DNA of 64,000 nucleotides from Halarcobacter sp. (GCA_963676565.1 OY781089.1:576001-640000), one strand, 5' to 3'; shown: positions 1-64,000, counted from the stretch's first letter. Notes: a model not told the origin generated them from the letters alone. Made by a program: numbers and translations.

Positions 1-1338
1 TTAACTGAACCAAATATGCTTTTACTAGATGAGCCTACAAACTACTTGGATATCCTTTCTATTAGATGGTTAAAAGCATTTTTAAAATCTTTCCAAGGTG
101 AAGTTATACTTATCACCCACGATAGAGAGTTTATGGATTCAGTTTGTACTCATACCCTTGGAATTATTAGAAGAAGTGCTTTTATGATTCAGGGTGGTAC
201 TAGAAAATTTTATGAGCAATTAATGGCAAATGAAGAACACCATGAAAAACAAAAAATTGCTCAAGAGAAAAAAATAAAAGACCTTGAAGAGTTTATTGCT
301 AAAAATAAAGCAAGAGCGGCAACTGCAACACTAGCTCAATCAAAGGTTAAAATCCTAGAAAAAATGGAAGTTTTAGAAGATTTAGATTATGCTGCAAACC
401 TTGATTTTGATTTTAACTACAAAGATACTGCAGCAAAATTTTTAGTTGAAGTAAAAGACTTAAGTTTTGGATATGAAAAAGATAAAATTTTATTTGAAAA
501 TATCACTTTCGCCCTTTCAAAGGGTGAAACAGTAGGAATTATAGGTAAAAATGGTAAAGGTAAATCAACATTACTAAATACTATTGCAGGTGAATTGCAA
601 CAATTAACTGGATCTGTTGATTTTCATCCATCATGTACTTTTGGACACTTTGGTCAAACAAATATCTCACATTTAAATCAAGATAACACTGTAATGGATG
701 AGATTTATAGTGTAAATAACAAACTTGGCGAAGCTACTGTTAGAGCAATTTGCGGACTTATGATGTTTAGTGGTGACAATGCTAAGAAAAAAATCTCACT
801 TTTATCAGGGGGAGAAAAATCTAGAGTTATGCTTGGTAAAATCATTGCTCAAGATGTAAACTTACTATTTTTAGATGAGCCTACAAACCACTTAGATATT
901 GATTCTATTGATGCACTTACAAATGCAATTAAAGCTTTTCCTGGTTCTTGTATTATTGTAACTCACTCAGAAGAGTTATTAAGAGCTACTTGCGATAGAT
1001 TGATTGTATTTACAAACAATGGGGCTGATTATTTCAATGGAACTTATGATGAGTTTTTAGAAAAAATTGGTTGGGACGATGATGACAGTGTAGAGGAAAA
1101 GAAAAAACCTGCTAAACCAAAAAGAAACAAAAAAGAGATTAGAAAATTAAGATCTATAATCGTAGCTGAAAAATCAAAAGAAATATCACCTATAAAAAAA
1201 GAGATTGAGGCTTTAGAACAAGAACTTGAAACTTTAAATGGGAACGAAAAAGTAAAAAAAGAATCACAACTTCTAGATTTACAAATAAAATTAGAAGAGC
1301 TAAATGAACTTTATCAAAAAAGAATGGATGAAGTTTAA
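1..1338 (+). CDS. ABC-F family ATP-binding protein (5' end lies outside the window)
   Basis: Two ABC cassettes (LLLDEPTNYLD; GKNGKGKST, LSGGE, LFLDEPTNHLD), charged linker, no TM segments; frame is open to position 1. Confidence 0.9.
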   Translation, partial: LTEPNMLLLDEPTNYLDILSIRWLKAFLKSFQGEVILITHDREFMDSVCTHTLGIIRRSAFMIQGGTRKFYEQLMANEEHHEKQKIAQEKKIKDLEEFIAKNKARAATATLAQSKVKILEKMEVLEDLDYAANLDFDFNYKDTAAKFLVEVKDLSFGYEKDKILFENITFALSKGETVGIIGKNGKGKSTLLNTIAGELQQLTGSVDFHPSCTFGHFGQTNISHLNQDNTVMDEIYSVNNKLGEATVRAICGLMMFSGDNAKKKISLLSGGEKSRVMLGKIIAQDVNLLFLDEPTNHLDIDSIDALTNAIKAFPGSCIIVTHSEELLRATCDRLIVFTNNGADYFNGTYDEFLEKIGWDDDDSVEEKKKPAKPKRNKKEIRKLRSIIVAEKSKEISPIKKEIEALEQELETLNGNEKVKKESQLLDLQIKLEELNELYQKRMDEV

Positions 1339-1418
1339 TATAATTTTAATAATTATAAATTTATTTATTTTTCCAAACTATGATATAATTTAATTTTTTA
1401 CACAAAAAAGGATATTAC

Positions 1419-2282
1419 ATGAAATTTACTAAATTATTTTTCCTTTTATTTTTTTCAATAAATATTTTATTTGCTTCAAATAAAGATATCCCAACAATAG
1501 TTTCAAAAGATTGGTTAAAATCAAATTTTAATGACCCAAATTTAGTAATTGTTGATTTAAGAACAAGTGAAGATTATAAACAGCTTCATATAAAAAATGC
1601 AGTTAATGTTCCTGGATTAAAATCTTTGTTTGATGATAAATTTTTTATGCCAAAATTAGATTTTTTAAAAGAGTTATTTAGTAATGCAGGAATTGATAGT
1701 AATAGTAAAGTCCTTGCCTATGATAATGGAGATTTTATATGGGCCGCAAGATTTTATTGGATTTTAGAGACTTTAGGACATAAAGAAGTAGGTATTTTTA
1801 AATATGGTTTTACGAAAGATACAAAACTAGATATTCCAACTTCAAATAAAATAGTAAAACCTACTAGAAAAGAGTTTGTTCCAAGAATAGATAATAGTAA
1901 AATTGAGACAAAACTTGGAACATTAATGTCAATTGGAAATAAAACTATTATTGATGGAAGAAAAGAGTCTCATTATCAAGGAAAAGAATCTACTGCTAAG
2001 AGATTTGGACATATTCCAAGTGCCCAAAATTATGCTTGTACTCAAAATTATCAAGTTACCGAAAATGGAAATGTAATGAAAGATATATCGCAGTTAAAAG
2101 AGGTATATAAAAATATTCCAAAAGAAAAAGAGATAATTTTATATTGTGATGGTGGAGCTGAAGCTGCATTGAATTTTATAGTTTTAGAAGAGTTGGGATA
2201 TAAAGCTTCTGTTTATGATGGATCATGGACAGAGTGGGGAAATGATTTAGAAGTACCAATACAAAACCCATCTAAAGAATGA
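1419..2282 (+). CDS. Tandem-domain rhodanese/sulfurtransferase with N-terminal signal peptide
   Basis: VDLR..HIKNA, GHIPSA, LYCDGG active-site loop, YDGSWTEW signature; hydrophobic N-terminus. Confidence 0.85.
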   Translation: MKFTKLFFLLFFSINILFASNKDIPTIVSKDWLKSNFNDPNLVIVDLRTSEDYKQLHIKNAVNVPGLKSLFDDKFFMPKLDFLKELFSNAGIDSNSKVLAYDNGDFIWAARFYWILETLGHKEVGIFKYGFTKDTKLDIPTSNKIVKPTRKEFVPRIDNSKIETKLGTLMSIGNKTIIDGRKESHYQGKESTAKRFGHIPSAQNYACTQNYQVTENGNVMKDISQLKEVYKNIPKEKEIILYCDGGAEAALNFIVLEELGYKASVYDGSWTEWGNDLEVPIQNPSKE

Positions 2283-2283
2283 T

Positions 2284-4095
2284 ATGAAATCCTTACCAAA
2301 CTATAATGGTTCCATAAAAAAAAGATTAATTTTTATTATAATGTCAGTTACATTGTTAACTGCACTAATAGGTTATGGAAGTTTTGTATATTGGTATATG
2401 CAAAATCAATATGAGCAAAAAATTGAACTTTCTAAAACAGTTAGTTTGGTTTTGGCTCAAGATTTTGCTAAATTAATTTTACTAAATGATGTATCCGCAG
2501 CTGCTGATATTAGTGATTCTTTAAAATCTTTCTCTACTTTAGAGTCAATGGTTTTATATAAATTAGATAAGAAACCAATTCTTCAATACAATAAAGATGG
2601 TAAGAGTTTAAATCTTAAAACCCTACCAGAAATAGAATTAGATAAGCTATTTTTAGATGGAAATATATTAAAACTTTATAGTGATGCAGTGTATAAAAAT
2701 AGTAAATTAGGTACTGTAAAATATGAATTTCAAGCACAAACTCTCTTTGATGTTATTAAAAAGAACCTTTCAACTCTAATAATTATTTTGTCATCAATGT
2801 TTTTAATTTCATATTTCCTTACACTCTATTTTGCAAAAAAATTTACTGATCCGATTTTAAACCTTGTTAAATTTTTAGAAAAAATTGAATTAAAAGATAG
2901 TTATAAAAAAAGAATTAAAACAAAAGAAAAAAATGAGTATGGAATTTTATATGAAGAAGTAAATCAAATGCTTCAAAGAATAGAAGACTCCTATAACGTT
3001 TTAAAAATTGCAGCAGTTACTTTTGAAACCCAAAATGGAATAACAATTACCGATAAAGATCAAAAAATTCTTTTAGTAAATAAAGCCTTTACTAAAATCA
3101 CTGGTTATGAAGCTTCTGAAGTAAAAGGTCTAACCCCCAAAATTTTACAATCTGGTTTACATGATAAAAAATTTTATAATGAGATGAGAAACTCATTAAA
3201 AGAGAAAAATATTTGGGTAGGAGAAATTACTAATAAACATAAAGATGGAACTATTGTTAATGAGCATTTAACAATACAGTCTATCTTAGATAATAAAGGT
3301 GAAGTTATTTATTATGTTGCCTCATTTTTGGATATAACATTACAAAAAGAGATGGAGTTTAAACTAAAAGAAAAAGAGAGTCAATTAATTCAAAAGTCTA
3401 AAATGGCTGCTATGGGAGAGATGCTAGAAAATATTGCCCACCAATGGAGACAACCTCTTTCAGTTATTTCAGCAGCTGCTACAGGAATTTTATTAAAAAA
3501 ATTATTACACTTAGAAATTGATGAAAAAGAGCATATTGAAAGCTTAGAGAAAATTAATAGTACAGTTCAATATATGTCAAATACAATTAACGACTTTAGA
3601 GATTTCTTCAAAGAAGATAAATATGTAACTTTTTTTAATTTAAAAAATAGTTATGAAAGAGTTTTAAGCTTGATTGGTTCAAAATTAAAATCCATAGATA
3701 TAGAATTAATTGAAAATTTAAATGATATAAATATATCAGGAATAGAAAATGAGTTTACTCAAGTTTTGATGAACATTCTCTCAAATGCAAAAGATGCTTT
3801 AAATGAATGTGAAAATAGAAAATTAATATTTGTTGATATATTTGAAGAATCTAATAAAGCCATAATTACAATAAAAGATAATGCAGGTGGAATACCTAAA
3901 GATTTAATAGAAAATGTATTTGAACCCTATTTTACTACAAAAGGGAATGAAGGTACAGGAATAGGACTTCATATGTCAAAAGATATAATTAATAATCATA
4001 TGAATGGTAATCTAAGTGTAGAAAATGAAAAATATACTTTTGAAGGTATAGAGTATATAGGTGCTAAATTTATTATAAAACTTCCAATTTCTTAA
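2284..4095 (+). CDS. Sensor histidine kinase (2 TM, HAMP, PAS, HisKA, HATPase)
   Basis: VNKAFTKITGY PAS motif, ENIAHQWRQPL H-box, NAKDA, DNAGG, GTGIGL. Confidence 0.9.
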   Translation: MKSLPNYNGSIKKRLIFIIMSVTLLTALIGYGSFVYWYMQNQYEQKIELSKTVSLVLAQDFAKLILLNDVSAAADISDSLKSFSTLESMVLYKLDKKPILQYNKDGKSLNLKTLPEIELDKLFLDGNILKLYSDAVYKNSKLGTVKYEFQAQTLFDVIKKNLSTLIIILSSMFLISYFLTLYFAKKFTDPILNLVKFLEKIELKDSYKKRIKTKEKNEYGILYEEVNQMLQRIEDSYNVLKIAAVTFETQNGITITDKDQKILLVNKAFTKITGYEASEVKGLTPKILQSGLHDKKFYNEMRNSLKEKNIWVGEITNKHKDGTIVNEHLTIQSILDNKGEVIYYVASFLDITLQKEMEFKLKEKESQLIQKSKMAAMGEMLENIAHQWRQPLSVISAAATGILLKKLLHLEIDEKEHIESLEKINSTVQYMSNTINDFRDFFKEDKYVTFFNLKNSYERVLSLIGSKLKSIDIELIENLNDINISGIENEFTQVLMNILSNAKDALNECENRKLIFVDIFEESNKAIITIKDNAGGIPKDLIENVFEPYFTTKGNEGTGIGLHMSKDIINNHMNGNLSVENEKYTFEGIEYIGAKFIIKLPIS

Positions 4096-4198
4096 AATAT
4101 AACTACGAAAAATAAAAATCATTACATTTTGACATTAAATTAAAACAAATAAATTTTTTATTCTATACTTTCAATATAAAGCAATAAAGGCAAATAAA

Positions 4199-4591
4199 TT
4201 GAAAACATGTGGAATAGAATTAAAATCAAATGTAGCATCATTAGTTGTTTTAGAAGATGATGAATATATAGACTTAAAAATAAAAAAAATCACTTTAGAA
4301 AATGATGAAAATCAAGAAGATATTAGAAAATTTTGTAATGAGTTTTTACTTTTTTTAGAACAAAATCTAATTGATAAAGTAGTTATCAAAAAAAGAGCAA
4401 AAAAAGGAAATTTTGCAGGTGGAGTAGTTACCTTTAAAATGGAGGGTTTAATTCAATTAAACCCTTTATGTGAAGTTGAACTTATATCTGCTCAAACTAT
4501 ATCTTCCTTTGAAAAAAAGAATACAATTGAGAAACCAAGTGAGTTAAAAAAGTATCAAGAGCAGGCTTTTTTAGCTGCCCTTGCTTCTTAA
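4199..4591 (+). CDS. DUF3010-family protein
   Basis: MKxCGIELKS start and KKRAKKGNFAGG..FKMEGLIQL motif; TTG start after AAGG. Confidence 0.7.
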   Translation: MKTCGIELKSNVASLVVLEDDEYIDLKIKKITLENDENQEDIRKFCNEFLLFLEQNLIDKVVIKKRAKKGNFAGGVVTFKMEGLIQLNPLCEVELISAQTISSFEKKNTIEKPSELKKYQEQAFLAALAS

Positions 4592-4601
4592 TTTTAAGAA
4601 T

Positions 4602-5315
4602 TTATTTTAAAAATTGAATTACTAGTGGAAGTAAAATAGCTGTAAAAATACCACAAAGCCCCATGGCAAGTGCTGAAAAAGCTGCAGCTTTTTCTCCCAT
4701 TTCAACTGCTCTTGCAGTTCCAATTCCATGGGAAATAAGACCAAGTGCAAAACCCTTTGAAGTATCATGTTTAATATTTATAATTTTAAATATAAGATTT
4801 CCTAAAAGTGCCCCAATGATTCCTGTTATTATCACAAAGCCTACTGCAAGGGAAGGAATAGCCCCAATTTGTTCTGAAGTTATAATCGCAATTGGTGCAG
4901 TAATTGACTTAGTTGCCATGGATAAAATAGTCGCCATATTTGCATCAAGTAAATAAAGCAGTCCTAGAGCTATTACAATTGAAAAAGAGCCCGCAATGAA
5001 TAAAGTTAAGACAATAGGTATAAAAAGGCTTTTTATATGCTTTAAATTATTATATAAAGGCAATGCCAAAGCAACAGTTGCAGGACCAAGAAAAAAATGT
5101 ATAATTTCAACACCTTTAAAATACTCTTCATAGGATTTACCACTTATTATTAGTGTACTCATAATAATTGCATATGCTATTATGATTGGTTGAAGTAAGG
5201 TATGTTTATTAAATTTTTCATAAATGATTATTCCTATTTTATAAGCACCTAAAGTTAAAATAAGCCATAAAAGTGGTGTGTTTGTTATATATTCATATAA
5301 TGCTTCAAAATTCAT
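4602..5315 (-). CDS. LrgB/CidB family membrane protein
   Basis: LGPATVALALPLY, KSITAPIA, SHGIGTARA. Confidence 0.9.
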   Translation of the reverse strand: MNFEALYEYITNTPLLWLILTLGAYKIGIIIYEKFNKHTLLQPIIIAYAIIMSTLIISGKSYEEYFKGVEIIHFFLGPATVALALPLYNNLKHIKSLFIPIVLTLFIAGSFSIVIALGLLYLLDANMATILSMATKSITAPIAIITSEQIGAIPSLAVGFVIITGIIGALLGNLIFKIINIKHDTSKGFALGLISHGIGTARAVEMGEKAAAFSALAMGLCGIFTAILLPLVIQFLK

Positions 5316-5668
5316 TTTTTATTCTTCTTTATTTTTCTAATTGTTAAAATATCAATAAACTTTGCACTAAATGCCAAAGCAATTATTGTTCCTACTAAAA
5401 GTGAAATAGTTATAGCCCAAAACTCTTTTGAGATTATATCTGCTTGTGTAACTATCCCCATCGCTGCAGGTATAAATAAAAGTGGTAAATATCTTAGATG
5501 TAAAAATACTGCATTATCTAAAGATTCAAAGCTTGATTTTTTTATCATTAAAAATAGAAGTAATAAAAGCATACCAATTACAGGGCCTGGAACAATTAGT
5601 CCAAAAAGTTTTACAAAACACTCCCCTAGAAATTGAAATACTAGGAGAGTAATAATTCCTTTTAACAT
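5312..5668 (-). CDS. CidA/LrgA family protein
   Basis: VPGPVIGM, LLFIPAAMG; overlaps the LrgB gene by 4 nt. Confidence 0.9.
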   Translation of the reverse strand: MLKGIITLLVFQFLGECFVKLFGLIVPGPVIGMLLLLLFLMIKKSSFESLDNAVFLHLRYLPLLFIPAAMGIVTQADIISKEFWAITISLLVGTIIALAFSAKFIDILTIRKIKKNKK

Positions 5669-5673
5669 CTAAT

Positions 5674-6525
5674 TTAATCTTTAAATAGTTGGTAAATAGA
5701 ACAAAAATCCTCTTCACCTTTTCCATCTTTTTTCATTTTTCCAAATAGCTCTTTTGGAACAGCAGCAGAATATAGCGGTTGATTTAAGCTATAAGCTAAA
5801 TCTTGTAAAGTGTGTAAATCTTTATAAATTGCATTATTTGAAAAGTGTGCAGAAAAATCTTCTTCAATCAATTTTTGAGTTTTTGCTTTTAAAACTAGTG
5901 ATTGACCACCACCAACTCCAAGGATTTCAAGTAGTTTTGGTTTATCAATATCACACAATTCACCTAAAGCTGTACACTCAGCAATAGTTGCCATAAATGA
6001 ACCTAAGCATAGGTTATTAATAAGTTTCATTTTTGAAGCTTTACCTGGCTCTTTTAGATAGAAAATCTCTTTTCCTATTTTTTCTAAATATGGTTTACAC
6101 AAGTCATATGTTTCTTTCTTCCCTGAAGTAACTATTGTAACTAAACCTTGAAGTGCAGGAGCAACACTACCAAAAATAGGTGATTCTAAATAATCCCCAC
6201 CCTTTTCATCTATTAGTTGATGGAAAGATAAAACTTGTTCATAATGATTTGTTGTTAAATCAATAATTGTTTTTCCCTCTAAATCAGCGCTTAATAATCC
6301 ATCTTCCATTTTCAAAATATTTTCAACTGCACTTGATTCAAATAAACACATAAATACAACATCACATTTTTCAATTAATTCTTTTGGAGAATCTATAATT
6401 TCATAACCTAAATCTTCAACTTTTGATTTAGTTCTATTATAAACTTTTAGTTCTTCACCCATATCAGTTAGTCTACTTGCAATAGCTTGACCTAAATTTC
6501 CTAATCCAATAAATCCTAGTGCCAT
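5674..6525 (-). CDS. NAD(P)-dependent oxidoreductase, 3-hydroxyisobutyrate/beta-hydroxyacid dehydrogenase family
   Basis: GFIGLGNLG Rossmann motif, KMKLINN catalytic Lys; start moved to the ATG at 6525, which has an AAAGGA SD. Confidence 0.85.
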   Translation of the reverse strand: MALGFIGLGNLGQAIASRLTDMGEELKVYNRTKSKVEDLGYEIIDSPKELIEKCDVVFMCLFESSAVENILKMEDGLLSADLEGKTIIDLTTNHYEQVLSFHQLIDEKGGDYLESPIFGSVAPALQGLVTIVTSGKKETYDLCKPYLEKIGKEIFYLKEPGKASKMKLINNLCLGSFMATIAECTALGELCDIDKPKLLEILGVGGGQSLVLKAKTQKLIEEDFSAHFSNNAIYKDLHTLQDLAYSLNQPLYSAAVPKELFGKMKKDGKGEEDFCSIYQLFKD

Positions 6526-6678
6526 AGTAATCCTTTTTTGCAAATTATAGTAAAATTTTTTTAAAGCCTCCTAATAATATTGTTGATTACACTATGGTTT
6601 TTAGCTATGTAGAGACTTTATGAAGAGTAAATTAATGATATAATAAAAGCTTAAAAATATATATTGGGGTAAAACCAT

Positions 6679-8115
6679 ATGAGGCTAGTATTAACAATAA
6701 ACTATTATTTAAAAAAAGGTGGATTAAAATTAAAATTTATTGGATTTACTATTGCTTTAACGGTTATAACGGTTTTTATATTAAGCTTTATAATTATTCA
6801 ATTAATGAGTAAAACAATTGAAAAAAAAGCTTTTGAAGTAGCTAGTAGTTCTATTACACATATTGCAAACTCTTCAAGATTAGCCCTTTTAGAAAGAAAC
6901 TATGAAAATAAAATCAATCTTAGTGAAACTATAAAAGTATTAAAAAATTCAAAAATTGAAGGTTTTTTGGATATTTCAATTTATGAAAATGATAAAAATA
7001 AATTTTTATATCTAAGTGGTTATAAAAAATATTCAAAACCAAAGTATTTAGAGGATACTAAGCTTATTAAAACTCTAACAGATACAAAACCAAAGTTATT
7101 AGTTGAGGAAAAAGAACTTTTAATAAATGGTGAGATGACTAGTGTTTATCAGTTTGCAAGTCCTGTTTTTTTTAAATATAAGGGGAAAGATATTCTTTTA
7201 GGGGTTGTTATTTTATTGTATGATAAAAATACGATTTATTCAGTAATTAATAAAGCTATAGAGGCATCTTTAATTATTACTTTTTTTATAGTGTTGATTT
7301 CTGTTTTTCTAGCATATTTGATGGGTGACAAACTAACAAAACCTATATTAAATATCTCGGATGGTGCTTTAAGTGTAGCTAGAGGTAATCTTGACATAAA
7401 TTTAAAAATAGATTCCAATGATGAGTTGGGAATATTAGCTAGAAGCTTTAACAATATGGTTGATGGTTTAAGGCAAAGGGAAAAAATGGAAAAATTTGTT
7501 TCCACTTCAACTATAGATATGATACAAAAGGATAGTAAGGCTAAATTGATTTTAGGTGGTGAGTATAGAACTATCACTTTACTTTTTTCTGATATTAGAG
7601 GATTTACCTCAATGAGTGAAAGAAAAAAACCCGATGAAGTTGTAGAGATAATAAATTTTTATTTAAATCTTCAATCTGAGATTATTAAGGAAAATGGTGG
7701 AGATATAGATAAGTTCGTTGGTGATGAAGTGATGGCATCATTTAGTGGTGAGGATAGTTTACAAAGGGCAATAGCTTGTGCTGTAGAGATTCAAAACACT
7801 ATTTTTAAAAGTAATGAAATTCGTTTAAAAGAAAACAATACTATCTGTAATGTAGGTATTGGTATAAACAAAGGTGAAGTTATTGTTGGAAATATTGGTT
7901 CAACTGATAGAATGGATTTTACATCTATTGGATCAACTGTTAATGTGGCTTCAAGATTGTGTTCATATGCAAAGGAAAATGATATTGTAGTTGGACAAAT
8001 TTTAGATGAATCTTTTAAGAAAATGTATACTATTGAAGAAGAGAAATCAGTTTTATTAAAAGGGATTAATAAAGGATTGGATATAAGTTATATAAAGAGT
8101 TTGGAGCTTAATTAA
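6679..8115 (+). CDS. Membrane-bound class III adenylate cyclase (2 TM, HAMP)
   Basis: FSDIRGFT, DKFVGDEVM, FTSIGSTVNVASRL. Confidence 0.9.
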   Translation: MRLVLTINYYLKKGGLKLKFIGFTIALTVITVFILSFIIIQLMSKTIEKKAFEVASSSITHIANSSRLALLERNYENKINLSETIKVLKNSKIEGFLDISIYENDKNKFLYLSGYKKYSKPKYLEDTKLIKTLTDTKPKLLVEEKELLINGEMTSVYQFASPVFFKYKGKDILLGVVILLYDKNTIYSVINKAIEASLIITFFIVLISVFLAYLMGDKLTKPILNISDGALSVARGNLDINLKIDSNDELGILARSFNNMVDGLRQREKMEKFVSTSTIDMIQKDSKAKLILGGEYRTITLLFSDIRGFTSMSERKKPDEVVEIINFYLNLQSEIIKENGGDIDKFVGDEVMASFSGEDSLQRAIACAVEIQNTIFKSNEIRLKENNTICNVGIGINKGEVIVGNIGSTDRMDFTSIGSTVNVASRLCSYAKENDIVVGQILDESFKKMYTIEEEKSVLLKGINKGLDISYIKSLELN

Positions 8116-9078
8116 ATGAAAAAATATTTAATATTTTTTATAGTTTTATTTATATTTACTGGATGTAGTGAAAAAAATTTCAAGTTTGGAATAAATGAAC
8201 ACTTAATATATCAAAAGGTTTTAAATGATGTATTATATTATAGAAGCTATGGAAATGAGACCTATAAACAAGGCTTTTATAAAGAAACAGCAGAAGCTTA
8301 TAAAAAAGTAAATATTTATGATGGTAAAGAGACCTATCCAAATGAATATATAAAAAATCTTGAAAATAAAGCTAAGATAAAAGGTGAATACTATTATAAC
8401 TTAGCCCTTTTAGCAATTAATAAAAACAAAGATAAAATCAAAGCTATGGTTTTTTTAAATAAGATGAGATGTAATAATTCTACAAAAGCTGGAGAAAAGC
8501 AATTTAAAATTTTAAAAGAAGATGAAGAAGTAAAAAATTTTTTATTAGAAAAAGAAAAACAGGTTAAAAATGCTATTCATAACTATGAAAGATCAGTCAA
8601 AAGTATAGTAGAATTAAAAAAAGCTGTTGATGAACTAGCAAAATATGATTATTTTAGTGAAGTTGCTATGGAAGCAAGAGATATAATAAAAAATGATTTT
8701 AGCTATTTAGTCAATGATGCAGTTAAAATATATGAAAAAGCAGAATATGAAAAAGCAAGGCTATATTTTCTTTCTTTGCATCAAGTTTATATGAATAATA
8801 GGACAATTACAAAATATTTGAACTTAATTAGTTCAAAAAAAATTATTAAAAAACCATCAAATATCAAAAAAAATGAGGATTTACCTAAAGAAGTAAATGA
8901 AATTGATATCTCTAAAGATTTAAAAGAAGCAATAGCTTTTTATGATAAAAAGGATTTAATCAACGCAAGAAAAAAGTTTAAAAAAATATTATCAACAGAG
9001 CCAAATCATAAAGTAGCCTTGGTGTATATAAAAAAAATTGATCAACAACTTAAGACTCTAAAAAAGCTTCAAAAATAA
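8116..9078 (+). CDS. Putative TPR-repeat lipoprotein
   Basis: Lipobox FTGC; helical repeats (A..Y.K..Y.KA, ILSTEPNH..A..Y); starts immediately after the cyclase stop codon. Confidence 0.6.
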   Translation: MKKYLIFFIVLFIFTGCSEKNFKFGINEHLIYQKVLNDVLYYRSYGNETYKQGFYKETAEAYKKVNIYDGKETYPNEYIKNLENKAKIKGEYYYNLALLAINKNKDKIKAMVFLNKMRCNNSTKAGEKQFKILKEDEEVKNFLLEKEKQVKNAIHNYERSVKSIVELKKAVDELAKYDYFSEVAMEARDIIKNDFSYLVNDAVKIYEKAEYEKARLYFLSLHQVYMNNRTITKYLNLISSKKIIKKPSNIKKNEDLPKEVNEIDISKDLKEAIAFYDKKDLINARKKFKKILSTEPNHKVALVYIKKIDQQLKTLKKLQK

Positions 9079-9080
9079 AA

Positions 9081-9716
9081 TTAGAGCAATATAGTATTAT
9101 AAATAATTGAAAACCCTATTATAAGAAGTACTATTCCTGAACCTTTTTCTATATGGTTTGAATATCTTTCCATAAACTTACGGCTTTTTGAGTTACTTAC
9201 AAGGTAAACTATAAATATATCCCAAAAAAGAACCGCTAAAAACATCCAAAGGGCATAAAAACTTTGGATAAAAAATGGTGTATGGTTTTGTATTGAAATA
9301 GAAAACATAGTGAAATAAAAAATTGAATTTTTTGGGTTTAAAATTGCTGATAAGAATCCCATACTAAAATATTTGAAAATATCTTTTCTATTTTTTTCTT
9401 TTTCTATTTTTTCATCAAAGAGTTTTCTTTTTTTTGCACTTAAAAGTAAATATCCAATATAAAGAAGATATAAAGAGCCTAAAATTTTCATAGAAGAAAA
9501 AATAAATTCATTATCTTTGATTAAAGTTATTCCAAATAAAGCTAACAAAATATAGACTAGATTTGCAAAGGCGATTCCAATTGAAGTTATAACTCCAGAA
9601 GCTCTCCCATGTTTTGAAGAGTTTGTAAGTATTAAGAAAAAATCAACACCTGGACTTAAAAGTGCAACAAAGTGGGCTAAGGCTAATGATAAAAAACTAA
9701 TTAAATAAATTTCCAT
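9081..9716 (-). CDS. LysE/RhtB family exporter
   Basis: LSPGVDF, LGSLYLLYIG, LNPKNSIFY. Confidence 0.9.
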   Translation of the reverse strand: MEIYLISFLSLALAHFVALLSPGVDFFLILTNSSKHGRASGVITSIGIAFANLVYILLALFGITLIKDNEFIFSSMKILGSLYLLYIGYLLLSAKKRKLFDEKIEKEKNRKDIFKYFSMGFLSAILNPKNSIFYFTMFSISIQNHTPFFIQSFYALWMFLAVLFWDIFIVYLVSNSKSRKFMERYSNHIEKGSGIVLLIIGFSIIYNTILL

Positions 9717-9742
9717 AAGTTATTATAGAAATTTATGAAAAT

Positions 9743-10573
9743 TTATTCTTGTATAAAATTGACTTTGAAATTATCTTGATAAGATTTTGGAGTTGTTGCA
9801 ACAATTTTTAAAAAATTTCTATGAAAGTGGCTTTGGTCACTAAAACCACATTCTAAAGCAGTATCAACAATACTTAAACCTTTTTTTAAAAGCTCTTTTG
9901 CCCTATTGATTTTTATATTTAGTAAATAAGCATGGGGAGTCATATTTATATTCGATTTAAAAAGTCTAATTATATAAAAAGGATTTAGATTAAATTGTGA
10001 AGATAATTCTTCAAGGGAAATATTCTCTTTATAATTTTTATTTAAAAAATCTAAAATTTTATCAAAAAGTGGGTCTTCAACTTTTGTTGCTGATTTATTT
10101 AGATGTTTTCCAAAAAGTTTAGTAAAAAAGTTTATAAGCTCATCCTCTTTTTCAATGTAGTCAATATCGCTAAAAATATTCTCACATAAAGTTTTAAATT
10201 TATTATAAAGATTTATATCGTAAATAATATTTTCAGGAAAAGCTTTAAAGGCACTTATTTCCTCACAAATTGAGTTTTGAATACCTGTACACCACTTTTC
10301 ATCTAAATAGAGCATATAATACAAATTTGGAGTTTTTTTTATTGGGTTGCATGAGTGTACTTCATTTGGATTCACTACTGCAATCATCCCTACATCAAAA
10401 TCATATTTTTTATCTTTGTTTGTATATATTGACTTATCTTCTAAATTTATCCCTAAAGAGAAAGTATCATGGATATGCTCTTTATAGTGTTTTGTATTAT
10501 TTGAATATCTGAGTTCCAAAAATGGTAGTTTTTCATGGGTAAATATTTTTGTAAATGTATTATTAGATTTCAT
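9743..10573 (-). CDS. AraC family transcriptional regulator
   Basis: HIHDTFS cupin motif, C-terminal ALECGFSDQSHFHRNF; start at the ATG at 10573, 6 nt after TATAAT (uncertain). Confidence 0.85.
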   Translation of the reverse strand: MKSNNTFTKIFTHEKLPFLELRYSNNTKHYKEHIHDTFSLGINLEDKSIYTNKDKKYDFDVGMIAVVNPNEVHSCNPIKKTPNLYYMLYLDEKWCTGIQNSICEEISAFKAFPENIIYDINLYNKFKTLCENIFSDIDYIEKEDELINFFTKLFGKHLNKSATKVEDPLFDKILDFLNKNYKENISLEELSSQFNLNPFYIIRLFKSNINMTPHAYLLNIKINRAKELLKKGLSIVDTALECGFSDQSHFHRNFLKIVATTPKSYQDNFKVNFIQE

Positions 10574-10646
10574 TTTTAGATTATAAACCAATAATATAAA
10601 AAAATAGATTATGATAAAATATCAAAATTAATTTTTAGGCATTTAT

Positions 10647-11936
10647 ATGAAAGATAAAAAAATAGGACTTTTTGGCGCTGTTTCAATTGGTGTTGGTGGA
10701 ATGGTTGGAGGTGGTATCTTTGCTGTTTTAGGTGAAGCTGTTTCTTTTGCAAAGGGAGCTACTGTAATAGCTTTTTTATTAGCAGGGATAGTTGCTTTAT
10801 TAACTTCATATTCTTATGCAAAATTTTCTGTAAAGTTTCCAAGCCGTGGTGGAACAGTGGTTTTTGTAGATAATGCTTTCGGTCATAATCTATTATCTGG
10901 AAGTTTAAATTTAGTCTTGTGGATTAGTTATTTAGTTACAATCTCTTTATACTCTATAGCTTTTGCTTCCTATGCTCAAACTTTTTTCCCAACTTTAAAA
11001 GGGTTTTATTTAGAGCATATTTTAATCTCCCTTGCTATTTTAATACCCTCTTTTATAAATGTAGTAAGTGCAACTTTCGTAAGTCGTTCAGAACTTATTG
11101 TAGTTATTATAAAAGTTTTGTTGTTACTTTTAATTATCTTTACTAGTTTTACATATGTGGATAGTTCAAGAGTTGCCATAGAAAACTTTTCTGACCCTTT
11201 TTCTATCTTTGTAGCAGGTATGATTATATTTGTTGCCTATGAAGGCTTTGAGTTAATTGCAAACTCCTCTGAAGAGATTGAAAATCCAGAAAAAAATCTT
11301 CCAAGAGCCTTTTATATATCAGTTGTTTTGGTAATTGTTTTATACCTTTTAATTGCCTATATAACAGTTGGAACTGTGGATGAAAAACAACTACTTGAAG
11401 CAAAGGATTACGCTTTGGCTGTAGCTGCTAAACCTGCTTTAGGAAATATTGGTTTTATCCTTGTAACTATTGCAGCTTTATTGGCAACTTTTTCAGCTAT
11501 AAACGCAACAATCTATGGAAATGCAAGATTAGGTTTTACCTTGGCACGGGATGGTGAGTTACCTAAAAAATTAAATGAACAAAGAAATAATATTCCTTTT
11601 GCAGGGGTTGTCTCAACTGCACTTATTAGTTTGGTTATGGCAAATAGTATTGATATAACCAAAATAGCAATAATTGCAAGTGCAAGTTTTTTACTAATAT
11701 TTACAATAATAAATATAAGTGCTTTGAAGATGTATAAAGAACTAGAGGCAAATAAATATCTTCTTATTTTATCAAGCTTGGTTAGTTTTACGGCACTTTT
11801 TACACTTTTATATAATACCTATGAAAAAAATCTTAATGCATTGATAATATTTTGCTCTTTTCTTTTTTTCTCTATTATATTTGAGTTTTTTTATGGAAAA
11901 ATTGCTAGAAATGATAAGTTTTTAGAATCCAATTAG
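10647..11936 (+). CDS. APC-superfamily amino acid permease
   Basis: GVGGMVGGGIF, FVAYEGFE, about 12 hydrophobic segments. Confidence 0.9.
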   Translation: MKDKKIGLFGAVSIGVGGMVGGGIFAVLGEAVSFAKGATVIAFLLAGIVALLTSYSYAKFSVKFPSRGGTVVFVDNAFGHNLLSGSLNLVLWISYLVTISLYSIAFASYAQTFFPTLKGFYLEHILISLAILIPSFINVVSATFVSRSELIVVIIKVLLLLLIIFTSFTYVDSSRVAIENFSDPFSIFVAGMIIFVAYEGFELIANSSEEIENPEKNLPRAFYISVVLVIVLYLLIAYITVGTVDEKQLLEAKDYALAVAAKPALGNIGFILVTIAALLATFSAINATIYGNARLGFTLARDGELPKKLNEQRNNIPFAGVVSTALISLVMANSIDITKIAIIASASFLLIFTIINISALKMYKELEANKYLLILSSLVSFTALFTLLYNTYEKNLNALIIFCSFLFFSIIFEFFYGKIARNDKFLESN

Positions 11937-11950
11937 TAGCATATTTTCTA

Positions 11951-14197
11951 CTAATTGAAACTTTTGTGATAATATCTATTTAAATCAAAAAGCCCTGCTC
12001 TATTAGGATTTATCTCATAAAATTTATTTTGAAACCAGTCAAATGTTTCCCAAAAGTTTTTATCACTTCTTCTAATAAAGAATTTTTTCAGATTCTCTTC
12101 ATTTTCATTATAATTTAACAAGATATTGAAAAATTCACTTATTTCATCCTCTTCAACTACAACAAAATAGTTTGGATAAGAGCCAATAAAACCTTCAATT
12201 ATGTTAATATTGTCTTTATTTTTATCTAATCTTTCATCCTCTTCAAACATAAAAGCAACATTATCATGCCATCTATTTATTACAGCAGTATAAATTAAGT
12301 CTTGTGTTTTTAGTTTAAATCGTATATAAAAAAGATTGAAATTTGTACTTGAGAACTCTTTATATTTTTTTAGATTGTCAACTAAAGTTAGTTTTTTCAA
12401 AGCTTGTTCAATATCTTTTTTATTTGAGTATTTGTCTAAAATAGGAGTTTCTAGATACTTTTCTTCAATAAAATTGATTTTATCTTTTTTTGTATTTGTT
12501 CTTTTTAAAATTTTTTCTATAAACTCTTCTTTGTAGTTTTTTGTTTCATATTTTATTGCAGTTTCATTCGATGATGGTGTGTATGTTACAAAATATTTTG
12601 CAAGAAAACCTTGGTACCAACTATCAAAAATCTCTTTTCTTGAGTTTTTAGGAAGATATTCTAAAAAGTTACTCTCACCTTCTATTCGAAGTCTATCCAT
12701 ATATTTTCTAACTAAAACTTTATGTTGAGTATTTCCAAAAACATCAAAACCTGCAACAAGTGAATAATATAACCTTTCAAGTAGTGGATAATCAATTATC
12801 CACATAGTCCTAGGCATATTTCCCAAGGCTCCCTTGTGAACAGAAGCTGAGTCAAAATGTCTATAAATAGTTAAAATTGCATCATTATCTTCTTTATTTA
12901 CATCATTTCCTTTCCAAATAGAGTCAAGATCTAGAGTTTTATTTTTGTAAATTTTGTTCTTATTTTCATAATATTCAATTGTTTCATTATCATATTTAAT
13001 AAAATTAAAACTTTTTACTAATGGAGTATTAGCACCATATTTATTTGGTAAGTTTAGATTTGAAGAATTCTCTTTTAAAAATTTTTTATTTAAAATTGTT
13101 TCATCATATTTTGGGTCTTTAAAGGCAATCCAAAAGTGATCATTTATCACATTTAATGCAATTTGTCCTTTGCAAACAGGTCCTCTAATAAAGGTCATTA
13201 TAAAGTAGTGAATATCATCAAGCAAAAATTGATATCTTGATTCTGCAGGGATTTGATTAAATGCAATTAGAGCATTTGAAGCAATTTTTGGTTCATAACT
13301 AATATTTTGTGTGGGGAACCATTTTTTATCTATAAATAACTCTTTATATCTTTTTATTTTCTTATCATCAATTTCATAAACCATATGGGTTTTATGAACT
13401 ATTGTAGAGCTAATCTTTCTAAAATTATAATAAAATTTTTTCTTAGGATCATCGTATGGAAGTCTTGTACTTACAGGTATTTTCCCTTCTTTATCATAGC
13501 TTCTTTGAATTTGATAAAAACCATCAGAAGAGCTAAATTTTATATGGGCTAAAAAAAGATGTTCATAGATATATCTTGCAGAGATTTTATGTTTCATATC
13601 TTTTCTATTTAGAAACTCTTCAAGTTCTTTTAGTTGTTTAGGGTATTCTAAATCTTTTTTTCTATCATCTAATGAACCATCTTTTAACCATTTTGTTATT
13701 ATCTTATGCTCTTTTTTTGACAAAGCTGGAAATCCATAGGGCATTCCATGGTAAGGATTTTCTTCAAGATATTTTTCTAATTCATCCAAGTCCTTTGGGC
13801 AAGTCAAATCATCAAGTTCTGGGGCATAATCACCTTTGCTAATTGGAAGTTTTTGTTTTTGTTCTAAAAAAAGGCTCATAATACTAGTATTATTTTCATC
13901 AAGTGGTTTAGTAATAGAATAAAAACCCTTATCTCTCCACTCTTTTTCATCTAGTGCATCAACAAATAATCTTGTTGGCTCAATTGGTTCTATCCTATTT
14001 TCATAAATTGCAGTTTTAGTTCCACCTCTTTTAATTCCTTCAAATGAACTAAATTTCGTTTGGCAAGGTGAGTTATAACAAGAGTGGCATACAACACATC
14101 TATTATCTAAAATAGGTTTTACATCATTTTCAAATGATATTGGTTTAGCATATAAAAATAAACTAAATAGAAAAAATACAAGTATTCTATAAATCAT
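11951..14197 (-). CDS. cti: Fatty acid cis/trans isomerase (heme c protein)
   Basis: Signal peptide, RCVVCHSCYNSPCQ, YIYEHLFLAH, FIRGPVCKGQIALNVI, GLFDLNRY. Confidence 0.9.
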   Translation of the reverse strand: MIYRILVFFLFSLFLYAKPISFENDVKPILDNRCVVCHSCYNSPCQTKFSSFEGIKRGGTKTAIYENRIEPIEPTRLFVDALDEKEWRDKGFYSITKPLDENNTSIMSLFLEQKQKLPISKGDYAPELDDLTCPKDLDELEKYLEENPYHGMPYGFPALSKKEHKIITKWLKDGSLDDRKKDLEYPKQLKELEEFLNRKDMKHKISARYIYEHLFLAHIKFSSSDGFYQIQRSYDKEGKIPVSTRLPYDDPKKKFYYNFRKISSTIVHKTHMVYEIDDKKIKRYKELFIDKKWFPTQNISYEPKIASNALIAFNQIPAESRYQFLLDDIHYFIMTFIRGPVCKGQIALNVINDHFWIAFKDPKYDETILNKKFLKENSSNLNLPNKYGANTPLVKSFNFIKYDNETIEYYENKNKIYKNKTLDLDSIWKGNDVNKEDNDAILTIYRHFDSASVHKGALGNMPRTMWIIDYPLLERLYYSLVAGFDVFGNTQHKVLVRKYMDRLRIEGESNFLEYLPKNSRKEIFDSWYQGFLAKYFVTYTPSSNETAIKYETKNYKEEFIEKILKRTNTKKDKINFIEEKYLETPILDKYSNKKDIEQALKKLTLVDNLKKYKEFSSTNFNLFYIRFKLKTQDLIYTAVINRWHDNVAFMFEEDERLDKNKDNINIIEGFIGSYPNYFVVVEEDEISEFFNILLNYNENEENLKKFFIRRSDKNFWETFDWFQNKFYEINPNRAGLFDLNRYYHKSFN

Positions 14198-14239
14198 TAA
14201 TAGTCCTTCAAAGTAATACTTGATTATATCATAGAAATA

Positions 14240-14632
14240 TTATGCTAAAGGGTCTTCTCCTGTAGCCCATTTATCTAGGTATTTTTCTATTAAATGAAAA
14301 TCTTCCCCTGTATGTTGTGTAAAAGTAATATATTGGTTTCTATTATCAACTTTGAATATTTCATTTACAATTGCCATATATCTTAACGCTAATTCTCTTC
14401 TTTGTTGAATTGTTCGCCCTTCCCTAATATCTAAGTTCATTAAACAAATATCATCATTTGGATTTGCTCGCCCTATTGTAAGATTATATTTTTCATACTC
14501 TCTAATACTTATTGCTATATGGTCAGTTCCTGTATCCATAATTTCAGAAAAGGTTTTTCTTATCTCTTTAACAAAATTTTCTTTTGTCTCTTGTGATAGT
14601 TTTTTATTTACTTCGAATTGCAAGTGGGGCAT
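14240..14632 (-). CDS. Tautomerase-superfamily protein
   Basis: N-terminal M-Pro-His; GRTIQQR; size fits two beta-alpha-beta units. Confidence 0.7.
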   Translation of the reverse strand: MPHLQFEVNKKLSQETKENFVKEIRKTFSEIMDTGTDHIAISIREYEKYNLTIGRANPNDDICLMNLDIREGRTIQQRRELALRYMAIVNEIFKVDNRNQYITFTQHTGEDFHLIEKYLDKWATGEDPLA

Positions 14633-14810
14633 AAAAACTCCTTTTTTAAATCATCTTATAATTATTCTAAAAATTATTTGAATAATTAATTTAAATCAAT
14701 ATTTTTTGTTAAATTTAAGAATATACTGAAAAATGTCTCATTTTTTCATGAATATTAATTCATAACGGTATATAATTTGCATTAGATTTAATAAAATTTT
14801 AGGATAAATA

Positions 14811-15146
14811 ATGAATTTAGAACTGAACCAAACAAGTCAATTATTAGAAATAGCAAAAACGAGTACTTGCCCAATCGAACTTGAAAAACTACACGATTGT
14901 AGTAGTATGAATGTAAGAAGAGCAGTAGCAAGAAATACAAATATTACCACTGAAATTGCAAACAAATTAGTAAATGATCCAGTTTTAAATGTAAGTTTTA
15001 TGGCCTCAAAAAATCCAAAGGCTAGTATAAAAAAAGATTTTGATGAAAATAGTTTAAATCATTGTGTTTTATGTGAAGAGGATGAAAGAAATATGAATTG
15101 TTCACAATGCTATGAAGCAAATAATTGGACTTTGTTAAATAGTTAA
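14811..15146 (+). CDS. Hypothetical protein with LRV-like helical repeats and a C-terminal CxxC-x8-CxxC
   Basis: VRRAVARNTN and VSFMASKNP repeats; CVLC...CSQC; AGGA SD. Confidence 0.6.
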   Translation: MNLELNQTSQLLEIAKTSTCPIELEKLHDCSSMNVRRAVARNTNITTEIANKLVNDPVLNVSFMASKNPKASIKKDFDENSLNHCVLCEEDERNMNCSQCYEANNWTLLNS

Positions 15147-16003
15147 TTTTTTTCTTTTAAACTTATAAAAATACCACCTAAAACTAATATAGTTGAAACA
15201 ATTAAACTTATAGTTAATTTTTCATCTAAAAAAAGTATGCTTATAAAAATTGATATAACAGGTACAAGAAGTTGTAGAACGCTTGCTGTTACTATTTTTA
15301 AATCTTTTAAAACAAAATACCAAATAGAATAACCTAAACCAGAAGCAATAGCACCCGATAAAAATGCCCAAAATAAACCAGTTGATGTAATGTTTAAATC
15401 ATCAATAAAAAGTAAAACAAAGAAAATAGTGATAATAAATGCTTTAAAAAAATTGTTTGAAGTATCTTTTATGGCATTCGTACTACTTCTACCTAACAAG
15501 GTATAAAAAGCCCAAGCAAATCCTGCTATTACCATTAAAATAAAATGAAAGATTGAGATTGAAAAATCTTTACTTGGATAGAGTAAAAAAAACAATCCAC
15601 CTAAAGCTAAAGTGATTCCTAGTAGTTTTTTTAATCCGAATCTCTCTTTTTTTATAAAAGCAAAAAGTACCATTGTTATTTGAACAACTGCAAATAAAAC
15701 TAAAGCCCCAATACCTGCATCTAAACTAATATATGAAAATGAAAAACAAATTGCATATAAAAAAAGAAAAAATCCATTTAACCAATTGCTTTTTAAATCT
15801 AAGGTGTTTTTTTTATTTATAAAAAGAGATATTAAAAATAGTGTAATAACTCCAAAAAAAAGTCTAAAAAAACTAAAAGAATAAGGGTCTATAGAGTTAT
15901 TTTGTAAAGCAGCCTTACAAAATATTGAATTCAATGAGAAAAAAAGTATTGTTAAAGTGCTAAGTAAAAAAAGGTTTTGATTAACTAATTTTTTTACTAA
16001 CAC
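15143..16003 (-). CDS. DMT/EamA family transporter
   Basis: About 10 hydrophobic segments, duplicated EamA pattern. Confidence 0.85.
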   Translation of the reverse strand: MLVKKLVNQNLFLLSTLTILFFSLNSIFCKAALQNNSIDPYSFSFFRLFFGVITLFLISLFINKKNTLDLKSNWLNGFFLFLYAICFSFSYISLDAGIGALVLFAVVQITMVLFAFIKKERFGLKKLLGITLALGGLFFLLYPSKDFSISIFHFILMVIAGFAWAFYTLLGRSSTNAIKDTSNNFFKAFIITIFFVLLFIDDLNITSTGLFWAFLSGAIASGLGYSIWYFVLKDLKIVTASVLQLLVPVISIFISILFLDEKLTISLIVSTILVLGGIFISLKEKN

Positions 16004-16012
16004 AATATTAAC

Positions 16013-17038
16013 TTAGTGTTTAAACTCTGGATTTTTTTTGAAATATTCTTCCACTTTGTCAGTATGGGCATAAATTTTTCCAGTCCTTTTTAAATAAGAG
16101 TTCACAATATGGTAACCATGATTAAGTGCAGTTACAATTGAACCACCAGTATTAAATGCAATATCTCCTGCAACATACATACCTTTTACATTTGTTCTGT
16201 AGTGCTCATCATATATTGGTTTTCCTTTATCATCAGTTTGGATACCAACTTTTTTAAGAAAATCAACGGGTGATGTTCCACCAATTGCATAGATAATTCT
16301 ATCATATATTGTGTAGTAACCATCATTAAAATTAACTTTTACTTTTCCATGTTCATTTTCCAAAGATTCAATATCTGTACCTAACCTTAGTCTTAATTTC
16401 TCTTGACCATTGTATTGATACAAAATATCTTCATTTTCAGGATTAAGTCTTGTAAATTCATCTTTTCTGTAAACTAAAGTTATGGTGTTGTTTTCATCAG
16501 CTAACTCATAGGCATACTCTGCTGCACTATTCCCCCCTCCAACAACAAGTATTTTTTCCCCTTCACTACATTTATCTAAATTAAAATTTACAAACTCTTT
16601 TATTGAAGGTGGTATTCTATAACTTGGTTTATTTGGTTTTCCCATTTTTCCAATTGTTATTACTACAGCTTTTGCTTTAAATCCTTGAGTAGCCGTTGAA
16701 ATTTGAAAAATTCCATCTTCATCTTTTTGTATGTTTTCTACCTCTGTATTAAATGCTGTGTCGATTTTTTCATAATCCAAAAGTTGGTCAAAAAAGTTTA
16801 GAGTTGTCTCTTTTGTTCCATCCATAAATGGAATATTACCTTCAATCTCTACTGTTTGACCCTTCCAATCTTTATCAACTCGTTTATTATCTTTATAAAA
16901 TTTTCTAATAGTACTTGAGTGATTATCTGCCTTGTCAATTAGTAGTATTCTCTCTACTCCATGTACCGCTGCTTCCACTGCAGTACCTATACCTCCAGGC
17001 CCTCCACCAATAATGGCAATATCATAAGTTGTATTCAT
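16013..17038 (-). CDS. fqrB: FqrB-like flavoprotein reductase (thioredoxin-reductase fold)
   Basis: GGGPGG, FYKDNKRVDK, DGTKETT, IGKMGKPNKP, GGGNSAAEYA resemble Campylobacter/Helicobacter FqrB; no CxxC. Confidence 0.75.
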   Translation of the reverse strand: MNTTYDIAIIGGGPGGIGTAVEAAVHGVERILLIDKADNHSSTIRKFYKDNKRVDKDWKGQTVEIEGNIPFMDGTKETTLNFFDQLLDYEKIDTAFNTEVENIQKDEDGIFQISTATQGFKAKAVVITIGKMGKPNKPSYRIPPSIKEFVNFNLDKCSEGEKILVVGGGNSAAEYAYELADENNTITLVYRKDEFTRLNPENEDILYQYNGQEKLRLRLGTDIESLENEHGKVKVNFNDGYYTIYDRIIYAIGGTSPVDFLKKVGIQTDDKGKPIYDEHYRTNVKGMYVAGDIAFNTGGSIVTALNHGYHIVNSYLKRTGKIYAHTDKVEEYFKKNPEFKH

Positions 17039-17205
17039 CAGTCTTTCCCCAAAGTGTGAATTTTGACAACTATTATACTATAAACTATTCTTATAAAAAG
17101 GTTTTAAAAATTTATTAAGATATTTATCTAAATTATGTAAGTAAAATTATGATAAAATGGCACTTTTAACAAAAATGGATTTAATATTAAAAGGATAAGA
17201 ATATA

Positions 17206-17583
17206 ATGAAATATGGTGAAAAAGAGATTGTTGAATTTGACATCAACAATGAAGAAAACTTCTGGCCAAATAAAAATGAAAAAAACTATGTAATAAAAAT
17301 CGAGTTACCAGAGTTTATGGCAAAATGTCCAAGAAGTGGATACCCAGATTTTGCAACAATTTATTTAGAATATACACCAGATAAATTAGTTATAGAATTA
17401 AAAGCATTGAAAATCTATATCAACTCGTTTATGCTTAGAGAAGTTTCTCATGAAAATAGTGCAAATGAAATCTTTGATACACTTTATGAAAAATTACAAC
17501 CAAAATGGATGAAAGTTGTAGCAGACTTCAAACCACGTGGAAACGTACACACTGTTATAGAAATAGACAGCGACAAAATGTAA
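17206..17583 (+). CDS. queF: preQ0 reductase QueF (short type)
   Basis: PEF..KCP.SGYPDFA, ELKALKIY, SHE, PRG. Confidence 0.92.
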   Translation: MKYGEKEIVEFDINNEENFWPNKNEKNYVIKIELPEFMAKCPRSGYPDFATIYLEYTPDKLVIELKALKIYINSFMLREVSHENSANEIFDTLYEKLQPKWMKVVADFKPRGNVHTVIEIDSDKM

Positions 17584-17591
17584 GGCATATT

Positions 17592-18239
17592 TTGGAGAGA
17601 TTAGTTACTACAGCACAAGCTGCTGAAATATTAGGGATTTCTCTCCAAGGTGTACATTATAGAATTAAAAAAAACCAATTAAAATCTATCAAAAAGTCGG
17701 GTAAGACTTATGTCTATATAAACGATACCAAAAAAATCTCTCCAACTGTTACAAACTCTGAAGAAGAACCAAAAGTTGAAATGATTACTTTTAAAGAAAC
17801 TATAAAAGAAGTAGTTAAAGCAAAAGATGAACAGATTTTATTATTGAAAAAATCTATTAAATGGATGAGAAAACAGCATGGGGCAGAGATTTTAAGATTA
17901 GAAAATAATCAAAAAAGAATTATTGGTGTTTTTAATAGGGAGATTGAACTTTTGCAAAGTGCTTTTAATGAGATGCGTTCAATATATAAACCCCAACTTT
18001 TAAACCAGCAAGAAAACAAAGAAAAAACTCAAGAGAAAACTAAAGAAAGTTTTAACGAAAAAGAAAAGTTTATCTCTATTGTTGATTTTACTTTATATCT
18101 AAAAAGACACAATAAAAGTGAAAGAGAGATAAAACTTATAATAATGAAAGCTATTGAACGAAAAGATTCAAGATTTATCTTTAATAAAAAAGATAAAAAA
18201 CTTTTGATCTTAAATGAAGACTTTTCCGATTTAATATAG
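17592..18239 (+). CDS. HTH DNA-binding protein with coiled coil
   Basis: TTAQAAEILGISLQGVHYRIKK helix-turn-helix; TTG start at 17592 after AAGG. Confidence 0.7.
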   Translation: MERLVTTAQAAEILGISLQGVHYRIKKNQLKSIKKSGKTYVYINDTKKISPTVTNSEEEPKVEMITFKETIKEVVKAKDEQILLLKKSIKWMRKQHGAEILRLENNQKRIIGVFNREIELLQSAFNEMRSIYKPQLLNQQENKEKTQEKTKESFNEKEKFISIVDFTLYLKRHNKSEREIKLIIMKAIERKDSRFIFNKKDKKLLILNEDFSDLI

Positions 18240-18270
18240 TAAATGCCACGTTTATATCATTTTGATTTTT

Positions 18271-18380
18271 TATACTTCGTTTATATAAAGTAAATATTTA
18301 TCTTAAGAGCGTATGTAATTTCACTTTTCATGTACTCTCCTTTTCCCCCTCATACATTTTTTGATAAATATTTAACTTTA
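18271..18380. ncRNA. Candidate structured small RNA or micro-ORF locus
   Basis: TATACT at 18271; inverted repeat 18286-18302/18363-18380; C/U-rich loop. Confidence 0.35.
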
Positions 18381-18419
18381 TTTGGTTATCATTCAGAAAA
18401 TTCAAGGCAGTGATTACCT

Positions 18420-19772
18420 ATGACAACTAAATCAAAACATCTTTTAACTGATGATATCCCATCACTTTTAAAACAAATAGCAATCCCTGCAAGTACAGGA
18501 ATGTTTTTTAATACAATGTATAATGTAGTTGATACATTTTACGCTGGACTTATTTCAACCCAAGCAATCTCAGCCTTATCTTTATCTTTTATGATATTTT
18601 TTACTATTATTGGACTTGGATATGGATTCTCTTCAGCAATTACTGCTTTAATAGGAAATGCATCAGGAAAAAGTAAAAAGTTTTTAGCCTCATTATATGC
18701 CCATAAAGGGATATTTTTTATGCAAATTTTAGCAGTAGCCCTAACTATTATAGGGTTTATAATATCTCCTTATTTATTTGAGATATTAGGGGCTAGTGGT
18801 GAGTATTTAGAAACCTCATTAAACTATATAAATGTAATACTTGCAGGAACAGTTTTCTTTATGACAAATTTTGCATTAAATGCGATTTTAGTTTCACAAG
18901 GGGATACAAAGTCTTATAGAAATACATTGATTTTTGGTTTCTTTGCAAATTTAATTTTAAATCCACTTTTTATCTATGGCTTTTGGTTTATCCCTGCAAT
19001 GGGAATTTCAGGAATTGCCTTTGCAACAGTATTAATCCAAGTTTTAAACAATATTTATATGCTAAAAAAGGTTTTAGAAACAAAACTTATTCATTTTGAA
19101 AATTTAAAATACTTCTATCCCCATTTAAAAATCTACAAAGATTTTATAATTCAAGGTATTCCATCTTCAATGAATATGCTTATTATGGCAATTGGTTCTA
19201 TCATTTTGATGTATTTTGTAACTTTATATGGAGTTAAAGCAGTTGCTGGATATGGAATAGGGTTTAGGGTTGAACAACTTATGCTTTTACCTGCCCTTGG
19301 GCTTAGTTCTGCTGTTTTGTCTATCATATCAAACAATTATGGTGCAAAAAAGTATGATAGGGTTCAAGATACTTTAAATACAGCATTAAAGTATGGTTTT
19401 TATATTTCAACTTTTGGGATTATCTTTTTATATATATTTGGGAAACTAATCATTTCACAATTTGATTCAGATGCAGAGGTTATTAGATATGGTCTTGATT
19501 ATTTACTTGTTGAAGTTTGGATATTTTATGCTTATGTAATTTTATTTATTTGTGTTTCAACTTTACAAGCTATAAAAAAACCTAAAATGATTTTGTATAT
19601 TGCTTTATATAGACAGATTATTGCAAAATATTTAGTTGCTTATATCTTAGTAGTATGGCTTGCTTTGGACTATTTTTATCTATGGTTTGGGGTTTTAGTT
19701 ATGATTTATTCTGCTGCTATATTTGCTTACTTTTATACTCAAAATCTACTAAAAAAAGTACATGTCAAATAA
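18420..19772 (+). CDS. MATE family efflux transporter
   Basis: YNVVDTFYAG, NLILNPLFI, GISGIAFAT; about 12 TM. Confidence 0.92.
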   Translation: MTTKSKHLLTDDIPSLLKQIAIPASTGMFFNTMYNVVDTFYAGLISTQAISALSLSFMIFFTIIGLGYGFSSAITALIGNASGKSKKFLASLYAHKGIFFMQILAVALTIIGFIISPYLFEILGASGEYLETSLNYINVILAGTVFFMTNFALNAILVSQGDTKSYRNTLIFGFFANLILNPLFIYGFWFIPAMGISGIAFATVLIQVLNNIYMLKKVLETKLIHFENLKYFYPHLKIYKDFIIQGIPSSMNMLIMAIGSIILMYFVTLYGVKAVAGYGIGFRVEQLMLLPALGLSSAVLSIISNNYGAKKYDRVQDTLNTALKYGFYISTFGIIFLYIFGKLIISQFDSDAEVIRYGLDYLLVEVWIFYAYVILFICVSTLQAIKKPKMILYIALYRQIIAKYLVAYILVVWLALDYFYLWFGVLVMIYSAAIFAYFYTQNLLKKVHVK

Positions 19773-20460
19773 AAACCTTATTTATATACAACTCATTTAG
19801 TGCAGGGGCTAACAAGTTTTTAGCCTCTTTAAAATCTATATCATTTTCTTTACAAAGTTGTTTTAGGATTTTTCCAATAGTTTGTTTAGTATCAACTCTT
19901 TTAAACAATTCAAAAATTAATTGATTTATCTCTCTATATACTACATCATCAGCTTTAAAATCATAATAAATTACTAAGAAATTGTCTCTTTTTTCTTGAA
20001 TGTTTTTATTAATAATATCATATGTAAAAGCTCTAAATTTAGCACTTTTAGAAAGTTTATATCTATTTTTATAAGAAAAATTTCCTTTATTATAGATTTT
20101 GTACTCTTTCATAAAAAGTTCAATCTCTATCCAATCATAATACATAAGTTCATACAAATATTTTTTATTTTTAAAAGCTTTTATTCTCTTAACAAATTTT
20201 TTAAAATCTTTAGGAATTTTCCAAATAAAAGGAGAATAGGGGGTGTTTTTCATAAACTTATTGATTAATTCAATTAAGGTTTTTTGATTAATATTTTCTA
20301 TTAAAAGGGGGAATGAGTTCTTTATAACCTCTTCATACCTTGTGAAGACAAGTTTTTGATAAACTTCTATATTTGTGTTTTCATAACCTTTTTCTTGTTT
20401 TACTAAAATGTCAAAGAATCTATTTTGAATATCTTTTTCTAAACTATTATTTTTTGGCAT
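19765..20460 (-). CDS. DUF2063-family MNIO partner protein (HvfC/BufC-like)
   Basis: EVYQKLV..RY...IKNSFP, ELMYYDWIE; overlaps the DUF692 gene. Confidence 0.75.
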   Translation of the reverse strand: MPKNNSLEKDIQNRFFDILVKQEKGYENTNIEVYQKLVFTRYEEVIKNSFPLLIENINQKTLIELINKFMKNTPYSPFIWKIPKDFKKFVKRIKAFKNKKYLYELMYYDWIEIELFMKEYKIYNKGNFSYKNRYKLSKSAKFRAFTYDIINKNIQEKRDNFLVIYYDFKADDVVYREINQLIFELFKRVDTKQTIGKILKQLCKENDIDFKEAKNLLAPALNELYINKVFI

Positions 20461-21274
20461 CTCTAACTCTTTTTACAATCTCTTCCATCTGATTATATTC
20501 TATTTCAAGTTCACTTAGTGGTGGAATATTATTATCTCTTTCAATCATAACTGGGGCATCAATTTGCTTAAGTGTATACTCTAAAAGTTTCCAAACTCCA
20601 GAGCATATAGGCATCCCATGGGAATCAATTTTTAACTTTGATTCTTCATCATTATAATGTCCAGCCATATGCATATAGGCAATTTTGCTTTTATCTATTT
20701 CATCTATAAATTTTCTAGCTTTAAAGCCATGATTAACAGAGTTTACAAATACATTGTTTACATCCAAAAGCATTTTTGCACCAGATTTTTCAAATACTTC
20801 ATTAATAAAATCAACTTCTCTCATTTCTGCATAAGGAGTATAATAATAAGTGGCATTTTCAAGTATCAAATTTCTTTGAATAATATCCTCAACTTCTTTT
20901 ATTTTATCACTTATAAAATTAACCATATTTTTTGTCATAGGAACAGGAAGTAATTCATAGGATTGTTTTCCTTCAAGTGAGGAAAAAGAAAGATGTTCAG
21001 AATAGTATTCTATATTATATCTGTCTAAAAAAGTTTTGATCTGTTTGACAAACTTTTTATTTAGCTTGTCAACAGAACCAATAGATAATGATAATCCGTG
21101 GGCTACAGTTGGTCTAGAATTAACTGCTTGCTCAAATGCTTTTTCATAAAGTTTTGGCATATGCATCCAGTTTTCAGGAGTTACCTCCCACCAATCTGGT
21201 TGAAATTTACTCTTTTTTATATCAAGTAAAAAATCACTTCTTAAACCTAAACCGCAACCATTAAGATTTATCAT
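20447..21274 (-). CDS. DUF692 multinuclear non-heme iron oxidative enzyme (MNIO)
   Basis: GLGLR, EVTPENW, HGLSLSIG, SEHLSF, LEN, LLDVNNVFVN, HMAGH, IDSHG, IERD. Confidence 0.92.
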   Translation of the reverse strand: MINLNGCGLGLRSDFLLDIKKSKFQPDWWEVTPENWMHMPKLYEKAFEQAVNSRPTVAHGLSLSIGSVDKLNKKFVKQIKTFLDRYNIEYYSEHLSFSSLEGKQSYELLPVPMTKNMVNFISDKIKEVEDIIQRNLILENATYYYTPYAEMREVDFINEVFEKSGAKMLLDVNNVFVNSVNHGFKARKFIDEIDKSKIAYMHMAGHYNDEESKLKIDSHGMPICSGVWKLLEYTLKQIDAPVMIERDNNIPPLSELEIEYNQMEEIVKRVRDAKK

Positions 21275-21288
21275 TATTGTTCACCATT

Positions 21289-21576
21289 TCACCCACATTT
21301 ACCAGCGCCACAAGCACCTTCAACTTTTTTCTTCATATTAGCACCACATTTAGCCATTTCAGTTTTTTTACCTGACTTTCCACTCATCTCATCAGCCATC
21401 TCTTTTTTCTTTTCTCCACCACATTTAGCAGAACCACAAGAACCTTTTTTTTCTATTTTCTTTTCTCCACCACATTTTGAAGATCCACATGACCCACTAC
21501 CTGCATAAGCACCTGTACTTGATAAAGCAGCACCTAAAAGAACTCCAGCTAACTTGATTTTTGTATTTTTTTTCAT
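21289..21576 (-). CDS. Secreted Cys-rich RiPP precursor (HvfA/EGKCG-type)
   Basis: Signal peptide ending AYA, then GSCGSSKCG, GSCGSAKCG, AKCG and GACGAGKCG. Confidence 0.85.
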   Translation of the reverse strand: MKKNTKIKLAGVLLGAALSSTGAYAGSGSCGSSKCGGEKKIEKKGSCGSAKCGGEKKKEMADEMSGKSGKKTEMAKCGANMKKKVEGACGAGKCG

Positions 21577-21610
21577 TGTTTTTTCCTTTTTATATATAAT
21601 TTTATATTAT

Positions 21611-22189
21611 TTATTGTTCAACTGCTTGAACTTCTACAATTAATTTTACTGTTTCACCTACAGCAAAGCCACCAGCTTCTAAAACCTTATTCCATTTTAG
21701 ATCATAATCCATTCTATTTATTTTTCCTTCAAGGGTAAATCCAACTCTGTTGTTACCTTTAAAATCTTTTATTGTTCCAATATCTTCAACTTTCAGTTTT
21801 ACCTCCTTAGTAATTCCTCTAATTGTTAAATCTCCTACCATAACACCTTCATCCCCATCTGCTTTATAAGATTTCATTTTAAATGTTATATTTGGATATT
21901 TCTCTGCCAGAAAAAAATCTTCACTTCTTAGGTGATTATCTCTTTTTTCAATTCCTGTATCAACTGATATAGTTTTCACTGTTGCTTCAAGCATATTAAA
22001 AGATTTTGTTTTATAGTCAAAATCTATTTTTGCATCATAATCAGTAAAATTCCCCTTTACATTTGTAATCATTAAATGTTTTACAGAAAAACCAACTTCA
22101 CTATGAGATTTATCTAAATTATGAGGTGTAGCATTTGCTAATGATAAACCTAAAACTGATGTAAAAAGAAAAGTTTTAATAAGTTTCAT
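21611..22189 (-). CDS. yceI: YceI family periplasmic protein
   Basis: LDKSHSEVGFSVKH, RDNHLRSEDFF, GDLTIRGITK; signal peptide. Confidence 0.92.
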   Translation of the reverse strand: MKLIKTFLFTSVLGLSLANATPHNLDKSHSEVGFSVKHLMITNVKGNFTDYDAKIDFDYKTKSFNMLEATVKTISVDTGIEKRDNHLRSEDFFLAEKYPNITFKMKSYKADGDEGVMVGDLTIRGITKEVKLKVEDIGTIKDFKGNNRVGFTLEGKINRMDYDLKWNKVLEAGGFAVGETVKLIVEVQAVEQ

Positions 22190-22296
22190 TTAGTGCTCCT
22201 TTTTGTTTTGTTATTGGAAGTATAATTGAGTTTTGTTAAGTAAGTGTGTAGAGTATGTGTGGATTAATTATTTTATTATGTGATATAATATTTGCC

Positions 22297-22956
22297 ATGA
22301 AAATACTACTTTTAGAAGATGATTTAATACTTAATGAAATAGTTGAAGAGTTTTTAATAGACTTAGGTTACGACGTAACAGTTGCATATGATGGTATGCA
22401 TGCCAGTGAGATTATTTATGATGAACATTTTGATTTACTTATTTTAGATGTAAATGTTCCTAATATGACTGGTTTTGAGTTTTTAAAATCCTTAAGGGAT
22501 AATAATATCACTACTCCTGCTATTTTTACTACCTCTTTAGATTCAGTTGATGATGTTGAAGAAGGGTTTAATTCTGGGGCTGATGATTACTTAAAGAAAC
22601 CCTTTGAATTAAAAGAGTTAGAGCTTAGAATTAACAATATAAAAAGACTTTTACATATGGAAGATGATGAGTTAGTTATTGGAGAGAATTTAAAATTTAA
22701 TACAAAACTAAATTTTATTGATAATGATTCAATAAAAACTAAACTTCCATTAAAAGAAGCACAGATTTTAAAATACCTTTTAAACAATACTAATAGATGT
22801 GTATCTCAAGATGAACTAAGTTCAAATATTTGGTCATACGAAGATTCTCCAACTTCATCTACTATTAGAACATATATAAAAAATATTAGAAAAATTGTTG
22901 GAGATGAGTATATAGAAACTATAAAAGGGGTTGGTTATAGATTTAACAAGAAGTGA
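22297..22956 (+). CDS. OmpR-family response regulator (CrdR-like, copy 1)
   Basis: KILLLEDD, LDVNVP, GADDYLKKPF, IRTYIKNIR, KGVGY. Confidence 0.9.
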   Translation: MKILLLEDDLILNEIVEEFLIDLGYDVTVAYDGMHASEIIYDEHFDLLILDVNVPNMTGFEFLKSLRDNNITTPAIFTTSLDSVDDVEEGFNSGADDYLKKPFELKELELRINNIKRLLHMEDDELVIGENLKFNTKLNFIDNDSIKTKLPLKEAQILKYLLNNTNRCVSQDELSSNIWSYEDSPTSSTIRTYIKNIRKIVGDEYIETIKGVGYRFNKK

Positions 22957-24106
22957 AAAAAATACCTTTAGAAGATTTTTAGGACTTTATCTAGGTTCTT
23001 CACTTATTTTACTTAGTATAATATTTTATTTATTTTATAAAATGGAATCTAAACTACAATACGATTTAATCACTTCAAATATGCAAAATGTGGCGAGTAA
23101 AGTATCCTCAAGTATAATTTATGCACATATGGCAAACCTAACAATTGATGCAACAAAATTAACAAATTTTATAAAATACGAATATGCTTTATATGATAAA
23201 CAACATTCAATGTTAATAGGGAATCTTTTAGTTAGTAAAGGCAAAGAGATAGACCTATCAAAAAAACTTCAAAAAGTTGATGATAGTTATGTTTTAGTTG
23301 AAAGTTCACCTAAGGGGCATTTAGGTGTTTACCATATTGTAATTAAGGAAAATATTTATCATGGAAGAATAGAAGCCTTACTTGAAAAACTCTATTTTTA
23401 TTTCTTTTTGACTTTTTCTGCTATTGCTGTTATTGCTTATTATTTAGCAGGGATGTTTATTGCCCCAATTATTAATGAGAGAAAAAAATTAAACAATTTT
23501 ATCAAAGATACAACCCATGAATTAAATACTCCTATTACAGCTATTTTAATGAGTACAGGAAAAGGTGCACCAGCAACAGAAAAAAATCTACAAAGGATAA
23601 ATCTAAGTGCAAAAAGAATTTCTGAAATCTATAAAGATTTAGTGTATTTATTTTTGCAAGATAATAAAAAATCTAAGAAGTTAACAGAGTTAAACCTTGA
23701 TGAGATAATAGTTGAGCAACTTGAATATTTTGATTCTTTTGCTTCTAAGAAAAGATTAAAAATCACTTCAGATTTAGAGCCAACAAAATTTACAATTGAT
23801 AAAGAAAACTTTATTAGACTGTTTAATAATCTAGTTTCAAATGCTATAAAATATAACACCATAGGTGGTTCGATTGATATAGAACTAAAAAATAGTGTTC
23901 TAAAAATCAAAGATACAGGTATTGGTATTGCTGAAGATAAACTTGAAGATATTTTTAATAGATATTTTAGAGCTACAAAAGAGCAGGGTGGTTTTGGTAT
24001 TGGATTAAATATTGTTTATCATATTTGTAAAACTTACAATATAAGTATTGATGTTGAATCAAAAGAGAAAGAGGGTACTACTTTTACTTTAGATTTTAAA
24101 GGTTAA
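22931..24106 (+). CDS. Sensor histidine kinase (CrdS-like, copy 1)
   Basis: DTTHELNTP, NNLVSNAIKY, DTGIGI, GGFGIGL. Confidence 0.9.
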   Translation: MVIDLTRSEKNTFRRFLGLYLGSSLILLSIIFYLFYKMESKLQYDLITSNMQNVASKVSSSIIYAHMANLTIDATKLTNFIKYEYALYDKQHSMLIGNLLVSKGKEIDLSKKLQKVDDSYVLVESSPKGHLGVYHIVIKENIYHGRIEALLEKLYFYFFLTFSAIAVIAYYLAGMFIAPIINERKKLNNFIKDTTHELNTPITAILMSTGKGAPATEKNLQRINLSAKRISEIYKDLVYLFLQDNKKSKKLTELNLDEIIVEQLEYFDSFASKKRLKITSDLEPTKFTIDKENFIRLFNNLVSNAIKYNTIGGSIDIELKNSVLKIKDTGIGIAEDKLEDIFNRYFRATKEQGGFGIGLNIVYHICKTYNISIDVESKEKEGTTFTLDFKG

Positions 24107-24755
24107 GTTTATACCCAATTGCTTTAATATTTAAAATTTTTTCTTTACCCAATATTTTACGAAGATTTTTTATATAAGTTCTAATAGTAGTATCAGTTGG
24201 AACTTCATCATAAACCCAATTATTGTTTGCAATCTCCTCTATTGATACAGCTTTATTTTTATTTTTTAAAAGATATTCAAAAACCTTTGCTTCCATTTTT
24301 GAAAGTCTTGTATTTGTTTCATTACTAAGTAATGTTTTACTATCAAAATCATATTCTATCGCATTTGTTAGTTTTGTTTTTCCATTGTTTTCTATTTGTC
24401 TTAGTCTTTTTATATTGTTTATTCTAAGCTCTAATTCACTTAAATGAAAAGGTTTTTTTATATAATCATCAGCCCCCGCATCAAAACCATTTTTCATATC
24501 ATTAGAAGTGTGTAAAGAGGTGATATAAATAGTAGGGATATCAATAGAGTTTTCTTTTAAACTTTTTAATAAATCTAAGCCATTTATTGAGGGTACATTT
24601 ACATCTAATAAAAGTAGATCAAAGCTATTTTCATAAATAGCTTCAAGTGCATCTTGACCATCATAAGTAGTTATAACTTCATAGTTTAAATCAAGTAAAA
24701 ACTCTTCAATTATCTCATTTAATAAGGTGTCATCTTCAAGTAATAAAACCTTCAT
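24096..24755 (-). CDS. OmpR-family response regulator (CrdR-like, copy 2)
   Basis: Paralog of 22297-22956: KVLLLEDD, LDVNVP, IRTYIKNLR. Confidence 0.9.
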   Translation of the reverse strand: MKVLLLEDDTLLNEIIEEFLLDLNYEVITTYDGQDALEAIYENSFDLLLLDVNVPSINGLDLLKSLKENSIDIPTIYITSLHTSNDMKNGFDAGADDYIKKPFHLSELELRINNIKRLRQIENNGKTKLTNAIEYDFDSKTLLSNETNTRLSKMEAKVFEYLLKNKNKAVSIEEIANNNWVYDEVPTDTTIRTYIKNLRKILGKEKILNIKAIGYKLNL

Positions 24756-24819
24756 TTATTATCCTAAATTCTCCAATTTTTCTAAGTATATCATTAGTTT
24801 TATATTTAAAGATTAAATT

Positions 24820-24852
24820 TTCCATACTTTTTCCACGCTAAAAAGTCATAAT
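24820..24852 (+). promoter_or_regulatory. Putative OmpR-type operator (TTCCATA-N4-TTCCACG) plus -10 box CATAAT
   Basis: Direct repeat with 11-bp period; same geometry as at 26893. Confidence 0.5.
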
Positions 24853-24877
24853 TCCAAAGTTTTAATAAAGGCACTAA

Positions 24878-25171
24878 ATGAGAAATCTATTAATTTTTTT
24901 TATTTTTGTAACAAATCTATTTTCCCTTGATGAAGGAGCTGTTTTATATAGTTCATGTAAATTTTGTCATGGAAATAAAGCAGAAAAGATTTATATGGAT
25001 GCGATACCTTCACTTAGAGATTCAAATATTAACACTTTAATCAAAAAACTAGAAGGGTATAAAGCAGGAACTATTAACGACTACGGTTTTGGGGAGATTA
25101 TGAAACAGCAAATGAAAAATATCCCGGATGAAAAGATAACAACTTTAGCAAAATATATAAAGAACTTATAA
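24878..25171 (+). CDS. Monoheme cytochrome c (c553-like)
   Basis: Signal peptide, CKFCHG, distal Met region GEIMKQQM. Confidence 0.85.
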   Translation: MRNLLIFFIFVTNLFSLDEGAVLYSSCKFCHGNKAEKIYMDAIPSLRDSNINTLIKKLEGYKAGTINDYGFGEIMKQQMKNIPDEKITTLAKYIKNL

Positions 25172-25181
25172 AGGAAATAAA

Positions 25182-25610
25182 ATGAAAAAAACATTACTTG
25201 TAACTGTGTTTGCAGCTACATTAAGCTTCGCTCAAACTGCAAAAGAGATGATTGTATATAAAACTCCATATTGTGGCTGTTGTACAAAATGGACTGAAAT
25301 AATGCAGAAAAATGGAATTAATGTAAAAGTAAGAATGGTAAACGATGTAAATAGGGTAAATAATAAACTTGGTATTGATTCATCTTTAGCTTCTTGTCAT
25401 ACAGCTATTATTGACGATTATATTGTAATTGGTCATGTTGATTATTCAGCTGTGAAAAAAATGTTAGAGGAAAAACCTGATATTTATGGAATCACTGTTC
25501 CTGGTATGCCAATAGGAAGCCCAGGAATGGAACAAGGAGATGTAAAACAAGCTTATAATGTTTTATCTATTAAAAAAGATGGTTCTACAGCAATTTATGA
25601 AAAACACTAG
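25182..25610 (+). CDS. DUF411/CopG-like periplasmic metal-binding protein
   Basis: YKTPYCGCC, SCHTA, GHV, PGMPIGSPGME. Confidence 0.9.
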   Translation: MKKTLLVTVFAATLSFAQTAKEMIVYKTPYCGCCTKWTEIMQKNGINVKVRMVNDVNRVNNKLGIDSSLASCHTAIIDDYIVIGHVDYSAVKKMLEEKPDIYGITVPGMPIGSPGMEQGDVKQAYNVLSIKKDGSTAIYEKH

Positions 25611-25722
25611 ATAGAAAAGATTATGAAAAAAAAGAGATTTTGTAAAGCTATGAATACAAGGTTTTGTAGCGACACTTTTATACCAAATACTCTATTATGA
25701 TATAATCTTCAGAAATTTTATT

Positions 25723-26883
25723 TTGGAGATTATTATCGATTTAACTAGAAATGAAAAGAGGACATTTTATAGGTTTTTTGGACTATATTTAGGTGGTTCA
25801 TTATTTTTAATGATGTTAATAGCAATACTTTATTACCAAAATGAAAAAAAACTATATTTTTATTTAACAAAAACAAAAATGCAAAATGTTGTTTCAAATA
25901 TCTCTTCAAGAATTATCTTTGCTCATATGAGCGATAGTTCTTTAGACTTAAAACAGTTTTTAAAAAACGATATTTATAAAATCTCTTTTTATGATAAAGA
26001 TAAAAATTTGATTATTGGTAATTTAAATGAAAAAATTGATTTTACAAAACAATTTATTCAAAATGAACAAAATTTTACACTAGTTAATGACTCTACTTAT
26101 GGGCATTTGGGTGTTTCTTATATTGTAATTCAAGAAAACCTTTTATTTAAAAGTTTAAAAAAAATGCAAGTAGATATTATCACTTTATTTTTGATTGTAT
26201 ATTCTATTTTAGCTTTAATCGGTTTCTTTCTTGCGAAACTTCTTATTAAACCAATAAAAGATGAAAGGGAAAAACTCAACAATTTTATAAAAGATACAAC
26301 CCATGAGTTAAATACTCCTATTAGTGCAATTTTGATGTCAAGTGAGAGTGAAGAATTGACTAAAAAACAGATAAAAAGAATTCAATTAGCAGCTAATAAA
26401 ATCTCTGAAATATATAAAGATTTAACTTATGTTTTTTTAGAAGATAATTCAGATAAGGAAGATTTTAAAGAGATAAATCTTAAAGAGATAATCACTTCAC
26501 AGTTAAAATATTTTGAAGCCTTAGCAGAGAGGAAAAAAATATCAATATCTACTTTTTTAGAGGATACAAACTATTTTATTGATGAAAATGATTTTATTAG
26601 ATTATTTAATAACTTGCTTTCAAATGCTGTAAAATATAATAAAATGAAAGGTTCAATTTTTATAGAACTAAAAAATAAAACTCTTACAATAAAAGATACT
26701 GGTATAGGTATAGAAGAGAAAAAAATTAATGATATTTTTAACAGATACTTTAGAGCTACAACTCAAAGTGGAGGTTTTGGAATAGGGCTTAATATTGTAA
26801 AAAATATTACTACTAAATACAATATTGATATTCAGGTTGATTCTAAAGTTAATGAGGGTACAACTTTTACTTTAAAGTTTTAA
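25723..26883 (+). CDS. Sensor histidine kinase (CrdS-like, copy 2)
   Basis: Paralog of 22931-24106 (IDLTRxEK, GHLGV, DTTHELNTP). Confidence 0.9.
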   Translation: MEIIIDLTRNEKRTFYRFFGLYLGGSLFLMMLIAILYYQNEKKLYFYLTKTKMQNVVSNISSRIIFAHMSDSSLDLKQFLKNDIYKISFYDKDKNLIIGNLNEKIDFTKQFIQNEQNFTLVNDSTYGHLGVSYIVIQENLLFKSLKKMQVDIITLFLIVYSILALIGFFLAKLLIKPIKDEREKLNNFIKDTTHELNTPISAILMSSESEELTKKQIKRIQLAANKISEIYKDLTYVFLEDNSDKEDFKEINLKEIITSQLKYFEALAERKKISISTFLEDTNYFIDENDFIRLFNNLLSNAVKYNKMKGSIFIELKNKTLTIKDTGIGIEEKKINDIFNRYFRATTQSGGFGIGLNIVKNITTKYNIDIQVDSKVNEGTTFTLKF

Positions 26884-26892
26884 TCTCTTTTC

Positions 26893-26925
26893 TTCCACAC
26901 TTTTTCCCCATTAGATTTTTATACT
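26893..26925 (+). promoter_or_regulatory. Putative OmpR-type operator (TTCCACA-N4-TTCCCCA) plus -10 box TATACT upstream of crdA
   Basis: Direct repeat with 11-bp period; the -10 box starts 16 nt after the start of the second repeat. Confidence 0.55.
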
Positions 26926-26951
26926 TCGTTAAATTTTTTAAAGGAGTAAAA

Positions 26952-27332
26952 ATGAAATTAGTAAAATTAATTTCTATTTTAGCGCTTACTGTTGGTCTTT
27001 TATGGGCTGAACCAATTAATCTTTCTGGTAAAAAAGATGGATATGATGTAAATTTAGTATCAGAAAAATCATTAGTTGTTGGGGATAATATCTTTTATGT
27101 AACACTTTCAAAAGATGGTAAAGCATTAGAAGATGCAAAAGTTAAAGCAAAATTTTTCATGCCAGAGATGCCAGGTATGCCTTATATGGAGCAAGTAGGA
27201 AAAGCAGAATTAGTTGATGGTAAATATAAAATATTAATCAACTTTTCAATGAGTGGAACTTGGCAATACCATTTAATGTTTAAAACAGCAGATGGCGAAG
27301 TTCATAAAATTAGATCAAGTGTAAATCTATAA
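26952..27332 (+). CDS. crdA: Copper resistance determinant CrdA (YtkA/FixH-like)
   Basis: FFMPEMPGMPYM and SMSGTWQ resemble H. pylori CrdA; first gene of the crdAB-czcBA order. Confidence 0.8.
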   Translation: MKLVKLISILALTVGLLWAEPINLSGKKDGYDVNLVSEKSLVVGDNIFYVTLSKDGKALEDAKVKAKFFMPEMPGMPYMEQVGKAELVDGKYKILINFSMSGTWQYHLMFKTADGEVHKIRSSVNL

Positions 27333-27340
27333 GAGTTACC

Positions 27341-28543
27341 ATGTTAAAAAAATCTTTAGTTATCGCTTCATTTTTTGTAATAACATCAAATGCCCAAACC
27401 CTTGACAATTTAGTTAACTCTTTACTTGAGAAAAACTATACGTTAAAAGAAATTAATAGCTCTACTGATGTTTTAAAAGAACAAATCTCTTTATCTTATA
27501 AGTGGAATAATCCAATTTTATCTTTTGGAGCTACAGACTTACAATTAAATGATATAACAAAAAGGGATAAAGAGCCTATGCAGGCACATTTTGTAGGAAT
27601 TACACAAAATATACCCCTAGGCGATAAACTAGAGATTTCAAAAAATATTGCAGTTGATGATTATGAAATATCTAAACTTCAACTAGAAGATAAAAAGCTA
27701 GAGTTAAAAGCTTTAGTTTATGAATACGCTTTTAAAATTAAGCTCATTGAAGAGAGATTAGCTTTATTTGAAGAGTTTAAAACAAATACAAAAAAACTTG
27801 AATCTCTTCTTCAAAATCTTTATAAATATAATAAAGCTTCTCAAGAACAGATTATCAATACACAAATTATATATAAAGAATTAAAATTAAACTCTTCAAA
27901 ACTTACAAGGGCACTTAATAGTTTAAAACTAAAACTAGAAAATCTTACCTATGAAAAAATTGATACAATTGATTTTGATACAAGTTTAGAAGAAAAGAAT
28001 ATTTCTATTGATATCTCAAGTCATCCAAAAATTTTAGAACTAAATAAACTTATAGAAAAAAGTTCAAAAATCTCTTCATTAGAAGAGGAAAAAAAATACT
28101 CAGATATAAAAACGAATCTAACATATTTCCAAAGGGATGAAAAATTTGAAGATTATGTTAATTTATCTTTTGCCATTCCACTTTCAGTTTATGGAAATGA
28201 AGATATAAAAGCTACAAAAGCAAAATTAAAATCTGTACAACTAAAACATAAATTAGAAGATATAAAATTTAATTTTAAAAATAAAATTGAAACAATTAAA
28301 CAAAATTTAAATGACTCACTAATAACTTTTAATATTATTCAAAAAGAGATTCTTCCAAAACAAGAAGAGTTACAAAAAATACTTGAAAACTATAATACAA
28401 CTTTAATGTATAAAAAAATCGATACAAGAGTATTAATAAAAAACCAAAATGAAATAATCAAATATAAATTAAAAGCCATTGATGAAAAAGAGAATTATTT
28501 CACTTCATTGGCAAAAACTTATTATTTTGACAAGGATTTATGA
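27341..28543 (+). CDS. crdB: TolC-family outer membrane efflux protein (CrdB-like)
   Basis: WNNP, EPMQ..GITQNIP, coiled-coil content; operon position. Confidence 0.7.
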   Translation: MLKKSLVIASFFVITSNAQTLDNLVNSLLEKNYTLKEINSSTDVLKEQISLSYKWNNPILSFGATDLQLNDITKRDKEPMQAHFVGITQNIPLGDKLEISKNIAVDDYEISKLQLEDKKLELKALVYEYAFKIKLIEERLALFEEFKTNTKKLESLLQNLYKYNKASQEQIINTQIIYKELKLNSSKLTRALNSLKLKLENLTYEKIDTIDFDTSLEEKNISIDISSHPKILELNKLIEKSSKISSLEEEKKYSDIKTNLTYFQRDEKFEDYVNLSFAIPLSVYGNEDIKATKAKLKSVQLKHKLEDIKFNFKNKIETIKQNLNDSLITFNIIQKEILPKQEELQKILENYNTTLMYKKIDTRVLIKNQNEIIKYKLKAIDEKENYFTSLAKTYYFDKDL

Positions 28544-29544
28544 TGAAAAGACTCATACTATCCCTAGTATTGGGCTTTGCAGTACTAAATGCTCAAATTC
28601 TTGAAGTTGAGCAGTTGTTCAATAAAAAGCTTACAGAAGTAAAAAAAGAGCAAATAGGTACCTTAAAAAGCTTTTATGGGCATATGAAGATTAATGAAAC
28701 AAAAATTTATGATATTGTTACTAGATTCGATGGATATATAACAAAACTTGATGCAAATGAGCAATATAAATTTGTAAAAAAAGGTGAATCTTTATTTTCT
28801 CTTTATTCAGATGAGATAAACTCAATTTCGCAAGAGATAAAGATTGCAAAAAGAATTAACAAGAATTTACTAAAGGGAAATATTGAAAAATTAAAATCTT
28901 TAGATTTAGATAAAAAAAATATTAATAAAATTGTAAATTCAAAAAATGTAATTAAAGAAATATCTATTTATTCTCCAATTGATTCTATAATATTAAATAA
29001 AAGTATAAATAATGGAAGTTTTGTAAAAAAAGGGAAACTACTTTTACAACTTGCACCTTTAGATGAACTTTTGTTTATAGCTTCTGTTTATCAAAAAGAT
29101 TTAACATTTTTAAAAGAGGGAATGGAAGCAAAAATCACTGTTGATGGATTTGAAAAACCAGTTATTTCAAAAGTTGATAAGATTTATCCAAATATTGATT
29201 TAAAAACTAAAACTGTAGATGTAAGATTTATTATTCCAAATGAAGATTTAAAACTGTTTCCAAATATGTTTGCAAAAGTTTTAATAAGAGATACCCAAAA
29301 AGAGATTTTAACTTTACCTAAAACTGCTGTTTTATCTAAAGGGGATAAATATTATGCTTTTGAACAACTATCAAAATCACAGTTTGAACCAATAGAAATA
29401 AAAGCAAAAAGAATCTCTTCAAATAAATATGAGATACTTGATGGTTTAAAAGAGGGACAAAAAGTAGTTGATAATGCATTATTCTTACTTGATTCAGATG
29501 CAATTACAAATGGACTATATAGTTCAGATGATGATGACTGGTAG
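28540..29544 (+). CDS. RND periplasmic adaptor (CusB/CzcB-like)
   Basis: RFDGYI..L, IYSPIDS, LFPNMFA, GLKEGQKVV. Confidence 0.88.
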   Translation: MMKRLILSLVLGFAVLNAQILEVEQLFNKKLTEVKKEQIGTLKSFYGHMKINETKIYDIVTRFDGYITKLDANEQYKFVKKGESLFSLYSDEINSISQEIKIAKRINKNLLKGNIEKLKSLDLDKKNINKIVNSKNVIKEISIYSPIDSIILNKSINNGSFVKKGKLLLQLAPLDELLFIASVYQKDLTFLKEGMEAKITVDGFEKPVISKVDKIYPNIDLKTKTVDVRFIIPNEDLKLFPNMFAKVLIRDTQKEILTLPKTAVLSKGDKYYAFEQLSKSQFEPIEIKAKRISSNKYEILDGLKEGQKVVDNALFLLDSDAITNGLYSSDDDDW

Positions 29545-29553
29545 GATTAAATC

Positions 29554-32500
29554 ATGGTTGAAAGTATAATCTCTTATAGTATAAGAAATAAATTTCTTGT
29601 ACTTTTTTCTGTAATAGTTTTAACATTTGCCTCTTTTTGGGCTGTTAAAAATACAAGTTTAGATGCATTACCTGATTTATCTCCACCACAAGTTATTGTA
29701 CAAGTGAAATGGCCAGGTCAAAGTCCAAAAACAATTGAAGAACAAGTTTCTTATCCACTTATTTCAAATCTTATGAGTCTTCCTGATATTGATACAGTAA
29801 GAGCTATGAGTTCATTTCAAAATGCTTTGATATATATTATATTTAAAGATGGAACAGATTTATATGATTCAAGAAATAGGATTTTAGAACAGTTGTCTCA
29901 ATTACAAGGAACTTTCCCTCAAGGTGTTAATGTTGCAATTGGTCCTGATGCTACAGGAGTAGGGTGGGCTTATGAATATGCTTTAAAATCTGATACAAAA
30001 TCACTTGATGAGTTAAGATCATTACAAGATTACTATTATAAATTTGCCTTACTTGGAGTTGATGGGGTTAGTGAGATTGCATCTATTGGTGGTTTTATAA
30101 AAAACTATGAGATTACATTGGACCAAGATAAAATGGTTCAATATGATTTATCAATAGGTGAAATTAAAAATGCTTTAACTAAAAACAATGATGAAAAAGG
30201 TGGAAGAATTATTTTAGAAAATGGCTTTGAACATATGATTCAAGCTAAAGGGTATTTAAAAAATAGATTTGACATAGAAAATATTACAATAAAATCTATC
30301 AACTCTATACCACTTAAAATAAAAGATATAGCAGATGTAAATATAACATCATCAAATAGACGTGGAATGGCTGATTTAAACGGAGAAGGTGAAACTGTTG
30401 GTGGTATTGTTGTTGTAAGATATGGAGAAAATCCATATGCTGTTATAAAAGCAGTAAAAGAAAAAATCAAAACTTTAAAGGTTGAGGGTGTTGACGTTGT
30501 AGAAACTTACGATAGAACTTCTTTAATTGATAAAGCTATTGATACTTTAAAAAATACTTTGATTGAAGAATCTATTATAGTTATGATTGTTAGTGCTTTA
30601 TTTTTATTTCACTTTCGAAGTGCACTTATTATAATTATTACTCTACCAATTACTGTATTATTAACTTTTTTACTTATGAAGGTTTTTGGCCTAGGGTCTA
30701 ATATAATGAGTTTAGGGGGGATTGCAATTGCTATTGGTGCAATGGTTGATGCAACTATTGTTATGGTAGAAAATGCCCATAAATATCTTCAAGGTAAAGA
30801 GAATATTTCAAATGAAGAAAGAATACAGATAATAATAAAATCTGCAAAACAAGTTGGTCGGCCAATCTTCTTTGCTTTGATTTTAGTTGTAGTTTCTTTT
30901 TTACCAATTTTTGCTTTATCAGGTCAAGAGGGAAGATTATTCTCACCTTTAGCTTATACTAAATCATTTGCAATGATTGCAGGAGCTATTCTATCAATTA
31001 CAGTTGTACCAATACTTATGATATTTTTTATTAAAGGTAAAATACTAAGTGAAGATAAAAACTTGTTAAACAAATTTTTTGTAAAACTTTATTCTCCTTT
31101 ATTAAAAGTATCTCTAAAACTTAGGTTTTTAGTTGTACTTATTTTTATAGGAACTTTATTAGCTTCATATCCAGTATATAAAAAACAAAACTGGGAATTT
31201 ATGCCAATGATGAATGAACAAACTTTTATGTATATGCCTGTAACACCATATGGTATTGGGGTAGATTTATCTAAAGAGTTAACACAAAAAACTGATAAGA
31301 TTTTAAAATCATTTCCTGAAGTTGATACTGTTTTTGGTAAGGCTGGTCGAGCTGATAGTGCAACTGATCCTGCTCCACTTGCTATGATTGAAACAATTGT
31401 GACTTTTAAACCAGAAGATCAATGGCGTCCTGGAATGACATATAAAAAATTAATGTCTGAAATGGATAGAAAGCTTCAGGTTGCTGGACTTATAAATTCA
31501 TGGACATATCCAATTAGAGGTAGAATTGATATGCTTCTAACTGGTATTAGAACACCTTTAGGGATAAAACTTTATGGTAATGATCATCAAGCTTTAGAAG
31601 ATAAAGCAGCCCAATTTGAAAAGATATTAAAAAAGTTTGATAAAACTCTTTCAGTATCAACTGATAAAATCAACTCAGGATACTATTTAAATATAAATCT
31701 TGATGAAGAGATGATAAGTAGATTCGGGATTACAAAAAATGACATCCTTTCTACTATCTCTTTAGGTGTTGCTGGAGCTAAAATCTCTACCCTTTTAGAT
31801 GGATTAGAAAGATATCCTATTAGTTTAAGGTTTGAAACAACACAAAGGGAAGATATAACTTCATTAAATAATCTTCAAGTTAAAACCAAACTTGGATTCC
31901 AACCTTTAAGTATGTTTGCTAAGTTAAAATATGAAGAAGGACCTTCCGTAATCAAATCTGAAAAAGCTTTAAATGTTAACTTTATTTATATTACTCCTAA
32001 AAGTGATATTTCTGCAACAGCATATAAACAAGAGGCTAAAAATTTACTAAAAGATTTAAAGCTTCCAGAAGGGTTTTATTATGAATGGGCAGGGCAAAGT
32101 GAGTACTTAGAATCTGCGATGGAAAGACTGACTTATATTATTCCATTGACATTCGTAATAATCTTCATTTTAATATATTTTGCCCTTAGAAATATTACAT
32201 ATACATTTATAATATTCTTTACCTTGCCCTTTGCCTTAACAGGTGGTATATTCTATTTAGAATATTTGAATTTTAATATATCAATTGCTGTTATTGTTGG
32301 TTTCCTTGCCTTACTTGGTGTTGCAGCTGAAACCTCAATTGTTATGTTAGTTTATTTGCATGAAGCTATGGATAATCTTGTAAAAAAATGTCCATTGCCA
32401 GAAAAAGAACATATTTCCCATGCTATTTATAAAGGAGCGGTTCTTAGATTAAGACCAAAACTCATGACTCTATTTGCAATTTTAGGGGGTCTTATTCCTA

Positions 32501-32670
32501 TAATGTATATAGATGGTGTGGGTAGTGAAGTTATGCAAAGAATTGCCGCACCTATGATAGGTGGAATGGTATCCTCTGCATTTTTAACGTTAGTTATTAT
32601 TCCAGCTGTATTTTATATATTAGCATTGAAAAAGGGTGGTAATATGGCAAAATGTGATTTATCTCATTGA
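29554..32670 (+). CDS. cusA: Heavy-metal RND efflux pump, CusA/CzcA family
   Basis: LDALPDLS, GPDATGVGW, AIGAMVDA..VMVEN, DPAPLAMIET, RIDML, RLRPKLMT. Confidence 0.92.
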   Translation: MVESIISYSIRNKFLVLFSVIVLTFASFWAVKNTSLDALPDLSPPQVIVQVKWPGQSPKTIEEQVSYPLISNLMSLPDIDTVRAMSSFQNALIYIIFKDGTDLYDSRNRILEQLSQLQGTFPQGVNVAIGPDATGVGWAYEYALKSDTKSLDELRSLQDYYYKFALLGVDGVSEIASIGGFIKNYEITLDQDKMVQYDLSIGEIKNALTKNNDEKGGRIILENGFEHMIQAKGYLKNRFDIENITIKSINSIPLKIKDIADVNITSSNRRGMADLNGEGETVGGIVVVRYGENPYAVIKAVKEKIKTLKVEGVDVVETYDRTSLIDKAIDTLKNTLIEESIIVMIVSALFLFHFRSALIIIITLPITVLLTFLLMKVFGLGSNIMSLGGIAIAIGAMVDATIVMVENAHKYLQGKENISNEERIQIIIKSAKQVGRPIFFALILVVVSFLPIFALSGQEGRLFSPLAYTKSFAMIAGAILSITVVPILMIFFIKGKILSEDKNLLNKFFVKLYSPLLKVSLKLRFLVVLIFIGTLLASYPVYKKQNWEFMPMMNEQTFMYMPVTPYGIGVDLSKELTQKTDKILKSFPEVDTVFGKAGRADSATDPAPLAMIETIVTFKPEDQWRPGMTYKKLMSEMDRKLQVAGLINSWTYPIRGRIDMLLTGIRTPLGIKLYGNDHQALEDKAAQFEKILKKFDKTLSVSTDKINSGYYLNINLDEEMISRFGITKNDILSTISLGVAGAKISTLLDGLERYPISLRFETTQREDITSLNNLQVKTKLGFQPLSMFAKLKYEEGPSVIKSEKALNVNFIYITPKSDISATAYKQEAKNLLKDLKLPEGFYYEWAGQSEYLESAMERLTYIIPLTFVIIFILIYFALRNITYTFIIFFTLPFALTGGIFYLEYLNFNISIAVIVGFLALLGVAAETSIVMLVYLHEAMDNLVKKCPLPEKEHISHAIYKGAVLRLRPKLMTLFAILGGLIPIMYIDGVGSEVMQRIAAPMIGGMVSSAFLTLVIIPAVFYILALKKGGNMAKCDLSH

Positions 32671-32709
32671 TTTGTGGATAAGTCCCACGTTTACTACACA
32701 AAAAAAGTC

Positions 32710-32837
32710 TATAATACTCTTACAGTTTTAGAAAAACGATGACAACAACCAACACAAATATAATGAAACTTGAAATTTATTTTGACAGTGTGACAACCAA
32801 CATAAAATTCTTCTCCTTAATCAAGTTTCATTATATT
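32710..32837. ncRNA. Candidate structured small RNA or micro-ORF locus between convergent genes
   Basis: Perfect 17-bp inverted repeat 32757-32773/32821-32837; loop contains TTCTTCTCCTT; TATAAT at 32710. Confidence 0.35.
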
Positions 32838-32897
32838 AAACTTATTAAAAATCAAAATTTTACGTAAAGTTGCTAGAAAATTAAAAAAAGAAAAAGA

Positions 32898-33164
32898 TTA
32901 GTATTGTCTTCTAGGTCTTTCTTCTCTTGGTTTTGCTTCATTAACTCTAAGCGATCTACCTTCAATTTCACTTCCGTTTAAAGATTCAATAGCTTCATTT
33001 CCAGCAAGATCAGTCATCATTTCAACGAAACCAAATCCTTTAGATCTACCAGTTTCTCTATCCATAATCACTTTAGCACTTTTAACTTCGCCAAATTTAG
33101 CAAAAACTTTCTCTAAATCACTATCACTCATTCTATATGATAGGTTACCAACATAAATGTTCAT
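32898..33164 (-). CDS. RRM-domain RNA-binding protein
   Basis: RNP2 IYVGNL, RNP1 KGFGFVEM. Confidence 0.95.
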   Translation of the reverse strand: MNIYVGNLSYRMSDSDLEKVFAKFGEVKSAKVIMDRETGRSKGFGFVEMMTDLAGNEAIESLNGSEIEGRSLRVNEAKPREERPRRQY

Positions 33165-33236
33165 TATTCCTCTTCCTTAATTAAAGTAATGAACATTATG
33201 CCCTATTTATTGATAATTAGCAAGTATATTTTCTAA

Positions 33237-34643
33237 TTATTTATCGAAATTTCGCTCAATTGCGTTGTTTATTCTCTTTTTTACCTCGTCAAAACCTAAA
33301 ATTGCCATGATATCATAAACAGATGGTGCTTGAGTTCCTCCTGTTAAAGCAATTCTAATTGGTTGGAAAAGTTGAGGGAATTTTAACTCAAATTCTTCAA
33401 TAAATGGCTTAGTAATTAATTCATAATCACATGCTAAATGAAGAGTATCTTTGTTCTTTTCTAAAAGTTCTAAGTATGTTTCTAAGATTTTAATAGTATT
33501 CTCTTTTACAAACTTTTTACTTCCTTTTGCTTCATACTCTGTTGGAACTTCAAGAATTTTATTTATTGCATCTTTTAATTCAACTAAAGTTTGAGCTCTT
33601 TCCTTTGAAAGATCTAATAACATCTCTTTTTTATCATGACCCTCTAAATGGCAATCAAAAAACTTTAACTCTTGAGCAAGTCTTTCATTAGAAACATTTT
33701 TAATATAGTGCGCATTTAACCATAAAAGTTTTTCTTCATTATATGAAGATGCCGATTTATTTATATTTTTTGGATCAAAAAGCTTTAACATCTCGTCCAT
33801 TGAAAATATCTCTTGATCTCCATTCGACCATCCAAGTCTAACTAGAAAGTTCAATAATGCTTCAGGTAAATATCCTTTTCTTTTATAATCCATTACATCA
33901 AGTGCACCATCTCTTTTTGATAGTTTTTTACCTTGTGGATTATTAATCATTGGAACATGATAAAATTTTGGAACATCAAATCCTAATGCTTCATATATAA
34001 TAATTTGTTTAGCTGTATTTGTTAAATGGTCATCACCTCTAATTACATCAGTCATTTCCATTAAAGCATCATCAATTGTTACAACAAAGTTATATGTTGG
34101 CATACCATTACTTCTTGCAATTACAAAATCATCAACTTCAGAACATTCAAAATTCATAATTGATTTAACACCATCAATAAAAGTGATTTTACCTTCTAGT
34201 GGAGCTTTGATTCTTACAACTGGCTCAACTCCCTCAGGAATCTCTGGTAAAGTTTTACCATCTTCAGGTCTCCATGTACCATCATATCTTGGAGTTTGTT
34301 TATTTGCCATTTGAGTTTCTCTTAAAGCATCGAGTTCTTCTTTACTCATATAACAATTATAAGCCTTACCCTCATCAAGTAATTGTTGAATATATTTTTT
34401 ATAAATATCTAATCTTTGCGATTGATACTCAACTTCACCATCATAACTTAATCCTACCCAATCAAATGCTTCAAGTATTGCACTCATAGCTTGCTCATTG
34501 TTTCTTTGAGTATCTGTGTCTTCTATTCTTAATCTAAATGTCCCATTGTTTCTTCTGGCCCATAAAAAACTATATAAAGCCGTTCTTAACCCACCAATAT
34601 GTAAATATCCAGTTGGGCTTGGAGCAAATCTAGTTATAGTCAT
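33237..34643 (-). CDS. gltX: Glutamate--tRNA ligase
   Basis: RFAPSPTGYLHIGG, KKLSKR. Confidence 0.95.
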   Translation of the reverse strand: MTITRFAPSPTGYLHIGGLRTALYSFLWARRNNGTFRLRIEDTDTQRNNEQAMSAILEAFDWVGLSYDGEVEYQSQRLDIYKKYIQQLLDEGKAYNCYMSKEELDALRETQMANKQTPRYDGTWRPEDGKTLPEIPEGVEPVVRIKAPLEGKITFIDGVKSIMNFECSEVDDFVIARSNGMPTYNFVVTIDDALMEMTDVIRGDDHLTNTAKQIIIYEALGFDVPKFYHVPMINNPQGKKLSKRDGALDVMDYKRKGYLPEALLNFLVRLGWSNGDQEIFSMDEMLKLFDPKNINKSASSYNEEKLLWLNAHYIKNVSNERLAQELKFFDCHLEGHDKKEMLLDLSKERAQTLVELKDAINKILEVPTEYEAKGSKKFVKENTIKILETYLELLEKNKDTLHLACDYELITKPFIEEFELKFPQLFQPIRIALTGGTQAPSVYDIMAILGFDEVKKRINNAIERNFDK

Positions 34644-34651
34644 AATTTTCC

Positions 34652-34750
34652 TTATTTATCTTTTTTGTTATTATTCATAAAAAAGCCTATTGCCGAAAAA
34701 ATTGCAACGGCTGCAATAAAAATTAACATTGCATAATCAAGAGCTTGCAT
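34652..34750 (-). CDS. Small single-TM protein, 32 aa (MQALDYAMLIFIAAVAIFSAIGFFMNNNKKDK), not in the ORF track
   Basis: AAGGA SD 5 nt before the ATG; overlaps the rlmN end; stop adjoins the gltX SD; hydrophobic core with charged tail. Confidence 0.65.
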   Translation of the reverse strand: MQALDYAMLIFIAAVAIFSAIGFFMNNNKKDK

Positions 34751-35807
34751 TAGCGTCCTTCTCTTTTAGTTGACCACATGCAGCTGAGATATCAAGACCT
34801 TTTGATTCTCTTATTGTACATAGAAGTCCTCTACTTGTTAAATAATCTTGGAATTTTAGCATATCGTTCCTTTCGGGTCTTTGATATGATGTACCTGGAT
34901 AAGGATTAAAGTAAATTAGATTTACTTTAGCTTTAATCCCATCAAGTAAGTTTAAGAGTTTTTTAGCACTTGCTATATCATCATTTTTATCTTTTATCAC
35001 TAAATACTCGAACATAACCTTTTTTCGAGCATCAACAGGAAATTTTCTAACTGCATCAATTATTGATTTGATATTGTATGCTTTATTCATTGGAATAAGT
35101 TCACTTCTTAAATCATCATCAACTGCATGTAAAGATATTGCAAGTTGAATACCTAGGTTTTCGTTACCTAGTTTTTCAATTTTTGATGAAAGTCCAGATG
35201 TTGAAACTGTTTGTCTTCTTCTATTTATTGAAAGTCCCTCTTCTTGAGAGAATACTTTTACAGAGTGAACAAAGTTATTATAATTGTCTAAAGGTTCACC
35301 CATCCCCATATAAACAATATTTAAAGATTTGTTCTCAGCAATGTCATTATCTCTTTTTATTTCTACTATTTGATCAACAATCTCACCCACAGTTAGGTTT
35401 CTTACAAAACCACCTTTTGCAGTTAAACAAAAAGTACATCCTACTTTACAGCCAACTTGTGTTGAGATACAAACTGTGTACTGTTCACTTCTTTCAATAG
35501 AACCATCTTCATTTATTTTTTTCTTCTTCATCAATAGCAAAACAGCTTCAACTGTATGTCCATCTCTTAATCTAAATAGATATTTTATACTTCCATCTAT
35601 ACTTTGTTCTTTTTTAACAATTTCAAGAATATTGATTGGGTAGTTTTCTTCTAATGTTTGTTTTAAATCATTTGGTATATTTTTCATCTCTTCATAAGAG
35701 TTTGCATATTTTTTGTATATCCAATTATAAACTTGCTTGGCTCTAAAGCTTGGTTTTAATTGTTCTTTTAATTCATCTAATGTGTAATCGTAAATTGAAT
35801 TTTCCAA
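34737..35807 (-). CDS. rlmN: 23S rRNA/tRNA methyltransferase RlmN (radical SAM)
   Basis: CISTQVGCKVGCTFC, MGMGEP, AACGQL; TTG start at 35807 after GAAAGGA. Confidence 0.95.
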   Translation of the reverse strand: MENSIYDYTLDELKEQLKPSFRAKQVYNWIYKKYANSYEEMKNIPNDLKQTLEENYPINILEIVKKEQSIDGSIKYLFRLRDGHTVEAVLLLMKKKKINEDGSIERSEQYTVCISTQVGCKVGCTFCLTAKGGFVRNLTVGEIVDQIVEIKRDNDIAENKSLNIVYMGMGEPLDNYNNFVHSVKVFSQEEGLSINRRRQTVSTSGLSSKIEKLGNENLGIQLAISLHAVDDDLRSELIPMNKAYNIKSIIDAVRKFPVDARKKVMFEYLVIKDKNDDIASAKKLLNLLDGIKAKVNLIYFNPYPGTSYQRPERNDMLKFQDYLTSRGLLCTIRESKGLDISAACGQLKEKDANASS

Positions 35808-35841
35808 TTTTTTCCTTTCATTTATAAAACGTTTTTGATAC

Positions 35842-35857
35842 TGTTTCACGTGAAACG
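35842..35857. promoter_or_regulatory. parS site
   Basis: TGTTTCACGTGAAACG, 15/16 match to the TGTTTCACGTGAAACA consensus. Confidence 0.85.
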
Positions 35858-35900
35858 TTAGAAAACTAAATACTTTAGCTTATAACGTAAAAGTGTAATC

Positions 35901-36446
35901 TTATGCATCATATTTGATTATATTTTTATCAATAAGATATTTTGTCAGCTTTGACATAGCTTCTTTATGATTATTTATAAAATCTTCATGAGCATTTTTA
36001 TTTGTGTAGTTAGTAATAACAAATATTCCTGCAGCGGGTATTCCAAACTCACGGGCAACTTGTACAATAGAAAAAAATTCCATATTTTCAATACCAATGC
36101 CATAATCACCATAGTTTTTCGCTAAATCTAAATTTGTAGATATATAGTTTGAACTATTTACAATTGTATCGTTTCTAACTAGTTCATTTTCTGATTCTAA
36201 TACTTTATCTAAGGGAGTATAAGAATCATCTCTTAAAAAAGAGATTTCCACATTTGAAGCTTTTCTTGATTCAACTATATCAAGAATATTATAGTTCCCA
36301 TAACTTCCTGCACTTCCTATAAACAATAAAAAATTTGGCTTATCAAATAAACATTTTTTTGTTAAATTTATGGCAGATTCAATAAGTCCTACTCCCATAG
36401 GTTCTGCAAATTTGAAAGTTTCATTTCTTCCAGCACAAACTATCAT
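35901..36446 (-). CDS. Purine nucleoside phosphorylase-superfamily protein
   Basis: GVGLIESA, FIGSAGSYG, IENMEFFS, ITNY. Confidence 0.75.
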   Translation of the reverse strand: MIVCAGRNETFKFAEPMGVGLIESAINLTKKCLFDKPNFLLFIGSAGSYGNYNILDIVESRKASNVEISFLRDDSYTPLDKVLESENELVRNDTIVNSSNYISTNLDLAKNYGDYGIGIENMEFFSIVQVAREFGIPAAGIFVITNYTNKNAHEDFINNHKEAMSKLTKYLIDKNIIKYDA

Positions 36447-37111
36447 TCACATTCCATAGTATAATTTGTAAATATAACAATATTTTCTTGTTTTGTGTCA
36501 GGTATGGGTATACTTTTATTTTTTATATCGCTTGTTGAATATATTTTTCCTGTATTTGCATTCATTAGTTGATTGTCTTTATCTATCTCAATATTTTTTA
36601 AGGCACAATTTCTACCTAAATCGTTTGATATATTTTTGATGTAATTTATCCCCCAATTTATTGCTTCTAATCTTAATAAATCAAAAGTCACATTGTAAGT
36701 ATCTTCTGGAACACTCCATGCTAGATTAGTTAATGAAATTTCAGTATCTCTATTTCTTTTAAGTTTTGTCAATTCTGAAATAAATTCATCCATGTAATTT
36801 GCTTTATATGAGTTAACTTTATATCTTAATTCACCAATATATCCAGATACTTTAGGTGTATTCATTGCATGCTTATATTTAGGCCTTATTGATAGGCTTA
36901 TGAATTTTTTTTCAACTTTATCAAACTGTTTTATTGTTTCATTAAACTTGTTTAATCTTTGCTCCAGTCTATATTGTTTTTTGTCATCAATAGTTATTCT
37001 AATGTTTGTTGTTAATGTGTCATGTGGAAGTTCATGTATAAATTTTTTTTCAAATTTTAACTCAAATGAGAAAAGAAAAATTGGAAGAACAAGTAGACTC
37101 AATAGTTTCAT
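36443..37111 (-). CDS. Exported protein, SIMPL (DUF541)-like
   Basis: Signal peptide; SIRPKY...GYIG.L.Y pattern. Confidence 0.55.
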   Translation of the reverse strand: MKLLSLLVLPIFLFSFELKFEKKFIHELPHDTLTTNIRITIDDKKQYRLEQRLNKFNETIKQFDKVEKKFISLSIRPKYKHAMNTPKVSGYIGELRYKVNSYKANYMDEFISELTKLKRNRDTEISLTNLAWSVPEDTYNVTFDLLRLEAINWGINYIKNISNDLGRNCALKNIEIDKDNQLMNANTGKIYSTSDIKNKSIPIPDTKQENIVIFTNYTMECE

Positions 37112-37112
37112 T

Positions 37113-37874
37113 TTATATCCTTACAGGTATATTGTTTTCCCTCAAATAGTGTTTTAATTCCATAATATCAATTTCTTTAAAATGGAAAATTGATGCAGCT
37201 AAGGCAGCACTTGCCCCATGAGTAAATGCTTCTTTCATATGTTCCATAGTTCCTGCTCCACCACTTGCAATTACAGGAATATCTACTAGTGACGAAATTT
37301 TTTCAGTAATATTTAGTTCAAAACCAGACTTAGCACCATCAGTGTCCATAGAAGTCAAAAGTATTTCACCTGCTCCTCTATCATAAACTTCTTTTGCCCA
37401 TTGTAAAGCATCAATTCCAGTATCCTCTCTACCACCTTTTACAAAAACGTGGTATGAGCCATCGTCAACTTTTTTTACATCAATTGCCACAACAATACAT
37501 TGACTTCCAAATCTTTTTGCGCCTTCATTGATAAAGTCTGGATTAACAACTGCTGAAGAGTTTACAGAAACTTTATCACAGCCTACATTAAGTAGTTTAT
37601 AGATGTCATCTAGCTTTCGTATACCTCCACCAACAGTTAATGGTATAAAGACCTCTTTAGCAACACTTTTGACTATATCAACTATAGTATCTCTATTTTC
37701 GTGGCTTGCAGTAATATCTAAAAAAGTAATCTCATCGGCACCTTCATTATTGTATCTTTTTGCAACTTCTACAGGATCTCCTGCATCTCTTAAACCTACA
37801 AAGTTTACACCCTTTACAACTCTACCATCTTTTACATCTAGACATGGGATAATTCTTTTTGCAAAATAACTCAA
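37113..37874 (-). CDS. hisF: Imidazole glycerol phosphate synthase subunit HisF
   Basis: [35 protein letters not shown]. Confidence 0.97.
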
Positions 37875-37945
37875 ATTAGTTCCTTCATTTTTATGTAAAA
37901 ATCTTATCTAATTGTAAGTTAAAAGCAGATATACTCTTAATTCTT

Positions 37946-38746
37946 ATGGAAAAAGTTATAGCAAAAAAGAAATTTGGTCAAAATTTCTTAAAAGATCATA
38001 CCGTACTTAACAAGATCATCCAATCGATGCCCAATAACAATAATCATATTGTAGAAATAGGGCCTGGCTTAGGTGATTTGACAAAAAATTTAGTCAAGTA
38101 CAAAGACACGACTGCTTATGAAGTCGATACTGATTTAATCAGTATATTAAATTCTAAGTTTGCAAAAGAGATAGAAGAAAAGCGTTTTGAATTGATCCAC
38201 ACTGATGTTTTAGATGCTTGGGAGAAAAAAGGTAGTTTACATAATGGCAAATATGACTTAATTGCTAATTTACCTTACTATATTGCAACAAATATTATAT
38301 TAAGAGCATTTGAAGATGTTAACTGTGAAAATATAATTGTAATGATACAAAAAGAGGTGGCTGAAAAATTCTCTGCAAATGAGGGTGATAAAGAGTTCTC
38401 TTCCTTAAGTGTTATTACAAAAATGGTTTCAAAAGAGTGTAGGCTACTATTTGATGTACCTCCAGAATCTTTTGATCCGCCACCAAAAGTTACCTCTTCA
38501 ATTCTATATGTATCAAAAGATACTAGTGTAGAATTAGATAAAGACTTTATGAAGTTTTTGAAGGTTTGTTTTACACAACCTAGAAAGAAATTATCAAAAA
38601 ACCTTTTGTCGGTTATTGATAAAGAGTTTTTATCTAATATCTACAATGAACTTAATATAAAAGAGACTTTAAGACCTCATGAAGTAAGTGCGTCTTTGTA
38701 TAGCCAAATGTATACAAAGGTAAAGAATGGAAAACAACGAGGCTAA
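37946..38746 (+). CDS. rsmA: 16S rRNA dimethyltransferase RsmA/KsgA
   Basis: KKKFGQNFL, EIGPGLG, ANLPYYI, F.PPPKV.S. Confidence 0.95.
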   Translation: MEKVIAKKKFGQNFLKDHTVLNKIIQSMPNNNNHIVEIGPGLGDLTKNLVKYKDTTAYEVDTDLISILNSKFAKEIEEKRFELIHTDVLDAWEKKGSLHNGKYDLIANLPYYIATNIILRAFEDVNCENIIVMIQKEVAEKFSANEGDKEFSSLSVITKMVSKECRLLFDVPPESFDPPPKVTSSILYVSKDTSVELDKDFMKFLKVCFTQPRKKLSKNLLSVIDKEFLSNIYNELNIKETLRPHEVSASLYSQMYTKVKNGKQRG

Positions 38747-40748
38747 AAATCAAGAAGATATAGCTAAAAAATCTGTTTCTTCAAACGAAGAAAAACCAAA
38801 ACAACAAAACAACAGAAGAAGACCTAGAAGTAATCAAGGAAATAAGCAAAACAGACAAGCTAATCCTAATACTACAAGTAATAATTCTTCTGAAGCAAAT
38901 AGTGAAAATCAAAATAAAACTACAAATTCTCAACAAAAAAGAAGAAGACCTAGTAATGGTAGTAGAGCAAAAACTCATCAGTCAAAAACAAACAGTACAT
39001 GGATTAATGACTTAAAAAAAGCTCATATCATCAATGAAAAATCTCATAAAGATAGATTAAATCCACACAATAAATTAAACCTTTCTACTAATGCAAAAGT
39101 TAGAATTACTCCATTGGGAGGATTAGGTGAAATTGGTGGAAATATGATGGTAATTGAAACTGAAAATTCTGCAATTATTGTTGATGTTGGTATGAGTTTC
39201 CCTGATGAAGATATGCATGGTGTCGATATTTTAATCCCAGATTTTACATATATTAGACAAATCAAAGATAAAATTGAAGCTGTTGTAATTACACATGGAC
39301 ATGAGGACCACATTGGTGCAATGCCTTATTTATATAAAGAATTACAGTTTCCAATTTATGGTACTTCACTACCATTAGAGATGATTGGTTCAAAATTTGA
39401 TGAACATAAAATAAAAGATCATAGAAAATTCTTTAGACCAGTAGAAAAAAGAGTTCCAATTAAAATTGGTGATTTTGAGATTGAATGGATTCATATTACT
39501 CACTCAATTATTGATGCTTCTTCATTAGCAATCAAAACAGAAGCGGGAACAATTATCCATACAGGTGACTTTAAAATTGACCATACTCCAATTGATGGTT
39601 TTCCAACAGATTTACATAGATTTGCTCATTATGGAGAGGAGGGTGTTTTATTATTAATGTCTGATTCAACTAACTCTCACTCACCAGGTTTTACTAAATC
39701 TGAAAAAACAGTTGGCCCTACTTTTGATAGATTATTTTCTACAGCTAAGGGTAGAGTTATTATGTCAACTTTCTCATCAAACATCCATAGAGTTGCACAG
39801 GCAATTGATCATGCTATGAAATATGGTAGAAAAGTTTGTGTTATTGGAAGATCAATGGAAAAAAACTTAGATTTAGCAATGAGTTTAGGTTATATTAAAT
39901 TTCCAAAAGATCAATTTATTGATGCTCACGAAGTTAATAAATATAAAGATAATGAAGTTTTAATTGTAACTACAGGTTCTCAAGGTGAATCTATGAGTGC
40001 TCTTTATAGAATGTCAATTCATGAACATAGACATATTAAAATTAAGCCAGGTGATCAAATTATCCTTTCTGCAAAAGCAATTCCTGGAAATGAAGCAAGT
40101 GTATCTCAAATAATCAACCACTTACTTAAAGCTGGTGCGCAAGTTGCTTATCAAGATTTTAGTGAAATTCACGTTTCTGGACATGCTGCACAAGAAGAGC
40201 AAAAATTAATGTTAAGATTAGTAAAACCTAAATTCTTTATGCCAATACATGGTGAATACAATCATGCAGTAAAACATGCAAAAACTGGTGTAGATTGCGG
40301 TGTTCTTGAAAGAAATACATATATTATGAGTGATGGTGAACAAGTTGAAGTTAGCCCAAAATATCTTAAAAAAGTTAAGTCAGTAAAAACAGGAAAAGTT
40401 TATATTGACAATCAATTAAACAACAAAATCTCAAATGATATTGTTATGGATAGACAAACTATGGCGAACGAAGGTGTTGTTATGATTGTTGCTCAAATTA
40501 ATGAAAATGATAGAAAAATGGAACAAAGACCAAGGGTTTCATCTTTTGGTTTAGTACCAGATAAGTTGGATAAACAATTTTCAAAAGAGATTGAAGATTT
40601 ATTATTAACTTTCTTAGAAAATGTAAAAGAGGGTATCTTCAAAAACAATAAAATTGTTGAAGATGAAATTAGAAAAGTTGTTAGAAAACATTGTGTTAGA
40701 AAATACAAAAAATACCCAGTGATAGTTCCAACGATTTTTGTTATATAA
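38727..40748 (+). CDS. rnj: Ribonuclease J with low-complexity N-terminal extension
   Basis: PLGGLGEIG, THGHEDHIG, HTGDFK, HVSGHA, PIHGE. Confidence 0.95.
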   Translation: MENNEAKNQEDIAKKSVSSNEEKPKQQNNRRRPRSNQGNKQNRQANPNTTSNNSSEANSENQNKTTNSQQKRRRPSNGSRAKTHQSKTNSTWINDLKKAHIINEKSHKDRLNPHNKLNLSTNAKVRITPLGGLGEIGGNMMVIETENSAIIVDVGMSFPDEDMHGVDILIPDFTYIRQIKDKIEAVVITHGHEDHIGAMPYLYKELQFPIYGTSLPLEMIGSKFDEHKIKDHRKFFRPVEKRVPIKIGDFEIEWIHITHSIIDASSLAIKTEAGTIIHTGDFKIDHTPIDGFPTDLHRFAHYGEEGVLLLMSDSTNSHSPGFTKSEKTVGPTFDRLFSTAKGRVIMSTFSSNIHRVAQAIDHAMKYGRKVCVIGRSMEKNLDLAMSLGYIKFPKDQFIDAHEVNKYKDNEVLIVTTGSQGESMSALYRMSIHEHRHIKIKPGDQIILSAKAIPGNEASVSQIINHLLKAGAQVAYQDFSEIHVSGHAAQEEQKLMLRLVKPKFFMPIHGEYNHAVKHAKTGVDCGVLERNTYIMSDGEQVEVSPKYLKKVKSVKTGKVYIDNQLNNKISNDIVMDRQTMANEGVVMIVAQINENDRKMEQRPRVSSFGLVPDKLDKQFSKEIEDLLLTFLENVKEGIFKNNKIVEDEIRKVVRKHCVRKYKKYPVIVPTIFVI

Positions 40749-40756
40749 GGTAGAAA

Positions 40757-41722
40757 ATGGATTTTAATAAAATTGCCCAAGAGGTATTAGATACTGAAGC
40801 AAATGAATTAATAAATGCTTCGAAAAATATTTCAGATTTTGATCTAGAAAAAGCTATAGAATTAATTGTTAATTGCAAAGGAAAACTTATAGTTACTGGT
40901 GTTGGAAAATCAGGACTTGTAGGTGCAAAGATTGCTGCAACATTAGCAAGCACAGGTACATCATCGTTTTTCCTACATCCAACGGAAGCTATGCATGGTG
41001 ATTTAGGTATGATTGGTAAAGAAGATATTGTTTTAGGTATTTCATATAGTGGGGAAAGTGAAGAATTGATTCAATTACTTCCTCACCTTAAAAGATTTGA
41101 TATACCATTAATTGCAATGGCAAAAAGTAAAAAATCTACCTTAGGTAAATACTCAGATTTCTTTTTTGATATCTCAGTTTCAAAAGAAGCTTGTCCTTTA
41201 GATACTGCACCAACTTCTTCAACTACATTAACTATGGCAATGGGTGATGTTCTTGCTGTTTGCTTGATGAAAAAAAGAAATTTCCAAAAAGAGGATTTTG
41301 CATCATTTCATCCAGGTGGAAGTTTAGGGAAAAAACTATTTATTAAAGTATCTGACCTATTAAGAACTAAAGATTTACCAATTGTTTCACGTGAAACAAA
41401 ACTAAAAGATGCAATTGTAACTATGAGTGAAGGTAGACTTGGAAATGTATTAATTACAGATGAAGAGGGTAAACTAAGCTCTGTATTAAGTGATGGAGAT
41501 TTAAGAAGAGCCTTAATGAACGATGACTTTTCAATGGACTGTGAGATTGAAGAGATTGCAACAAAAAATCCTAAAATTATTGATGACCAAAATATTTTGG
41601 CAAGTGATGCACTTAAGATTGTTGAAGATTTTAAAATTCAATTATTGATTGTTACTGATAAAGATAAAAAAATAGTTGGTGTTTTACACATTCATGACCT
41701 GATTGAAGCAGGTATAAAATAA
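40757..41722 (+). CDS. kdsD: D-arabinose 5-phosphate isomerase (SIS + CBS)
   Basis: TGVGKSG, HPTEAMHGDLG, APTSSTT, FHPGGSLG. Confidence 0.92.
   Translation: MDFNKIAQEVLDTEANELINASKNISDFDLEKAIELIVNCKGKLIVTGVGKSGLVGAKIAATLASTGTSSFFLHPTEAMHGDLGMIGKEDIVLGISYSGESEELIQLLPHLKRFDIPLIAMAKSKKSTLGKYSDFFFDISVSKEACPLDTAPTSSTTLTMAMGDVLAVCLMKKRNFQKEDFASFHPGGSLGKKLFIKVSDLLRTKDLPIVSRETKLKDAIVTMSEGRLGNVLITDEEGKLSSVLSDGDLRRALMNDDFSMDCEIEEIATKNPKIIDDQNILASDALKIVEDFKIQLLIVTDKDKKIVGVLHIHDLIEAGIK
41383..41398. promoter_or_regulatory. parS site (inside kdsD)
   Basis: Perfect TGTTTCACGTGAAACA palindrome. Confidence 0.9.
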
Positions 41723-41736
41723 ACCAAAGGAATGCC

Positions 41737-42534
41737 ATGAAAGGCAAAAATGAAGAGCAAGTTGAAGAAGAAACTAGATTAAATAAATTTATCTCTCATA
41801 ATAGTAATTATTCAAGAAGAGAAGCGGATAAGATAATAGAAGAGGGTAAAGTTTCGATTAATGGTACTCCTGTAAAAAATCTTGCGACAAAAGTTAAACC
41901 TGATGATATTGTAAGGATTGGCAAAAAGATTATCAAAGAAGATAAAAATAGAATGTATACAGTAATTATGTATAATAAGCCAAAAGGGGAACTTGTAACT
42001 AAAAATGACCCTCAAGGTAGAAAAGTTATCTTTGATTCTTTAGATAAAAAATATAAACACTTTATGCCAATTGGAAGACTTGATTATTCAAGTGAAGGTT
42101 TAATACTTTTAACAGATTCAGTTGATGTTGCTAATAAATTAATGCATTCAAAACTTGAGAGAATCTATAAAATAAAAGTAAATGGTGAAATCCATAAAAA
42201 AGTAGAAGAGGCAATGTTAAATGGCCTTGAACTTGAAGATGCAACAACAGGTGCCCATGAAAAATCAAAAATAAAATCGATGAATTTTGAGCCATTCATT
42301 GCATATCAAATTATCTCAAATAATAAAAATTTCTCTAAACTGAAAGTTGCAATTGCAGAAGGAAAGAATAGGGAGCTTAGAAGATTTTTTGGACATTTTG
42401 GTTTAGAAGTTATGGACTTAAAAAGGTTTGAGTTTGGTGGAATTTCACTAAACAATCTTCCTACAGGAAAATCAAGATATCTTACAAAAGATGAATATAA
42501 AGATTTAAGATTATTCCTAAACGAAAATGAATGA
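41737..42534 (+). CDS. rluB: Pseudouridine synthase, RsuA/RluB family
   Basis: S4 domain RLNKFI..SRREAD, YNKPKG, GRLD, EGKNRELRR. Confidence 0.85.
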   Translation: MKGKNEEQVEEETRLNKFISHNSNYSRREADKIIEEGKVSINGTPVKNLATKVKPDDIVRIGKKIIKEDKNRMYTVIMYNKPKGELVTKNDPQGRKVIFDSLDKKYKHFMPIGRLDYSSEGLILLTDSVDVANKLMHSKLERIYKIKVNGEIHKKVEEAMLNGLELEDATTGAHEKSKIKSMNFEPFIAYQIISNNKNFSKLKVAIAEGKNRELRRFFGHFGLEVMDLKRFEFGGISLNNLPTGKSRYLTKDEYKDLRLFLNENE

Positions 42535-43711
42535 TTTAGCTAACAAATTACGTCCACAAAATCTAAATGATTTTGTTGGGCAAACTCACATTATTGGAAA
42601 AAATAAAGCCCTTTATAAACTAATAGAAAAAAAAGAGATACCCCATCTGTTTTTTTATGGAAAACCAGGGACGGGAAAAACAACTCTTGCCAAAATTATT
42701 GCAAAACATATTGGAACTGATTATTACTACTTTAATGCAACAACTATTAAAATTGATGATTTAAGAAAGATTTTTACAAGATATAAAGATTCACTAATAA
42801 AACCAGTTATGTTTATTGATGAAGTACATCGACTTTCAAAAAACCAACAAGAAGTTTTACTTCCCATTATGGAAAATTATGAAGCAATAATTATAGGTGC
42901 CAGTACAGAAAATCCTTTTTTTACTTTAACAAGTGCAATTAGATCTAGGTCTTTTTTATATGAGTTTAAAGCCTTTACAAAAGAGGATATGAATAAGGTA
43001 TTAGACAAAGCAATTGCAAATACGCAAATAAAGATAAATGAAGAGGCTAGAGAGTACTTAATCTTATCAAGTAGTGGTGATGCTAGGGCTATGTTAAATC
43101 TTCTTAATTTTGCCATTAAAATTGATTTAGATGTAAAGTATGAAACATTGAAAGAATTAAGAGTAAATGTAATTGGTGATGGAGTTAGTTCTAAAGATTC
43201 TCACTACGATTTGGCAAGTGCAATGATAAAATCTCTTAGGGGTTCAGATGTCGATGCAGCATTATACTATTTAGCAAGATTGATTGATGGTGGAGAGAGT
43301 GTTGAATTTATTACAAGAAGGTTAGTGATTTTTGCTAGTGAAGATATTGGTAATGCAAATCCAAATGCACTAAATCTTGCAGTAAGTACAATGTTAGCAA
43401 CATCAAAGATTGGATACCCAGAAAGTAGAATTCTTTTAGGACAATGTGCAATATATTTAGCATCATGCCCTAAATCAAATTCTGCATATATGGGAATCAA
43501 TAAAGCACTTAATGAAGTAAAAAATGGTAAAATTTTGGATATACCAAAACATCTTGATAGTCAGCATGTTGGGTATTTGTATCCGCACGATTTCGGAGGA
43601 TGGGTAAAGCAAGAGTATTTGGCAAAGCCTTTAAGAATTTATGAATCGCTAAATGTAGGGTACGAAAAAACATTAAATGAGTGGCTTTTAAAAATTAAAG
43701 GTCAAGATTAA
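42527..43711 (+). CDS. rarA: Replication-associated recombination protein A
   Basis: LRPQ, GKPGTGKTT, DEVHR, STENP, KSLRGSD, ASEDIGNA. Confidence 0.95.
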   Translation: MNDLANKLRPQNLNDFVGQTHIIGKNKALYKLIEKKEIPHLFFYGKPGTGKTTLAKIIAKHIGTDYYYFNATTIKIDDLRKIFTRYKDSLIKPVMFIDEVHRLSKNQQEVLLPIMENYEAIIIGASTENPFFTLTSAIRSRSFLYEFKAFTKEDMNKVLDKAIANTQIKINEEAREYLILSSSGDARAMLNLLNFAIKIDLDVKYETLKELRVNVIGDGVSSKDSHYDLASAMIKSLRGSDVDAALYYLARLIDGGESVEFITRRLVIFASEDIGNANPNALNLAVSTMLATSKIGYPESRILLGQCAIYLASCPKSNSAYMGINKALNEVKNGKILDIPKHLDSQHVGYLYPHDFGGWVKQEYLAKPLRIYESLNVGYEKTLNEWLLKIKGQD

Positions 43712-43729
43712 AACTTAAAGGGCGAATAA

Positions 43730-44260
43730 ATGGACGTTTTCTTAGAGTACTATCTATGGATAGTAGTTTTTCACGTTATGGCAATGATGTCATGGATGGC
43801 AATGCTATTCTATCAGCCAAGGCTTTATGTTTACCATACCGAACATAAAAATAAAAAAGACTTTGTAGATGTAGTAAAAATCCAAGAGTATAAGATGTAC
43901 AAGTATATTGGTTTACCTGCTATGTGGGCAACTTTTATTAGTGGTATTTTTATGATTTACCTAAGACCAGATTTACTACAAGGTGATGGTTGGATGGTAG
44001 CTAAAATTGTAGCTGTATTAATCTTAATGGCATACTCTTTTTCATTGGAATATTATAGAGTTCAATTGGAAAAAGGAAACTTTTCTAAAAGTGGTAATTT
44101 CTTTAGAGCGTATAATGAAGTACCTACAGTATTATCAATTTTGATTGTAGGTTATGTAATTACAAAAACTTTTTCTATCTGGTTTACTATTATTACACTT
44201 CTTTTTGGAGCATTTATCATATACAAAGTATTAAAACAAACACCAAAAGATGCTGAATGA
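43730..44260 (+). CDS. hemJ: Protoporphyrinogen oxidase HemJ
   Basis: FHVMA..SWMAMLFY.PRLYVYH, FRAYNEVPT. Confidence 0.88.
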   Translation: MDVFLEYYLWIVVFHVMAMMSWMAMLFYQPRLYVYHTEHKNKKDFVDVVKIQEYKMYKYIGLPAMWATFISGIFMIYLRPDLLQGDGWMVAKIVAVLILMAYSFSLEYYRVQLEKGNFSKSGNFFRAYNEVPTVLSILIVGYVITKTFSIWFTIITLLFGAFIIYKVLKQTPKDAE

Positions 44261-45675
44261 ATTTTGAGAAAATTTATGTATTAGACACAAATATCTTACT
44301 TGAAGATGCAACAAATATCTTCAAGCTAAGTGATGAAAATAAAAATCTGATTGTATTACCTGAGACAGTTTTAGATGAGATTGATACAAAAAAAAGTGGT
44401 TTTGATGAGATAAACTTCCAAGCAAGAGAATTTGCAAGAATACTTGAAAATTCTGACATTATAAGTTCAACTAATCAAGACGAACATAAGATTGTAAGAC
44501 TTGAAATTTATGGAAATAAAAATGCAACAATAGATGTAATCTCAAAAGAGAATTATGAAGTTAATACAAAAAATGTAGCATCCAATATCATAAATGATAG
44601 AAAGATTTTAGAAATTGCAAAGTATTGTTTTAAACACTATGAAAATTCTGATATAACATTTTTATCTTTGGATATTATGGCAAGAACAAGAGCTGTTAGT
44701 CTAGATATTAAAACAGATTCACTAATAGGATCAGATAAAGAAGAGTTTAATTATGAGTTTATAAAAACTATTGAAATACCCTTTGAAAAAACAGAATTTT
44801 TACAAGATTCATTAATTACAGATTTTGATGAAGATTATAAACCATACAATTTTTGTTATTGCTTCAAAGTTAAAAGTTCAGATCAAGTAATCTTAACATA
44901 TATTCAAAATAAAAGAATCTATCTTTTAGATGAAACAGAGATTAGAAATCAAATAATTGTTCCACTAAATAAAGAACAACTTTTCTTTTCAAATGCAATA
45001 CTTTCACACTTTTACAATGTTTTAATTGTAGAGGCTAAAGCTGGTTCAGGTAAAACTTTGTTAGCTTTAAGTGGAGCATTAAAGCTTATTAGACAAAAAT
45101 TTTTCCAAAGAATTATATATATTAGAAATTCAATTGAATCATTAGATAAAGGTGAAGATGTTGGTTATCTTCCAGGTTTAGAAGAAAAATTTAAAATATA
45201 TAATCATCCTTTAATGGATAGTTTAGATTATATTATAAGAACTGAATATAAAAAGAAACAATCAAATAGAAAAAACAATGAAAATATTCAAGAACTAGAT
45301 GATCAAGAAGTTAATCAAAGAGTAGAGCAACTTATTCAAAATTATGGAATTGAAACAATGTGGGTTGGAGAGATGAGAGGAAGAACTTTATCAAATGCTT
45401 TTGTAATTATTGATGAAGCTCAAAATATGTCAAATAAAACTATGCAAATGGTGTTATCAAGAATTGATAATTCATGTAAAGTTGTTGTATTAGGTAGTAA
45501 TAAACAAATTGATAACTTCTATGTAAATAAACACACAAATTCATTAACTACACTTTTAAACTCAACAAAAAATGGAAGTGAATTAGTTAACACTTTTGCA
45601 ATTAAACTTCAAAAGGTTCTTAGAGGTCCAATCACTGAATGGGCAGAACAAATTTTCTCAACTAAAAACAAATAA
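44257..45675 (+). CDS. PIN-PhoH (PhoH2/YlaK-like) protein
   Basis: YVLDTN PIN start; AGSGKT, GYLPG..EK, RGRTL, IDEAQN. Confidence 0.9.
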   Translation: MNFEKIYVLDTNILLEDATNIFKLSDENKNLIVLPETVLDEIDTKKSGFDEINFQAREFARILENSDIISSTNQDEHKIVRLEIYGNKNATIDVISKENYEVNTKNVASNIINDRKILEIAKYCFKHYENSDITFLSLDIMARTRAVSLDIKTDSLIGSDKEEFNYEFIKTIEIPFEKTEFLQDSLITDFDEDYKPYNFCYCFKVKSSDQVILTYIQNKRIYLLDETEIRNQIIVPLNKEQLFFSNAILSHFYNVLIVEAKAGSGKTLLALSGALKLIRQKFFQRIIYIRNSIESLDKGEDVGYLPGLEEKFKIYNHPLMDSLDYIIRTEYKKKQSNRKNNENIQELDDQEVNQRVEQLIQNYGIETMWVGEMRGRTLSNAFVIIDEAQNMSNKTMQMVLSRIDNSCKVVVLGSNKQIDNFYVNKHTNSLTTLLNSTKNGSELVNTFAIKLQKVLRGPITEWAEQIFSTKNK

Positions 45676-45734
45676 TAGCTTATTAAAATAAATTTTGGTA
45701 CCTTTACTAAATAAAATATGTAAAGGTATACAAA

Positions 45735-46664
45735 ATGAAAATCGTATTTTTAGACAGAAAAACAATTGGTTATGATATTGACATAAGTAAATTTGAAACT
45801 CTTGGTGATTTAACCATATATGACACTACAAATGAAGATGAGACTCTAGATAGAGTAAAAACTGCAGATATAGTAATTACTAACAAAGTAGTAATAGATA
45901 AAAAAATAATGGAAAATTCAAATTTAAAACTTATATGTATCACAGCTACAGGAACTGATAATATTGACCTTAAATTCGCAAAAGAAAAAGGTATAGTAGT
46001 AAAAAATGTTGCTGGCTATTCGACAGCTAGTGTATCTCAAGTAACTTTTGCTCATGTATTTCACTTTGTACAAAAGTTAAATTATTATATTGACTATGTT
46101 AAAAAAGGTAATTGGGGAGAGTCTGATATATTCACACATATAGACAAACCTTTTTACGAATTAAAAAACAAAAACTGGGGAATTATTGGTTTAGGTGAAA
46201 TTGGAACAAAAGTTGCAACTATAGCAAAAAGCTTTGGTTGTAATGTAAGTTACTATTCAACTTCAGGTAGGAATTCTAATACGGATTTTAAACAAAAAAG
46301 TTTAGAAGATTTATTAGAAGAATCAGACATAGTAACTATACATGCACCTTTAAATGATTCAACTTTTAATTTGATTAATAAATCTAATTTAAATTTGTTG
46401 AAAGATGGAGCAATTTTAGTAAATGTTGGTCGAGGTGGAATAATAAATGAAAAAGATTTAGCTGATGCTATAGATGGAGATAAAGTACTATTTTGTGGAC
46501 TTGATGTTGTGAGTAAGGAACCTATATTAAAAACTAATCCACTAAATTTTGTACAAAATAAAGATAGACTTATAATTACACCACATATAGCTTGGGGTTC
46601 AACAGAAGCAAGAAATAGAGTGATGAACTTAGTATTTGACAACATACAAGAATACATAGTATAA
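45735..46664 (+). CDS. D-2-hydroxyacid dehydrogenase
   Basis: TATGTDNID, GLGEIG, NVGRG, TPHIAW. Confidence 0.92.
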   Translation: MKIVFLDRKTIGYDIDISKFETLGDLTIYDTTNEDETLDRVKTADIVITNKVVIDKKIMENSNLKLICITATGTDNIDLKFAKEKGIVVKNVAGYSTASVSQVTFAHVFHFVQKLNYYIDYVKKGNWGESDIFTHIDKPFYELKNKNWGIIGLGEIGTKVATIAKSFGCNVSYYSTSGRNSNTDFKQKSLEDLLEESDIVTIHAPLNDSTFNLINKSNLNLLKDGAILVNVGRGGIINEKDLADAIDGDKVLFCGLDVVSKEPILKTNPLNFVQNKDRLIITPHIAWGSTEARNRVMNLVFDNIQEYIV

Positions 46665-46693
46665 TACATATTATAATTTGCATAGGAGTAAGC

Positions 46694-47125
46694 ATGGATC
46701 CTTTACACTACACTTCAGAAGAGATGTATTCATCTACAGAGTTGATAAGAAAAAGTAAAAAAATCTTTGATAAGTTAAATAAAAAAGAGATTGAAAAAGC
46801 AATAATTTTGCGGGATGGGAAACCTGGTTTTATGTTATTGGAGTTTTCAGAATATGAAAAAATCATGAAAGAATATTTAACTTTAAAGCAAATGAATAGT
46901 AACTCAAATAAAAAAATTAATGAAGAGATAAAAGTTACAAAAGATGAGAAAGAAACTAAAATTGAACATCAAAAAGTTGAACTTAGTGAAAAGGATTTGG
47001 AAGAAGCCTTAAAAGAGATTGAGAATTTAGATATTGGAGATGAGTCTAACTTTATAGATAGCGATTCTTCAATTAATGAAAAAACAATAGAACAAAAAGA
47101 AGCCTTAAAAGAGTTTTGGGAGTAA
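46694..47125 (+). CDS. Hypothetical protein with Phd/YefM-like N-terminus and acidic tail
   Basis: SSTELIR....IFDKL....AIILRDGKP.F.L....EYE pattern. Confidence 0.55.
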   Translation: MDPLHYTSEEMYSSTELIRKSKKIFDKLNKKEIEKAIILRDGKPGFMLLEFSEYEKIMKEYLTLKQMNSNSNKKINEEIKVTKDEKETKIEHQKVELSEKDLEEALKEIENLDIGDESNFIDSDSSINEKTIEQKEALKEFWE

Positions 47126-47126
47126 A

Positions 47127-48731
47127 ATGATTGATGTATTGATAATTGGTTCAGGGGGAGCAGGATTAACTGCGGCTCTAAAAGCAAAAGAAAATGGCAG
47201 TAAAGTATTAGTTGTATCTAAAACATATCCCACCCATTCACAAACATGTCAAGCCCAGGGTGGGATAAATGCTGTATTAAATGAAACCAAAGATGATAAT
47301 ACTCAAAATTATATAAATGACACCTATAAAGCTTCCCATAAATTAGCAAATCAAAAAAACATTAAATACTTATGTGAAAACTCAAAAATTACTTTAAAAT
47401 GGTTAGACTCAATAGGAGTTCCTTTTAGTAGAAATGAAGACTCTGAAATCGCCCAAAGAAAATTTGGAGGTACTAAAGCTAAAAGAACTTGTTATAGTTC
47501 AGATTATACAGGCTTAAAAATACTTCACACCTTATATGATCAATGTATTAAAGAAGAAATAGAGTTTTTAAATGAGCACTATTTATTAGATTTAGTAGTT
47601 GAAGATAACTGTGTAAAGGGTGCTATTGTTCTTAATATGCAAACATCTGAACTTATTCAAATAAATGCAAAAACTGTAATTTTAGCAACAGGTGGATATG
47701 CTGGGCTTTATGATCAGTTTACTACTAACTCTTTTGTTTCAACTGGTGATGGTATAGCAGTAGCTTTAAGGGCAAAAGCAAAATTATCAAATATGGAATT
47801 TATCCAATTTCACCCAACTACATTAGAAAATAAAAATATTTTAATAAGTGAAAGTGCAAGGGGTGAGGGTGGTTATTTAGTTGATAAAGATGGGAATAGA
47901 TTTATTGATGAATTAAAACCAAGGGATGAAGTAGCAAGGGCAATCTTTAAAAAGAATCATGATGGGAAAAAAGTATATTTAGACTTAAGACATCTTGGCC
48001 TTGAAAAAATAAAAGAGGTAATGCCTCAAGAAAGAAGACTAGTAATTGACTTTTTAAATCTAAAAATGGAAGAGGATTTAATACCAATCAATCCATCAGC
48101 ACATTACACTATGGGAGGTATTGAAACAGATATAGATGCAAAAACTTCTATAACAAATCTATATGCCTGTGGAGAGTGTTCACAAAGTGGAATACATGGG
48201 GCAAATAGACTAGGAGGAAACTCTTTATTAGAGATTATCACCTTTGGTCAGGTTGCAGGAAAAAATGCAAGTCAATGTGCAAAAAATATCGATAATTTGA
48301 ATATAAATGATACACAACTTAAAAAAAATAAAAAAGAAATAGAAGAGATATTTAAAAAAGATAGCACTATAGACTACTTAAAAATAAAAAAAGAGATAGG
48401 AAAACTTTTTTTTGTAAATGTAGGATTATTTAGGGAAGAAAGAAAATTAATAAAAGCATTAGATTATATATACAAAAAGAAAGAAGAAATTGAAAAAATA
48501 GGTATAAAAAATAAAGATAGAATATACAACAAAAACCTTATTGAACTACTAGAATTAAAAAATTTAATTACTCTTAGTGAACCTATCTTATTATCAGCAA
48601 TTCAACGAAAAGAGAGTCGTGGGGCTCATTATAGAATAGATTTTAAAGAGAAATCTTTAGAGTATGAAAAAAATAGTGTCTGTTTACTAAAAGAAGGGAA
48701 AATAGAAAACTACTTTGAGGATGTTCTATGA
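47127..48731 (+). CDS. Succinate dehydrogenase/fumarate reductase-like flavoprotein subunit
   Basis: GSGGAG, AQGG, QFHPT, SESARGEG, RDEVAR, HYTMGG, HGANRLGGNSL, ESRGAHYR. Confidence 0.9.
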   Translation: MIDVLIIGSGGAGLTAALKAKENGSKVLVVSKTYPTHSQTCQAQGGINAVLNETKDDNTQNYINDTYKASHKLANQKNIKYLCENSKITLKWLDSIGVPFSRNEDSEIAQRKFGGTKAKRTCYSSDYTGLKILHTLYDQCIKEEIEFLNEHYLLDLVVEDNCVKGAIVLNMQTSELIQINAKTVILATGGYAGLYDQFTTNSFVSTGDGIAVALRAKAKLSNMEFIQFHPTTLENKNILISESARGEGGYLVDKDGNRFIDELKPRDEVARAIFKKNHDGKKVYLDLRHLGLEKIKEVMPQERRLVIDFLNLKMEEDLIPINPSAHYTMGGIETDIDAKTSITNLYACGECSQSGIHGANRLGGNSLLEIITFGQVAGKNASQCAKNIDNLNINDTQLKKNKKEIEEIFKKDSTIDYLKIKKEIGKLFFVNVGLFREERKLIKALDYIYKKKEEIEKIGIKNKDRIYNKNLIELLELKNLITLSEPILLSAIQRKESRGAHYRIDFKEKSLEYEKNSVCLLKEGKIENYFEDVL

Positions 48732-49480
48732 ATATCAAGATAAAAAGATTTAATAGCGAACAAGAGATTAATGAAATAGTAGATTATGATATTAAACATA
48801 ATAAAACTATTTTAGAATCACTTATTGAAGTGAAAGTGAAATATGATGAATATTTAGCCTTTAGATGTGGATGTAGAACAGGTATTTGTGGAAGTTGTTC
48901 TGTAAGAGTAAATGGGGTAGAAAAACTAGCTTGTAAAAGTAAATTAAATGAAAATGATTTAATTGAACCAATTAAAAATACAAAAGTGATAAAAGATCTA
49001 ATTATAGATTTAGAGCATGAATCAAAACTTTTAAAAAGTTCAAACTCTTTTTTAAATAAATTAGAAGAAACAAATATCACTAAAGAAGATGAAAAGTTAA
49101 TAGATACACAAAGTAATTGTATACTTTGCCAAAGTTGTTTTAGCTCATGCCCTATATATGAAGTTAATGATAAATTCTTAGGTCCTTATGCTTTAACAAG
49201 AGTTTTAAGATATGTTGATGATAAAAAAGAATCAAACAAGCTACAAACCTTGGAAAAGGTGCAAGATAATGGAGTATGGGACTGTACTTTATGTGGAAAC
49301 TGTACAATTGTATGTCCACAATTTATAGACCCTAAAACTGATATTATGAATCTAAGAATGAAATCTGTTCAAAATGGCTTTGAAGATAGATCAATGCAAT
49401 ATATGACAGGGGCAGGATTTGATGGTGGATTTGACACAGGTTTTGATCCAACAGGTGGCTTTAATCCAAATGGTTTTTAG
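48728..49480 (+). CDS. Succinate dehydrogenase/fumarate reductase-like iron-sulfur subunit
   Basis: CRTGICGSC...C, CILCQSCFSSCP, CTLCGNCTIVCP. Confidence 0.9.
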   Translation: MNIKIKRFNSEQEINEIVDYDIKHNKTILESLIEVKVKYDEYLAFRCGCRTGICGSCSVRVNGVEKLACKSKLNENDLIEPIKNTKVIKDLIIDLEHESKLLKSSNSFLNKLEETNITKEDEKLIDTQSNCILCQSCFSSCPIYEVNDKFLGPYALTRVLRYVDDKKESNKLQTLEKVQDNGVWDCTLCGNCTIVCPQFIDPKTDIMNLRMKSVQNGFEDRSMQYMTGAGFDGGFDTGFDPTGGFNPNGF

Positions 49481-49499
49481 TAAATAAAAAAGAATAAAA

Positions 49500-51032
49500 A
49501 TGGAAGATACTGAACAAATAGACAAAATAGAATTGGTTTATCTAAAAAAAGAAGACCATTTAGAGATTGTACGATTGATGGAAAATGAATATAGACATCT
49601 TGATGATTCAACATGGACTCAAGAGGAGTTTTATGCATTGATTGAAAAGTTTCCAGATGGACAAGTTGGAATTAAAATCAATGATGAATTAGCAGGTTTT
49701 GCTTTATCCATTATTGTTGATTATGATAAATTTGATGACACTCATAGTTATAAAGAGATTACTGGAGATTATAGTTTTAATACCCATGATAAAAATGGAA
49801 ATATGCTTTATGGCGTAGATATTTTTATAAATAAGAAGTTTAGGGGCTTAAGACTTGGAAGAAGACTCTATGAGTTTAGAAAAGAGCTTTGTGAGGAAAA
49901 AAACCTTAAGGGTATTATTTTTGGTGGAAGAATTCCAAACTATGCAAAATATGCAAATGAGATTAGTCCAAAAGAGTATATTCAAAAGGTAAAGTCACGG
50001 GAGATTTATGACCCCGTTTTAAATTTTCAGTTATCAAATGATTTTTATGTAAAAAGGGTTATTAAAAATTATCTTGAAGGTGATATTGAAAGTAAAGAGT
50101 ATGCTTGTCTTTTAAGATGGGATAATATCTATTATTCAAAACCTACAACAAAACCTATGCAAGAAAAGTTAGTAATTAGGTTAGGACTTATTCAATGGCA
50201 AGTAAGACCTTATAAAAATATAGATGAGGTTTTAGAACAAGCAGAGTATTTTGTAAAATCTGTATCAAGCTATAGAAGTGATTTCGCACTTTTCCCAGAG
50301 TTTTTCAATGCCCCTTTAATGGCTAAATATAATCATCTTAGTGAAGCAGATGCCATTAGAAAACTTGCAGAATATACACCACAGTTTAAAGATGCTTTCT
50401 CTTCTCTTGCAATCTCTTATAATATAAATATTATAACTGGAAGTATGCCAGAGCTTGTTGATGGTGTACTCCAAAATGTTGGGTTTTTATGTAAAAGAGA
50501 TGGAACTATTGAAAGGTATGCAAAAATTCATGTAACGCCAGATGAAGAAAAAGTTTGGGGATTACAAGGTTCAAATGAGATTAAAACCTTTGATACTGAT
50601 TGTGGGAAAATTGGAATTTTGATTTGTTATGATTCTGAATTTCCAGAATTAAGTAGATTACTAGCAAATGATGGTATGAATATACTTTTTGTTCCTTTTT
50701 TAACGGATACCCAGAATGGTTACTCAAGAGTTAGGGTATGTGCACAAGCAAGAGCCGTTGAAAACGAATGTTATGTTGCTATTGCAGGATGTGTAGGTAA
50801 CCTTCCAAAAGTTAGTAATATGGATATACAATACGCACAATCAGCGGTATTTACACCTTGTGACTTTGCTTTTCCCTCAAATGGTATAAAAGCAGAATCA
50901 ACGCCTAACACAGAGATGATTTTAATTGCGGATGTTGATTTAGAATTATTAAAAGAGTTACATAATATTGGAAGTGTAAATAATTTAAAAGATAGAAGAA
51001 CAGATATTTATGATGTGATTAGAAAAAACTAA
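49500..51032 (+). CDS. GNAT acetyltransferase / carbon-nitrogen hydrolase fusion
   Basis: FRGLRLGRRLY GNAT motif A; FPE, KIH, ICYD nitrilase triad. Confidence 0.88.
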   Translation: MEDTEQIDKIELVYLKKEDHLEIVRLMENEYRHLDDSTWTQEEFYALIEKFPDGQVGIKINDELAGFALSIIVDYDKFDDTHSYKEITGDYSFNTHDKNGNMLYGVDIFINKKFRGLRLGRRLYEFRKELCEEKNLKGIIFGGRIPNYAKYANEISPKEYIQKVKSREIYDPVLNFQLSNDFYVKRVIKNYLEGDIESKEYACLLRWDNIYYSKPTTKPMQEKLVIRLGLIQWQVRPYKNIDEVLEQAEYFVKSVSSYRSDFALFPEFFNAPLMAKYNHLSEADAIRKLAEYTPQFKDAFSSLAISYNINIITGSMPELVDGVLQNVGFLCKRDGTIERYAKIHVTPDEEKVWGLQGSNEIKTFDTDCGKIGILICYDSEFPELSRLLANDGMNILFVPFLTDTQNGYSRVRVCAQARAVENECYVAIAGCVGNLPKVSNMDIQYAQSAVFTPCDFAFPSNGIKAESTPNTEMILIADVDLELLKELHNIGSVNNLKDRRTDIYDVIRKN

Positions 51033-51051
51033 TCACATCAATAGATTAAAT

Positions 51052-52104
51052 TTATATATTGTCTTTAATATATAAATAATCAGACATTTTTGTCCACTCT
51101 CTTACTTTTTTAATATATGCATCTTGAGAATCTAAAACCTCTTTTAACGCAGGAGATTTAGCTGATAACTCTTTTCTAAGTTCTTTGTTTGCTTTTTTCA
51201 TTGCATCCATAACCTCTTTAGGAAAAGTTTTTACTTGAATAGAAGGAATCTCTTCTTTCATTTTTTTCCATGCAGTAGCATTCATATCATAATTTTGAGC
51301 ATACATATTATAAGCTGCTAATTTCATTGAATTTTCTAAAATTGCTTGTAGATGTTTAGGTAGTTTATCAAAAAGCTTTTTATTAACTATAAAATGCATC
51401 TCTGATGCTGGCTCATGCCATCCTGTATAATAATATGGTGCAACTTTGTGAAATCCCATATTTATATCCATTGATGGTCCAACCCACTCTAATGCATCTA
51501 TATTGTTTCGCTCTAATGCAGTATAAAGTTCCCCAGGCGCAATATTTGTTACTTGTACACCAAGTTTTGCCATGATCTCTCCAGCAAATCCTGGAATTCT
51601 CATTTTAATACCTTTTAAATCATCAACAGTATTAATCTCTTTTTTAAACCATCCACCCATTTGAACTCCAGTACTTCCACCTGGATAAGAATAAAGGTTA
51701 TGTCTTGCATATACTTTTTGCATTAACTCTAAACCACCACCATAATAAAACCAAGCATATTGTTCAGGTGCAGTTAAACCAAAAGGCATAGAAGTAAAAG
51801 GTAGTGTAGCAATATCTTTACCTTTCCAATAATATGAAGCAGAGTGACCTAAATCATATTGACCACCTTTTACCATATCTAAAACTCCAAATGGTGCTTT
51901 ATGCTTATTAGCAGCGTCAACTCTAATTTTTAATTCACCATTAGACATCTCTTCAGCCATTTTTGCCATATTTACAGCCGCATCAAACAATGGAGATAGT
52001 GTTGGTCCCCATGTGGTAGCCATTTTTAGTTTGTAAACTTTTTTTGCAGAAGAAAAACTTACAACTAAAGATACTATAACTAGTATTTTCACCAAATTTC
52101 TCAT
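51052..52104 (-). CDS. TRAP transporter substrate-binding protein (DctP/TakP-like)
   Basis: Signal peptide, SYYWKGK, QMGGWFKKEI, KMRIPG, EWVGP. Confidence 0.9.
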   Translation of the reverse strand: MRNLVKILVIVSLVVSFSSAKKVYKLKMATTWGPTLSPLFDAAVNMAKMAEEMSNGELKIRVDAANKHKAPFGVLDMVKGGQYDLGHSASYYWKGKDIATLPFTSMPFGLTAPEQYAWFYYGGGLELMQKVYARHNLYSYPGGSTGVQMGGWFKKEINTVDDLKGIKMRIPGFAGEIMAKLGVQVTNIAPGELYTALERNNIDALEWVGPSMDINMGFHKVAPYYYTGWHEPASEMHFIVNKKLFDKLPKHLQAILENSMKLAAYNMYAQNYDMNATAWKKMKEEIPSIQVKTFPKEVMDAMKKANKELRKELSAKSPALKEVLDSQDAYIKKVREWTKMSDYLYIKDNI

Positions 52105-52159
52105 TTTTTCCCTTTTTTAAATAGATTAAAAAATTTTAACAGATTATTAATTAAGAAAG

Positions 52160-52435
52160 TTATTTATTTTCGAGTTCAAAGTTAGAAATTTCTGATTCTG
52201 TAAGGTCTGAACCTTTATTTTTATTATTTTCAATTTCAAAACCATTTTCATCATAAGTTGCAGTATCAGTGTCAATATTTTGTGAGGCAGTTGGATGTGT
52301 TTGAATTTCATTTTCAATCATTAATGCTAAGTGATCCTTAGATTTTTCAATACTATTAACTATAAATAGATTAATACCAAGAAATAAAGAGATGGCAAGT
52401 ACAATGAATAAAGTAGTAATTTCAAAATATCTCAA
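52160..52435 (-). CDS. Hypothetical single-TM protein
   Basis: TTG start after AAGGA; N-terminal hydrophobic segment. Confidence 0.5.
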   Translation of the reverse strand: MRYFEITTLFIVLAISLFLGINLFIVNSIEKSKDHLALMIENEIQTHPTASQNIDTDTATYDENGFEIENNKNKGSDLTESEISNFELENK

Positions 52436-52545
52436 GTAAGTCCTTAGTAATAAATAAAGAAAATATTACGTATTATTGTTAAATTTTACTTAAAAGAAAA
52501 TATTATAAATATATAAATTTGTTATTAATAGATATTATATAAAGA

Positions 52546-52620
52546 TGGTGGTCGTAACTGGATTTGAACCAGTGACCACCACCATGTCAAGGTGGCACTC
52601 TACCACTGAGTTATACGACC
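52546..52620 (-). tRNA. tRNA-Val (GAC), left copy
   Basis: GGTCGTATAACTCAGTGGTAGAGTGCCACCTT-GAC-ATGGTGGTGGTCACTGGTTCAAATCCAGTTACGACCACCA; cloverleaf with encoded CCA. Confidence 0.95.
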
Positions 52621-52652
52621 AGTTCGACGTTTGGTAGACTGTAAGTACTAAA

Positions 52653-52676
52653 GGTACACACAAACGATACACAAAA
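52653..52676 (+). repeat. Putative integrase arm-type sites, left (GGTACACACAA, GATACACAAAA)
   Basis: The 22-mer TACACACAAACGATACACAAAA at 52655-52676 recurs exactly at 58849-58870. Confidence 0.75.
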
Positions 52677-52708
52677 GGGCTTCAAGAATAAACACTTGGA
52701 GTTATTTT

Positions 52709-53923
52709 ATGAGCACGACCCTATCATATTTGAAGTCATCAACTAATGGCTTTTTTAAGTATAGAAGAAGAACCCCTAAACTACTTGAAGAGATTATAGG
52801 TTCAAGAGAAGTAATTAAAGCCCTAGGAACAAATGAAACTCAAGCTATTACTAAAGCAATAAAACTTAATAACCTCATCAATGAAGCTGTTGAGTTAAGT
52901 AAGATACAGTCTATACCTAAAGAGACTATTATAGAGTTACTAAAGAGTGAACTAAAGTTAACCACAAAGAAAACAAAAGAACAGAAAAAGAAACTATCAT
53001 ATTTCATTAAGTTATATCTTGAGCAATCTAATGTGACAGATAAAGAGTATAGATATAGAGAGTATTTCTTTAATGAATACTTACCATTACTTATAGAGGT
53101 TTTATTCAAGAAAAGAGATTTAGATATAGAAGAACTTACTTACGACAAGCTCTTAAAGATAAGAACATTATTTATGAAGCTACCTAGTAGGAACTTTTAT
53201 AAGTATAGAGTTGTAAATCAACTAGAGTTAGTCTCAAAGGTCAATAAAGGGACTCTAAAGATAGCTAAAGAACATTTACTATCAGAAGATACAATAAACA
53301 AGAACCTAAAGAGGATAAAGTCACTACTATTTTTTGCAAAAGAACTTAATTGCTATAGTCATAACATACCTAAAACACTTGTAATCAATCGTAAAGGAGA
53401 TACCTCATCAAGAGGAGAGAAAGCAATACTAACAAAGGATGACCTAGAGATTGTCTTTAGTCACACTAATGATGACCTTAAGTACCTATATGAAGTATCT
53501 TATTACTCAGGGATGAGAAGGTCAGAGTTGTATAAATGTAATATAGTAGACTATGAAGGTGTCTTATGCTTTGACCTAAAGAACATTACAGAAAGACTAA
53601 AGACAAGTTCAAGTTATAGACTTATTCCTATCCATAGTAAGTTACTTTATAGAATAAATGAGTTTAAGGACATTATAGAGAATACTAAAGCTGGCTGGAT
53701 TAGTAATAGTTTTAGTAGATTAGTTAAGAGGTCATTTAAAGATACAAAAGGCAAGTCTTTATATTCACTAAGACATACATTTGCTACTAATCTTATAGCC
53801 AATAAAGTTAATCCTGAGGTTATATCTGAACTTATGGGACACTCACACTCTACAATGACTATGAGTAGATATGTTAAAGGTTACCCTATTGAAACCCTTA
53901 GAGAGGCTATAGAATGTCTATAG
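52709..53923 (+). CDS. Tyrosine recombinase/integrase
   Basis: YSGMRRSE, LKT..S.R.IPIH, YSLRHTFA, LMGH, C-terminal RY; N-terminal YRRRTP arm-binding-like domain. Confidence 0.95.
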   Translation: MSTTLSYLKSSTNGFFKYRRRTPKLLEEIIGSREVIKALGTNETQAITKAIKLNNLINEAVELSKIQSIPKETIIELLKSELKLTTKKTKEQKKKLSYFIKLYLEQSNVTDKEYRYREYFFNEYLPLLIEVLFKKRDLDIEELTYDKLLKIRTLFMKLPSRNFYKYRVVNQLELVSKVNKGTLKIAKEHLLSEDTINKNLKRIKSLLFFAKELNCYSHNIPKTLVINRKGDTSSRGEKAILTKDDLEIVFSHTNDDLKYLYEVSYYSGMRRSELYKCNIVDYEGVLCFDLKNITERLKTSSSYRLIPIHSKLLYRINEFKDIIENTKAGWISNSFSRLVKRSFKDTKGKSLYSLRHTFATNLIANKVNPEVISELMGHSHSTMTMSRYVKGYPIETLREAIECL

Positions 53924-53985
53924 TCTCTTATAGAGGTTAGGTTAATCAATGTCACTAAGACCAATAAAATACAAAGGATAAAACA

Positions 53986-54261
53986 ATGATGTATATTGAA
54001 TTAGAAAGTATAGGACAAATGTTAAGAGTTGTAGATGGTAGTCTATGTATTGGAAATGAGGATGGTGAAGGAGTTTATGTAGATGAGCTTAGAAGCTCTA
54101 AAGGTAGAGAAATATACAAAAAGGTTAGTGAGTTAGAAAAAGAGCTTGTAGGTGCCCTTACAGAGCTTAAAGATATTGCTATTGATAAGGTAAAAAGAAA
54201 TGAGTTAGAGGGAGTTATAGAAGGCTTAGAGGCAGACTTTAAGAGTCTAATTGATTTTTAA
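53986..54261 (+). CDS. Hypothetical protein (element)
   Basis: AAGGA SD; 91 aa with C-terminal coiled coil. Confidence 0.6.
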   Translation: MMYIELESIGQMLRVVDGSLCIGNEDGEGVYVDELRSSKGREIYKKVSELEKELVGALTELKDIAIDKVKRNELEGVIEGLEADFKSLIDF

Positions 54262-54302
54262 ATGAAAACATATATAATAATATTTATTTTTAAGGAGAAG
54301 AC

Positions 54303-54659
54303 TTGGACAAATATTTAAGTATTGTACTTCCAATATTATCTGCATTAGTTATTTATTATACCTTCACTAAAAATAATGAAAATGAGGATAATAAAATATT
54401 AATCACAGAGTTTAATGGGCAAAAAGTTATTTTAGCTAACTGGAGTAAAGATAAATATATAAGAAGTGGCTATTATAAAGGACATTGTTATGTTTTTCCT
54501 ATTGAACATAAAGTGACATATCAATATGTAAATACAGAATATAAAGATTTACTAGCAAAAGAAAATATGATTGGACTAAAAGAAAGTAGTAGAGATTGTT
54601 TTTCTAGAGTTAGATTATTATATGATAAACCTAACGAACTAAAACCTATGAAGTTTTAA
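54303..54659 (+). CDS. Hypothetical membrane-anchored protein (AT-rich cargo)
   Basis: Own TATAAT and AAGGAG before a TTG start; N-terminal hydrophobic segment. Confidence 0.6.
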   Translation: MDKYLSIVLPILSALVIYYTFTKNNENEDNKILITEFNGQKVILANWSKDKYIRSGYYKGHCYVFPIEHKVTYQYVNTEYKDLLAKENMIGLKESSRDCFSRVRLLYDKPNELKPMKF

Positions 54660-54706
54660 CTTCTAAGATAACTGTTCAGTTCAAAGCTTATCTACTTACT
54701 TAAAGA

Positions 54707-54743
54707 AAAGAGGTCTGTAAGTCCACTTTACAGCTCTTCTTTT
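54707..54743 (+). terminator. Putative intrinsic terminator
   Basis: AAGAGGTCTGTAA / TTACAGCTCTT stem followed by CTTTT. Confidence 0.5.
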
Positions 54744-54809
54744 AATTTACCCTAATACTTTTATTACCTAACAACTAAAAAGCCTTGTAGCCTCCTCACA
54801 GAATATTTA

Positions 54810-54905
54810 TTAAAGATAACGACCTATAGGAGAGGACTTAATTTAGCAATCTCAGCAAATCCCTTAATTAAGGCTTTTTCTTAAGAGTGCCACCTATAGG
54901 AGGAA
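54810..54905 (+). promoter_or_regulatory. Two tandem phage-RNAP-promoter-like motifs (ACCTATAGGAG)
   Basis: Identical 11-mers at 54822 and 54892, each with AAGA at the same upstream offset. Confidence 0.45.
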
Positions 54906-54974
54906 AACCAAGAATGGACACTCTAGGAATAAACTATCTAAAAACTAAAATCAAAATCATAAAAGGAGGTTCAG

Positions 54975-55454
54975 ATGAACAACAATCAAACACAACTAAA
55001 AGAAGTTGTAATGTTTACTGATGGCTCTTGTTTAGATAATGGTAGAAATGGAACTGGAGGATACTGTGCATTACTACAGACACCAAACAAGAAACATCAA
55101 AAGATAATTAAAGGTAGTGAGTTAGATACTACGAACAATCGTATGGAGATAACAGCTATCATAGAAGGGCTTAAGGCAATTAAAAAGCCTTCTAAAGTTA
55201 CAGTTTATAGTGACTCAAACATCACTGTAAGAGCTATTAATGAATGGCTTGAAAGATGGATAAGGAAGAACTTTAGGAAGGTTGCTAATGTTGACCTTTG
55301 GAAAGAGTATTTAGAGGTATCAGCTAAACATCAAGTTAAGGCTATATGGGTTAAAGCTCATAGTGGTATTTATGAGAATGAACTTGTAGATGATATAGCT
55401 AGAAGTGAGGCTATGAAGTTGCATGGCAAGAGAGGTATTCATTATGGGTACTAA
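54975..55454 (+). CDS. rnhA: Ribonuclease HI (element-encoded)
   Basis: FTDGSC, TTNNRME, YSDS, NVDLW, WVKAHSG, NELVD; AGGAGG SD. Confidence 0.95.
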   Translation: MNNNQTQLKEVVMFTDGSCLDNGRNGTGGYCALLQTPNKKHQKIIKGSELDTTNNRMEITAIIEGLKAIKKPSKVTVYSDSNITVRAINEWLERWIRKNFRKVANVDLWKEYLEVSAKHQVKAIWVKAHSGIYENELVDDIARSEAMKLHGKRGIHYGY

Positions 55455-56694
55455 GATTACTATAATTGATGGAGTATGTGGCTCAGGAAAGAGTCAAGGT
55501 ATTATAAAACAAATGAAAGAACAAAGCTATAAGAAGTGGATTTGTTTTACTCAGTTCATTAGTGAATGTCATAGATACGCTGGAACTCAACCTATATCTA
55601 AGAAGAATGATGAACCAAAGAGAAGGAAAGATGGAACTTTAATCTATGATGAACCATCAGAGTTTAACTGTTCAGAGCTAGAGTTCAAACATCCACTGAG
55701 AAAAGGTAGAGGTCAGAAGAAAGAGGACTTAATAGAACTCCTTAAACAAAGAGAAAACATAGTTACAACCCATCAAATGCTTACAAACATAGGTTCAGAT
55801 GTACAAGAGTTAATCTCTGAGTTGTCTTATGTAGCTGTACTTGATGAAGTTGTAGACCCTATACAAGAGTATAAGATTACATCAAACAACAAAAAGGAAC
55901 TCTTTGAGCATGAGTATGTCTATCTATCTGATGATGGAGTGACCTTATGTTGGAACTATGAGAAATACCCTGATAGAAAGAAGGGAGATAACTTCTACAA
56001 AGAGAAACAGTTGATTGATAGTGGAAACTTAATCCTTTTAGATGGTAGTATTTATCTGTGGGAAATGTCAGAGAGTCTCTTCAACTCATTTACAGAGGTT
56101 TACATACTTACATATCAGTTTGAAGGTTCTCCATTGATGTGGTTCTTTAAAGCTAAAGGGATAAAGTATGAAGTACACTATAAACCTAAAGCTAATGTAA
56201 AGTATGGAGACCTAATCAATATCATTGAAGATGAAAGACTAAACTCTATTGGAGATAGTCCCAACTTCTTATCTTCAAACCGAACTAGAAAGTTATCTCA
56301 AGGAGAAATAAGAGACCTTAAAGCTAATCTAAACCATCTAAGAAAAAGAGTATGGAATGATGGGGAAGATAGAATGTGGACTTGTTTAGGTAGTGCTAAA
56401 GATGACTTAGGTGTTAATGGGTGGAAGAAAGGATTTGTACCATTCAACATTAGGGGCTCTAATGACTATAGACAAGTTAAGAACTGTGCTTACTTGTTCA
56501 ATGTATTTCTAAACCCAAACATCACTAAGTACTTTAGTAAGTATGATGTGACAGTTGATGAAGATACTTATGCTCTTAACAGTTTACTTCAATGGTTGTT
56601 TAGGTCTAGGCTAAGAGATGGTAAGTCAGTTAGTGTCTATATCCCCTCAAAGAGGATGAGGGAACTACTTAAAGAGTGGTGTAGACATAACTAA
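55444..56694 (+). CDS. SF2/DExx-like helicase, probable replication protein
   Basis: Walker A DGVCGSGKS, IVTTH, Walker B VLDEV, YILTY, QWLFRSRLR; ATG at 55444 after GAGG, overlapping the rnhA end. Confidence 0.75.
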   Translation: MGTKITIIDGVCGSGKSQGIIKQMKEQSYKKWICFTQFISECHRYAGTQPISKKNDEPKRRKDGTLIYDEPSEFNCSELEFKHPLRKGRGQKKEDLIELLKQRENIVTTHQMLTNIGSDVQELISELSYVAVLDEVVDPIQEYKITSNNKKELFEHEYVYLSDDGVTLCWNYEKYPDRKKGDNFYKEKQLIDSGNLILLDGSIYLWEMSESLFNSFTEVYILTYQFEGSPLMWFFKAKGIKYEVHYKPKANVKYGDLINIIEDERLNSIGDSPNFLSSNRTRKLSQGEIRDLKANLNHLRKRVWNDGEDRMWTCLGSAKDDLGVNGWKKGFVPFNIRGSNDYRQVKNCAYLFNVFLNPNITKYFSKYDVTVDEDTYALNSLLQWLFRSRLRDGKSVSVYIPSKRMRELLKEWCRHN

Positions 56695-56871
56695 AACTAC
56701 TAATGGACACAAAGTGTGAAGCTAAAAGTGTCCAATATGAAAGTTAAACCCCTATTGATGGTATCTACAGAGGTTTATCTGTAAAGAACAACAATCTTAA
56801 ATACTTTAAGTAGAGACTAACGGATAACTTTACTTGATGGTTAATCTAGATGACCTATAAATTAATTAATA

Positions 56872-56999
56872 TAGAAATGAGTTTAGGTTAAAGGTATAGT
56901 AGTCCTAAATGTAGCGCTATAACTAGACCTTAATCTCATTTCTAAACAATCATAAGCTTAGAGTCAATACTTAAGAGATGACTATAGATTGACTTTAAG
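56872..56999 (+). repeat. Two consecutive inverted repeats (28-bp imperfect stem; 12-bp stem)
   Basis: 56872-56899/56917-56944 and 56957-56968/56988-56999. Confidence 0.7.
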
Positions 57000-57059
57000 T
57001 AACTACTTCACTACGTGTGTCTTTTATACTATCTATTCTATTTCTTAATATTAATTCAT

Positions 57060-57899
57060 TTAATCCTCTAAAGTCTTTTTTTGTCTATATTTAGAAATTA
57101 ATATAGTTGCGACTATTGAACTTCCAACTCCTAAAATAAAACTTAATGCATTTTGTAATAGTATGTCATACCAAGATTGTGATTTAATAGCCTCTTTAAA
57201 AGACTCAATTTGTTGTTCAGTAAGCTTTTCTAATTCTTTTGCCTTATTATATTCTTGTTCAATTATTTTCTTTGCTTTTTGTGTTTTCTGCATATCTTCT
57301 TTAATATCATTTAGTTGAACCTCTAAGTCTTTTAGATTTCCTATTGCAAGTTCTACATTTTGTATTTTTTTCTCTAAAGTTGGTTTTTGGATTTTTAAAG
57401 TAAAAGAAAATAATAAAAGTAAAACTGAAATAATTGATACAAAAGAAGAAATAGTTAATATTCTATTTTGTGTTAAAGAACGTTTTTTTGCTACTTTAAT
57501 CTGTTTAATATTTATTTTATCATTTTTAGTTAAAGTAATAAGTTCTTCTACATCTACTATCTTTATTTTTGCAATTGATAAAGCATTCTTTTCAACTTCC
57601 TTTTTTAATAAATCATCAGCTCTTTTTGTTAATTTTCCTGATGTTATCAATATAAAAACTTTAATTTTAGGAGTAAGTGAAAGTAACTTAAAAAAGATTT
57701 TAATATAATCAATATCAATACTCTTATGATGTTTAATTTCTATAGCAACTGTTCCATTATTTGCAATTAAGTCAAAACTGCCATCTAAGTTATACTCATA
57801 ATTATAAACATCAGGAGCAATATTTTTAATATTACTTAAACAAAAATCTTCAAACTCTTCTCCAGTTAATGCATATAAATCTTCTTTTGTGTATTTCAT
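57060..57899 (-). CDS. Mrr-like restriction endonuclease domain fused to TM-coiled coil-TM
   Basis: LTGEEFEDF, DGSFDLIA, IEIK, ILITSG; hydrophobic segments at about aa 147-167 and 250-269. Confidence 0.75.
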   Translation of the reverse strand: MKYTKEDLYALTGEEFEDFCLSNIKNIAPDVYNYEYNLDGSFDLIANNGTVAIEIKHHKSIDIDYIKIFFKLLSLTPKIKVFILITSGKLTKRADDLLKKEVEKNALSIAKIKIVDVEELITLTKNDKINIKQIKVAKKRSLTQNRILTISSFVSIISVLLLLFSFTLKIQKPTLEKKIQNVELAIGNLKDLEVQLNDIKEDMQKTQKAKKIIEQEYNKAKELEKLTEQQIESFKEAIKSQSWYDILLQNALSFILGVGSSIVATILISKYRQKKTLED

Positions 57900-58112
57900 T
57901 TATTCTCCAATTATAACTATAAGTATTATAACTTTTAGACTCTTAATAATTTATACTTTATTTTAAGATTATTGTAGCGAAGAGGCTCCTATAAGTGACA
58001 CCATAGAGACACTTATGACACAGTTGAAGATGACTGGAACTGTTCAAGAAACTCATGTGTGAGTGATTACAGTAGCTCTTATAGTAGTACAAGTGATTTC
58101 TAGGAGGTGACT

Positions 58113-58346
58113 ATGAAAATATTAGAGATTGTAGATAAAAAGATAGCTGAACTTGAAGCAGAAGTTAAATACTTTGAGGAGTCATTTGAAGGATGGCATG
58201 AAGAGATTGAGAAGGAAGGTTACCCTATTGCTGGAGATTTCTTTGGTCATTCTGATGACTGCTTTGATATGGGTATAGAGTATGGTGAAGGTCTAAAAGC
58301 TAGAGAGACTTTAACGTTTTTGAAGAAACTTAGAGGAGGTGAATAA
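58113..58346 (+). CDS. Hypothetical acidic phage-like protein
   Basis: AGGAGGTG SD before the ATG at 58113; TAATG coupling to the next gene. Confidence 0.65.
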   Translation: MKILEIVDKKIAELEAEVKYFEESFEGWHEEIEKEGYPIAGDFFGHSDDCFDMGIEYGEGLKARETLTFLKKLRGGE

Positions 58347-58813
58347 TGGAGTTAATTAAAGTAGATATTAGTGAAGAAGTTGTAGTAGAGGTTCAGCCAC
58401 ACGAAGAGCATGAATGGTTGTTGTCAAGTAAAGATGTGGCTGAGGGTTATGGTTTGAGTGCTAGTGGTTTGAGAATGACTAAAAAGAGATACTCAGATGA
58501 ACTAGAAGAAGGTGTACATTTTATCAATGTCACAAATAGTGATATTGGTGGCAGACCCTCAGTTTATTGGACTAAAGAAGGTGTAGTAATGTTAGGGTTC
58601 TTCATTAAGACACCTACAGCTAAAGAGTTTAGAAGATGGGCTTCAAACTTTATTGTTGAGAAGAGTAAAGAACCAAAAGCTCCAGCTGTACCTCAGACAT
58701 ACCTAGAGGCACTTCAAGCTCACTTAGAGTCAGTACAACAACTTGAAGAGGCTAATAAGGTAATTGCTTTACAAAAAATAGTAAAAATATCTGAAAGGAC
58801 ATATACGTATTAG
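58346..58813 (+). CDS. Phage antirepressor-like protein (ORF6N/Bro-N-like), apparently C-terminally truncated
   Basis: SSKDVAEGYG, EGVHF, WTKEGV.MLGFFIK...AKEFRRW, PQTYLEAL linker. Confidence 0.75.
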   Translation: MELIKVDISEEVVVEVQPHEEHEWLLSSKDVAEGYGLSASGLRMTKKRYSDELEEGVHFINVTNSDIGGRPSVYWTKEGVVMLGFFIKTPTAKEFRRWASNFIVEKSKEPKAPAVPQTYLEALQAHLESVQQLEEANKVIALQKIVKISERTYTY

Positions 58814-58846
58814 AGCAGATTAATTTTCCCCCGTAGGGTATCAAAA

Positions 58847-58900
58847 GATACACACAAACGATACACAAAAATGCAAAAGGTACACAAAAAAGTGTGTATC
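58847..58900 (+). repeat. Putative integrase arm-type sites, right (three direct, one inverted)
   Basis: GATACACACAA at 58847, GATACACAAAA at 58860, GGTACACAAAA at 58879, inverted GTGTGTATC at 58892-58900. Confidence 0.75.
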
Positions 58901-58993
58901 ATTCAGCTATAATTAAGTTTTTGTTAAGATTGTAAATGTTAAAGTTTTGGACTTGAAAGTCCTATTTGAAGGTATCTAGGAGTCAATCTTAAG

Positions 58994-59068
58994 TGGTGGT
59001 CGTAACTGGATTTGAACCAGTGACCACCACCATGTCAAGGTGGCACTCTACCACTGAGTTATACGACC
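58994..59068 (-). tRNA. tRNA-Val (GAC), right copy (keeps the chromosomal upstream region)
   Basis: Identical to 52546-52620. Confidence 0.95.
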
Positions 59069-59097
59069 AAAAGAGTGAAATATTATCTTATTAGAAC

Positions 59098-59400
59098 TTA
59101 AATACTTAAATCATGCAGTTCACTAAATAAAAAAGCTTCTACAATCTCATCAATACTTCTTTGTTTTGGCGCAACTAAAATTGCAATACCTTCTTCTTGG
59201 AATTGCCATACATATTCAGCATCATTGATTACAACTACTGTTTCAACGAAAGCTTGAATATCATTTCTATCCTTATAAAACTTACAACTTGAAATTTGTC
59301 CTTCATCTAACTCTACAAAAGCCCAATATGATGACACGTCAAGTGTTGTAATAATAGCTTCGTGCCTTTTATTACTATCAACAGGGATTAATAAATTCAT
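59098..59400 (-). CDS. Hypothetical protein, possibly NifB/NifX-like fold
   Basis: LLIPVD start, W.FVE, SIDEIVEAF end; AAAGGA SD. Confidence 0.5.
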   Translation of the reverse strand: MNLLIPVDSNKRHEAIITTLDVSSYWAFVELDEGQISSCKFYKDRNDIQAFVETVVVINDAEYVWQFQEEGIAILVAPKQRSIDEIVEAFLFSELHDLSI

Positions 59401-59445
59401 GCATCTATCCTTTCAACGTTAGATATTATATAGTTTTAAGACTTA

Positions 59446-61227
59446 TTAAAAAATATAATTCTTTTTGTACCAAATTGAAAAAATAAATAAACTCCATAAA
59501 TGTTGTTTAAATTTTTTATTTTTAGATAAATTATAGATTTGTTTTATGTATTCATCATTGAATAAGCCAGTTTCTTTGTTAACAAGTAAAATAGTATCTA
59601 AAATAGAATCTTTATATTCTTCATGAATCCATTCATTAAAAGGGGAATTAAAACCCTTTTTAGTTCTATGAATGATTTTTTCAGGTATATATTTAGATGC
59701 AATTTTTTTAAGAAGATATTTATTAGTATCTCCCACTTTTATTTTTGAATCAATTGAAAAAACTAAATCAACTAATCTATAGTCTAGAAATGGCGTTCTA
59801 AGCTCTAAAGAGTTGTTCATTGATATTCTATCAACTTTACTTAGTAAAGCCTCTCCTAGCCATATTTTTAAGTCTATATAGCTCATCCAATCAACGGGGT
59901 CTTTTTTAGGATTTTCAGATTTAAATGTAGGAACTTTATTAAATAACCTTTTTTTCTGTGAATCTGAAAAAATTTCACCAAAAGAGTTATATAGGGTTTG
60001 TTTTTTTACTATTCTTCTTAAATATTCACTCTCTTTAGTATTATTTTGTAAGGCACCAATTATGGAGTTTAAAAAATCATTTTGACCACTACTTAAAGTT
60101 TTTTCAAAATCATAATATCTTAAAAACTTTGCATAATTATCATAACCTAAAAAAAGTTCATCGCTTCCTTCTCCACTTAAAACTGTTTTTATTCCCATCT
60201 TATGGATTTTATTAGTTAAAATATTCAATGGAATTGCAGCACTATCACCATGGGGTTGTTCTAAAGCTAGTAAAGTGTTTTCAAAATACTCTATAAAATC
60301 ATTCTTTGAAATAGTTACAGGATGGTGATTAGAGTTGATGTGTTCAGCTGTAATTTTAGCAAAATTAAGTTCACAATAGTTTTTATATTCATCATATCCA
60401 ATTGAAAAGGTATTGATTTTCTTATTTGTAATTTTTGAATAAAGTGCAGAGATTAAAGAGCTATCAATTCCACCACTTAATAAACTTCCAACCTCTACAT
60501 CAGAAACCAGTCTTGATTCAACACATTTGAAAAGAAGTTCCTCAATGGAAACTAAAGCTTCATCTTCTGTTTTTATTCTTTTGTATGTATTGATTTTATA
60601 ATACTTCTTCATTGAGATTGTATTATTCTTTAAAATCATATATGTAGAGTTTTCTAAGGCATTAATCCCTTGATAAAAACTATTTTCACCTAAAGGGACA
60701 AAATATTGTAAATATTGAGATAAGGCTACTTTATTTAATTTTGGAGTTGTTCCAAGTATATTTATAATAGATTTGATTGAACTTGAAAAAATGAAACTTC
60801 TCCCATCAAAGTGGTAGAAAAAAGGTTTTTTCCCATATCTATCCCTAGCACAAAAATACTTATCCTCTTTTATATCGTAAATACAAAAGCTAAACATTCC
60901 ATTTATTTTATTTAAAAATTTCTCTTGGTATTTTTGATAGAGTCTAATCAAAACCTCTGTATCTGAAGCAGTTTTAACTTCTAGATTTTCCTCTTTTATA
61001 AGCTCTTTATAGTTATATATTTCACCATTAAAAACAATTAATATATCGTCAAAAACCATAGGTTGATTTGCTTCATTGTCTAAATCAATTATTGATAATC
61101 TTGTATGACCAAAAAGTTTATCATCTACTTGAACTTTTTTATTAAAATCAGGACCTCTATTATTTAAGTTCTCTAAAGCTTTATCAAAATTTGATGAAAG
61201 GAAGTTACAACCTAATATACCACACAT
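59446..61227 (-). CDS. asnB: Asparagine synthase (glutamine-hydrolysing) family amidotransferase
   Basis: MCGI, RGPD, RLSIID, NGEIYNY, SDTEV, LSGGIDSS, SGEGSDE, ELRTPFLD. Confidence 0.93.
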   Translation of the reverse strand: MCGILGCNFLSSNFDKALENLNNRGPDFNKKVQVDDKLFGHTRLSIIDLDNEANQPMVFDDILIVFNGEIYNYKELIKEENLEVKTASDTEVLIRLYQKYQEKFLNKINGMFSFCIYDIKEDKYFCARDRYGKKPFFYHFDGRSFIFSSSIKSIINILGTTPKLNKVALSQYLQYFVPLGENSFYQGINALENSTYMILKNNTISMKKYYKINTYKRIKTEDEALVSIEELLFKCVESRLVSDVEVGSLLSGGIDSSLISALYSKITNKKINTFSIGYDEYKNYCELNFAKITAEHINSNHHPVTISKNDFIEYFENTLLALEQPHGDSAAIPLNILTNKIHKMGIKTVLSGEGSDELFLGYDNYAKFLRYYDFEKTLSSGQNDFLNSIIGALQNNTKESEYLRRIVKKQTLYNSFGEIFSDSQKKRLFNKVPTFKSENPKKDPVDWMSYIDLKIWLGEALLSKVDRISMNNSLELRTPFLDYRLVDLVFSIDSKIKVGDTNKYLLKKIASKYIPEKIIHRTKKGFNSPFNEWIHEEYKDSILDTILLVNKETGLFNDEYIKQIYNLSKNKKFKQHLWSLFIFSIWYKKNYIF

Positions 61228-61229
61228 TT

Positions 61230-62147
61230 TTATAGTCCGAAAAAGTTATGAATTATAAGAATATAGATATAAATAAAAGCAACAAATACAGCAGAACTAA
61301 TTAAAACAGAAAATGTTGTATCTATTGGTTTACAATTGTATAAAGCTGACAGATTTACATTATTTACAGCTAAAGGTACAAGAAGTTCTAAAAAGATAAT
61401 TGCGCCAATAAATGGCTCTACATCAAATAGGAAAATTACATAAATACCAACTAAAGGAAGAACTATATGTTTAAATAAAGAGATATTTAATGCCAATTTC
61501 CAGTTTGCACTTCTAATTTTTACTTGGGACATAAATATCCCAAAAATTACTAATTGCATTACAATTGCTGCATAAGCACCCATAGTAAAAAATTTATCAA
61601 ACTCTTCACTTAATGTAAAACCAAAGTGGTTAAAGGCTAAAGCAATTATTGTTACATGAATGGCAGGGATTTTAAAAACCTCTTTTAAGGCATCAATAAA
61701 TCTAAATTTATCTCCAGCAAAAAAGTATACAGAGAAGATATAGATAAAAAATACATTTGCAATATTTAAAATAGAAGTATAAGGAACTGACGCAACTCCA
61801 AATAAAGCAATTCCTAAAGGAATCCCAAGATTTCCAGTATTCCCAACTAAAGATACTGCTCTGAAAATAGATCTATCTTGAACTTCGGTTTTAAAAATAA
61901 TTCTTGAATAAAAAAGTGCTAAGGCTAAGGTTATAAATATTACTACAAAATATATAAGTGGTGATAGTATAAATTGTTCATTAATAGGAGCTCTAGTTAA
62001 ACCCCAAAAAATAAGTATTGGTTGTAAAAAGTATAAGTTTAATAAAACAATCGTTTTTTCATTTACTTGCTCTTTGTATACAAGTTTAAAAATAAAACCT
62101 ATAATAATAAATAAATAGATTGTTGCTACTGAGATTAGTGTTTCGAT
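61230..62147 (-). CDS. AEC (auxin efflux carrier) family transporter, 305 aa, apparent ATC start
   Basis: Hand translation: frame open from 62147 (IETLISVATIY...GNTGNLGIPLG...) into the tracked ORF; AAAGGA SD 6 nt upstream. Confidence 0.8.
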   Translation of the reverse strand: METLISVATIYLFIIIGFIFKLVYKEQVNEKTIVLLNLYFLQPILIFWGLTRAPINEQFILSPLIYFVVIFITLALALFYSRIIFKTEVQDRSIFRAVSLVGNTGNLGIPLGIALFGVASVPYTSILNIANVFFIYIFSVYFFAGDKFRFIDALKEVFKIPAIHVTIIALAFNHFGFTLSEEFDKFFTMGAYAAIVMQLVIFGIFMSQVKIRSANWKLALNISLFKHIVLPLVGIYVIFLFDVEPFIGAIIFLELLVPLAVNNVNLSALYNCKPIDTTFSVLISSAVFVAFIYIYILIIHNFFGL

Positions 62148-62202
62148 AAAACGTCCTTTTTTAAAAAGGACATTTTATCATAATGTAGTAGTACCTTAGC
62201 TT

Positions 62203-63783
62203 TTAAGCCATTATACCTTTTATCATAAAGAAAATCGCAGCAGATAACAATGCTGCAGCAGGAACTGTAATAATCCATGCAGCAATAATTTTTTTAACTG
62301 CATCTCTTTTTACATATTTAACTCTTTTTGCAAGTTTGAACTCTTTTTTCTCTTCTCTTACTTGATCTATTTTTTCATCAATAAGTTTGTAAAGTTCTGC
62401 AATTCTTACATAGTCTGATTTACTTTTTTTTTCTAATTTTTCTAGTCCTACTAATTCAAGTTCATAGTTTTCTAGAATTTTCTTATCTCTTTTAAACTTT
62501 CTTCTCGTATCTGCAATAAATTTTGATTCTGATGAGTCTAGAAATTCCCTTAAGAAACCAACACCAAAAACACCACCAACAGCAATATGTGTTGATGAAA
62601 CTGGTAATCCTAGTTGAGAAGCAATAATAACTGTTATAGCTGCAGCCATTGCTATTGAGAAGGCTCTTACTTGGTCAAGCTCAGTAATTTCAGATCCAAC
62701 AGTTTTAATCAGTTTTGGGCCATATAAAGCAAGTCCAATTGAGATACCAACTGCACCAACTGCCATAACCCAAAAAGGAATACCAACTTTAGTATTAATT
62801 CCAGCACTCATAACGGCATCACTAATAGCTGCTAATGGTCCTATTGCATTTGCAACATCATTTGCACCATGGGCAAAAGATAAAAGTGCAGCAGCAAAAA
62901 TTAAAGGAATAGTAAATAAAGTATTTACACCCTCTCTATCATTTGAGATTTTTTTTGAAGCTTTTGCAATAGCTGGTTTTACTAATACATAACAAATTAC
63001 AGCAATTACAATACCAATACCAGCTGCTGTAAAGAAATCAAGTTTGATAAGTTTTTTTATACCTTTTAAAATGATATATGTAGAAAATGCCCATGTCATG
63101 ACAGCAACTAAAATGGGTACAAATTTATTTGCGGCTTCAATTAAATCTTTTTGATACATTATGTTGCGTTTAATATAGTATAAAAATGAAGCAGCAATGA
63201 TCCCCCCTAATACAGGAGAAATAACCCATGAAGCAGCAATTTTTCCCATTGTTCCCCATGAAACAATTGCAAATCCAGCAGCAGCAATTCCTGCTCCCAT
63301 TACTCCACCAACAATAGAGTGTGTAGTTGAAACAGGAGCTCCAATAGAAGTTGCAAAGTTTAACCATAAAGCAGCAGATAATAAAGCAGCTGTCATCGCC
63401 CAAATAAAGATATCAGGATTTGTAATTAAAGCTGGGTCAATAATTCCCTTTTTAATTGTTTTAACAACATCTCCCCCTGCAATAAAAGCTCCTAAAGCTT
63501 CAAAAACGGCAGCAATAACAATAGCCCACATTAATGTAATAGCTTTAGAACCAACTGCAGGCCCTACATTATTCGCAACGTCGTTTGCCCCAATATTCAT
63601 AGCCATATATGCACCAAAAACTGCACCTATAACTAAAAACATATGATTTTGAACTCCACCATGAGAATTGTAAGACCATAAAAACACCACTACCATAAAT
63701 AAAAGTGCTAGTGATAGTTTTGCAAACCCTGGTAAGGTTTTTTCCCTTGCCTTATCAAAACTTTCCATTGTGTTAATATCCAA
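62203..63783 (-). CDS. PiT family inorganic phosphate transporter
   Basis: Two GANDVAN motifs, PVSTTH and PVSSTH. Confidence 0.95.
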   Translation of the reverse strand: MDINTMESFDKAREKTLPGFAKLSLALLFMVVVFLWSYNSHGGVQNHMFLVIGAVFGAYMAMNIGANDVANNVGPAVGSKAITLMWAIVIAAVFEALGAFIAGGDVVKTIKKGIIDPALITNPDIFIWAMTAALLSAALWLNFATSIGAPVSTTHSIVGGVMGAGIAAAGFAIVSWGTMGKIAASWVISPVLGGIIAASFLYYIKRNIMYQKDLIEAANKFVPILVAVMTWAFSTYIILKGIKKLIKLDFFTAAGIGIVIAVICYVLVKPAIAKASKKISNDREGVNTLFTIPLIFAAALLSFAHGANDVANAIGPLAAISDAVMSAGINTKVGIPFWVMAVGAVGISIGLALYGPKLIKTVGSEITELDQVRAFSIAMAAAITVIIASQLGLPVSSTHIAVGGVFGVGFLREFLDSSESKFIADTRRKFKRDKKILENYELELVGLEKLEKKSKSDYVRIAELYKLIDEKIDQVREEKKEFKLAKRVKYVKRDAVKKIIAAWIITVPAAALLSAAIFFMIKGIMA

Positions 63784-64000
63784 TGAGTATCCTTTTTTGT
63801 AATTGTTTTGTAATTTAATTTTGATAGGATTCTACTGGGATATTATTTACAAATTCTTTAATTATGCTTAAAATATTTATTACTAAAATACTTAAATACA
63901 ATAAAATATCTATATTTTATTCCTTGCAAATTTTGAAATTTATCATTACTTTTTCCTTAAAAAAATAAATTTTTTTCTTAAAGCTTGACAAATTAAATTT

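Follow-up and report, generated by a model that had tools for sequence, protein, structure and literature searches.

The window analysed here, a 64,000-nt stretch of Halarcobacter sp. DNA, carries an island of about 6.4 kb inserted at a tRNA-Val gene. Judged from its sequence, the island has an even chance of being a hitcher that responds to a phage RNA polymerase, possibly as a satellite of T7-like phages. The preliminary description, which had read it as a satellite of a T7-like phage, is thus partly supported. The island is a discrete, intact integrated element and belongs to an apparently undescribed family of small tRNA-targeting integrative islands.

Attachment site and mobility

Direct-repeat and tRNA scans place 6,372 bp between two 76-bp copies of tRNA-Val(GAC), the left one being the att core (52546..52621) and the right one the second direct repeat (58994..59069). 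Each repeat spans a whole minus-strand tRNA-Val(GAC), and the two are 100% identical over 76 nt. The island is neighboured by a DctP-family gene on one side and an asparagine synthase-like gene on the other. In G014 and G010 (sister species) the site is empty with one tRNA-Val, and the flanks are 90–92% identical. A 563-nt contig of sequencing run X7 joins position 52545 to 58994; one of its two pieces has no difference, the other has one. This run shares organism and study codes with X1, the run that contains the full island. Repeat identity and empty sites bear out the discrete tRNA-Val-integrated element with 76-bp direct repeats proposed in the preliminary description. Furthermore, the att repeats are identical and a run labelled as the same organism has the empty site, which favours a recent and precise movement. 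Run X1 yielded no contig with an attP circle junction.

Two direct arm-type repeats, G(G/A)TACACA(C)AAA (52653..52677, plus strand), lie 30 nt from the core and adjoin the integrase gene. They form repeat family D4 and are kept in G006. The repeat scan revealed three further direct copies and an inverted one in the right arm (58847..58899, plus strand). Allowing one mismatch, the window has eight matches where 1.7 are expected, and five of them fall in the two ends of the element. The integrase gene was shown to adjoin this predicted, attP-like site, which comprises the whole tRNA-Val and the arm repeats. G006 holds a 5.4-kb version at the same site, with a 97.5% identical integrase and without a counterpart of the cargo gene.

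Gene content

The tyrosine integrase (404 aa; 52709..53923, plus strand) matches PF00589 (E 3e-12) and phrog_1 (E 3e-30); its N-terminus is DUF6538-like (23.7 bits, under the cut-off of 27). The small acidic orf91 (91 aa; 53986..54261, plus strand) adjoins the integrase across the family, with homologues of 79–28% identity in G006, G005, L035, G066 and L041. It has no Pfam or PHROG match and its AlphaFold2 model is of low confidence (pLDDT 68.8). The element-specific orf118 (118 aa; 54303..54659, plus strand) has a hydrophobic N-terminal stretch, no significant Pfam or PHROG match and no tblastn match in the six relatives searched, G006 among them. It occupies the slot where relatives hold cargo or a small serine recombinase. 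The integrase-side module ends with a terminator-like hairpin and T-tract (54707..54748, plus strand), read from the sequence and missed by a simple terminator scan. This block is invariant in G000, G006 and G005.

The core operon encodes RNase HI and a YonV-family SF2 helicase-like ATPase. RNase HI (159 aa; 54975..55454, plus strand; PF00075 E 3e-37) scores 155.8 bits against NF001236, just below the cut-off of 160, and is an extra copy, the genome having two further RNase H loci. The start of the helicase gene (423 aa; 55423..56694, plus strand) overlaps the RNase H gene by 32 nt. Its product matches phrog_2467 over residues 8–420 (E 2.5e-62). In an alignment of homologues the Walker A-like positions G20/G22/K23 are nearly invariant and D141-E142 is invariant. 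The full-length profile match, the Walker A and the DE motifs place the protein in the YonV family (phrog_2467). The best Foldseek matches of the AlphaFold2 model (pLDDT 86.4) are XPD and DinG (E 1e-8 to 1e-6, TM about 0.45–0.5), and the protein is predicted to be an SF2 helicase with an XPD/DinG-like fold. That the RNase H and the helicase form a replication module is an assumption. No replication initiator was recognised among the ORFs of the island. A helicase of the XPD/DinG-like SF2 type is atypical as a replicative helicase, a point against a phage-responsive hitcher.

At E≤1e-10 the helicase has 380 homologues, on which PF27199 is precomputed. Homologues occur in 56 GenBank phage records, SPbeta yonV among them, and 551 of 581 candidate stretches in IMG/VR encode a relative; the gene is probably of phage ancestry. 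At 80 phage loci it adjoins neither RNase H nor a resolvase, which also counts against the phage-responsive hitcher.

A structured non-coding region (56695..57050, plus strand) follows the helicase gene and is conserved at 82% mean column identity in five elements. It travels with the helicase gene and was found by nhmmer after YonV in L036, L032 and L041. Its RNA fold has a z of −3.0 on the plus strand. Among the hairpins within it, the one at 56872-56899/56917-56944 (plus strand) is kept, and 3 of 16 pairs are covarying. The region also contains a weaker, P3-like motif read from the sequence, CTTAAGAG...CTATAG (56970-56987, plus strand).

The cargo protein (279 aa; 57060..57899, minus strand) has an N-terminal Mrr-type PD-(D/E)xK nuclease domain. 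Its first 120 residues alone match Mrr_cat PF04471 (E 4.4e-6, 27.2 bits, cut-off 21); a full-length scan does not list the family. The C-terminal part is a hydrophobic and coiled-coil tail. The protein is predicted to be a membrane-anchored Mrr-type nuclease. The GC content of its gene is low (22–25%), and it has no PADLOC match.

At the right end, the small acidic orf79 (79 aa; 58107..58346, plus strand; no significant Pfam or PHROG match) precedes a BRO-N/antirepressor-like DNA-binding protein (155 aa; 58346..58813, plus strand). The latter matches PHROG Ant families (best E 9e-11) and, under the cut-off, Pfam Bro-N (E 3e-4). In relatives, this position is held by KilA-N, Rha, AntA or BRO-N proteins. 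A TTCCCCCGTAGGG motif (58826..58838, plus strand) lies directly 3' of the Ant-like gene and is retained in G006 with two changes. A phage connection of this motif was sought and none was detected.

No capsid, terminase, primase or polymerase family of Pfam or PHROGs is matched by the eight ORFs, in agreement with the preliminary description. The integrase, RNase HI, SF2-like helicase, antirepressor-like gene and Mrr-type cargo that it had listed were all recovered by profile matches, that of the cargo being confined to the N-terminal 120 residues.

The island family

Twelve loci of 5–12 kb agree in gene order, differ in cargo and lack structural genes: the window, G006, G005, G066, G181, G013, G016, L035, L038, L040, L041 and L039. 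Three of these are incomplete (a helicase fragment in G013, RNase H without YonV in G016, a partial locus in L039). The loci adjoin tRNA-Val, Arg, Leu, Thr or Cys, and no capsid or terminase match was found at any of them. There are two slots for variable cargo, one of which is filled here by the Mrr-type gene. Cargo of the relatives includes endonuclease I, MazG-like and NOV_C proteins, with HNH and a type I R subunit beside L039, and many members carry small serine recombinases. Between lineages with helicases only 34% identical, intergenic DNA is unalignable apart from the promoter core. An undescribed family in Campylobacterota had been suggested earlier. The family is indeed unlike PICI, P4 and PLE; its restriction to that phylum is not supported, as it has metagenomic members besides the Campylobacterota-like low-GC isolates.

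The site GATC is absent from the 6,372 bp (15.9 expected from a Markov model), as had been noticed before, and occurs about once per kb in the rest of the window. Nine elements of the family were counted and have 0–1 GATC each, versus 15–34 expected. Near-absence of GATC and the cargo fit transfer between cells under restriction pressure.

The phage homologues of the helicase, RNase H and Ant-like genes, together with the existence of integrase-bearing T7-like prophages in the order, might suggest that a larger prophage, T7-like or of another kind, has decayed to an integrase and a few early genes. This origin is very improbable. Every reading frame is intact, and the compact gene order recurs at 12 loci in several tRNAs with structural genes nowhere, so that the homologous loci are not large prophages. 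Moreover, the similarity to the T7-like prophage of G336 (see below) is confined to the promoter core, and the att repeats and the empty site speak for recent precise movement.

Promoter look-alikes in front of the core operon

Two tandem look-alikes of promoters of the T7 (single-subunit polymerase) class precede the RNase H gene. P1, ...ACGACCTATA|GGAGAGG (54806..54835, plus strand; repeat D14), has a predicted +1 at 54829 and P2, TTAAGAGTGCCACCTATA|GGAGGAAAA (54876..54907, plus strand), at 54899. They are 70 nt apart, intergenic and on the operon strand, P2 being 76 nt 5' of the RNase H start codon. Both conform to the T7-class pattern of a start region ...(C/T)ATA|GGAG within about 23 contiguous bases at a co-directional, intergenic position. 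The word CCTATAGGAG, for which the window as a whole has an expectation of 0.05, stands at 54823 and again at 54893. Nowhere else in the 3.34-Mb genome do two ...TATAGGAG motifs lie on the same strand no more than 150 nt apart. The tandem ...TATAGGAG motifs and the TTCCCCCGTAGGG motif near the right end, both noted earlier, are present (54823/54893; 58826-58838).

The tandem ...TATAGGAG motifs recur directly 5' of the RNase H/helicase operon, even where the helicase is 34% identical. YAKAGGA has 18 matches directly 5' of RNase H or YonV, spread over 8 of 11 such regions (4,538 nt), where 0.8 would be expected at its genome-wide frequency of 0.176 per kb and strand. Eight further intergenic regions from these elements (3,892 nt) have none. 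The three remaining upstream regions have look-alikes recognised by eye, including three tandem ...CCACTA(G/A)GG sites in L040.

The upstream half of the motif (−17 to −5) differs between P1 and P2, and likewise among the copies in G005, G006 and G066. One polymerase reading such differing parts is unexpected. Promoters read by one polymerase are typically near-identical from −17 to −5. The conserved AGGAG is also readable as a ribosome-binding site.

Variation of the upstream half between tandem copies would suit a self-contained integrative element with no phage dependence, an explanation that we consider unlikely. The motifs would then be operators or iterons bound by the element's own BRO-N/KilA-N protein, helicase or resolvase, or else part of an origin, and the short palindromes in them (CTTAAG, CCTATAGG) suit dimeric binders. 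Likeness to T7 promoters would be convergent or derived from a phage ancestor, and transfer would proceed by natural transformation or vesicles; tycheposons, alike in build, are described as enriched in vesicles (bioRxiv 10.1101/2020.12.28.424599). Against this, the conserved part is the −4 to +6 core of real T7-class promoters in the orientation of the operon, and the core is kept in those lineages whose intergenic DNA is otherwise unalignable.

Comparison with T7-like phages

G336, a genome of the same order, contains a prophage whose genes, as assigned by PHROGs, follow the T7 order in full. This prophage has five intergenic, co-directional sites ...GCCACTTATAGGAG(A/G)AAA. With an 18-nt core matrix built from these prophage sites only, P2 is the top match in the 3.34-Mb genome (31.3 bits; next 20.6). 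No other site in this genome fits the 19-nt pattern with two mismatches or fewer. A wider matrix, which also covers −16 to −10, puts P2 12th in the genome, at 12.0 bits versus 35–42 for the prophage's own sites. This rank and the lack of a helper favour the self-contained element. Apart from the promoter core, the G336 prophage and the island share no DNA or protein similarity. G200 contains a 41.5-kb provirus with a T7-type polymerase and seven co-directional copies of ...ACCCCTCACCATAG, whose core is that of the motifs in L038, L039 and L041. The motif variants of different elements thus track those of two T7-like proviruses, which argues against a self-contained element.

The phi1.1A/phi1.1B region is presumably the primary replication origin of T7. 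A distance of 75 nt separates its two start sites, and the sequence of phi1.1B is ...CACTATAGGAGAAC (T7 record NC_001604). P2 and phi1.1B agree at 16 of 24 positions, ungapped and in the same register, and phi1.1B and P1/P2 have ...TATAGGAGA in common. In both systems two same-strand promoters of the same class stand about 70–75 nt apart and AT-rich DNA with CTTAAG-type words follows. They differ in the −17 to −5 part. Furthermore, phi1.1A/phi1.1B stand 3' of the T7 RNA polymerase gene (NC_001604), whereas the island promoters precede an RNase H-helicase operon without a polymerase gene.

T7-type polymerase (PF00940) was found neither in the island's own genome nor in 184 genomes of the family; of 401 genomes sampled from the phylum, three have it. 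The capsid and terminase families Phage_capsid, TerL_ATPase and Terminase_6N are likewise without a match in the island's own genome. Scans of IMG/VR for the element-type motif gave single, unrelated matches only. The earlier claim that the cis signals point to an Autographiviridae-type helper holds in part: the motif recurs family-wide and its core matches G336, G200 and T7 phi1.1B, but no helper phage was found in the 184 family genomes or by the IMG/VR motif scans and the TTCCCCCGTAGGG motif has no phage link.

Proposed mode of action

As a phage-responsive hitcher, the island would not express its core operon before an infecting T7-like phage provides the RNA polymerase. Excision would follow, and RNase HI and the XPD/DinG-like helicase would process R-loops and transcripts from the tandem promoters. 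Since the promoter layout resembles phi1.1A/phi1.1B past the T7 polymerase gene, the phage replisome may copy the island, and helper capsids may take up its concatemers, as in satellites. There is no sign of encapsidation, since a search of viral contigs with this helicase alone, which reaches close relatives only, found none.

The promoter evidence is shared by another explanation of low probability, namely that the island is a phage-triggered defence island and not a satellite, with T7-type promoters as a sensor of the invading phage's polymerase. RNase HI, the R-loop helicase and perhaps the Ant-like protein would destroy phage RNA primers and R-loops. Movement would be rare, via the integrase and transformation or generalised transduction, with no specific packaging. 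Both RNase HI and the XPD/DinG-like fold stand for R-loop-related activities, DinG having such a role. Cargo here and in relatives is defence-like (Mrr domain, endonuclease I, MazG-like, NOV_C, HNH and type I R subunit), and neither viral contigs nor run contigs gave a sign of packaging. On the other hand, PADLOC has no match for the RNase H or the helicase, and integrase, att arms, serine recombinase and structured non-coding region together look less like a fixed defence operon than like a kit for mobility and replication. Moreover, the near-total loss of GATC throughout the family suggests frequent passage between cells.

More tentatively, and with clearly less than an even chance, the islands may be the first satellites of T7-like (Autographiviridae-type) phages, their tandem promoters copying the phage's own pair. 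Phage transcripts, trimmed by RNase HI and unwound by the helicase, would then prime copying by the phage replisome, and concatemers would be packaged. The promoters would vary between island lineages, each variant being suited to other T7-like phages. Such satellites, without polymerase, primase or virion genes, would be wired transcriptionally to the single-subunit RNA polymerase of the helper.

Comparison with known satellites and islands

Judged by its genes, the island does not fit PICI, P4, PLE or PICMI. SatelliteFinder covers the families P4, PICI, cf-PICI and PLE. P4-like elements, PICI and cf-PICI have a primase or replication-initiator gene and genes that redirect packaging or capsids (small terminase, sid/psu, cpm, head genes). 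PLE use a large serine recombinase as integrase and have an ICP1-specific biology. In common with all four, the island has an integrase, a regulatory/antirepressor-like gene, accessory defence genes and an incomplete virion gene set. It differs from P4, PICI and cf-PICI in having no match to primase, replication initiator, AlpA, small terminase, capsid-size or head genes, although the three match-less small ORFs (91, 118 and 79 aa) could be novel analogues of satellite packaging or initiator genes. From PLE it differs by its tyrosine integrase (PF00589).

PICMI (phage-inducible chromosomal minimalist islands) are Vibrionaceae islands of about 6 kb that are packaged as concatemers (PMC10803314). 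A 6.4-kb island in a T7-type head of roughly 40 kb would need the same. Both are very small marine islands with an integrase, defence cargo and no capsid-remodelling genes, and PICMI depend, as the island would, on a non-resident phage (PMC10803314). The PICMI model demands int, alpA (PF05930/PF12728) and a primase (DUF3987/DUF5906), and PICMI are integrated next to fis (PMC10803314). The island has the integrase without an AlpA or primase match (eight ORFs; Pfam, PHROGs, NCBIfam) and lies in tRNA-Val, not next to fis. Its core is RNase HI with an SF2 helicase, and the trigger is suspected to lie in phage-polymerase promoters.

VEIMEs (virion-encapsidated integrative mobile elements) are likewise small marine integrative elements with tyrosine integrases and were found in virus particles (PMC9618062). 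Their shared genes include primase/helicases, AlpA, small terminases and excisionases, and the main text has 'RNase H' nowhere and 'T7-like' once, in the reference list (PMC9618062). The island family, by contrast, was absent from viral contigs in the search with one helicase, which covers close relatives only.

Tycheposons have tRNA-targeting tyrosine recombinases, modular replication genes (helicases) and cargo slots, with small serine recombinases as a hallmark; some are satellite-like, and they are reported from other marine bacteria too (bioRxiv 10.1101/2020.12.28.424599). 'RNase H' and 'T7-like' do not occur in the main text of that report. They leave partial tRNA copies, whereas the island has duplicated the whole tRNA. 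With a tyrosine recombinase that targets a tRNA gene, with att repeats, cargo and replication-type genes, the island comes nearest in build to the tycheposons as there described.

Architecture of the element

The island (positions 52546-59069) is bounded by identical direct repeats of 76 bp (52546-52621 and 58994-59069), each of which is a complete tRNA-Val(GAC) gene on the minus strand. The 6,372 bp between the repeats hold eight credible genes. These encode a tyrosine integrase, three small ORFs without a family match (91, 118 and 79 aa), an RNase HI that is additional to two other RNase H loci in the genome, a P-loop protein of 423 aa whose gene shares 32 nt with that of RNase H, a cargo protein on the minus strand and, as the last gene of the element, a BRO-N/Ant-like protein. 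The model of orf91 is of low confidence (pLDDT 68.8). The GC content of the cargo gene is 22-25%, compared with 33-38% in the core. All features listed in the preliminary description (repeats, integrase, RNase HI, helicase, Ant-like protein, Mrr-type cargo, motifs and the lack of GATC) were found in the sequence.

Residues 1-120 of the cargo protein match Mrr_cat (Pfam) when scanned alone (27.2 bits, cut-off 21); the family is not reported in the full-length scan. A language-model look-up again returned Mrr_cat. Among the cargo products of related elements are endonuclease I and proteins of the MazG-like and NOV_C types; an HNH protein and a type I restriction subunit lie beside one of these elements (L039). 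The only PADLOC matches in the island are candidate families hit by the Ant-like protein. An island that serves defence only is an unlikely reading.

Rfam searches of the island yielded the tRNAs and sub-threshold matches overlapping them, and the tRNA is also the sole match of the island DNA to phages. A scan of the element for sigma-70 promoters and terminators gave fewer sites than shuffled sequence. The island avoids GATC, with no site present and about 16 expected; the surrounding host DNA has ~1 per kb. Nine elements of this type have 0-1 GATC each, compared with 15-34 expected. Across the whole window, GATC is ~3-fold depleted in host DNA (56 sites, 164 expected). CATG, CTAG and GGCC are scarce as well, and the pattern suggests that these sites are under restriction pressure.

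Insertion and mobility

Two related genomes (G014 and G010, flanks 90-92% identical) have one tRNA-Val gene, flanked as here by a DctP-family gene and an asparagine-synthase-like gene. Four sequencing runs were examined, all as contigs; no RNA run is listed as containing the stretch. Run X7 shares its organism and study codes with X1, in which the full stretch is present. A 563-nt contig of X7 bridges 52545 to 58994; 76 letters fit both sides and its two pieces have 0 and 1 mismatches. Since the runs consist of contigs only, this junction is evidence for the existence of the empty form but not a measure of how common it is. A circle junction did not appear among the X1 contigs.

The motif G(A/G)TACACA(C)AAA is present at the island ends in five direct copies and one inverted copy, two of them beside the integrase gene and the remainder in the right arm. 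Five of the eight matches in the window fall in the island ends (1.7 expected). Judged by sequence, the copies are arranged as integrase arm sites are around an att core. The island is an insertion and looks mobile. In the related genome G006 the repeat runs ~10 nt past the tRNA, and both copies share two substitutions relative to the genome studied here.

Despite the empty site, X7 also contains five pieces with full identity to island sequence (window 54882-55032 and 57781-58991). They cover the promoter region and the start of the RNase H gene as well as the cargo N-terminus through the right arm; integrase and helicase have zero depth. The pieces could stem from a mixed culture or from a mosaic relative elsewhere in the X7 genome. 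In several genomes of the genus, the DctP-family solute-binding gene at the insertion site is accompanied by paralogues in tandem or close by, for example at L018 9430-11731 (G006) and, in the genome studied here, at G000:C1:651867-652862, just past the right end of the window.

A recurrent family of islands

The helicase is present in six of 184 genomes of the bacterial family. Together with metagenome contigs, 12 loci were examined. The preliminary description had proposed to search for conserved synteny of integrase, RNase H and helicase, and the same gene order is indeed found at these 12 loci, next to several tRNAs (Val, Arg, Leu, Thr or Cys). An integrase with a DUF6538-like N-terminus is followed by an orf91 homologue (79-28% identity), optional cargo, and a small serine recombinase and/or RNase HI. 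Next come the YonV helicase, a conserved non-coding region, optional cargo on the opposite strand, a KilA-N/BRO-N/Rha/AntA protein and the tRNA. The L039 locus is partial, G013 has a helicase fragment only, and in G016 the place of the helicase after RNase H is taken by a protein unrelated to it (hhalign probability 2%).

Capsid, portal, terminase, tail, primase and polymerase genes gave no match at any of the 12 loci, and the homologous loci are thus not large prophages. That the island is a remnant is very improbable, given a gene order that recurs at 12 loci without structural genes.

Two relatives have unusual structures. In G005, a one-contig genome that is 81% complete, the helicase gene is broken into two or three frames (L019 9342-10596), which could be a real pseudogene or an assembly error. 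The 12-kb relative in G181 (L031 706-4015) carries a pair of tyrosine integrase genes at the left end and may represent two elements integrated in tandem.

The helicase and the adjacent non-coding region

The P-loop protein is a YonV-family protein (phrog_2467). Its model is of high confidence (pLDDT 86.4) and corresponds to a two-domain SF2 helicase, with XPD and DinG as best structural matches (E 1e-8 to 1e-6, TM 0.45-0.5); a sequence search of the PDB gave 0 matches. GenBank has 56 phage records with a homologue of 28-38% identity, SPbeta yonV among them. Of 581 candidate stretches in IMG/VR, 551 code for a relative, mostly on contigs of 50-140 kb; a search limited to close relatives found none on viral contigs. 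By these sequence relationships the helicase is of phage stock. Within 8 kb of the 80 phage helicase loci kept, no RNase H, resolvase or integrase of the island type was detected (tblastn, E<=1e-5); an AntA-like gene lies downstream of the helicase in six of these loci. Literature searches on YonV found no functional account.

The region of ~350 nt located 3' of the helicase gene is as conserved as coding DNA. A profile of this region also detects it 3' of the helicase gene in L036, L032 and L041, loci whose helicase is only 34% identical. Its long hairpin is retained, with three of 16 pairs covarying. The hairpin region may act as a phage-polymerase terminator, an origin or a packaging signal. 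In G066 (L030 9314-9870) a tandem duplication covers the second half of the region together with its hairpin.

Promoter-like sequences upstream of the operon

The motif CCTATAGGAG is present twice, 70 nt apart (0.05 expected). The two copies, P1 and P2 (predicted +1 at 54829 and 54899), precede the RNase H-helicase operon and resemble T7-class promoters. In this genome and in G006 and G005, the motif lies inside a unit with variable repeat number. Across the family, YAKAGGA has 18 matches in the 11 regions that immediately precede RNase H or helicase (4,538 nt), spread over eight of them; 0.8 is expected from the genome rate of 0.176 per kb per strand. Eight further intergenic regions from these elements (3,892 nt) have none. 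Since G000/G006 and G005/L035 are close pairs, the eight positive regions represent about six independent lineages. In the three regions that lack a strict match, look-alikes are visible by eye; L040 has three tandem units ending in ...CCACTA(G/A)GG.

Two T7-like proviruses served for comparison. The IMG/VR provirus G200 (41.5 kb, 57.5% GC) encodes a T7-type polymerase (PF00940, E 1e-115) and has seven co-directional ...ACCCCTCACCATAG(G/C) sites, whose core is shared with the motifs of L038, L039 and L041. Among 401 sampled genomes of the phylum, three contain PF00940, all from one genus of the same order. The prophage of one of these (G336) has the full T7 order: polymerase, gp2.5-like protein, endonuclease, primase-helicase, DNA polymerase, exonuclease, connector, scaffold, capsid, tail, internal proteins, fibre, lysin, large terminase and integrase. 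Five intergenic, co-directional sites of the type ...GCCACTTATAGGAG(A/G)AAA are present.

An 18-nt core matrix derived from these five sites alone ranks P2 first in the 3.34-Mb genome (31.3 bits, next site 20.6). The spacing of P1 and P2 is 70 nt; phi1.1A and phi1.1B in the T7 record are 75 nt apart. An ungapped comparison of P2 with phi1.1B (...CACTATAGGAGAAC) in the same register gives 16 matches in 24 positions. Three observations count against a promoter: a wider matrix that adds -16 to -10 places P2 12th in the genome, the upstream half of the motif varies among the tandem copies, and the AGGAG core is also that of a ribosome-binding site. An element unrelated to phage polymerases is an unlikely reading.

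The preliminary description had read the cis signals as pointing to an Autographiviridae-type helper. This held up better than expected: the motifs recur upstream of the operon and share their core with those of T7-like proviruses. No helper was found. The right-end motif TTCCCCCGTAGGG has no detectable link to phages: its 15 IMG/VR matches are scattered, it is absent from the G336 prophage, and the one match in G200 lies in a stretch unlike the promoter sites of that provirus.

Search for a helper phage

PF00940 is absent from the genome of the island and from all 184 family genomes searched. Control genomes were also without a match, and detection was confirmed in G200, G336 and G518. Phage_capsid, TerL_ATPase and Terminase_6N have no match in the island's own genome; the same three families matched 3-5 of 14 control genomes. 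No viral contig has clustered motifs of the element type. IMG/VR scans for motif variants gave 27, 91 and 2 single matches, with no contig bearing a cluster. BLAST comparison of the 27 and the 2 showed no relationship to the element beyond the typed motif, and they were rejected. Literature searches on Arcobacter phages and islands found nothing relevant.

For the G336 polymerase, none of 2,709 matching phage records reaches at least 60% identity (near 34% among the matches listed), and IMG/VR viral contigs contain no close relative. This points to T7-like phages of Campylobacterales without a close cultured relative. Integrated T7-like prophages with the full T7 gene order are found in this Campylobacterales genus at G336:C1 ~1614600-1658800 (loci L370-L372) and on G518:C14. 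They encode a DNA methyltransferase and have five repeated promoters; their DNA polymerase is divided into two ORFs, the second of which contains an AntA-like match. Weak PF00940 matches in another genome (G483:C1:172127-172342 and C10:58486-58701) lie within an open frame of 3,434 aa, present in two copies that adjoin polymerase-like ORFs of 644 aa.

Proposed mechanism

The chances are about even that the island is a hitcher or satellite that responds to a phage polymerase. The polymerase of an infecting T7-like phage would transcribe the RNase H-helicase operon and perhaps, via the weaker P3-like site (56970-56987), the Ant-like module. RNase HI and an XPD/DinG-like helicase would suit the handling of RNA-DNA hybrids. 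They may process phage transcripts into primers that the phage replisome can use, or may degrade the primers of the phage itself. About six copies of the 6.4-kb genome would be needed to fill a 40-kb head. If a T7-like polymerase activates the islands, carrying the invader's own promoter would be a simple way of sensing infection. The YonV helicase family, which is widespread in phages and unstudied, would also gain its first function.

Comparison with known satellites

Searches of literature outside subscription journals found no description of a satellite with an Autographiviridae-type helper or of a satellite or island driven by a phage-polymerase promoter. The earlier proposal that the gene set fits no known satellite family agrees with the comparisons to P4, PICI, cf-PICI, PLE and PICMI. 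The island does not correspond to P4, PICI, cf-PICI or PLE by their gene definitions. PICMI are defined by int, alpA and primase next to fis (PMC10803314), a combination that the island does not have. By build, the island is nearest to the tycheposons, with a tRNA-targeting tyrosine recombinase, a helicase, a small serine recombinase and cargo (bioRxiv 10.1101/2020.12.28.424599).
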